DNA of 32,000 nt, taken from contig NC_009954.1 of assembly GCF_000018305.1 (NCBI RefSeq), forward strand, positions 180,001 to 212,000, in the 5' to 3' direction. The position numbers and the translations under genes were made by a program. Of this stretch, positions 1 to 32,000 are shown piece by piece; the stretch's first letter is position 1, and the number at the start of each line of letters is the position of its first letter. This DNA comes from Caldivirga maquilingensis IC-167. GTDB lineage: Archaea; Thermoproteota; Thermoprotei; Thermoproteales; Thermocladiaceae. Under the pieces are notes generated by a model. It did no database searches, was not told the origin of the DNA, and saw nothing but the letters and a program-made list of their open reading frames with translations.

Positions 1-472
1 TTCCCACTATTGTTAGGTCATAATAGTTCCAGTCATTGACATTAAGAACACTTGAGACCATGCATTAAACAAGTGTACGTTAGGTAGAAGAGACTAAGTG
101 ATTAGTATGGTGCCATGTTCTTCCGACCAAATAAATATGTTTCACTCATATTCATTACCTTCAATTTATTAATGGTCCACTTTCAAATAGACCATGGGGG
201 TAAATACGTGATGCATGGCTTTTAAAAGGCCTTAACCTTAATGTAGAAGTAGGTGTAAACATGCCAAGCAGTGAAGGGCATTGTAGCTGAACCATTAAAC
301 CAATAGAAGCCTCTCCTAAGACATATCATTGATAATAATGAAATATTTGGAAAGTTTCCAAGTAACTTCATTAATACTCTAAGGATGACTAGGTTTGGAT
401 AACTTAAGAGTCTTTTCTTGATGCTTAAGTACGAATTTCTTAATTCATAACATTAGTGATCACGTAGTAATG

Positions 473-481
473 CTTAATATT
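473..481 (+). promoter_or_regulatory. TATA-like box for the dehydratase gene
   Basis: CTTAATATT is centred about 25 nt upstream of the ATG at 502. Several other genes in this window show the same spacing, which fits leaderless crenarchaeal transcripts. Confidence 0.4.
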
Positions 482-486
482 GGGGT

Positions 487-1698
487 TTGCAGACTCTAGT
501 TATGGTTACTATTAAGGATGTGGAAGTCTACCCGGTTAGTGACTTAGCGACTGCTAAGGCAAGTCCATGGGCCTCTGTCTCAATAATAGTTAAGGTTACT
601 ACATCTGATGGGCAGGTAGGTTACGGTGAAGCCGTTCCAACACTTAGGGTTAATCAGGTTATTAAGGCTATTGAGGAGGTCAGAAGACTGGTTATTGGTA
701 AGGATCCATTTAGGGTTAGTTATATATTCAGGGAGTGGTATAAGCATGACTTCTATATTAGTAGATCCTTTGAGTCAGCCACGGCATATAGTTCAGTGGA
801 TATTGCTCTCCACGACATATTAGGCAAATACTACGGTGCCCCTGTGTATCAGTTAATTGGTGGTTTAATTAACGATAAGGTGAAGGTTTACGCAAACGGC
901 TGGTATTCGGACTGTGTTACACCTGAGGATTTCGCTAAGAGGGCTAAGGAGGTTGTTTCAATGGGTTTTAAGGCCATGAAGTTCGATCCCTTCGGCCCAT
1001 ACTTTGACTCAATGGATAAGGCTGGCTTAGAGGAGGCTGTGGAGAGGGTTAGGGCTGTTAGGGAGGCTGTGGGTAAGGATGTTGATATCCTCATTGAGGT
1101 TCACGGTAGGTTCAACGTCAATACCGCTGTGCAGATGGTTAGGGCAATGGAGCCCTTTGAACCATTATTCATTGAGGAACCTATTCACCCTGACTTAAAC
1201 ATGGAGGGGCTTAGTAAGGTTAAGAACGCCACAGGGGTTAGGATAGCCACTGGTGAGAGGATTATAAGTATTGAGGAGGCCCTCCAGTTAATTGAAAGGG
1301 GGCTTGTGGACGTTCTTCAACCAGACATAACCAATGCCCTAGGCTTCACAGGGATGAGTAGGATTAGGGCATTAACCGAGGCCTATGGTATAGAGCTAGC
1401 GCCGCATAATGCCTTTGGCCCCATTCAACATGCCGCCACTCTTCAATTTGATGCAAGCAGCTTTAACATACTGATTCAGGAGAGTTTCTACGAGTTTTGG
1501 CCTCAATGGAAGCGTGACATAATTGGTGATGCCTTTAAGCTTAATGAAGGCTACCATACAGTGCCCAGTAAGCCAGGCCTTGGTGTTACTGTTAATGAGA
1601 GGTTACTGGATGAGTTGAGATTCACGGGTATGGAACCATTCCATGAGGAGGAGCCCGTGTGGGTGATTAAGGGTACGTGGAGGAGGTACGGCTCCTAA
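487..1698 (+). CDS. Enolase-superfamily sugar-acid dehydratase, D-gluconate/D-galactonate dehydratase-like
   Basis: 403-aa ORF. The track start is TTG at 487, but the first ATG at 502 (MVTIKDVEVYPV) sits 25 nt downstream of a TATA-like box and is the likelier start. Mandelate racemase/muconate lactonizing family signatures are present: GYGEAVPTLRV, YANGWY..CVTPEDF, KFDPFGP, DILIEVHGRF, FIEEP, ATGER, and C-terminal EEPVWVIKGTWRRYG. From memory it is near-collinear with the Sulfolobus solfataricus gluconate dehydratase of the branched Entner-Doudoroff pathway. This was not verified by search. Confidence 0.85.
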   Translation: MQTLVMVTIKDVEVYPVSDLATAKASPWASVSIIVKVTTSDGQVGYGEAVPTLRVNQVIKAIEEVRRLVIGKDPFRVSYIFREWYKHDFYISRSFESATAYSSVDIALHDILGKYYGAPVYQLIGGLINDKVKVYANGWYSDCVTPEDFAKRAKEVVSMGFKAMKFDPFGPYFDSMDKAGLEEAVERVRAVREAVGKDVDILIEVHGRFNVNTAVQMVRAMEPFEPLFIEEPIHPDLNMEGLSKVKNATGVRIATGERIISIEEALQLIERGLVDVLQPDITNALGFTGMSRIRALTEAYGIELAPHNAFGPIQHAATLQFDASSFNILIQESFYEFWPQWKRDIIGDAFKLNEGYHTVPSKPGLGVTVNERLLDELRFTGMEPFHEEEPVWVIKGTWRRYGS

Positions 1699-1703
1699 TT
1701 AGG

Positions 1704-2711
1704 CTACGTGGCCTGCTTACTGGTTCTCCTCCAGGTTGATGGATAAACACCCCTAGGCATAATAACCCTAGTTGGCTTAGCTACAATCCCCCTATTCATG
1801 TTAAGTATCTCATTAGTTGAGGCAGTGGATTCAGCCAACGCCACTAACTCACCCTTAAGCGTCATTAAGGCTACTAATTGACCACTCCTAATACCCTCCT
1901 CAACCTTAGCAACCCCCGGTGCCGCCAGTGATGCACCGTGGGCTATTGCATCCACTGCGGAGTCCCTAATGTAGATTCTAGGTAGGTGAATCACCATTTC
2001 CTCAACAGGCCTAATTAACCTCCTAAGCAGTGATTCATCACCGTAATCCCTCCAAAGTGAGTAAGCTTCCCTTAACGTATTCAAGTTAACTGTATTCTCC
2101 TCCCTGAAGCAACCGACCCTAGTCCTCCTTAACTCCCTCATGCTTGCACCAACACCTAAAACCTCACCAATATCGTAGCATAGTTTCCTAATGTAAGTCC
2201 CTGACTCAACATCAGCCTTAAACAAAACGTACCTACCGTCGAATTCCATTATATCCAGGCTATAAACCGTCTTAACCCTAATCCTCCTCTTAACAGCACT
2301 CTTGAGGGGTGGGCGTTGATATATTTTACCCGTGAACTCCCTGAAGACAGCCTTAACCCTCTCCTGATCCACAGTAGAGTGAAGGAGCATAACACCCACG
2401 TACTCCTTATCAACATTACTTATACCTTGCAATACCTTAGTTGAATCACCCAGAGCTATTGGGAGAACCCCAGAAACCCCTGGATCAAGTGTACCAGAGT
2501 GCCCAGCCTTACTGATATTAAGCAGCTTCTTAACCCATGCAACAACCTCACTACTAGTCGGCCCCCTTGGTTTATCAAGGATTATGAAACCGTAGTTAAT
2601 GTACTCCTCAATCCTTCTTTCATAAGGATTAACACCATACCTTGGGTCAGTACCCTCATCCACCTTAACCTTAATGATCCTTTCACCACTACAGTTAAGT
2701 ACATTAAACAT
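1704..2711 (-). CDS. cbf5: Cbf5, the pseudouridine synthase subunit of the H/ACA RNP (TruB family with PUA domain)
   Basis: 335-aa ORF. It carries the TruB motif GHSGTLDPGVSGVLP with the catalytic Asp, the Cbf5-type N-terminus (DPRYGVNPYERRIEEYINYGFIILDKP), and a C-terminal PUA-like segment (IRDSAVDAIAHGASLAAPGV). TATA-like TTTTATAAAA lies at 2741-2750. Confidence 0.9.
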   Translation of the reverse strand: MFNVLNCSGERIIKVKVDEGTDPRYGVNPYERRIEEYINYGFIILDKPRGPTSSEVVAWVKKLLNISKAGHSGTLDPGVSGVLPIALGDSTKVLQGISNVDKEYVGVMLLHSTVDQERVKAVFREFTGKIYQRPPLKSAVKRRIRVKTVYSLDIMEFDGRYVLFKADVESGTYIRKLCYDIGEVLGVGASMRELRRTRVGCFREENTVNLNTLREAYSLWRDYGDESLLRRLIRPVEEMVIHLPRIYIRDSAVDAIAHGASLAAPGVAKVEEGIRSGQLVALMTLKGELVALAESTASTNEILNMNRGIVAKPTRVIMPRGVYPSTWRRTSKQAT

Positions 2712-3400
2712 AAACCACAGTCTCCTTCCCTTTGAAGGATTTTTATAAAAGTTAGGGGTTCAAAGGAGACTTCCCTACCTTAAAAAAAGAAACATCATGC
2801 CCCTTTCATAATAGACGTTTTTAAATCATCTGAGCAAACTTCTTTAATCACACTCCTTCCCTCAATGAATCCCCCTGGTTTACGAGTGAGTGCCTATTCC
2901 CTGACCTCCTCGCACTAGTGGGTTAGTTTGAGGTAAATTTGTGGATGAAAAACTTAATTAGTTTATACGCATACTGGCGAAAACCATAGCCCTGAGTCTC
3001 CATGACATGGGAAGTGAGGTTAATGAGGTTACTCCCGTGGAGAGATAGAGGTAATGGACTTTAGACTTAGCCCGAGGCTGAACCGGGCAAAGGCTTATGA
3101 TGTTACCAAAAACCAATGAACCACCCAAAGGGAAATCCCACCCAAAGAGGTGCTATGTATGTTATCACTTTGACTAGTTAAGAAATGTCCTTAACTTAGA
3201 TTTATAAATATTACTTTATAATCTTTGTAATTTATTACAAATTATAAATCTTATTTATGATAAAAACAAATAAAACATTATAACAGAAAATATCATTATA
3301 TATAAGGCACAAAACAAGAACTACTAACTAATCGTCACATCACAGAACAAGGAATCTAAAACCACAAATCAATGTAACCAACATACAGCAACGCTCCATA

Positions 3401-3477
3401 AGAGCCGTAGTTTAGCCTGAAAGGATGCTTGCTTGGCATGCGGGAGATCCCGGGTTCAAGTCCCGGCCAGGTTACCA
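3401..3477 (+). tRNA. tRNA-Ala(GGC)-like element, probably a decayed copy or pseudogene
   Basis: Hand fold: U8 at 3408; D arm GUUU/AGCCUGAAA/GGAU; anticodon arm CUUGC-UUGGCAU-GCGGG with anticodon GGC at 3435-3437; variable loop AGAUC; a perfect T arm CCGGG-UUCAAGU-CCCGG (3450-3466); then CCAGGUU-A-CCA (3467-3477). A14, G15:C48, A21, U33, purine 37 and G53-U54-U55-C56 are all in place. Against function: the 7 nt before U8 (AGAGCCG) pair with the 3' strand at only 3 of 7 positions, the D stem has three G.U pairs, the anticodon stem has two, and G18G19 reads GA. Confidence 0.45.
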
Positions 3478-3543
3478 AACCTCTTATGTAATTAAATCCG
3501 TAATAATCTAAATCTCAGAAGTGGTCTAGAAGTTCTATGATTT

Positions 3544-4227
3544 TTAATTTATTATTTTTATTAACTGAATTTTACCTTTTATCATACATTTATCAATATT
3601 TTTATCTTTAATATTAACATCATAATTTTTAATTAAAAGGGATAAATCGTACCTTTCTTCCTCCTCGTTATAGGAAATATCTAAATCAGGCATATTTCTT
3701 ATTGAGATCAATCCTTTTACGAAATTCTCATCCTTAGTTATGTACATAGCATTGTTACGAGATGATATTATGAAATAAAGTAAATCTCTACCTATACCCA
3801 ACTTATGAATTAAGGTCTTTCTCTCTTTCCTAGGGATCTTATGCCTTATTCTATTATAAATATTTGAAGCAAGTTCTATATCAGACCAGCTTACATTAAT
3901 GTAGCCAAAGCCAATATTCATAAAATCATCCCTTATTCTGTCAATGAAAGACTCAACATCATTATTGCTGATTTTTTGTAATTCAGTTATTGGTAATTTT
4001 ATCTCAATTATTTTATCAATAATTTTATTTAAAAATTCATATGCAATTAAATTAATAATGCATATTTCACTAATTTTCGCTCTACGTAAAATATCAAGTA
4101 TATAACTAGCAAAATTATTTATTACATTTCCCTCTGATATTATATATTTATTTAATAAATTATTAACAATGAAGTCAATTATTAAGCTAGTATCTAAGAT
4201 GTATCTACAGCGTGATTCCCCATTCAT
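3544..4227 (-). CDS. PIN-domain (VapC-like) putative ribonuclease with a ~55-aa C-terminal extension
   Basis: 227-aa ORF in extremely AT-rich DNA. PIN layout read by eye: RYILDTSLIIDF (Asp12), LIAYEFLNK (Glu64), INVSWSDIELASNIY (the usual 'l.fd...a..a' helix), and GIGRDLLYFIISSRNNAMYITKDENF (Asp148, Asp166, the classic D..IAA.A....T.D..F end). The ATG at 4227 lies 23 nt inside the upstream gene. Confidence 0.6.
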   Translation of the reverse strand: MNGESRCRYILDTSLIIDFIVNNLLNKYIISEGNVINNFASYILDILRRAKISEICIINLIAYEFLNKIIDKIIEIKLPITELQKISNNDVESFIDRIRDDFMNIGFGYINVSWSDIELASNIYNRIRHKIPRKERKTLIHKLGIGRDLLYFIISSRNNAMYITKDENFVKGLISIRNMPDLDISYNEEEERYDLSLLIKNYDVNIKDKNIDKCMIKGKIQLIKIIN

Positions 4228-4903
4228 AGAGTTTCACATATAGGCTACATAGTTTAAGTATTATTTTTAAGCCGTCCTCAGTGGCTAATTCATGTGATTG
4301 TAGTAGTTCCAGGGCTTCTTTGTACTTGTTGTTGAGTACCAGGAGTGATGATACCATGAATGCTAATGCATCACTAACTCTACCCCTGAGTAGGTAGTCC
4401 CAGTAGTCACCTATTAGTAATAACGCGATGGAGTTATTCTCGTTTAGATTACCATTAGCATAGGCCTTGCATGCTACGTTTCTTATTACCCATGGGGTTA
4501 ACTTAAATATCATCTTCACCCTCTTAATGAGCTCCTCATAATCCTCCGCTTCATCTGGGTTTAATTTATCGATGTAGCTCGGTAGTTCACTTGAAATTAA
4601 TCCCCTATCAATTAGGAATTTGAAAATACTGTAGAGTTGTTTAGCTGTGTTAATAAGTGCTTTTATGTAAGTTTCATAATTGCGATCCTTCATGGTGTAT
4701 GCACTGGCGAGATACTCAATGTCAGTACTAAGTGAGTTAATAAATTCCTCAGCATACTTAATGCATTCTTCATTACTGCATTCTCCAAGGTTTTTTAATC
4801 CATTAATAATATTATTAGTGGATATTTTGAGAGTTTTGATTAATAATTCATTAATATCTGGTTTATCCTTAAGTATTATAATTGAAGTTCCATCAACACT
4901 CAT
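4205..4903 (-). CDS. Hypothetical, predicted all-helical protein; first gene of the PIN operon
   Basis: 232-aa ORF with no motif I recognise: no HTH, RHH or AbrB-like N-terminus, no Walker motif, no HEPN Rx4-6H. It overlaps the PIN gene by 23 nt. A TATA box sits 28 nt upstream of its ATG. Confidence 0.55.
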   Translation of the reverse strand: MSVDGTSIIILKDKPDINELLIKTLKISTNNIINGLKNLGECSNEECIKYAEEFINSLSTDIEYLASAYTMKDRNYETYIKALINTAKQLYSIFKFLIDRGLISSELPSYIDKLNPDEAEDYEELIKRVKMIFKLTPWVIRNVACKAYANGNLNENNSIALLLIGDYWDYLLRGRVSDALAFMVSSLLVLNNKYKEALELLQSHELATEDGLKIILKLCSLYVKLYEWGITL

Positions 4904-4927
4904 ACATGCAGTTAAAAGTTAATACAC

Positions 4928-4935
4928 TATTTAAA
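4928..4935 (-). promoter_or_regulatory. TATA box of the 232-aa/PIN operon
   Basis: On the minus strand TTTAAATA is centred about 28 nt upstream of the ATG at 4903, preceded by an A-rich BRE-like CAAAA. The element (TATTTAAAT) is nearly symmetric and could also fire rightward. Confidence 0.45.
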
Positions 4936-5271
4936 TTTTGCCCAACAGGCGGCTGGGCCTTCAATCCAATCACCTTGATCCCTCCATGGGACTCGGGGTA
5001 TGCAGAATATTTGCACCTCACTTTTAAACTACCCAAACCTAAAGGGGCGAGACTTGCCGTTTATTTTTTGTCAATAGCTTTACATGGATTTAAACAGTGC
5101 CTTAAGTATAATGGGGAAGGCTGATGGAAAGTAATAACAATAATGAAGAAGCCATCAATGTCTCATGATTAAGCATCACCAATAAGAGGCGTAACCTCCA
5201 AGACCTTAGGGAAACTGCTAATTCAGGATTAGGAAGAGGTTAGTACTTACCGGTGGGTTTTAAGTAATCAT

Positions 5272-5586
5272 TCACTTAGTTACCTTAACTGTAGGTACCA
5301 TGAATAGCTTGGGTTGAACACCCTTCTTCATAATGTCAACGAGCCCAGCTGCCTCAATGGCCTTGGTCACCTCCTCATCTGAAGCACCCTTACTTATCTC
5401 AACTCTGTACTCTGTTGGTTCGAGGTGTTTAACATTGGTTCTCCTCCTCTTAACACCAGTTAGGTTCTTGGGTCCAGTAACAATGACGAATCTCTCATCC
5501 ACTATATCAACTACAACGCACATTTTCCCTGCCTCCTTACCCGCCAGCTTAACGCATACTCTCCCAACATCAAAAACCTTAGGCAT
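5272..5586 (-). CDS. rpl14e: 50S ribosomal protein L14e (eL14, KOW motif)
   Basis: 104-aa ORF. The region VGRVCVKLAGKEAGKMCVVVDIVDERFVIVTGPKNLTGVKRRRTNVKHLEPT follows the archaeal L14e pattern as I recall it from Sulfolobus. Confidence 0.9.
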   Translation of the reverse strand: MPKVFDVGRVCVKLAGKEAGKMCVVVDIVDERFVIVTGPKNLTGVKRRRTNVKHLEPTEYRVEISKGASDEEVTKAIEAAGLVDIMKKGVQPKLFMVPTVKVTK

Positions 5587-5720
5587 GATTAAGCCCTAGA
5601 GACAGGCCTTAAAATGCTTTATGGTATTTAAACCACTTAAGTTAACCTTAATCCCCGCTGGTTAAGGCGCAGTATTGGATCAAGTATAGTGAACCAATGA
5701 ATACCGCTGATCCCCTTCAT

Positions 5721-6500
5721 TTAACGGCATTTAGTCAAAGTATCTGTTAGCGTGAGGACGTCCTTTGTTCTTCTTATTATATATGCCTTACATTTAATGG
5801 CCTCATAGGGGCTGGAGTTAACTGGAGTATACACGCCGCCTGGGTCGTAGAGAACCCCCACTATACCGTACATTAATGCTCCAACGAAATCCTCCTGCAG
5901 ATTATCACCCACGTGCGCAACTACGTCAGGCACCCTATCACCGATCAGGGAGTTTATGAGTGTTTCAAATATTATTGGGTGTGGTTTTGGGTAACCCACC
6001 TCATCTGAGAAGACTGCGTAATCTATGAATCTCCATAAGCCAAACCTAGTTAAGAGTGCCCTAGATACTCTACCGGGCCAGAATATGACGTTTGAAACTA
6101 TGCCCACTAACCAATCCTCCTCCTTAAGGATGCTGAACACCTCCTCAACACCCTCAATGACTTTAATGTTCTGTGAATTAACCACGGTGTCCGCTATAAC
6201 GTTTTGAACATCATTAACAAGCCTATTTGAGAACGGTATACCATATCTCTGCCCAATCCTCTTAACCAACCTCCTAGTGTTCTCGGCGGGTGGGGTGTAT
6301 AGTAGGTTCATGATCCTGTTAACCCTAACCTCCCTCTCCATTAACCTATAGTAATCAGTAACCACGCTTGAATCCACAGAGTAACCCACCTCCCTATAGT
6401 ACTTACTTATCGCCTCCCCAATCTCCTTAATCAACGCATCCCCATACTCAAGCACCGTCTGATACACATCAAATGTTATCACCCTTGTTTCCTCAGCCAC
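5721..6500 (-). CDS. HAD-superfamily hydrolase (haloacid dehalogenase-like)
   Basis: 259-aa ORF. Motif I is ITFDVYQTVL (D-x-Y-x-T variant, as in 2-haloacid dehalogenase-type HADs). Motif IV is HVGDNLQEDFVGA. A cap-domain-sized insert lies between them. Confidence 0.7.
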   Translation of the reverse strand: MAEETRVITFDVYQTVLEYGDALIKEIGEAISKYYREVGYSVDSSVVTDYYRLMEREVRVNRIMNLLYTPPAENTRRLVKRIGQRYGIPFSNRLVNDVQNVIADTVVNSQNIKVIEGVEEVFSILKEEDWLVGIVSNVIFWPGRVSRALLTRFGLWRFIDYAVFSDEVGYPKPHPIIFETLINSLIGDRVPDVVAHVGDNLQEDFVGALMYGIVGVLYDPGGVYTPVNSSPYEAIKCKAYIIRRTKDVLTLTDTLTKCR

Positions 6501-6523
6501 AGTTAACCCTCAATGGGTAGTTT

Positions 6524-7747
6524 TTAAATTATCCATAAGGAAGGCCTATTAAACACATTAACTAAACCCTCAAGGCCTATTCTAGCAGTGGGCTTATGAA
6601 GGTGCCTAACCTCAGCCTCCCTTGGCTCCTCCAGGGTAAACTCACTGGTGTAGTTCATTAGCCTAGGTAACCCGGTAATTAATCCGCATTTAGGGCATTT
6701 AAGTAACCCAACCCTACCTGTGGATTCAAGGTTACTACCACACCTTGGGCATCTTGGATTCTTAACAATATTATTAAGCATTAATGCAACACCACCCTCC
6801 ATGTATAAGTCTAGACTATTCACTCCTGGTTTAAATCCACCGTAGGCTATTAGGTAAGTGGCCTTATCAATGCTCTTAAACCCATAGTGCCTATATGAGA
6901 AGACATGTGTTGAATTAACCCTGATCTCAATGTTACCACCCTGCACTAGCCTCACTTCATTTACTGAACCCTCAACGTAACCAGTGGTGTATGGTTTATT
7001 CATGATGCTGTTAAGATGATGGCCAGTGGCTTGGTTTGTTAAGTAGATTAACCACCTTGGCTCAACATCCACTTCATTAATAAGCATTGATGCGAAGTGA
7101 ATAATGTGGTATGGTGAATCACCCCTAATCCCAAATATCACTGGGTCGTTTCCATGAGGCTGTATTAAAACATAGTCACCGCTCACGTTCTCGAAGGTTA
7201 ATGGAGTTGTTGAATCATTCAGCTTCTTAACAAGATCAATGGGTATGCTCGGCTTTGGGGTTGATTCACTGTAGGCCAGTAGCTCTAGGGTTGAGTCTTG
7301 GCTTAAGTCAGCCATTACTGAGGCTAAGGCTCCAATAACCCCTCTACCACCCCTGTAAATTACACCTAGCTTACTCATCCATTTAACCGCTGCATTAAGG
7401 GGAATTACATCACTTAAGGCCTTCCAATATATCCAATGCTCATTATTACTTATTGAAACCACTATGCCTGGGCTAGTTTTACCAATCTTATGTGAGTACG
7501 CATCCACAGCCCACTCAGCTAGCTCTAATGCTTCCCTTGGATCATCAACATTAAGGCCTACTGAAACCGCAGCGTTCCCCCTAGTCTTAAAGGGTACGTT
7601 TGGGTTAAGCCTAATTAACCGGGGGTATGTGATTATTCTCCATTCACCCTTAGTTTTAAGGAACTCCTTAAGCATATTATACATTACATACGTTGTGCAT
7701 CCCTTATCATATGTGTCAGTGTCATCAATCCCAACCCAAGTAATCAT
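6524..7747 (-). CDS. tiaS: tRNA(Ile2) 2-agmatinylcytidine synthetase TiaS
   Basis: 407-aa ORF. The N-terminus MITWVGIDDTDTYDKGCTTYV matches the TiaS kinase-like domain signature (GIDDTDS..G.CTTY). The C-terminal zinc ribbon is CPRCGSNLESTGRVGLLKCPKCG. The family is archaea-specific. Confidence 0.85.
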   Translation of the reverse strand: MITWVGIDDTDTYDKGCTTYVMYNMLKEFLKTKGEWRIITYPRLIRLNPNVPFKTRGNAAVSVGLNVDDPREALELAEWAVDAYSHKIGKTSPGIVVSISNNEHWIYWKALSDVIPLNAAVKWMSKLGVIYRGGRGVIGALASVMADLSQDSTLELLAYSESTPKPSIPIDLVKKLNDSTTPLTFENVSGDYVLIQPHGNDPVIFGIRGDSPYHIIHFASMLINEVDVEPRWLIYLTNQATGHHLNSIMNKPYTTGYVEGSVNEVRLVQGGNIEIRVNSTHVFSYRHYGFKSIDKATYLIAYGGFKPGVNSLDLYMEGGVALMLNNIVKNPRCPRCGSNLESTGRVGLLKCPKCGLITGLPRLMNYTSEFTLEEPREAEVRHLHKPTARIGLEGLVNVFNRPSLWII

Positions 7748-7829
7748 TAATCAACTACCAGTGGTTCATTTAGGGTACTTAATTATTAACTTAACGTGGC
7801 TAATGAATTAAATGCGCGTTAATGCAGGA

Positions 7830-10634
7830 TTATTGAACTGGTATTACTGCCCTTTGATCACTGCTTATCCTTGATGGCCACCAATTATACTTACCCGCTA
7901 GAACCATTATTGCAGGCATTACAGCTGGCCTTATTAGGAATGCGTCCATTAAGACACTTAAACCAACCGTGAACCCTATTTCCCTAAGTATATATAGTTG
8001 CGAAACCATGAGGCTCATGAAGGCTATCGCCAACACTAAGGCTGCCCCAGTAACTATTGGGCCAGTATTCTCAATAGCAGTCAATATTGCCTCCGGGTCA
8101 CTCTTACCCTTAATAACCTCCTCCCTAACCCTCGTTACTATGAATATGTCGTAATCAGTGCCGACGCTTGTAAGGAGCGCGAAGAGTATTATCGGCAGTA
8201 GCCAGTAGGTCTCAACTCCAAGTAGCTTATAGAATATTAATTGACTTACTGCAAGTGACCAGGAGATGCTAATCATTACCGTGGCCAGTAGCCTTAAGGG
8301 AACCACCAGGCTCCTTAAGGCTAGGGAGAGCAGTAGTATGTTTAATGCTATTATCAGTATACTTATCTTATAGTAGAATTGATCCTCAAAAACCTTAACG
8401 AAGTAGTACTTATTTGCAGCATCACCACCAACAATTACCTTAACACCGTATTCACTAGCTACCTGGTTCGCTAGGCTTGTGAGCCTCACGTAAACTGGTA
8501 TCAACTTGTCTGAGAGGGCATTGTAGCTTGTGGTTACCTTAAGTATGGCGATTGATGATGAATTATAAGCCAAGTTAACGCTCATGGTGAAGTTGAGGGA
8601 ACTAATGGCGTTTTCCAATGATTGTAAGGCTTCAGCATTATTAGGTTCAAGGATCACGTATTGCGTTGATTTAACGTAATTAGGGAAGTAATGCTGCAGG
8701 ATCCTGTATGCGTAAACTGACTTAACGTTAGGCATCAGTAGGAGGGGGTTCGAGGTAACTGGGTTCCTAATAATGAAGAGAACCGAGAGGACAGTAGGTA
8801 TTAGGGCAATTGCAATGATTAACCAAGGTCTCCTCAGTGAGAACCTGGTTAATTTAATAATTACCCTTGTGCTTAATTCCCTCGTAGATGATTTAAGGCC
8901 CATTGGCCATAGAATCCTATCATTCATTAACGTTATTAATGATGGTAAAACCACTGTTGTTGCAAGTATGACGAAGGCGACCGTAACTATGTATGATAAG
9001 CCAATTACTTGAATATACTGGTAATTGGAGACTACGAATGAGCCTAAGCCAGCTGCTACAACGCTACCTGAGGTTAGTATGGTTGGTATCGTGAAACGCA
9101 TTATAGTCTCTAAGGCCTGTGACGTATTGAAACCTTTTCTCCTCTCCTCTAGGTATCTTCCAATAACAAGTAGGCTGTAGTCAACCCCAATGCCGAAAAC
9201 TATGGGTGATATCATGTAGACTGTTAGGTAGTATACCGTTAACCCCATTTTACCAAGGAAGTAAACGACCCCAAGTACCGCACCGTAGGATAGGATGAGC
9301 ATTATTAATATGATTATAGGCGCCACTAATGTACCTAATACGAAGAGTAGCATTAATAGTACTGAGGCGCCACTGACTTCATCAATCATCGGCACATCCT
9401 TCTCTATTATTTCCGATAATTGACTTAGAACTATGTTGGTTGAGAATGGGTAAACATAATCATAATTAGTGAATAAGTTATTAATCTCTAAATCATTAGT
9501 GGAGTTAACTATAACCAAGGCATATCCATTTGAGTATAGTGAACCATTGGTAATGTTATTTGCATAAGAGTAGGCTGGCTTCTTGTATATTGATGAGACC
9601 ACGAAGCTTAATGATGAGTTAAGCTCACTAATTGTCGTGTTTACCTGAGACTCATTGGTGCACGCTAATTGAATTAGGTATGGTTTAAGCAGTGGTGGTG
9701 TTGAGTTAATGAACCATGAAGCCACTAACTTAGCGGTAAGGGTTCTTGGGGGATTAGGACCCAGGGCAATCATGGGTAAAGCCAGTGGATTACTCTTAGT
9801 TAAATTCCTCAATATTGGTACATAGGTATTATTTATCTTAATCAGCGTTGAGTAGTATGATGATGAGAGAGACTCCTTAATCAAGCTTATGTTTAAGCCG
9901 TAAATAGGCAGGCTACCCACTGAGTCGTTCAATGACTTAATGAAGTATAGTAAGTATGGCTTAAGCCAACTTGAGTAATTACCATTATTAAGTAGGCTTT
10001 GCCCGGTCTCATTTATAACCTGCCATACTGAGTATGAGTAATCCACGGTGGATAAGTTTGTGAAGAAGGCCTTCATGAATAATGTGAAGAAGCCGCTGAA
10101 TTCCCTTATTGTTAATGTGTAATTATTAAGTGTGGAGTAGTATTCATTACTAATACTATACAGTTCACTGCATAATAATGATTCATTAGCGTAAATTCCT
10201 CGTATAATACCGGTGTAGTTGCTTAAATACTCCTTCACTGTCTCATTGGTAATGGCGTAGTAACGGTTGATAACTTTATCATAAATACTGTTTAAATCAT
10301 AGTAAGTTAAGTTAAGAGACCTTAATTCATCATCAATAGTGCTGAGTACGTAACGTGAATTATTAATATTACCTACGTAAACCGGTATCACAACTAAGCC
10401 TACTTGGTTCCCTAAATACCTATTAACTATACTGGAGGCTAATGACGCCTCCGTCCAAGGTGGAAGCACCTTACTATCACTGTAAACCAGTATCTTAAAT
10501 GCGGATGGAGCATAGGGAGCTAGAGCTAGTATGAGCGTAATCCAAGCCGTCACAATCACTACGCTTAATGCAATTCTATGAGTATTGAAACACCAGCGCT
10601 TGTAATGCATCGCTAATAAATAGTTTTCCCTCAT
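7830..10634 (-). CDS. MMPL/RND-superfamily membrane transporter with a large N-glycosylation-sequon-rich ectodomain
   Basis: 934-aa ORF with two transmembrane bundles. Each contains the MMPL/SSD-type motif (GVDYSLLVIGRYLEERRKG and GTDYDIFIVTRVREEV). A soluble region of about 350 aa follows TM1 and contains about twenty N-x-S/T sequons. Confidence 0.8.
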   Translation of the reverse strand: MRENYLLAMHYKRWCFNTHRIALSVVIVTAWITLILALAPYAPSAFKILVYSDSKVLPPWTEASLASSIVNRYLGNQVGLVVIPVYVGNINNSRYVLSTIDDELRSLNLTYYDLNSIYDKVINRYYAITNETVKEYLSNYTGIIRGIYANESLLCSELYSISNEYYSTLNNYTLTIREFSGFFTLFMKAFFTNLSTVDYSYSVWQVINETGQSLLNNGNYSSWLKPYLLYFIKSLNDSVGSLPIYGLNISLIKESLSSSYYSTLIKINNTYVPILRNLTKSNPLALPMIALGPNPPRTLTAKLVASWFINSTPPLLKPYLIQLACTNESQVNTTISELNSSLSFVVSSIYKKPAYSYANNITNGSLYSNGYALVIVNSTNDLEINNLFTNYDYVYPFSTNIVLSQLSEIIEKDVPMIDEVSGASVLLMLLFVLGTLVAPIIILIMLILSYGAVLGVVYFLGKMGLTVYYLTVYMISPIVFGIGVDYSLLVIGRYLEERRKGFNTSQALETIMRFTIPTILTSGSVVAAGLGSFVVSNYQYIQVIGLSYIVTVAFVILATTVVLPSLITLMNDRILWPMGLKSSTRELSTRVIIKLTRFSLRRPWLIIAIALIPTVLSVLFIIRNPVTSNPLLLMPNVKSVYAYRILQHYFPNYVKSTQYVILEPNNAEALQSLENAISSLNFTMSVNLAYNSSSIAILKVTTSYNALSDKLIPVYVRLTSLANQVASEYGVKVIVGGDAANKYYFVKVFEDQFYYKISILIIALNILLLSLALRSLVVPLRLLATVMISISWSLAVSQLIFYKLLGVETYWLLPIILFALLTSVGTDYDIFIVTRVREEVIKGKSDPEAILTAIENTGPIVTGAALVLAIAFMSLMVSQLYILREIGFTVGLSVLMDAFLIRPAVMPAIMVLAGKYNWWPSRISSDQRAVIPVQ

Positions 10635-10661
10635 CTTACGTTAATTCCTGGTTAATGATTC

Positions 10662-11246
10662 TTAATTTAAGCCATGATTCAATTGAACCATTGATACTGC
10701 CTTAGCAATCTCAATTAATCCCCTTAATGAGTAGTATAGTGTTCTTCCACAAACCGCAATCACGTATGTACCACAGGGGTACGTTGACTTAATTCTTGAT
10801 GCCAGTTCAAGACTAAACTTTTCAATTGTTAGATCCGTTAAAGGTATGTCCACACTAGTGCAGTTCACATGCATTATTAAGACAGCATCACCACCATTCT
10901 TCACACCAATATCCCTTAACTCAATAATACTGATCCCACTTGACCACTTCACTAATCCACCCATAACACAGTAATTGTATTTCCTTCCAAATACTGGTGT
11001 CAAGTCTACTTCCTGAATATTAACTATACCGTAGCCACTGAGTGATTTATTTAATTCCCTAACCCCATCGTTGGTTAATATTGAACCGGATCTTGAAGTT
11101 TGTATTAACCCGGATTCCTTAAGTTCCCTTAACCTATCCTTAATTACACCTTCCCCTATTCCAAGTAAATCAACTAAGTGATACCTGCCCATTCTACCCC
11201 TTAACCTTAATGTAAGCATTATTATTAATGAATCCTCGGTATCCAT
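10662..11246 (-). CDS. Putative winged-helix transcriptional regulator with an uncharacterised C-terminal domain (possibly DUF4443-like)
   Basis: 194-aa ORF. The N-terminal HLVDLLGIGEGVIKDRLRELKESGLIQTSRSGSILTNDG looks like a wHTH. It lies 27 nt upstream of the MMPL gene on the same strand, so they are a likely operon. TATA-like CTTTAAA (minus strand, 11267-11273) lies 24 nt upstream of the ATG. Confidence 0.5.
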   Translation of the reverse strand: MDTEDSLIIMLTLRLRGRMGRYHLVDLLGIGEGVIKDRLRELKESGLIQTSRSGSILTNDGVRELNKSLSGYGIVNIQEVDLTPVFGRKYNYCVMGGLVKWSSGISIIELRDIGVKNGGDAVLIMHVNCTSVDIPLTDLTIEKFSLELASRIKSTYPCGTYVIAVCGRTLYYSLRGLIEIAKAVSMVQLNHGLN

Positions 11247-11553
11247 GGGTGGTTATTCTTTACTGGTTTAAAGATTTTTTCGCAATATACGTATAATTAG
11301 CTTAAACTAGGTATAAACCTATTCCACTTACATTATAAAGCATAATTAACTATTAGATAGGTAAATTAATGAAGGTATAATTACCTACTGTGATACTTGA
11401 GCTTCAGCATATTTAAACATATACACCAGATAAGGGACTATTAATGATGAGGAAAGGCTTTTACAATTCAGTTTATGTACCTTAGCTACGAGAATTAGAG
11501 TACTGATTAAGTTACTTAGTCTATACGCAAGGGAGAGATATAGTAAGTGGAGT

Positions 11554-13029
11554 ATGATAATTATGTATACCTCAGCTATCTTAATGCTAATGCTCCTTAT
11601 ACTACCTCTCATGTTTATTATTCGTGATGAATCAATTAGGATGCTTCAAACTGCTGCGGAATCGTATCCAATTTACGTGTCACTATTTCTTTCGATAATG
11701 CTTACTGTTAATGCATTATCAAGGAGGTTTATAAGTAGGATTGTTATTCATGATCCTGGTTCACAGCCATTATCAGCATTATTAACTAGAACTGAGATTG
11801 ACTTCATATTATCCAGTCCCTTTAACATTAATGCATTAATAGCCATTAAGTTAACTATTGATTATATCATACCCTATGCACTTATTATTACATTTGGCTC
11901 ATTGCTCTCCCTATTATTAACGCTAATGAGTATTCATAATGCATTAATGTTAATTACGTACGTTATCATATATGTAGTTAACGTAGTATTGTTATCCACC
12001 TTACTAGGTTTATTTAATTTAATAATACCAAGAACTAATAATCACTACATTGATGTGACAATACCCGCTGTTACTTCAGCATACTTACTTGCCTCATCAT
12101 TAATTAACCCAAGCCTAAACCCATTACTCAACATGAGCAATATTACCCTAACCCCCATACTGCTGGCTGCAATTGCACTCACATCAATACCCATCCTAAG
12201 TTTAACCAAGTTAATGTACATTGATGCATACGGTCTTTTAACGCAACCTAAGAGTAAGTTAAGTAAAGCCAGTGATTCATTTCCCCTTAATTCCTCAATA
12301 TTCAGGATTATACTTAATACTTCAGTTAAGCAAGGCTTCAAGATAGCATTATCAGCATCAATAGTAACGTTCGTAACCTTAACTATCATTACATTAACCT
12401 TAACCACCCGCATAATGAGAGGCCTTGAATTCCTAGTTTACCTACTTGGCTTCCTTATAGCATACATACATACATCAATACTCGGTGGCACGTTGGCTCA
12501 GGAGAGGCCTTGGATTAACTTCATGGCTATGGATGGGTTAACTTACGTTAGGCTTAGGATGCTTTCAAGGCTAATAGTAACCTACGCATTATTAACACCC
12601 ATTATAGCTTACTTACTGGTATTATTCCTGGTTACTGAATCACCATTAGTACTTCTTGAAGCATTCTCAATAATCTCCATGCCGCCGTTAACCGTACCCA
12701 CTTCATGGATAATAATGGCTGAGGCTAAACTACCTCAATCAAGGGGTTTAATTGAGGATAGTCTACACAGGAGTAGCGTTAAGGTTCTGATTCTACTTGG
12801 TCTAATGTATGGTTTAGCTGGGTTATTCCTACTACCACTGGCTATGGAGAACATAATGATTACCACAGGTTTAATACCGGTTAATGAGGTTTCTAGATTC
12901 ACCTTAAGCATTGGTTTAATTGAATTAGCGGCATCAGTCCTATACTATCTACTCATCATGTATAGTGGCTTCTCAGGGCGTGTTTGGCGTTGGTTTATTA
13001 GTAAGCTTGCTGAGAATGGTTACGTTTAG
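11554..13029 (+). CDS. Hypothetical polytopic membrane protein
   Basis: 491-aa ORF with hydrophobic segments throughout (at least 10 candidate TM helices by eye) and no motif I recognise. It is divergent from the wHTH-MMPL operon. Confidence 0.6.
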   Translation: MIIMYTSAILMLMLLILPLMFIIRDESIRMLQTAAESYPIYVSLFLSIMLTVNALSRRFISRIVIHDPGSQPLSALLTRTEIDFILSSPFNINALIAIKLTIDYIIPYALIITFGSLLSLLLTLMSIHNALMLITYVIIYVVNVVLLSTLLGLFNLIIPRTNNHYIDVTIPAVTSAYLLASSLINPSLNPLLNMSNITLTPILLAAIALTSIPILSLTKLMYIDAYGLLTQPKSKLSKASDSFPLNSSIFRIILNTSVKQGFKIALSASIVTFVTLTIITLTLTTRIMRGLEFLVYLLGFLIAYIHTSILGGTLAQERPWINFMAMDGLTYVRLRMLSRLIVTYALLTPIIAYLLVLFLVTESPLVLLEAFSIISMPPLTVPTSWIIMAEAKLPQSRGLIEDSLHRSSVKVLILLGLMYGLAGLFLLPLAMENIMITTGLIPVNEVSRFTLSIGLIELAASVLYYLLIMYSGFSGRVWRWFISKLAENGYV

Positions 13030-13103
13030 TTCAGTTAACTCTAACCACATCAATAATCAGCCATGCCAGGTTTCATCAATCACCTAGATTACAACGTAAA
13101 CCT

Positions 13104-13110
13104 TTAAAAC
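13104..13110 (+). promoter_or_regulatory. TATA-like box for rpl37e
   Basis: TTTAAAA is centred about 25 nt upstream of the ATG at 13132. Confidence 0.4.
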
Positions 13111-13131
13111 ACTTACCTGAAGGTTAAGTCA

Positions 13132-13317
13132 ATGACTAAGGGTACTCCATCATTTGGTAGGATGAGTAGGGGTAAGACGCATATCAGATGCCCTAGGTGC
13201 GGTAGACACTCCTACAATATTGTTAAAGGCTACTGCGCTGCCTGTGGTTACGGTAGATCAAGGAGGATTAAGCGTGGTTTAGCTAAGGTTCTTGGAAGGC
13301 CAGTGGGTAATAGGTAG
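13132..13317 (+). CDS. rpl37e: 50S ribosomal protein L37e (eL37, zinc ribbon)
   Basis: 61-aa [44 protein letters not shown] is the L37e C4 zinc-ribbon pattern. Confidence 0.92.
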
Positions 13318-13318
13318 T

Positions 13319-14233
13319 TTAGTTAATTAACTCAAGAACTTTGGCTAAGGGTTCTACACCATCTTGGGTCACTATTACCGTGTCCTCGAATTGAGCCACA
13401 AAACCATTACCACTCTCCATTAATACATTGTACCCATATAAGGCACCCCTTCTAGTAAGCTCATTAATAATGCTCATTGTCTTATCCTTAAATTCCTCAA
13501 CCAACCACCTAGGGGTGAAGGGGAGTTGGTTAAAGTTCCTTGAAATGTAGTTTAATGCTGAATTAGCCTCCTCGGTAAGCTTCTTAACATTAGTCTTCAA
13601 CAGCATGTATATTGTTACCTCAGGGGCATCAGTAACTATACCTCTACCATTGGTTGCGAAGGGTTCTATGGCGTATACTTCACCATTAAGCATCTTAACC
13701 CTACTACCATCATCGTAATTAGGCACTGACTTACCTGCATGCAACCTGTACCTACTTATTAAGTGGCCTGTTAGGTTTCTAATGGGCTTGAAGCCGAAGC
13801 TACTAATGGTCTTATCCACAATAGCCCCAATCCTACTTAACTCAACACCAGCCTTAGCTGTATCAAGGGCATTCCTGAGGGCTGTCCAGGCAGCCTTAGT
13901 TAGCATTGAGTAGGCATTATTGAAGTATACTGTGACAGCTGAGTCAACGATGTATCCATCAATGTGGGCTCCCACATCTATCTTAACCACTGAGTTAGGT
14001 GGTATTACCGCTTCATCACCTATCTTAGCAGTGTAGTGGGCTGCAACATTATTAACATCAATGTTAGCTGGGAAGGCTGGTAAGGCACCACTATCCCTAA
14101 TTTCACCCTCAATCATATTACATAACTCCAGTATACTCATACCTGGGTGAACCTTATCAATGGTGTGTTTAAGCACCTTGTGAATAATGTCACCAGCCTG
14201 CCTATACTTTCTTAAGGCATCTTCACTCAGCAT
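13319..14233 (-). CDS. map: Methionine aminopeptidase, type 2 (archaeal)
   Basis: 304-aa ORF with the pita-bread fold pattern: FPANIDVNNVAAHYT, VKIDVGAHIDGYIVDSA, NLTGH, YAIEPFAT, AQFEDTV. It has the archaeal MetAP2 size. Confidence 0.9.
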   Translation of the reverse strand: MLSEDALRKYRQAGDIIHKVLKHTIDKVHPGMSILELCNMIEGEIRDSGALPAFPANIDVNNVAAHYTAKIGDEAVIPPNSVVKIDVGAHIDGYIVDSAVTVYFNNAYSMLTKAAWTALRNALDTAKAGVELSRIGAIVDKTISSFGFKPIRNLTGHLISRYRLHAGKSVPNYDDGSRVKMLNGEVYAIEPFATNGRGIVTDAPEVTIYMLLKTNVKKLTEEANSALNYISRNFNQLPFTPRWLVEEFKDKTMSIINELTRRGALYGYNVLMESGNGFVAQFEDTVIVTQDGVEPLAKVLELIN

Positions 14234-14285
14234 AATGAGCTTAAGTTCACGTATTTAATATACTTAACCCGCTTCACTATTCTAA

Positions 14286-16724
14286 TTATGTTGAGGCTTG
14301 ATTCTTAACCATGAGTATGTAAACACCCTCACCAATACTCACCGCCTCAGGTGGGGGTTTAGTGAAACTGAAGCTTACCTTATGCATTGCCTCAAGCTCC
14401 TTCCTTAATGGTTCAAGGTCGGGTTGAGCGTAGACAACTGCATTCAGCTTCTCGGCTAGGCTTATCCTCATCTTATTCTTATAACCCCATATTGCACTGT
14501 TAACATTCATGAATAACCTAAGTACCTTGCCCATTGGCTCATCGTAAGGCTCAGGGTCACTTATGGTCTCCCTATGGACACTTCCACCGTGAATACCCCT
14601 CCAAATGGCGTCGGCGACGAATGGCATTATTGGGGCAAGCATCTTAATTGAGTAATCCAAAACCCTATGTAGCGTGAACCACGCCCCCCTCTGCTCAGTT
14701 ACTGTGAAGGAGCCGTCGCGGTTATATGCCCTTGACTTAACAGCCTCAATGTAGTGGTCTGCGAAGACATGCCACAGGAATTCATACACCACGGTGGCTG
14801 GTTCATAGGTATCCAGGTTGCTTAATCCATTTATGTAAATCCTAGTAACCCTATTTAGTTCATTTAATATTAACTTATCCAGTAGTGTTAATTCATAGTT
14901 ATCATTAACCTCCGGGAATTGGGAGATGAACCTGGCTATGTTCCATAACTTAGTGACGAAGTCCCTGCCAGTCTTAACAATGTGTTCACTGTACCTATAA
15001 TCATAACCAAGCCTACCGGCAACAGCAGCCCAGAATCTAACGGCGTCGGCGCCGTACTTTTCAGCTGGGGCTAGGGAATCTATTACATTACCCTTAGACT
15101 TATGCATTGCTTCACCCTTCTCATCAAGCCCCATGCCATTAATCCTAACGTACTTAAACGGTGGTTTACCGAACAGTAGTAATGATCTTAACACTGAGTA
15201 GTATAGCCAACTCCTTATTATCTCATAGCCCTGGGGCCTAATTATCTTATTTGGGTGAGCAACCTTGAACAGTGACTTATCCCTAGTGTACCCTGAGGCA
15301 TACATCCATGATATTGATGAGTCGAACCAAGTATCCAGTATTCTATCATCACCTATTAATTTACCATCCCTACACTTCTCCTTAACCTCCTCAGGTGGTT
15401 CATCAGCCCACGGCCTATAGTACTTACCTGGGTTAGGTAGTATTGGCTTAGCGTTGCCGTTTGAGTCAACACAATACCATATCGGTATCTCGGTTCCATA
15501 ATACCTCCTCCTGCTTATTGGCCAGTCGAATTCAAGTGAATTAACCCAATCAATAAGTGTCCTCTTGTATTCAGGCGGTATGAAGGTCATCTCATCAATA
15601 ACCTTAAGGAGCTCGCCCTTAAACTCAAGTTGCTTAACGAAGTACTCCCTAGTAACTATTATCTCAATCGGTGTCTTGCAACGCCAGCAAACGGGCACTG
15701 TGTGCTTAAGGGGTTCCCTCTTAACCAGTAAGCCTGCTGTCTCAAGATCCTTAATAATTCTTTCCCTAGCCTCCCTTATACTCAATCCATCGTATCTACC
15801 AGTCCCCTTTAATTTACCATCCTGGGTGACGACTATTCTAGTCGGTAATCTAAGTTCATTAACTATGGCTAAATCCCTAGTGTCACCGAAGGTGCTTATC
15901 ATCTCCACCCCGGTCCCGAACTCAACCTTAACTGATTGATGAGGTATTATTGGAACCTCCTGGTTAAATAATGGAACCACAGCATGCATTCCCTTTAACC
16001 TAACGTACCTATCGTCACTTGGATTATAGGCTACTGCCACCGTGGCTGCAAGTAATTCAGGTCTTGTTGTCGCTATGATTAAGTCCTCGCCTGTTTCCTT
16101 AACCTTAAATTTAATGTAATTTAAGTGAGTATCCTCCTCACGATACTCAACCTCAGGTTCAGCTAAGGCTGTACCACACCTAGGGCACCATATTGTTGGT
16201 CTCTCAGTCTCGTAGATTAACCCCTTATTCCACATTTCTATGAATGTTGATTGAGTCATTGTCCTGTACTCAACGCTATCAGTCCCATTGGGTATGTATT
16301 CAGCCGATATGCCCCATCTCCTAAGCACCTTAACCCACTCCCTCTCATACTCATCCAACTGCTCCCTGCATAGCTTCAGGAAATCAGCCCTAGGTATGTC
16401 CTGCATCCTCTTACCAAGCCTCTTCTCAACCTCAACCTCCACTGGTAATCCATTCCTATCCGCATACCATGGAAACACTACGAAATACCCCCTCATTCTA
16501 TGGAACCTAGCTATCATATCCATTTGAGCATAGGTTGCGAATTGACCTATATGGGGCCTACCACTCATGTATGGTGGTGGAGTATCTATTACTATTATCT
16601 TCTCACCGTAATTCCCCTTACCATTAACACCCTCTTTAGCCCAAATTTCAAGTAACTCAAGCTCCTTCTTCACATCCCATGACTTCTCCTTAAGTTTAGG
16701 CTCCATACCAATAATAATCCCCAC
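14286..16724 (-). CDS. valS: Valyl-tRNA synthetase
   Basis: 812-aa ORF. The track start is GTG at 16724; an in-frame ATG at 16706 gives MEPKLKEKSW. It is a class I aaRS with DTPPPYMSGRPHIGQ (HIGH-type motif), the editing-domain ATTRPELLAATVAVAYNPSDDRY, CWRCKTPIE, DTWFDSS, and a KMSKS-type loop reading AMHKSKGN. Motif order and length fit archaeal ValRS better than IleRS or LeuRS. Confidence 0.8.
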   Translation of the reverse strand: MGIIIGMEPKLKEKSWDVKKELELLEIWAKEGVNGKGNYGEKIIVIDTPPPYMSGRPHIGQFATYAQMDMIARFHRMRGYFVVFPWYADRNGLPVEVEVEKRLGKRMQDIPRADFLKLCREQLDEYEREWVKVLRRWGISAEYIPNGTDSVEYRTMTQSTFIEMWNKGLIYETERPTIWCPRCGTALAEPEVEYREEDTHLNYIKFKVKETGEDLIIATTRPELLAATVAVAYNPSDDRYVRLKGMHAVVPLFNQEVPIIPHQSVKVEFGTGVEMISTFGDTRDLAIVNELRLPTRIVVTQDGKLKGTGRYDGLSIREARERIIKDLETAGLLVKREPLKHTVPVCWRCKTPIEIIVTREYFVKQLEFKGELLKVIDEMTFIPPEYKRTLIDWVNSLEFDWPISRRRYYGTEIPIWYCVDSNGNAKPILPNPGKYYRPWADEPPEEVKEKCRDGKLIGDDRILDTWFDSSISWMYASGYTRDKSLFKVAHPNKIIRPQGYEIIRSWLYYSVLRSLLLFGKPPFKYVRINGMGLDEKGEAMHKSKGNVIDSLAPAEKYGADAVRFWAAVAGRLGYDYRYSEHIVKTGRDFVTKLWNIARFISQFPEVNDNYELTLLDKLILNELNRVTRIYINGLSNLDTYEPATVVYEFLWHVFADHYIEAVKSRAYNRDGSFTVTEQRGAWFTLHRVLDYSIKMLAPIMPFVADAIWRGIHGGSVHRETISDPEPYDEPMGKVLRLFMNVNSAIWGYKNKMRISLAEKLNAVVYAQPDLEPLRKELEAMHKVSFSFTKPPPEAVSIGEGVYILMVKNQAST

Positions 16725-16997
16725 ATCTAGTGCCTAGGTTTAATTTTAAGCTTTACGTTAAGACCATTAAGCACAGTACCCTCAGGTTACTATAATGTAG
16801 GCTTCATGGGAATAATTTCCTTCAAATCAGTTTAGAAGCATGAATATTAATTACCTATAACCAGTAAAGATGACTTAGATCCTAGGCATAATCATGATGT
16901 TATGATACTGCATTAACCTCAATTAAATTACACGTAATTCACCTGGAGCCACTGCTCTCTTAGGTTAATGGCGTTGCTTAATTAATCCTTAAAAATG

Positions 16998-17004
16998 TTT
17001 AAAT
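16998..17004 (+). promoter_or_regulatory. TATA-like box for rrp41-rrp42
   Basis: TTTAAAT is centred about 27 nt upstream of the ATG at 17028. Confidence 0.4.
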
Positions 17005-17027
17005 GCTAGTCAAAGAGTGGTTTCAAG

Positions 17028-17756
17028 ATGGCGAAGCAGTCACCCATACCTTTGCTAACTGATGGTAAGAGGGTTGATGGTAGATTGCCTGAAGAACATA
17101 GACCAGTTACAATGCAGGTTGGTGTACTGCCTAATGCCAATGGTAGCGCCCTAGTGGCTTACGGTAACACTGTTGTTTTAGCCGCTGTGTATGGGCCTAG
17201 GGAACCAATACCAAGGTACATAACTGTACCGGATAAGGCCGTTGTCAGGGTTAGGTACCATATGGCTCCCTTCAGTACCGATGATAGGAAGAACCCGGCC
17301 CCAACTAGGAGGGAGATTGAGATTAGTAAGGTTGTTAAGCAGGCCCTTGAAACAGTGGTGTTTCTGGAGCAGTACCCTAAGTCAACTATTGATGTTTTCC
17401 TAGAGGTTCTTCAAGCTGATGGAAGCACTAGGGTTACTTCAATAACGGCAGCGTCCCTAGCCTTAGCTGATGCAGGCATACCAATGAGGGATCTTGTTGT
17501 TGGGGTATCTGTGGGTAAGATTAATGATACGGTTATTGTTGATTTAAATAAGCTTGAGGATAATTACGGAGACGGTGACTTACCCATAGCCATAGCGTAT
17601 AGGAAGAATTGGGTACTCTTAATGCAGCTTGATGGGGTGTGGAAGCCCAGTGAGGTTAAGAGGGGTCTTGAATTAGCCTTTAAGGCCGCTGAAAACATTT
17701 ATAGGAATATGAGGGAGGTTTTAAAGGGAAGATACATGGCGGTGATTCAACAATGA
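17028..17756 (+). CDS. rrp41: Exosome complex exonuclease Rrp41 (RNase PH domain)
   Basis: 242-aa ORF. RVDGRLPEEHRPVTMQVGVLPNANGSALVAYGNTVVLAAVYGPRE is the typical Rrp41 N-terminal RNase PH pattern. It overlaps rrp42 by 4 nt (ATGA). Confidence 0.9.
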   Translation: MAKQSPIPLLTDGKRVDGRLPEEHRPVTMQVGVLPNANGSALVAYGNTVVLAAVYGPREPIPRYITVPDKAVVRVRYHMAPFSTDDRKNPAPTRREIEISKVVKQALETVVFLEQYPKSTIDVFLEVLQADGSTRVTSITAASLALADAGIPMRDLVVGVSVGKINDTVIVDLNKLEDNYGDGDLPIAIAYRKNWVLLMQLDGVWKPSEVKRGLELAFKAAENIYRNMREVLKGRYMAVIQQ

Positions 17757-18592
17757 GCAGTTACCCATTTGAAATAATACCATCCCTCAGGAGGGATACC
17801 TTAAGGAGACTGATAAGCGAGGGTAAGAGACCTGATGACAGGCAGTTAATCAGTATGAGGGACTTAACCATAAGGGTTGGGGTTATTAAGACCGCTGACG
17901 GCAGCGCCCTAGTTAACCTAGGCAATACTAAGGTGATAGCAGGCATTAAGTTTGAGTTAGGTAAGCCATTTGAGGATACGCCTAATGAAGGTAACCTAAT
18001 AGTGAACCTGGAGACCCCACCATTGGCTGCACCAACCTTTGAACCCGGTCCACCTGATGAGAACGCCATTGAGATCGCCAGGATCATTGATAGGGCGCTT
18101 AGGCACAGTAATTACATACCCTTAAGGGACTTAGTCATAATACCAGGTAAGTCTGTTTACTCAATGTGGGTGGACATATATGTCCTTAACCATGACGGTA
18201 ACTTAATAGACTCCTCAATGCTAGCGGCTGTTTCAGCCATTGCCAATGCGCAGGTACCAAGGGCTATTATTGATGGTGAGAACGTTAAACTAGATAAGTC
18301 AACTAAGATACCGTTAAACATTAATCCCCAGAACATGCCGCTAACTGTAACATACTATAAGATTGACAAGTACCTAATAGTTGATCCAACCCTGGAGGAG
18401 GAGGTTATGAGTGATGGTAGATTCACCGTGGCTTCGGATGGTGAGAACATTGTTGCATTACAGAAGGGTGAGGGCTACTTCACACCTGAGGAGGTTGACT
18501 CAATGATGAATAATACGTTGAATATTGTAAGGGACCTTAAGGTTAAGGTACTTGAAATGGTTAAAACACCTGCTAATTCACTATTGTTTTAA
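17753..18592 (+). CDS. rrp42: Exosome complex subunit Rrp42 (RNase PH-like, non-catalytic)
   Basis: 279-aa ORF. RPDDRQLISMRDLTIRVGVIKTADGSALVNLGNTKVIAGIK shows the RNase PH-like fold pattern. It is translationally coupled to rrp41. Confidence 0.9.
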   Translation: MSSYPFEIIPSLRRDTLRRLISEGKRPDDRQLISMRDLTIRVGVIKTADGSALVNLGNTKVIAGIKFELGKPFEDTPNEGNLIVNLETPPLAAPTFEPGPPDENAIEIARIIDRALRHSNYIPLRDLVIIPGKSVYSMWVDIYVLNHDGNLIDSSMLAAVSAIANAQVPRAIIDGENVKLDKSTKIPLNINPQNMPLTVTYYKIDKYLIVDPTLEEEVMSDGRFTVASDGENIVALQKGEGYFTPEEVDSMMNNTLNIVRDLKVKVLEMVKTPANSLLF

Positions 18593-18612
18593 ATATTGGT
18601 TTTAAAATTAGG

Positions 18613-19980
18613 TTACTTATTAATAATATCATTGAACGTTAAAATAACCATATCAGACGGTACCTTAGCAATATTACCTATCCTAGTCATTATAAGCATC
18701 TTAATACCCTTACCAACTGCAGCATCAACAAGCCTCTGGGTGCCTACCCCGTCGAAAACAATGGCGTACGCATCGTTAACCTGCTGAAGGGTATCAAGCA
18801 GATCCCTAACTGGAACCCTCTTCAACACCGTCCAGTTCTTATCATATATTATAGCCTCCAGTGTACCTGATAGTTTATTAATCTCATCAACAACACTGGT
18901 GGGTAGTTGGGGAGTCTGCTGAGTGGATTGCTGCATGGTAGTTACTTGAACCTGACCCTGAGTTTGGGCAGGAACCTCAATGACCTGCGTCTGCTGCGTA
19001 ACCTGGACCTGTTGAATAGGCTGCGTGGGTTGCGTTGATTCAGGCTGAGGCTGGGGGGATGTTGGTGCCGCTGATGGTTGGACTTGAGCCTGCTCAATCT
19101 GCTTCTTACTCTCCTCAATTATTTGCCTATCCTTCTTACTTAACTGGTTAATATACTCCTCAACAGGTATCTTATTCCTGAGGGCCTTGGCAATCTCCTT
19201 AGCCGTCAACTGCTCAACCTCCTTACCTGGTGGAGCCCTGGCTATGTAATCTATGTCAGCCACCTTAAGCAGCTCCCTTAATATCATTTCACCACCCCTA
19301 TCACCATCAGTGAAGGCTATTGTAGTCTTCCTGCGGCTTAACTCAATAACAGTCTTAGGTATACCACCGCTAGCCCCCTCTATGGCTATTACATTCCTAT
19401 AACCATGCTTAATTAAGTTAACTACATCAGCCCTACCCTCAACGATTATTACTGTATCAGAGGATTCTACATCAGGCCCAGCAGGTAAGCCCTCTGGACC
19501 ATATGATACAACCTCACCCTGCTTAACCTCACCGAGGAACTTATCCATAAGCTCCTTAGTATCAGGTATGGTCTCCCTCTCAATGAGCTTAATCAACTCC
19601 TTAGCCCTATCTATTATTAATTTACGCTTCTCACTCCTCAAGTCCTTAATTGAATTAACCTGGAACTTGGCGTTATATGGACCAACCCTATCAACAGTCT
19701 CAAGCATTGCAGCTATTAAAGCAGTCTCATAGTGATCCAGGTTTGATGGCACGTAAACCTTACCCACCGTTTTATCACCCCTATGCTCAACCTCAACCTC
19801 AATCCTACCAATCCTACTGGTGTTTTGAAGCTCCCTTAAATCCAAGTCAGAGCCCAGTAGACCCTCTGTTTGACTGAATAAGGCACCTATTATGTCTGGT
19901 TTATCCACGGTGCCTTGTACCTCGAAGCCAAGTTCTATTAGGTACTTGGCTGATATTGTTAATGCACCCATTAACACCAC
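18613..19980 (-). CDS. dnaG: Archaeal DnaG-like TOPRIM protein (exosome-associated primase homologue)
   Basis: 455-aa ORF. The track start is GTG at 19980; an in-frame ATG at 19971 gives MGALTISAKYLIELGFEVQG. It has the archaeal DnaG N-terminal domain (DIIGALFSQTEGLLG) and TOPRIM motifs VIIVEGRADV and FTDGDRGGE. A 65-residue Q/P/T-rich insert precedes the C-terminal domain. Confidence 0.88.
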   Translation of the reverse strand: MVLMGALTISAKYLIELGFEVQGTVDKPDIIGALFSQTEGLLGSDLDLRELQNTSRIGRIEVEVEHRGDKTVGKVYVPSNLDHYETALIAAMLETVDRVGPYNAKFQVNSIKDLRSEKRKLIIDRAKELIKLIERETIPDTKELMDKFLGEVKQGEVVSYGPEGLPAGPDVESSDTVIIVEGRADVVNLIKHGYRNVIAIEGASGGIPKTVIELSRRKTTIAFTDGDRGGEMILRELLKVADIDYIARAPPGKEVEQLTAKEIAKALRNKIPVEEYINQLSKKDRQIIEESKKQIEQAQVQPSAAPTSPQPQPESTQPTQPIQQVQVTQQTQVIEVPAQTQGQVQVTTMQQSTQQTPQLPTSVVDEINKLSGTLEAIIYDKNWTVLKRVPVRDLLDTLQQVNDAYAIVFDGVGTQRLVDAAVGKGIKMLIMTRIGNIAKVPSDMVILTFNDIINK

Positions 19981-20174
19981 CCAATAGCAACCACATGAGT
20001 AGCTACCTTATTAACGTTTCTAGTAATAATAAGATATTAGGTTCAATGACTAGTACATAGTAGTGCGTGAGGGGAGCAAAGGGGCCCCTCGACCCTTCAT
20101 AGGCCTGGGTCCCAGGTCTCCAGGAGGAGTCCCCATTACTGATGCATGCTCATGTTTTTAAACCTATGCGCAAG

Positions 20175-20182
20175 TTTAAAAT
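20175..20182 (+). promoter_or_regulatory. TATA box upstream of the C/D-box sRNA candidate
   Basis: TTTAAAAT is centred about 26-27 nt upstream of the first nucleotide of the putative C box at 20206. Confidence 0.4.
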
Positions 20183-20205
20183 AACCCGTGAATTAAACAG
20201 TGCTG

Positions 20206-20254
20206 GTGATTAAGCGCGTTGGTCCTGAGGAGTGATGAGAGACGGACGGAATGA
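20206..20254 (+). ncRNA. C/D-box sRNA candidate (2'-O-methylation guide)
   Basis: Architecture is exact: C box GUGAUUA (20206-12), 12-nt spacer AGCGCGUUGGUC, D' CUGA (20225-28), 3-nt linker GGA, C' GUGAUGA (20232-38), 12-nt spacer GAGACGGACGGA, D box AUGA (20251-54). The two deviations are compensatory: C-box position 6 changes G to U and D-box position 1 changes C to A, which keeps the Watson-Crick pair of the k-turn stem as U-A. A TATA box sits at the expected distance. Confidence 0.6.
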
Positions 20255-20615
20255 AGACTTAAAGTTAATATAAGCACCCTCAATAATTAACCTTAGACTT
20301 AACTCAATTAATGAGTACATGAGGCATGATGGTAACGGTGCAGGGATCCTAATTAAACAAGGATCTTTGAGAAAAACAATGTAGAAGCATTACCACGCTC
20401 AGTCTCTCGGTAAGGCTAACTTATTAACCGAGGGTTAATCATTCAGGTAACAGTAGTTGCATTAGTACTTGTATTTACCTTAGGCTTCTACTAATTCCTT
20501 AATAATTAATAAGGTGGCTTAACATTGAACTTTAGTTTAAAGCTCTTCTTAACCACAGCTTGAATCGCCGTATTTATGGGTGACTAAGTGTTTTTAAACA
20601 GCAGGCTTACAGTTA

Positions 20616-20999
20616 GTGAATGTGCAGTCAAAGGCTGTGGTGCTTAAGTTCCAGAATGGTGAAGTAGTGGTGAGGCTGGATATGGCTAGGTCCCCCATAA
20701 CTGCAACCAGGTTGCTGAATGCATTACCTGTTTCAACACCATTCACTAGGATAGGATCATTAATAACAATACCCCTTGACTTAGGTTCATTACCGGAAAC
20801 ATTCGAGGTTAAGGCTAGGAGAGGGGAGTTATGCTATAGGCCTAATACCAAGCAGTTAATCCTGGCAACAGAGGATACTCAGATAGGAACTAGAATTAAT
20901 CCACTTGGAATAGTGGTCTCTAACATAGATCTACTGGATTCCATTAAACCAGGTATAGTCACGATAATTCCAGTTAACATTGAGGGTAAGGCAAGTTAA
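20616..20999 (+). CDS. Cyclophilin-like superfamily protein of unknown function (TM1367/PF04126-like)
   Basis: 127-aa ORF with a GTG start. The pattern (A..L...LP.......G.......P........V..GEL.Y.P......I) resembles the cyclophilin-like small-protein family as I remember it. This is a weak, memory-based call. Confidence 0.5.
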   Translation: MNVQSKAVVLKFQNGEVVVRLDMARSPITATRLLNALPVSTPFTRIGSLITIPLDLGSLPETFEVKARRGELCYRPNTKQLILATEDTQIGTRINPLGIVVSNIDLLDSIKPGIVTIIPVNIEGKAS

Positions 21000-21013
21000 C
21001 CTCATAAACATTC

Positions 21014-21059
21014 CACGGATTACCCCCTTTGGATAATTCCGTGTAGTTGCCTCATTTTT
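21014..21059 (+). terminator. Hairpin plus T5 tract downstream of the cyclophilin-like gene
   Basis: CACGGA (21014-19) pairs with TCCGTG (21038-43), with extra A/T pairs, followed by TTTTT at 21055-59. The stop codon is 14 nt upstream of the hairpin. Confidence 0.3.
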
Positions 21060-21127
21060 AATGCAACACCTTAATTGAGTAGTGAATAGTATTTGAATAA
21101 TCTATGATTAAATAAGGCTACTGCATA

Positions 21128-22513
21128 TTGCATAAAACACTAAACCACCGGTGGAGTATGCTTAACATGGTTAAAAACATCGTATTCTTCATGGAGATGC
21201 ATCAACCTAGGAGACTTAATAGGCTTCTTCATTATCAATCCTCAATGGAACCCCTTGACCTTTTATTCGATGATGAACTTGATAAGCTTATTTTAAGTAG
21301 GATTGCAGCTAGATCCTACAGTAAGGTTCTTGATATTATTAAGGAGGCTAATAGGGAATACGGCTACAGGTTTGCGATTAGTATAACTGGGGTATTGGTT
21401 GAACAGTTGAGGAAATGGGCCCCGGAGGTTTTAGGGAAGTTAATTAACTTAATTAATGATGATGCCGCTGAGCCAGTGGCTGAAACCTATTACCACTCCT
21501 TAGCTTACTTAATTGATGAAGCTGAATTCAGGGAGCAGGTTATGATGCATGTTAATTTAATTGAGAAGTTAACCGGGAAGAGACCTGTTACTGTGCAGAA
21601 TACTGAATTCATGTATAGTGATGATGTTGGTAGGGTGTTTTCAGAAATGGGGTTTAAGGTAGCCTTAACCGAGGGTGTGGAGAGGGTTCTTGGGTTTAGG
21701 CAGCCAACTTACCTTTACAAGAGCCCAAGCGGCTTACTGCTCCTGCTTAGGCATTATAGGCTTTCCGATGATGTTGGTTTCAGGTTTACGAATAAGTCAT
21801 GGGACCAGTACCCGTTAACTGCCGATAAGTACGTTGCTTGGTTAAGGGCGACATGGGGTGATTTAGTAATGATTGGGTTAGACATGGAGACCTTCGGTGA
21901 ACACATGCCTGAGGAGTCGGGAATATTTGAGTTCCTGAGGTGGATGTTTAGGCATGCTTATGAATCAGGCATAAGGTTCATAGCGCCAAGTGAGGTTAAG
22001 GGGTACGTGTCATCATCATATGAACTTAACGTTAATGAAGTAATATCGTGGGCTGATGCTGAGAAGGATACCTCAGCGTGGATTGGCAATGAAATGCAGT
22101 GGACGTCGTTTAACCAAGTGGCTATGCTTCACGGTTTAGTTAAGGAGCTTGGTGATGAGTATCTGAGGAATTACGTTAGGTTACTCATGGTTAGTGACCA
22201 CTTCTACTACATGTCAACTAAACATGGTGCACCTCAGGATGTTCACAATTACTTTAACCCATACTACAGCCCCTATAGAGCCTTTACCCTGCATCAATCC
22301 GCGGTGCATAGGGTACTTAGCTACATGGCTAGGACGCATGGTAATGCCTCAGTTATTAGGCATTTAGCCAGGATTAAACTACCCAGTGAGTTAGCTACCT
22401 GGGTTAGGGGTGAGTCATTTAGTAAGGCTCAATGCACCAATGCCCAATACACGGCTAGGCTTATGACTATTAATCACCCTAAGTTAACTGAAGCCTGCAG
22501 TAAATCAAGCTAA
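21128..22513 (+). CDS. Glycoside hydrolase family 57 (alpha-amylase/alpha-glucan-acting enzyme)
   Basis: 461-aa ORF. The track start is TTG at 21128; the ATG at 21158 (MLNMVKNIVFF) is preceded by GGTGGAG and is the likelier start. All five GH57 conserved regions are recognisable: MEMHQP, EPVAETYYHS, QNTEFMY (candidate nucleophile Glu), LDMETFGEH (candidate acid/base Asp), and VSDHFYYM. Confidence 0.8.
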   Translation: MHKTLNHRWSMLNMVKNIVFFMEMHQPRRLNRLLHYQSSMEPLDLLFDDELDKLILSRIAARSYSKVLDIIKEANREYGYRFAISITGVLVEQLRKWAPEVLGKLINLINDDAAEPVAETYYHSLAYLIDEAEFREQVMMHVNLIEKLTGKRPVTVQNTEFMYSDDVGRVFSEMGFKVALTEGVERVLGFRQPTYLYKSPSGLLLLLRHYRLSDDVGFRFTNKSWDQYPLTADKYVAWLRATWGDLVMIGLDMETFGEHMPEESGIFEFLRWMFRHAYESGIRFIAPSEVKGYVSSSYELNVNEVISWADAEKDTSAWIGNEMQWTSFNQVAMLHGLVKELGDEYLRNYVRLLMVSDHFYYMSTKHGAPQDVHNYFNPYYSPYRAFTLHQSAVHRVLSYMARTHGNASVIRHLARIKLPSELATWVRGESFSKAQCTNAQYTARLMTINHPKLTEACSKSS

Positions 22514-22560
22514 TGGGGAGTTAACATGATTCGCCTGCTTTAAGTCATGGTAAGGATAGT

Positions 22561-25245
22561 TTAGTTAATTGTCTTAATGGTGAATATGAATCTCCCTGAA
22601 CCAACCTCAACCACTATACGGTCCCCAGCATCCTTAACCGATAATACCCCAGGGCTAACTTCAACCACCTTACCCCCACTCCAAAGCACTTTATCACCCT
22701 CCCTCACTACCGTTGATTCACCCAGTTTAGGTAAGTGAACCTCTGCGGTTGAATTAACGGGTACAGTAACCGTAACCACCAGTTCATCATTAACCCTACT
22801 CCACTCAACTGAGGTAAGCCCCCTAACAGTGTATAATGATGCTGAGCAATACCTCAACTCACTGGGTATGTTTGGCTTAATCATTATTCTTGAGAAACCC
22901 GGCTCCAGGGTCATTAACCCGGCTAAATCCCTGTAGAACCATGCGTCAATGCTCCCAAACATGTGGTGATTATGGGAATTCATACCAGCCCCAGTGAGCT
23001 TCTCCCACCTCTCCCACAGTGTGGTTGCACCCTCCTTAATCATGTACCCCCAGCCTGGGTACGATTCCTGCGTCACAGCCCTGTAGGCTAAATCAACGTA
23101 ACCGTACTTAACCAGGACCTCGGGTACGTACTTCGCCCCAAATATACCCACCACTAAGTGCCTATCCCAATCAGCCTCAATATTATGCGCTAGGGCTTTA
23201 ACTATGTCGTTAACCCTATTGCCGGGTACCATGTCGAGGTAGAGGGGTAGGGCATTGCATGTTTGTGAACCACCAAGCATTCTAACTGAACCATCAGGGG
23301 CAGTGTACTTTGAGTAGTAGCCGCGTTCCGTTAGGAAAACTCTATTGAAGGCATCCCTAATTTCCTCAGCCCTCTTAGTGAAGAAGCTGGCGTCTTCACC
23401 ACGGCCAAGCACCTTGGCTATTTGGGCCAGGGTTAACGTATCCCTATAAAGTATCCATGTTGATAATATTTCAGGTGGGCAGTATTCAGCTGAGAAGACC
23501 CTACCTGGTGGTACCCATTCACCATACTTACTGAAGTAGAGTACATTATCCTTAACCCTTGAGTTGAGGAAACTCCACCACTTCTTCATAGCTTCATAAG
23601 CCTCCTCAAGAATTTCCACGTCACCGTAATGCACGTAGAGTAGCCATGGAATGTAAATTAAGGCTGTTCCCCAAGCTGGGTCAGCTGGGTACGTATTCCA
23701 GTAAGGTGGTACAGTATCCGGTATTGAGCCATCATCCCTCTGTGAATCAATAATATCACGAATGAACTTCTCATAGTACTTAACCATGTTGAAGTTAAAC
23801 ACGGCTGAGTCTGAGGATAACCAAGCATCCCCAAGCCAACCCATGCGTTCATCCCTTTGCGGGCAATCCGTCTGAATACCATTAAGTAGGTTAGCCCTTA
23901 GGCTCCACCAAGTGATCCTGTGGATATCATTAATTATTTTACTTGACGTAGCTATTGATCCAGTTGACTCAAAGTCCGTTTGAACAATAACGGCCTCAAC
24001 ATCATCAATAGACGGTACACCTGGGTAACCAGTCACCTCAGCGTACCTGAAGCCGTGGTAAGTGAACCTGGGTTCAAGAACCTCAACATCCCTGCCGCTT
24101 AATATGTATGTATCCGTGGCCTCGGCGCCGCGAATATTCTCAACGTTAAGTGATCCATCGGAATTAATGACCTCACTATGCCTAACCTTAACCTCAACAC
24201 CACTACTCCCCCTAACCCTAAGCCTAACCCAACCGGTTATGTTTTGCCCAAAGTCAAAAACATAGACTCCAGGTCTTGGATTATAATACTCCCTAGGCTT
24301 CAATGTTCCCTTAACCTTGGTTCCAGGTACTGCGGCAGTGGACCTAAGCCTACCACCAGGTGGCTTAACTACACTGCATTGTACCCAGTTTGAGTCATCG
24401 AAGCCGGCCTTATCCCAGCCGTAGGGCTCCAGCCTAGCGTCATACCTGTACCCGTTATATATGTCGTCGTAGAGTATGGGGCCTTTAACTAGGCATTTCC
24501 AGGATTCATCAGTGTTAATGGTGATGACTGATCCATCACTCAGCCTGATCCTAATCATGGCGCTTGCCTTAGGTTCATCATAGTACTTGAGGCCAGGTAT
24601 TTGGGCCCGGTTAGGTGAAACAGGCCCATACCTCCCCCTACCTAGTATTAAGCCAATGACGTTTTCCCCACTCTTAACTAGGTTGGTTACATCATAGACA
24701 CTGTAGTAGACTGTCTTATCGTACTCACTCCAAGGTGGGTCAAGGACCCTATCCCCCACCCTTTCACCATTTATCCTAAGCTCATAGTAACCTAAACCAG
24801 TTACATAGGCCTTGGCCTCAATCACACTACCCTCCACCCTAAAGCTCCTCCTCAGTAACTGACCTCCACCAATCCATTTACCACTCCACTCCTCAGGCTT
24901 AAGTACCGCTGTCTCAAACCATTGAACATCACTCCAATCCCCCTCAACGCCATTTGAATCCCATGCCTTAACCCTCCAGTAATACTTAGTGAAGCTACTT
25001 AAGGGTGGTCCATTATATTTGATGACTTGATCCCTTGAATTAACCTTACCGCTATCCCACACATCACCAATACCCTTAACAGCGTTCTCAAGGCTACTAC
25101 TCACTATTACCCTATAGGCTGATTGATACTGCCCCCTTTCCTCATGCTCAAGAATCCAGGAGAACCTGGGCTTACTCTCATCAATACCAAGGGGATTAAC
25201 CGTGAATTCAACCCTAGCGTCTATGATTCTTAAACCGTGAACCAT
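22561..25245 (-). CDS. Alpha-L-rhamnosidase (GH78)
   Basis: 894-aa ORF. The N-terminus IIDARVEFTVNPLGIDESKPRFSWIL...YQSAYRVIVSSS is the characteristic bacterial-type rhamnosidase N-terminal domain. The six-hairpin catalytic region includes DCPQRDERMGWLGD. There is no signal peptide. Confidence 0.9.
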   Translation of the reverse strand: MVHGLRIIDARVEFTVNPLGIDESKPRFSWILEHEERGQYQSAYRVIVSSSLENAVKGIGDVWDSGKVNSRDQVIKYNGPPLSSFTKYYWRVKAWDSNGVEGDWSDVQWFETAVLKPEEWSGKWIGGGQLLRRSFRVEGSVIEAKAYVTGLGYYELRINGERVGDRVLDPPWSEYDKTVYYSVYDVTNLVKSGENVIGLILGRGRYGPVSPNRAQIPGLKYYDEPKASAMIRIRLSDGSVITINTDESWKCLVKGPILYDDIYNGYRYDARLEPYGWDKAGFDDSNWVQCSVVKPPGGRLRSTAAVPGTKVKGTLKPREYYNPRPGVYVFDFGQNITGWVRLRVRGSSGVEVKVRHSEVINSDGSLNVENIRGAEATDTYILSGRDVEVLEPRFTYHGFRYAEVTGYPGVPSIDDVEAVIVQTDFESTGSIATSSKIINDIHRITWWSLRANLLNGIQTDCPQRDERMGWLGDAWLSSDSAVFNFNMVKYYEKFIRDIIDSQRDDGSIPDTVPPYWNTYPADPAWGTALIYIPWLLYVHYGDVEILEEAYEAMKKWWSFLNSRVKDNVLYFSKYGEWVPPGRVFSAEYCPPEILSTWILYRDTLTLAQIAKVLGRGEDASFFTKRAEEIRDAFNRVFLTERGYYSKYTAPDGSVRMLGGSQTCNALPLYLDMVPGNRVNDIVKALAHNIEADWDRHLVVGIFGAKYVPEVLVKYGYVDLAYRAVTQESYPGWGYMIKEGATTLWERWEKLTGAGMNSHNHHMFGSIDAWFYRDLAGLMTLEPGFSRIMIKPNIPSELRYCSASLYTVRGLTSVEWSRVNDELVVTVTVPVNSTAEVHLPKLGESTVVREGDKVLWSGGKVVEVSPGVLSVKDAGDRIVVEVGSGRFIFTIKTIN

Positions 25246-25357
25246 ACTTATTAAATCTAGGACCCTATTTAACGAATCCGCTTAACGGGTTTAGGATTAA
25301 TTTAAGCCTACTTCCCCCTGCCGCCACGTATTAGTTGTAAACGGGTTCGCTGGTACG

Positions 25358-25364
25358 TTTAAAT
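25358..25364 (+). promoter_or_regulatory. TATA-like box for the dehydrogenase/rhamnonate dehydratase operon
   Basis: TTTAAAT is centred 26 nt upstream of the ATG at 25387, inside the 141-bp divergent region shared with the rhamnosidase gene. Confidence 0.4.
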
Positions 25365-25386
25365 CCCAGGTGTAGTTGATTAAGCA

Positions 25387-26400
25387 ATGAGGGCTCTTGT
25401 TTGGACCGCAGTAGGTAGGATGGAGATTAAGGATGTTCCTAAGCCAATTCCTCAACCTGGCTGGGTCGTTATGAGGGTTAAGTACACTGGTGTATGCGGC
25501 TCAGACATAGGTGGATTCCTAGGTAAGAATGAACTTCGTAGGCCACCGTTAATAATGGGTCATGAATTCACCGGTATTGTTGAGGAGGCTGGACCAGGGG
25601 TTCCTAAGGAATACATTGGTAGGCTCTTCACCGTCAACCCAATAATTGGATGCGGTCACTGTAGGTATTGTAGGAGCGGGTTAAAGAACCTGTGCGTAAT
25701 GAGGAAGATAATAGGCATTGATTACCCTGGAGCTTACGCTGAATACGTCGCAGTACCTGTGGATAACCTATACCCTGTAAGTGACCCAGTTAAGGGTGCC
25801 TTAGCCGAACCATTAGCCACATCATTAAGGGCCGTTAGGTTATCTGGAGTCAGCCTGGGTGATTCAGTACTGGTTATTGGCGCTGGCCCAGTGGGTTCAC
25901 TGGCGATTAAGCTACTTAACATAGGCGGTATTAAGGATATTACTGCAATTGATATTAACGCTAATAGGCTTGAGTGGGCTAGGAGGTGGGGTGCCTCAAA
26001 GACACTTAGCACCACTGGGGAGGAGGCCTTGAAGACTATTAGGGAGCTTTACCCCGAGGGCTTTGATGCCGTTATTGATGCCGTTGGGTCAACAGACACC
26101 AGGAGACTAGCCATTAACACTGTACGTAGGGGTGGTAGGGTTGTGTTCGTTGGTTTACACGATAATGAGACTTCAATACCAGGGAACCTGATTGTTAGGG
26201 GTGAAATAGAGATTAAGGGATCCTTCTCCTACACTGATGAGGACTTCCGCAGGGCCGTGAATATAATTGAGTCTGGTTTACTTGACCCAAGGGAGGGTTG
26301 GGTTGACATTAGGCCTCTTGAGAAGGGCCAGGAAACATTCACTGAGTTAGCGGGGACTGAGACGAAGTACGTTAAAATAATGTTAACCCCAGGTGAGTAA
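25387..26400 (+). CDS. Zn-dependent medium-chain dehydrogenase/reductase (threonine/sorbitol dehydrogenase-like)
   Basis: 337-aa ORF. It carries GVCGSDIGG and GHEFTGIVEEAG (catalytic Zn), CGHCRYCRSGLKNLC (structural Zn), and the GAGPVGSLA Rossmann motif. It overlaps the next gene by 8 nt. Confidence 0.85.
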   Translation: MRALVWTAVGRMEIKDVPKPIPQPGWVVMRVKYTGVCGSDIGGFLGKNELRRPPLIMGHEFTGIVEEAGPGVPKEYIGRLFTVNPIIGCGHCRYCRSGLKNLCVMRKIIGIDYPGAYAEYVAVPVDNLYPVSDPVKGALAEPLATSLRAVRLSGVSLGDSVLVIGAGPVGSLAIKLLNIGGIKDITAIDINANRLEWARRWGASKTLSTTGEEALKTIRELYPEGFDAVIDAVGSTDTRRLAINTVRRGGRVVFVGLHDNETSIPGNLIVRGEIEIKGSFSYTDEDFRRAVNIIESGLLDPREGWVDIRPLEKGQETFTELAGTETKYVKIMLTPGE

Positions 26401-27598
26401 CGTGAATGATGTTGATGCATCAATTGAGCCTAAGAGGATTAAGGAGGTTAGGGCGTACGTGGTTAAGGGTGGTGGCGCTGATTACCATGATCAATCCAGT
26501 GAACACTGGATACTGGGCTACATAGCAACCCCCATTTCAATATACCCGGAGTACAGGGCTAGTAGGGCTTCCTGGGGACTTAACGTACTGGGTTCAGTGG
26601 TTGTTGAGGTTGAGTCAAGTGATGGTGAAGTAGGGTTCGGTATAAGCACTGGTGGTTACCCAGCGGCCTGGATAATTGAGAACCACTTATCAAGGTTCGT
26701 GGTGGGTAAGTACGTTGGTGAGGTTGAGAAGACTTGGGATCAAATGTTTAAGGCTACAATATACTATGGGAGGAGGGGGATTGTTATGAACGCTATTTCA
26801 GCTGTTGATTTAGCCCTATGGGACCTAATGGGGAAGGTTAGGGGCTTACCCGTGTATGACCTGCTTGGTGGACCTGTTAGGGATGAGTTAACCTTCTACG
26901 CCACTGGTCCAAGGCCTGATGTGGCTAAGAGCCTCGGCTTCATAGGTGGTAAACTACCTTTAATTCATGGGCCGGCTGATGGTATTGAGGGGTTGAGGGA
27001 GAACGTGAGGATTTTCAAGGAGGCTAGGGAGAAGGTTGGTGATGACTTCCTACTAATGTATGATTGCTGGATGAGCCTAGACCTACCCTATGCTCAAAGG
27101 CTTTTAAGTGAACTTAAGCCCTATGGCTTATTCTGGATTGAGGAGCCATTCATTCCAGATGACTACTGGTCCTTCGGGGCATTAGCCAACATTGCCCCAC
27201 CAACCCTAGTGGCCAGTGGGGAGCATGAGTCCACTGTGCATGGGTTTAGGCTGCTTCTTGAACTTGGTAAGGTTAATGTAATTCAACCAGACGTAACGTG
27301 GGTTGGTGGAGTAACACCTATGATTAAGATTGCTGCATTGGCTGAGGCCTATGGGGCGTGGGTTATTCCACATGGCTCAAGCGTGTACGGTTACCACTTC
27401 ATAATCACTAGGGTTAACAGCCCATTCGCAGAGTACTTAGTAGTATCCCCGGACGCCACTAAGATTGTTCCTCAATTCCACCCACTACTGAGGGATGAGC
27501 CTATTCCCCAGAACGGTAAGGTTAGGCTTAGTAGGAAACCTGGCTTTGGAGTTGAGTTGAATAGGGATCTATTAGTTAGGCCCTTTAAATCAACTTAA
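26393..27598 (+). CDS. rhmD: L-rhamnonate dehydratase (enolase superfamily, YfaW/RhmD-like)
   Basis: 401-aa ORF with a GTG start. The N-terminal IKEVRAYVVKGGGADYHDQSSEHWILGYIATPISIYPEYRASRASWGLNVLGSVVVEVESSDGEVGFGISTGG closely tracks my recollection of E. coli L-rhamnonate dehydratase (GGDYHDQ..HWI..HIATPMS.Y......R.S.G.NVLG.LVVEVE). WIEEP and the barrel motifs are also present. Confidence 0.85.
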   Translation: MSNVNDVDASIEPKRIKEVRAYVVKGGGADYHDQSSEHWILGYIATPISIYPEYRASRASWGLNVLGSVVVEVESSDGEVGFGISTGGYPAAWIIENHLSRFVVGKYVGEVEKTWDQMFKATIYYGRRGIVMNAISAVDLALWDLMGKVRGLPVYDLLGGPVRDELTFYATGPRPDVAKSLGFIGGKLPLIHGPADGIEGLRENVRIFKEAREKVGDDFLLMYDCWMSLDLPYAQRLLSELKPYGLFWIEEPFIPDDYWSFGALANIAPPTLVASGEHESTVHGFRLLLELGKVNVIQPDVTWVGGVTPMIKIAALAEAYGAWVIPHGSSVYGYHFIITRVNSPFAEYLVVSPDATKIVPQFHPLLRDEPIPQNGKVRLSRKPGFGVELNRDLLVRPFKST

Positions 27599-29547
27599 CC
27601 AGCAACCTTATTGAAAATCCCCTTAACAGTATCCCAGGTGATTGGGTTACCTTCATTAGACTCAATTACCACTGATGGCCCTGGCACATGCTCAATAATA
27701 TGATCCACAGGTATTTGCCTAGCCTCAGGATACCTCTTAATGAATAATTCCCTAATCCTACCAGCAACCTCACTCCTCTCACTGTTACCTGGCTTAAGGG
27801 TAATGTAGTAATTCGCCAGTGAACCCATGGCTGTTGGTGGTGCTGATACTAGCCTAATCACGTCACCGTCAATCCTTAAACCCACACTAATAATTAACTC
27901 AACACCCCTAACCCACCCCCTCTGTCCATATATCATGAATCCACCCTTAGACAAGTACTCGCCACTGGGCGCCTTCTTACTAACCTGCTCACCCTTAACG
28001 TAGTAGACGTCTATTGAATTAGCCCCAAGCTTCCAAGCCTTGGAGTAGGCTGCGGCGTATTGAGCAGCCTCAATTAAGTCCTGTTGCTTAACCTCCTGGC
28101 CCCTAGTAACCTTAATCACCGTCACTGGGCCTCCTTGAACATCAGCGTGAAGAAAGAGGTCCCATGGATTCATGTACCTCTTAACAATGGCCTCATTCTG
28201 CCCAGCATCCTTACCAGCTAGGACCGGTGAACCACCACTGGTTATGAACCACCTAAACCTCTCAAACCACTCCCTACTGGCCACGAATCTAACTGCCGCC
28301 CTAGTCTCCTCAGTGGCTTCATTAACCCTACTCCTTAATTCATTCACCTTACCCCTTAATTCCGTTAACTTAGCCTCAGCCGCCTTAGCCTTCTTCTCCA
28401 GTCTCTTAGCCTCCTCAAAGTACTTGGCCGCCGTCTCCCCAGGACTCTCCCCCAATGTTAACTCAACCTCATTATTATTCACCGTAACCTTCACTGTCTT
28501 CCTCAATGGATCATAATCAATCACCTTAATGCCACCATACTCAATACCCTTAACCTTAGCCTTGAAGGAATCCTTATCAGCCATGTAGGCGCGCAGCAGC
28601 GCCTCATGAAGCTCACTAAACTCATAGAGCCTACCCATGATTAACTCACCCCTCCTCCTAAGGTTCTCAGCCTCCCTTAAGTAACCACCCACGGTGTCCT
28701 CAAGTTCCTTAATGGATGACTCAAGCCTAGCAATCTCATCCTCAATACCCTTAACCCTCTCCTCAGCAACCCTCTCAACCTCAATTGAGGTGAAGTAATC
28801 GTCAACAGCCTTATTGAAGCTCTCAACCTCCTTGAACTCACCCTTAATTGAGCTAAGGGGTATGGGGGATACGTATGATGGTGAAGCATATATGACTGGC
28901 TTAAGCCTACCTAAGTGAAGAACCTCAAGAATACCCCTAATACTTCCCCATACTAGAACCGGGTCACTGCACCCAGACCTGGTGCAAACCTCCCTGGCCC
29001 AATCAGTACCTAACCCAAGACCCTTAGCTAAGGCTTCATCACTTAAGCCTGAATCCTCAATGAGCTTAAGTAGATTATCGAAGAACCTTGGATCCAGGAA
29101 CCTCCTCGGGGGTTCAATGTAGGTTGATCCAACCTTAACCTCCCTATCCTTACCCCTGTACTCGTGTAGAAGCCACTTAACCTTACCATCAACAGTGAAC
29201 ACCATGTTGAAGGGTGGTATTAATTCAATGGTGAGTCTACCGCAGTTTAAGTCAATACTCATCACCCTATCTAAGTTAGCCTCAAACCTATTTATCACGC
29301 AGTCCTCAATAAACCTCCTAAGGGGACTGGGGGATAAGCCTTGAGGTATCCTCCAGGTTCGACTAATCCTCCTTGGGTTAGCGATAAGGTAGGCTACATC
29401 AGATGCCCTAATCTTAAAGTAATGCGAGTCACCAAGCCTATAAACCCTAATCAACCTCCCACCACTCAACGTGGCGTTAAGCTCAACCGCTATGGCCACT
29501 AAGTCAAGCGCATTAAGGGTCTTCTTAACGGGCACAGGCTTAGGCAC
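27595..29547 (-). CDS. NFACT-family protein, archaeal Rqc2/RqcH (NEMF, FbpA-like) homologue with a DUF814/NFACT-R domain
   Basis: 650-aa ORF. It has an NFACT-N-like start (LNALDLVAIAVELNATLSGGRLIRVY), a central coiled coil (EDEIARLESSIKELED...KAKAAEAKLTELRGKVNELR), and the C-terminal pattern WDLFLHADVQGGPVTVIK typical of NFACT-R. Confidence 0.8.
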   Translation of the reverse strand: MPKPVPVKKTLNALDLVAIAVELNATLSGGRLIRVYRLGDSHYFKIRASDVAYLIANPRRISRTWRIPQGLSPSPLRRFIEDCVINRFEANLDRVMSIDLNCGRLTIELIPPFNMVFTVDGKVKWLLHEYRGKDREVKVGSTYIEPPRRFLDPRFFDNLLKLIEDSGLSDEALAKGLGLGTDWAREVCTRSGCSDPVLVWGSIRGILEVLHLGRLKPVIYASPSYVSPIPLSSIKGEFKEVESFNKAVDDYFTSIEVERVAEERVKGIEDEIARLESSIKELEDTVGGYLREAENLRRRGELIMGRLYEFSELHEALLRAYMADKDSFKAKVKGIEYGGIKVIDYDPLRKTVKVTVNNNEVELTLGESPGETAAKYFEEAKRLEKKAKAAEAKLTELRGKVNELRSRVNEATEETRAAVRFVASREWFERFRWFITSGGSPVLAGKDAGQNEAIVKRYMNPWDLFLHADVQGGPVTVIKVTRGQEVKQQDLIEAAQYAAAYSKAWKLGANSIDVYYVKGEQVSKKAPSGEYLSKGGFMIYGQRGWVRGVELIISVGLRIDGDVIRLVSAPPTAMGSLANYYITLKPGNSERSEVAGRIRELFIKRYPEARQIPVDHIIEHVPGPSVVIESNEGNPITWDTVKGIFNKVAG

Positions 29548-29595
29548 TATTCCCCCTTATTAAACACACCACTTAATGAATTAAAACCGTATCCA

Positions 29596-31356
29596 TTAAT
29601 GATATGGTTGCTTATTGGGCATTAGGCTTCTTAATCTCTCGGTGTAAGCCTTATTCATGTTCTCCATGGTTAGTATCCCCAGGAACTCACCGTTACTCAC
29701 CACTGGTACCCAGGTGGTGCCCAGTTTACTCATAACTGTTAATGCATCGTAAAGCGTGGACTCAGGGGTCACGTACTGGGTATCCCTAATAATGTAGTCA
29801 CTAACCTTCCCCCTGCCACCATTCATGTTATAGATACTGATCAAGCCTATGAACCTCCCATCATCAACAACAGGCAACGCCGTGTACCTGAGTCTAAGCA
29901 TTGTGTTTAAGGCTTTACCAGCATCATCACTTGGACTCACCACAGGTCCCTTAATTATTCTACAATCCTTAACCTTAAGCTCCATGATGAGTGGTACCTT
30001 GTATTCATTAGCATGGGCTGGGGAATCCCTCCTAGTTGGGACTTGGGCCCTATATATCGTATAGTCACCTGATACTATGTAGGCTATTGCCACGGCTATC
30101 ATGGCTGCAGGCAATAATTGATAACTACCCGTCATTTCAATAACCATGAACATTACCGCCAAGGGGGCTTTAGCAGAAGCCCCGAAGAGCGCAAGCATAC
30201 TCACTATTACAAATGGCGCAGGATTAGGGGTTAAGCCTGGTGTCAGGTAGTGGAAAAGAAGCCAAGCATCAAAACCAGTGAAAGCCCCTATCACTATGCC
30301 TGGCGCAAAGACACCACCACTACCACCTGAACCTACTGTGAATGATGTTGCAATAATCTTGAGGAATGGTAGCAGTATTAGAATCATAAGCGGTGGTATT
30401 AGTACTGGTGACGCAAATGCATTAACATTATTGAACTCAGCTAAGTTAACCCAACCATAACCAGTGCCTAATATTTCAGGCACCAGTAGGCCTATTAAAC
30501 CAGTGGCAAGGCCACCAATTACAGGTTTCACGTAGTTGCTAATCCTCCACCTCTTGAAGGAGTCGTGAATGAAGTAGAAGGTCTTCACGTAAAGTACCGC
30601 TACTAATCCATCCACTATACCGAGAACGGCGTATAATGGTAACCTTAATGGATTGAAGACACCGGTGTAGTACCCGAATATTGGGGTGAAGCCAACAATG
30701 GAGCTAAATATTGAGTAACCCACCACTGAGGCCACTAGGGCCGGGAATAAGACCTCAGTCTCCATATCCCTCTTATAAAGCACCTCAGCCGCTAATATTG
30801 CTCCACCCATGGGTGCCTTAAATATTGAACCAATACCAGCACCAATACCAACAGCAACAGCAATCCTCCTATCCTCAGCAGATAAGCCTAATAAATCGGC
30901 TATAAACGACCCAATACCAGCGCTTAATTGAGCCGTGGGCCCCTCCCTACCGGCACTTCCCCCTGACCCAATCGTTATGGCTGAGGCTATGAGTTTAATA
31001 GGCGGTATTCTCCTTCTAATCCTGCCTTGAAGCCTATGAAAGGCATTAATCGCCGCATCAGTCCCATGACCCTCAGCCTCAGGAGCCCAGGTATACACTA
31101 TTAAACCTGAAAGTAACCCACCTAAGGCAGTGGACACCGGTATTAACCAAAGCCTACCTGCATGAAGTACGTAGTTTAATGAACCACCCTCCCCTATGGG
31201 TAGAGGTGGTTTAAAAGCAATTAACCTAACCATGAATAAGTACTCCATGAACTTTAAAGTGAAGTAGAAGGCTAATGCCGATAAACCAGCAACCACACCA
31301 ATCACGATTCCTAAAATAAACCACTTGACATAATACGGCAACTCACTAATGTTCAT
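29596..31356 (-). CDS. ClC-family voltage-gated chloride channel/H+-Cl- exchanger with a C-terminal CBS pair
   Basis: 586-aa ORF with ClC selectivity motifs GSGGSAGREGPT, GSGGSGGVFAPG and GIGSIFKAP, about 10 TM helices, and a C-terminal tandem CBS-like region (ALPVVDDGRFIGLISI ... WVPVVSNGEFLGILTM). TATA-like TTATAAA (minus strand, 31380-31386) lies 27 nt upstream of the ATG. Confidence 0.9.
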   Translation of the reverse strand: MNISELPYYVKWFILGIVIGVVAGLSALAFYFTLKFMEYLFMVRLIAFKPPLPIGEGGSLNYVLHAGRLWLIPVSTALGGLLSGLIVYTWAPEAEGHGTDAAINAFHRLQGRIRRRIPPIKLIASAITIGSGGSAGREGPTAQLSAGIGSFIADLLGLSAEDRRIAVAVGIGAGIGSIFKAPMGGAILAAEVLYKRDMETEVLFPALVASVVGYSIFSSIVGFTPIFGYYTGVFNPLRLPLYAVLGIVDGLVAVLYVKTFYFIHDSFKRWRISNYVKPVIGGLATGLIGLLVPEILGTGYGWVNLAEFNNVNAFASPVLIPPLMILILLPFLKIIATSFTVGSGGSGGVFAPGIVIGAFTGFDAWLLFHYLTPGLTPNPAPFVIVSMLALFGASAKAPLAVMFMVIEMTGSYQLLPAAMIAVAIAYIVSGDYTIYRAQVPTRRDSPAHANEYKVPLIMELKVKDCRIIKGPVVSPSDDAGKALNTMLRLRYTALPVVDDGRFIGLISIYNMNGGRGKVSDYIIRDTQYVTPESTLYDALTVMSKLGTTWVPVVSNGEFLGILTMENMNKAYTERLRSLMPNKQPYH

Positions 31357-31475
31357 TAATACGCTGAGGAATTAAGGCATTTATAAGGCTTATTGTACAA
31401 CATCATTACCCTTTAAACCCAGCATCATTGGTTCTCATTTAATTAATAAATCGTAATACTGGTAAGGTATTTAAC

Positions 31476-31502
31476 CCGGTACCGGCAAGTTACCGGTACC
31501 GG
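31476..31502. promoter_or_regulatory. Twin 10-bp palindromes (CCGGTACCGG x2), operator-like, between TATA box and start codon
   Basis: Perfect palindrome CCGGTACCGG occurs at 31476-31485 and again at 31493-31502, 17 bp centre to centre. The pair lies downstream of TATA-like TATTTAA (31468-31474) and ends 1 nt before the ATG at 31504. Confidence 0.35.
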
Positions 31503-31503
31503 T

Positions 31504-32000
31504 ATGAAATTCATATTCGGTAGGGAGATTCTTGACCCATCGGAATTCTATGATAGGGAGGAGGAACTTAAGGTACTTATTAATTCATTTAAGGTTAGGC
31601 AACCAATTGCAGTTATAGGTTATAGGAGAATGGGGAAGTCGTCATTAATTAATGTTGCTCTTAAATTAATGGATAATGAAGATACAGTAACCGTTAAGGT
31701 GTCTTTAGAGGGGGTTAGAAGCATTAGGCAGTTTCTCGACCTTTACGTTAGTAGTATTCTTACGGAGACCGTTAGGAAATCGATTAGACTTAAATTGAAG
31801 GTAGACTTAATTAACATTAGAGATGCATTACATGCATTACTCGGCGCTGTGAGGGAGGCTGGGGTTAGGTTTAATGGACTGGACTTCTACGTTAGGCTTT
31901 ACACTGATGTGATTGATTATAAGGTTAACATGATTAAGGCATTGGATGAATTCCTTCAAATGCCCCAGAAGATTGCTGAGGAGTTGGGTAAGAACATGGT
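31504..32000 (+). CDS. Archaeal ATPase family protein (Arch_ATPase/AAA-type, PF01637-like), 5' partial; it runs off the window
   Basis: This ORF is not in the supplied track because it has no stop in the window. I translated it by hand from the ATG at 31504: MKFIFGREILDPSEFYDREEELKVLINSFKVRQPIAVIGYRRMGKSSLINVALKL... It stays open through 32000. The F.(G/N)RE.EL..L prefix followed by Walker A G.RR.GKSSL is the signature of this family. Confidence 0.75.
   Translation, partial: MKFIFGREILDPSEFYDREEELKVLINSFKVRQPIAVIGYRRMGKSSLINVALKLMDNEDTVTVKVSLEGVRSIRQFLDLYVSSILTETVRKSIRLKLKVDLINIRDALHALLGAVREAGVRFNGLDFYVRLYTDVIDYKVNMIKALDEFLQMPQKIAEELGKNM

Follow-up and report, generated by a model that had tools for sequence, protein, structure and literature searches.

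A mobile gene pair in foreign DNA at the rpl14e-cbf5 junction of Caldivirga maquilingensis resembles an unusual toxin-antitoxin or defence cassette

Overview

Two overlapping genes of Caldivirga maquilingensis, orf232 and orf227, which lie in a foreign segment of the window (the whole 32,000-nt stretch of DNA that was analysed), together look like an unusual toxin-antitoxin or defence cassette. Such a role is proposed because of the architecture of the genes, their patchy distribution and one defence-island neighbourhood, and it would have the downstream gene encode a divergent PIN-like nuclease that the product of the upstream gene controls. This explanation as a whole, which takes in the insertion, the mobile pair, the PIN-like nuclease, the controlling partner and some passenger debris, is assigned a probability of roughly 0.55.

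An insertion between rpl14e and cbf5

By using blastn and junction alignment against relatives, foreign DNA was placed at positions 2746-5254 of the window, at the rpl14e-cbf5 junction. These ~2.5 kb are counted as an insertion because rpl14e directly abuts cbf5 in five relatives: Caldivirga sp. UBA161, two other Caldivirga, a Thermoproteaceae MAG and a Thermofilales MAG. The spacing between the two genes is ~45-85 nt in the related loci L001, L002, L003, L004 and L079, with nothing between them, and the blastn matches to L001 resume on either side of the insertion (window 451-2745 with L001 10263-7968; window 5258-10629 with L001 7972-2602), with breakpoints that overlap by 5 nt. A sequence-only reading of this DNA had described horizontally acquired DNA, an island at 3180-4940, and had proposed comparing the cbf5-rpl14e interval across relatives. 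The island is missing in all five, in keeping with acquisition from elsewhere, and its limits are corrected here to 2746-5254, which adds a 430-bp non-coding piece of normal GC content. On these comparisons, the insertion is shown to have occurred in the C. maquilingensis lineage at the ancestral rpl14e-cbf5 junction; an imperfect 9-nt direct repeat at the junctions and the GC content of orf227, the lowest in the window, also speak for it. The features of the insertion and its flanks are as follows.

1704-2711, minus strand: cbf5, one flank of the insertion
2737-2745, no strand: left copy of an imperfect 9-nt direct repeat, GGATTTTTA, from the junction alignment versus UBA161; within the cbf5 TATA region
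2746-5254, no strand: the insertion, absent in relatives, where rpl14e adjoins cbf5
2750-3180, no strand: non-coding segment of normal GC (0.42), ~430 bp, within the insertion
3181-3400, no strand: very AT-rich spacer (GC 0.24) without an ORF or an RNA-family match
5255-5263, no strand: right copy of the imperfect direct repeat, GGGTTTTAA, ending 8 nt before the rpl14e stop codon (5272-5274)
5272-5586, minus strand: rpl14e, the other flank of the insertion

The point of insertion, flanked by two conserved housekeeping genes, falls in the TATA region of cbf5.

Apart from the gene pair, the insert contains no ORF of more than 80 aa and no integrase, replication or capsid gene, so the lack of an integrase remarked on earlier holds for the whole interval. 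In the normal-GC segment at 2750-3180 the longest ORF is at most 56 aa, Rfam gives no match at E<=10, and no paralogue was found in the window or the related loci compared; the insert as a whole likewise has no paralogue within the window or the related loci. A structured RNA in 2850-3160 was considered and rejected (fold z-scores of -1.25 and -0.24 are unremarkable, and Rfam gives no match), as was a transposon or MITE reading of the insert, which has no terminal inverted repeats.

A conserved gene pair found in three lineages

The coordinates of the two ORFs and their 23-nt overlap are as first described from the sequence.

3544-4227, minus strand: orf227 (ABW01005.1 / WP_012185225.1), 227 aa, a probable divergent PIN-like nuclease
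4205-4903, minus strand: orf232 (ABW01006.1 / WP_012185226.1), 232 aa, the upstream partner
4205-4227, minus strand: overlap of orf232 and orf227, 23 nt

An exhaustive phmmer search of 1.84 billion representatives returned a single relative of orf227, P0003 (E 4e-5), and a profile search then added one more, P0004. Directly upstream of both P0003 and P0004 lies a homologue of orf232 of 238/239 aa, and the pair is kept in 3/3 lineages found. The spacing of the two genes ranges from the 23-nt overlap in the window through a 4-nt overlap in L083/L086 to an 8-nt gap in L084. Conservation between contigs is confined to these two genes, and the flanks are unrelated. The pairing proposed from the window alone is therefore seen again in each lineage, and comparison of the loci shows the two genes to be a real, conserved and mobile pair whose members are transferred between genomes together. 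Among billions of proteins, this very small family turned up in three lineages. No homologues of the pair were detected in IMG/VR viral contigs (protein, profile and DNA pattern searches), GenBank phages or PLSDB plasmids (DNA and tblastn searches), and a profile search of JGI metagenomes added no family members; the sole DNA match in IMG/VR is an unrelated tRNA-Met and was discarded.

Variation within the pair differs between assemblies and lineages. Within the second lineage, no change is seen in the partner gene, as against 10 differences in the PIN-like gene, one of them an in-frame indel; under this pattern, constraint on the putative nuclease could be relaxed there. A 1-nt homopolymer deletion, in the GGGG run at 4494-4497, truncates orf232 in the L081 assembly. 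Since the L082 assembly matches the window exactly across this homopolymer, the L081 frameshift may be a sequencing error; if the deletion is real, loss of the partner would be tolerated.

A tRNA-like element and the origin of the insert

A decayed tRNA-like element had been reported to abut the island, and one was found, with a score just below the Rfam gathering score.

3403-3474, plus strand: decayed tRNA-like element (Rfam tRNA 28.4 bits versus a gathering score of 29)
3397-3404 / 3481-3488, plus strand: perfect 8-nt inverted repeat, CATAAGAG / CTCTTATG, bracketing the tRNA-like element; read from the sequence

The element has GGC in the anticodon loop and an intact T-arm and 3' acceptor strand, and its 5' acceptor strand is broken (pairing 3/7). 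ARAGORN calls no tRNA at 3403-3474, a TATA box is lacking at the upstream distance where one would be expected, and the 8-nt inverted repeat forms the outer stem of a predicted fold with a z-score of only -0.9. A functional, intron-containing or split tRNA was rejected, there being no 5' exon candidate upstream, no promoter at a suitable distance and stems of G-U pairs only. Neither of the other two copies of the pair has such an element beside it, and a role for it within the module, as an RNA decoy or antitoxin, was discarded on that ground. Nor does it mark the insertion site, because the empty site in relatives contains no tRNA. Instead, the tRNA-like piece, like the remainder of the insert, appears to be debris that came along as a passenger from a donor element. 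Two Logan assemblies both end at 3439, and this shared end suggests that the 3' half of the element is repeated elsewhere in the genome.

Such a repeat is the pattern expected of att regions, and, together with the foreign composition of the insert and a partner that is large and unlike any antitoxin, it favours the alternative that orf232 and orf227 are a functional pair of another kind: a two-subunit nuclease/regulator of an archaeal plasmid or virus, with roles in, for example, RNA processing, replication or host takeover, left behind with a fragment of a tRNA-like attachment region. However, neither DNA, protein nor profile searches of IMG/VR, GenBank phages and PLSDB gave homologues, PHROGs matches of the proteins of the pair are only noise, the insert has no integrase, replication or capsid gene, and the tRNA-like piece is missing beside the other two copies. 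We regard this alternative as unlikely, although it keeps some weight.

The insert can also be compared with the tRNA-associated integrative elements of crenarchaea (SSV-type and pNOB8-type). It shares with them a foreign composition, a partial tRNA-like sequence and an apparent duplication of the 3' half of that sequence elsewhere in the genome. Unlike them, it has no integrase, its insertion site in relatives contains no tRNA gene, and the repeat at its ends duplicates 9 nt of the cbf5 TATA region and is unrelated to the tRNA-like piece.

Composition, promoter and the question of decay

The hand counts of G+C on which the AT-rich character of the island had been based (7/60, 11/60 and 10/60 within it, 33/60 in the neighbouring L14e gene) are exact on recount. 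With a GC content of 0.247 and a GC3 of 0.228, orf227 is the lowest-GC 684-bp window in the 32 kb (mean 0.426, sd 0.046), and orf232 is less extreme (GC 0.355). Upstream of the two genes, the TATA box noted earlier is present.

4928-4935, minus strand: TATA box, TTTAAATA, ending 24 nt upstream of the orf232 ATG; read from the sequence

This distance between the TATA box and the orf232 ATG implies that the predicted orf232-orf227 transcript is leaderless and bicistronic.

The composition of orf227, the lowest in the window, invites the alternative that the cassette in C. maquilingensis is a decaying, non-functional passenger, in which the ORFs are still open and function has been eroded by AT drift and relaxed selection. 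In the same direction point the visible decay of the neighbouring tRNA-like gene, the non-coding remainder of the insert, the frameshifted orf232 variant in one assembly (L081) and the standing of orf227 as the only family member without a Pfam PIN signal. Nevertheless, both ORFs are full length, all family-invariant residues are kept (including four acidic residues and four cysteines, see below), both the spacing of the promoter and the overlap of the genes remain intact, and the exact match of L082 to the window means that the frameshift may be a sequencing error, all of which makes decay improbable.

orf227 as a probable PIN-like nuclease

The sequence-only reading had assigned orf227 an acidic quartet (D12, E64, D148 and D166) and called it a VapC-like PIN protein. 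The quartet is present and is also invariant in the other two lineages, as are T13, the G146-R147 of a GRD motif, and T164; thus the motifs LDT, EF, GRD and T.D are unchanged in all three lineages, in sequences that are only 27-44% identical. The PIN-like proteins are 207-227 aa long. Long inserts separate their catalytic elements, and at the C-terminus they share a conserved extension of ~45 aa that is predicted to form beta strands.

Profile comparisons point the same way at low significance. For P0003, Pfam PF01850 is the top match among 24,736 models (16.1 bits, E 0.018, model positions 1-114 of 120), and for P0004 it is a weak match (13.1 bits, E 0.15), both below the curated gathering score of 23.6 bits; orf227 itself gives no Pfam match at E<=10. 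When aligned by hhalign with four validated PIN sequences (VapC/FitB/PAE2754), the family is colinear through the catalytic positions, and the alignment with Shigella VapC pairs D12 with D7, E64 with E42 and D148 with D98 (P 0.008); the hhalign probabilities are low (3-8%), with colinear N- and C-terminal alignments. UniRef labels orf227 as PIN domain-containing. A local PIN HMM built from four sequences, which has too little power, placed only P0004 above decoys. The AF2 model of orf227 is weak (pLDDT 58.7), with an order of secondary structure that fits a PIN core, and Foldseek with this model returned no PIN match. No relative of orf227 was found among PDB sequences by single-sequence or profile searches, and PADLOC-DB v2 contained no match for the PIN-like proteins.

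The VapC-like assignment is supported by the invariant acidic residues, the sub-threshold Pfam matches of the homologues and the colinear hhalign alignments, and falls short of the curated Pfam threshold. Taking these observations together, orf227 is probably a divergent PIN protein and a probable metal-dependent nuclease, probably an RNase, that keeps the full acidic active site. That orf227 has no PIN fold, and that the D/E/D/D pattern and the weak matches are coincidence, is quite improbable: the protein is of low complexity and rich in Ile, Asn and Lys, no match reaches any curated threshold, PDB profile searches and Foldseek with the AF2 model give no PIN, and hhalign probabilities are only 3-8%, but the acidic residues and their flanking motifs are invariant at such low identity, PIN tops all Pfam models for P0003 across nearly the whole model, hhalign lands colinearly on the true catalytic residues of Shigella VapC, and the UniRef label already names a PIN domain.

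An atypical partner

The partner proteins, at 232-239 aa, are larger than the putative toxin. Four cysteines (C42, C47, C145 and C219) are invariant in the orf232 family, and orf232 carries a GEC..EECI motif. Neither orf232 nor its homologues have a consistent match in Pfam, NCBIfam, PADLOC, PHROGs or PDB sequences, and no DNA-binding domain (AbrB, RHH, PHD or HTH) was detected in orf232; the earlier remark that it lacks a recognisable small antitoxin fold agrees with this result, no antitoxin or other family having been matched. Matches of orf232 to ANAPC3/TPR (E 0.003) and DUF7198 (E 0.005) are not common to its two homologues, and the PADLOC partner matches to oMTase (E 0.022) and PbeC (E 0.0022) occur in one member each; all were rejected as noise. 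Judged by its size and its lack of a detectable DNA-binding domain, orf232 is atypical as an antitoxin.

Genomic context and comparison with known systems

One copy of the pair lies near a defence locus. In L086 (MAG contig JAGDXB010000038.1), it is ~1.1 kb from homologues of HmaB (a DUF1156 methylase), HmaC (a DUF499 ATPase) and HmaA (an SNF2/NOV_C helicase). The anti-phage activity of Hma has been demonstrated experimentally, and its region is described as a hotspot in which further defence genes occur and other defence gene pairs are inserted (PMC11232893). The pair resembles such passenger genes in its proximity to the hma homologues, and differs from them in that this neighbourhood is a single case, the pair is not located between hma genes and it matches no PADLOC model. 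The copy in the window sits in a ribosomal/Cbf5 housekeeping operon with no defence genes nearby, and the contig of the third copy (L084) is too short to show whether defence genes lie around it.

The closest comparison is with VapBC. Like these systems, the pair consists of two co-oriented genes that overlap or are tightly spaced, with the PIN-like gene downstream and four acidic residues in canonical order, and it has a patchy, apparently horizontally transferred distribution, with one copy beside a defence locus. It differs from VapBC in its upstream partner, which has 232-239 aa as opposed to the 70-90 aa of the antitoxin, exceeds the nuclease in size, carries four invariant cysteines and shows no detectable AbrB, RHH, PHD or HTH domain. 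It also differs in the PIN-like protein, which has long inserts and a C-terminal beta extension and scores below the Pfam PIN threshold.

A proposed role for the pair

In the preferred explanation, ~2.5 kb of foreign DNA entered the rpl14e-cbf5 junction in the C. maquilingensis lineage, bringing as its only intact genes a compact cassette that is transferred between genomes as one unit. The downstream gene probably encodes a divergent nuclease of PIN-like type, which would depend on metal and most likely be an RNase, and orf232 would be made from the same leaderless bicistronic mRNA as orf227. The orf232 protein most likely binds the nuclease and holds it inactive or controls it, so that the pair would act like a type II toxin-antitoxin, addiction or defence module, with a large, four-cysteine partner in place of the usual small, DNA-binding VapB.

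A bolder and doubtful extension takes the pair as the first representative of a new and very rare kind of archaeal module for abortive infection or defence. The four-cysteine partner would then be a metal or redox sensor, or a gatekeeper, in place of a labile DNA-binding antitoxin, and infection or stress would free a PIN-like RNase that carries a beta domain of its own at the C-terminus; the variable insert that follows the catalytic Glu helix (aa 65-86) might be a surface under diversifying selection.

Significance

The practical weight of these findings is limited by the size of the family, which is tiny and comprises three lineages, and by a function that is read from sequence. The locus does offer a clean before-and-after case of a small foreign cassette in a hyperthermophile, with empty sites in sister species. 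If the role proposed for the pair is true, orf232 and its homologues would represent a new class of partner for PIN-toxin modules, one that is large, contains four cysteines and has no recognisable DNA-binding domain, and the pair would provide an archaeal case in which the control of a toxin may work without a labile DNA-binding antitoxin.

Insertion between cbf5 and rpl14e

Comparing the cbf5-rpl14e interval among relatives, as proposed in a sequence-only reading of the window, showed that a segment present in C. maquilingensis is absent from five other genomes. When Cbf5 was used as the query to fetch the equivalent locus, rpl14e was found to abut cbf5, directly upstream with a spacer of 45-85 nt, in Caldivirga sp. 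UBA161 (L001, Cbf5 96% identical), Caldivirga sp. MU80 (L002), Caldivirga RSNS23 (L003), a Thermoproteaceae MAG (L004) and a Thermofilales MAG (L079). Breakpoints located by blastn fall at window positions 2745 and 5258 and overlap by 5 nt in L001; alignment of both junctions to the empty site revealed a 9-nt direct repeat with imperfect copies, GGATTTTTA (2737-2745) and GGGTTTTAA (5255-5263), which is a duplicated part of the cbf5 TATA region. Therefore, these breakpoints and junction alignments indicate that ~2.5 kb (2746-5254) entered in the C. maquilingensis lineage, so the foreign segment is bigger than the AT-rich island of 3180-4940 originally delimited. The inserted DNA is foreign, and the two-gene cassette on it is conserved and portable.

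The insertion point lies inside the cbf5 TATA region (window 2737-2756, 5255-5270); the insert supplied part of a usable, rebuilt TATA box on the cbf5 strand, TTTTATAAAAAT, and the copy left next to the rpl14e stop codon is degraded. Thermocladium sp. (L005 1-1780) has no rpl14e before cbf5; in its place lie two unrelated genes on the minus strand, 155 and 217 aa long. Because this arrangement differs, the rpl14e-cbf5 adjacency is not family-wide, and this genome is uninformative on the insertion.

Contents of the insert

Features of the insert (window coordinates)
2750-3180: non-coding stretch of normal GC (0.42), 430 bp
Spacer of 220 bp, GC 0.24
3403-3474: tRNA-like element
3544-4227, minus strand: orf227, 227 aa, 100% identical to ABW01005.1 / WP_012185225.1
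4205-4903, minus strand: orf232, 232 aa, equal to ABW01006.1 / WP_012185226.1
4928-4935, minus strand: TATA box TTTAAATA, 24 nt from box end to the orf232 ATG
About 350 bp upstream of the two genes

The ORF positions, lengths and 23-nt overlap of orf227 and orf232 were exactly as first read, as were four GC counts made by hand. Computed on the window sequence, orf227 (GC 0.247, GC3 0.228) is the lowest-GC 684-bp stretch in the 32 kb (mean 0.426, sd 0.046), and orf232 is milder (0.355). The spacing between the TATA box and the orf232 ATG fits the leaderless transcript that had been predicted. The plus strand carries a terminator-like hairpin, GGCGAGACTTGCC, with a T-run after it (5046-5070), upstream of and divergent from this promoter; an unconvincing 80-aa TTG-start ORF (4882-5124, plus strand) overlaps the hairpin region.

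The insert has no terminal inverted repeats and no integrase or transposase ORF, in line with the earlier statement that an integrase is missing; no paralogue of it occurs in the window or the fetched loci, and Rfam matched the tRNA-like element and no other family. At 2750-3180, no ORF exceeds 56 aa, Rfam gave no match and RNA structure is unremarkable; this stretch may be what is left of a gene from the donor element.

The tRNA-like element scores 28.4 bits against the Rfam tRNA model (gathering score 29) and is not called by ARAGORN; its D and anticodon stems are kept solely by G-U pairs, and 3 of 7 positions of the 5' acceptor strand are paired, so it is real but defective. The decayed tRNA proposed to abut the island is therefore present, but does not belong to the module, because it is missing beside the other copies of the gene pair, and it is no marker of an integration target, because the empty site of relatives contains no tRNA. 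For C. maquilingensis reads, two independent Logan assemblies (L081, L082; SRR253096, SRR9435970) both stop exactly at window 3439, mid-element, which suggests that its 3' half is repeated exactly at another genomic locus, possibly an att core or the parent tRNA. The element is flanked by a perfect inverted repeat of 8 nt, CATAAGAG (3397-3404) and CTCTTATG (3481-3488), which pairs as the outermost stem in the predicted fold (z-score -0.9).

A rare, conserved gene pair

When 5.8 billion proteins were searched with a word index, orf227 and orf232 each matched itself alone. An exhaustive phmmer search of 1.84 billion representatives identified one orf227 relative (P0003; 207 aa, 28% identity, E 4e-5), and a two-sequence profile search added another (P0004). 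Scans of IMG/VR, JGI metagenomes, GenBank phages and PLSDB plasmids yielded no additional member. A gene for a 238- or 239-aa homolog of orf232 (26-29% identity) lies immediately upstream of each homologous PIN-like gene, overlapping it by 4 nt or separated from it by 8 nt, so the pairing questioned at the outset recurs in both other lineages amid unrelated flanks; conservation between the two metagenome contigs is limited to these genes. Contigs L083, L086 and L088 are 99% identical and were counted as one organism, so the known lineages are C. maquilingensis and two organisms whose GC contents are 41% and 47.5%; since the exhaustive search covered orf227 rather than its partner, the pair occurs in at least three lineages. 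From these comparisons, the pair is a conserved, mobile and very rare unit.

The orf227 product

The residues D12, E64, D148 and D166, and the typical PIN neighbors LDT, EF, GRD and T.D, are invariant among family sequences of 27-44% identity. The top Pfam match of P0003 is PIN (E 0.018, 16.1 bits, model positions 1-114 of 120), and P0004 also matches this model (E 0.15). Over 24,736 models, the E of 0.018 corresponds to a per-model P of ~7e-7 for P0003; as PIN had been hypothesized beforehand, this per-model value is the one that applies. In addition, hhalign of the family with four PIN references (all E 1e-13 to 4e-21 on Pfam PIN, with a Shigella VapC sequence identical to 3TND) was colinear over residues 6-179 (P 0.008), pairing D12-D7, E64-E42, D148-D98, and T164-D166 with T114-N116. 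A weak AF2 model (3-sequence alignment, pLDDT 58.7) alternates strands and helices in PIN-like order and ends in three long strands at the C terminus.

On the other side, no family member reached the curated Pfam threshold, profile searches of PDB sequences found no PIN, Foldseek with the weak model returned no match, and a small local PIN HMM had little power. Support for the PIN assignment first made comes from the invariant quartet, the sub-threshold matches and the colinear alignment; the window copy itself has no Pfam match. That orf227 is no PIN at all is an unlikely alternative beside this quartet; the protein likely belongs to the PIN proteins, and is probably a divergent PIN-like nuclease. 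Its last 45-55 residues, previously taken for an extra tail, are conserved among the homologs, are predicted to form β strands, and are a domain rather than low-complexity junk.

The partner orf232

The partner alignment contains 37 invariant columns, including C42, C47, C145, C219 and a GEC..EECI motif. Library and PDB searches gave no match common to the three partner sequences, consistent with the view that this protein lacks a recognizable antitoxin fold; orf232 differs from VapB-type antitoxins in size and in having no detectable VapB-type domain. The four invariant cysteines suggest a putative metal site or disulfides.

In L081, GGG replaces the GGGG of the window at 4494-4497, and the frameshift yields a 138-aa product (P0002). 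Because the second Logan assembly agrees with the window, this deletion reflects either an error in the homopolymer or genuine loss of the partner.

Neighborhood and proposed function

In L086 (MAG contig JAGDXB010000038.1), the gene after the pair encodes a 216-aa Zn-ribbon protein that matched no family, and four more genes come next.

Genes after the Zn-ribbon protein in L086
DUF1156 methylase: PADLOC HmaB, 1.5e-56
DUF499 ATPase: HmaC, 4.7e-40
164-aa protein
SNF2/NOV_C helicase: HmaA, 1e-24

This Hma-type defence locus lies ~1.1 kb downstream of the pair (L086 2267-11296). Hma is an anti-phage system demonstrated by experiment, and its region is a hotspot for further defence genes (PMC11232893). 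The defence neighborhood is a single case (L086), and the window copy lies within a housekeeping operon.

We infer that the upstream 232-aa protein would restrain or regulate the PIN-like nuclease, in which case the pair would be a module for defence or addiction, or one resembling a toxin-antitoxin system, with a partner of a new type. One less likely alternative is a plasmid or virus gene pair serving another role. Another is a decaying passenger. Among L083, L086 and L088, the partner gene has 0 differences in 717 nt, and the PIN-like gene (L083 1328-1951) has 10, including an in-frame 3-nt indel; 8 of the 10 fall in codons 65-86, an insert after the catalytic Glu helix. Together with the orf232 truncation in L081, this variation may point to a nuclease that lacks strong toxicity, or to relaxed or diversifying selection on it.

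The cassette is real and tidy, yet rare, and if a regulated module is the correct reading of the pair, orf232 would represent a new kind of partner for a PIN-like nuclease.
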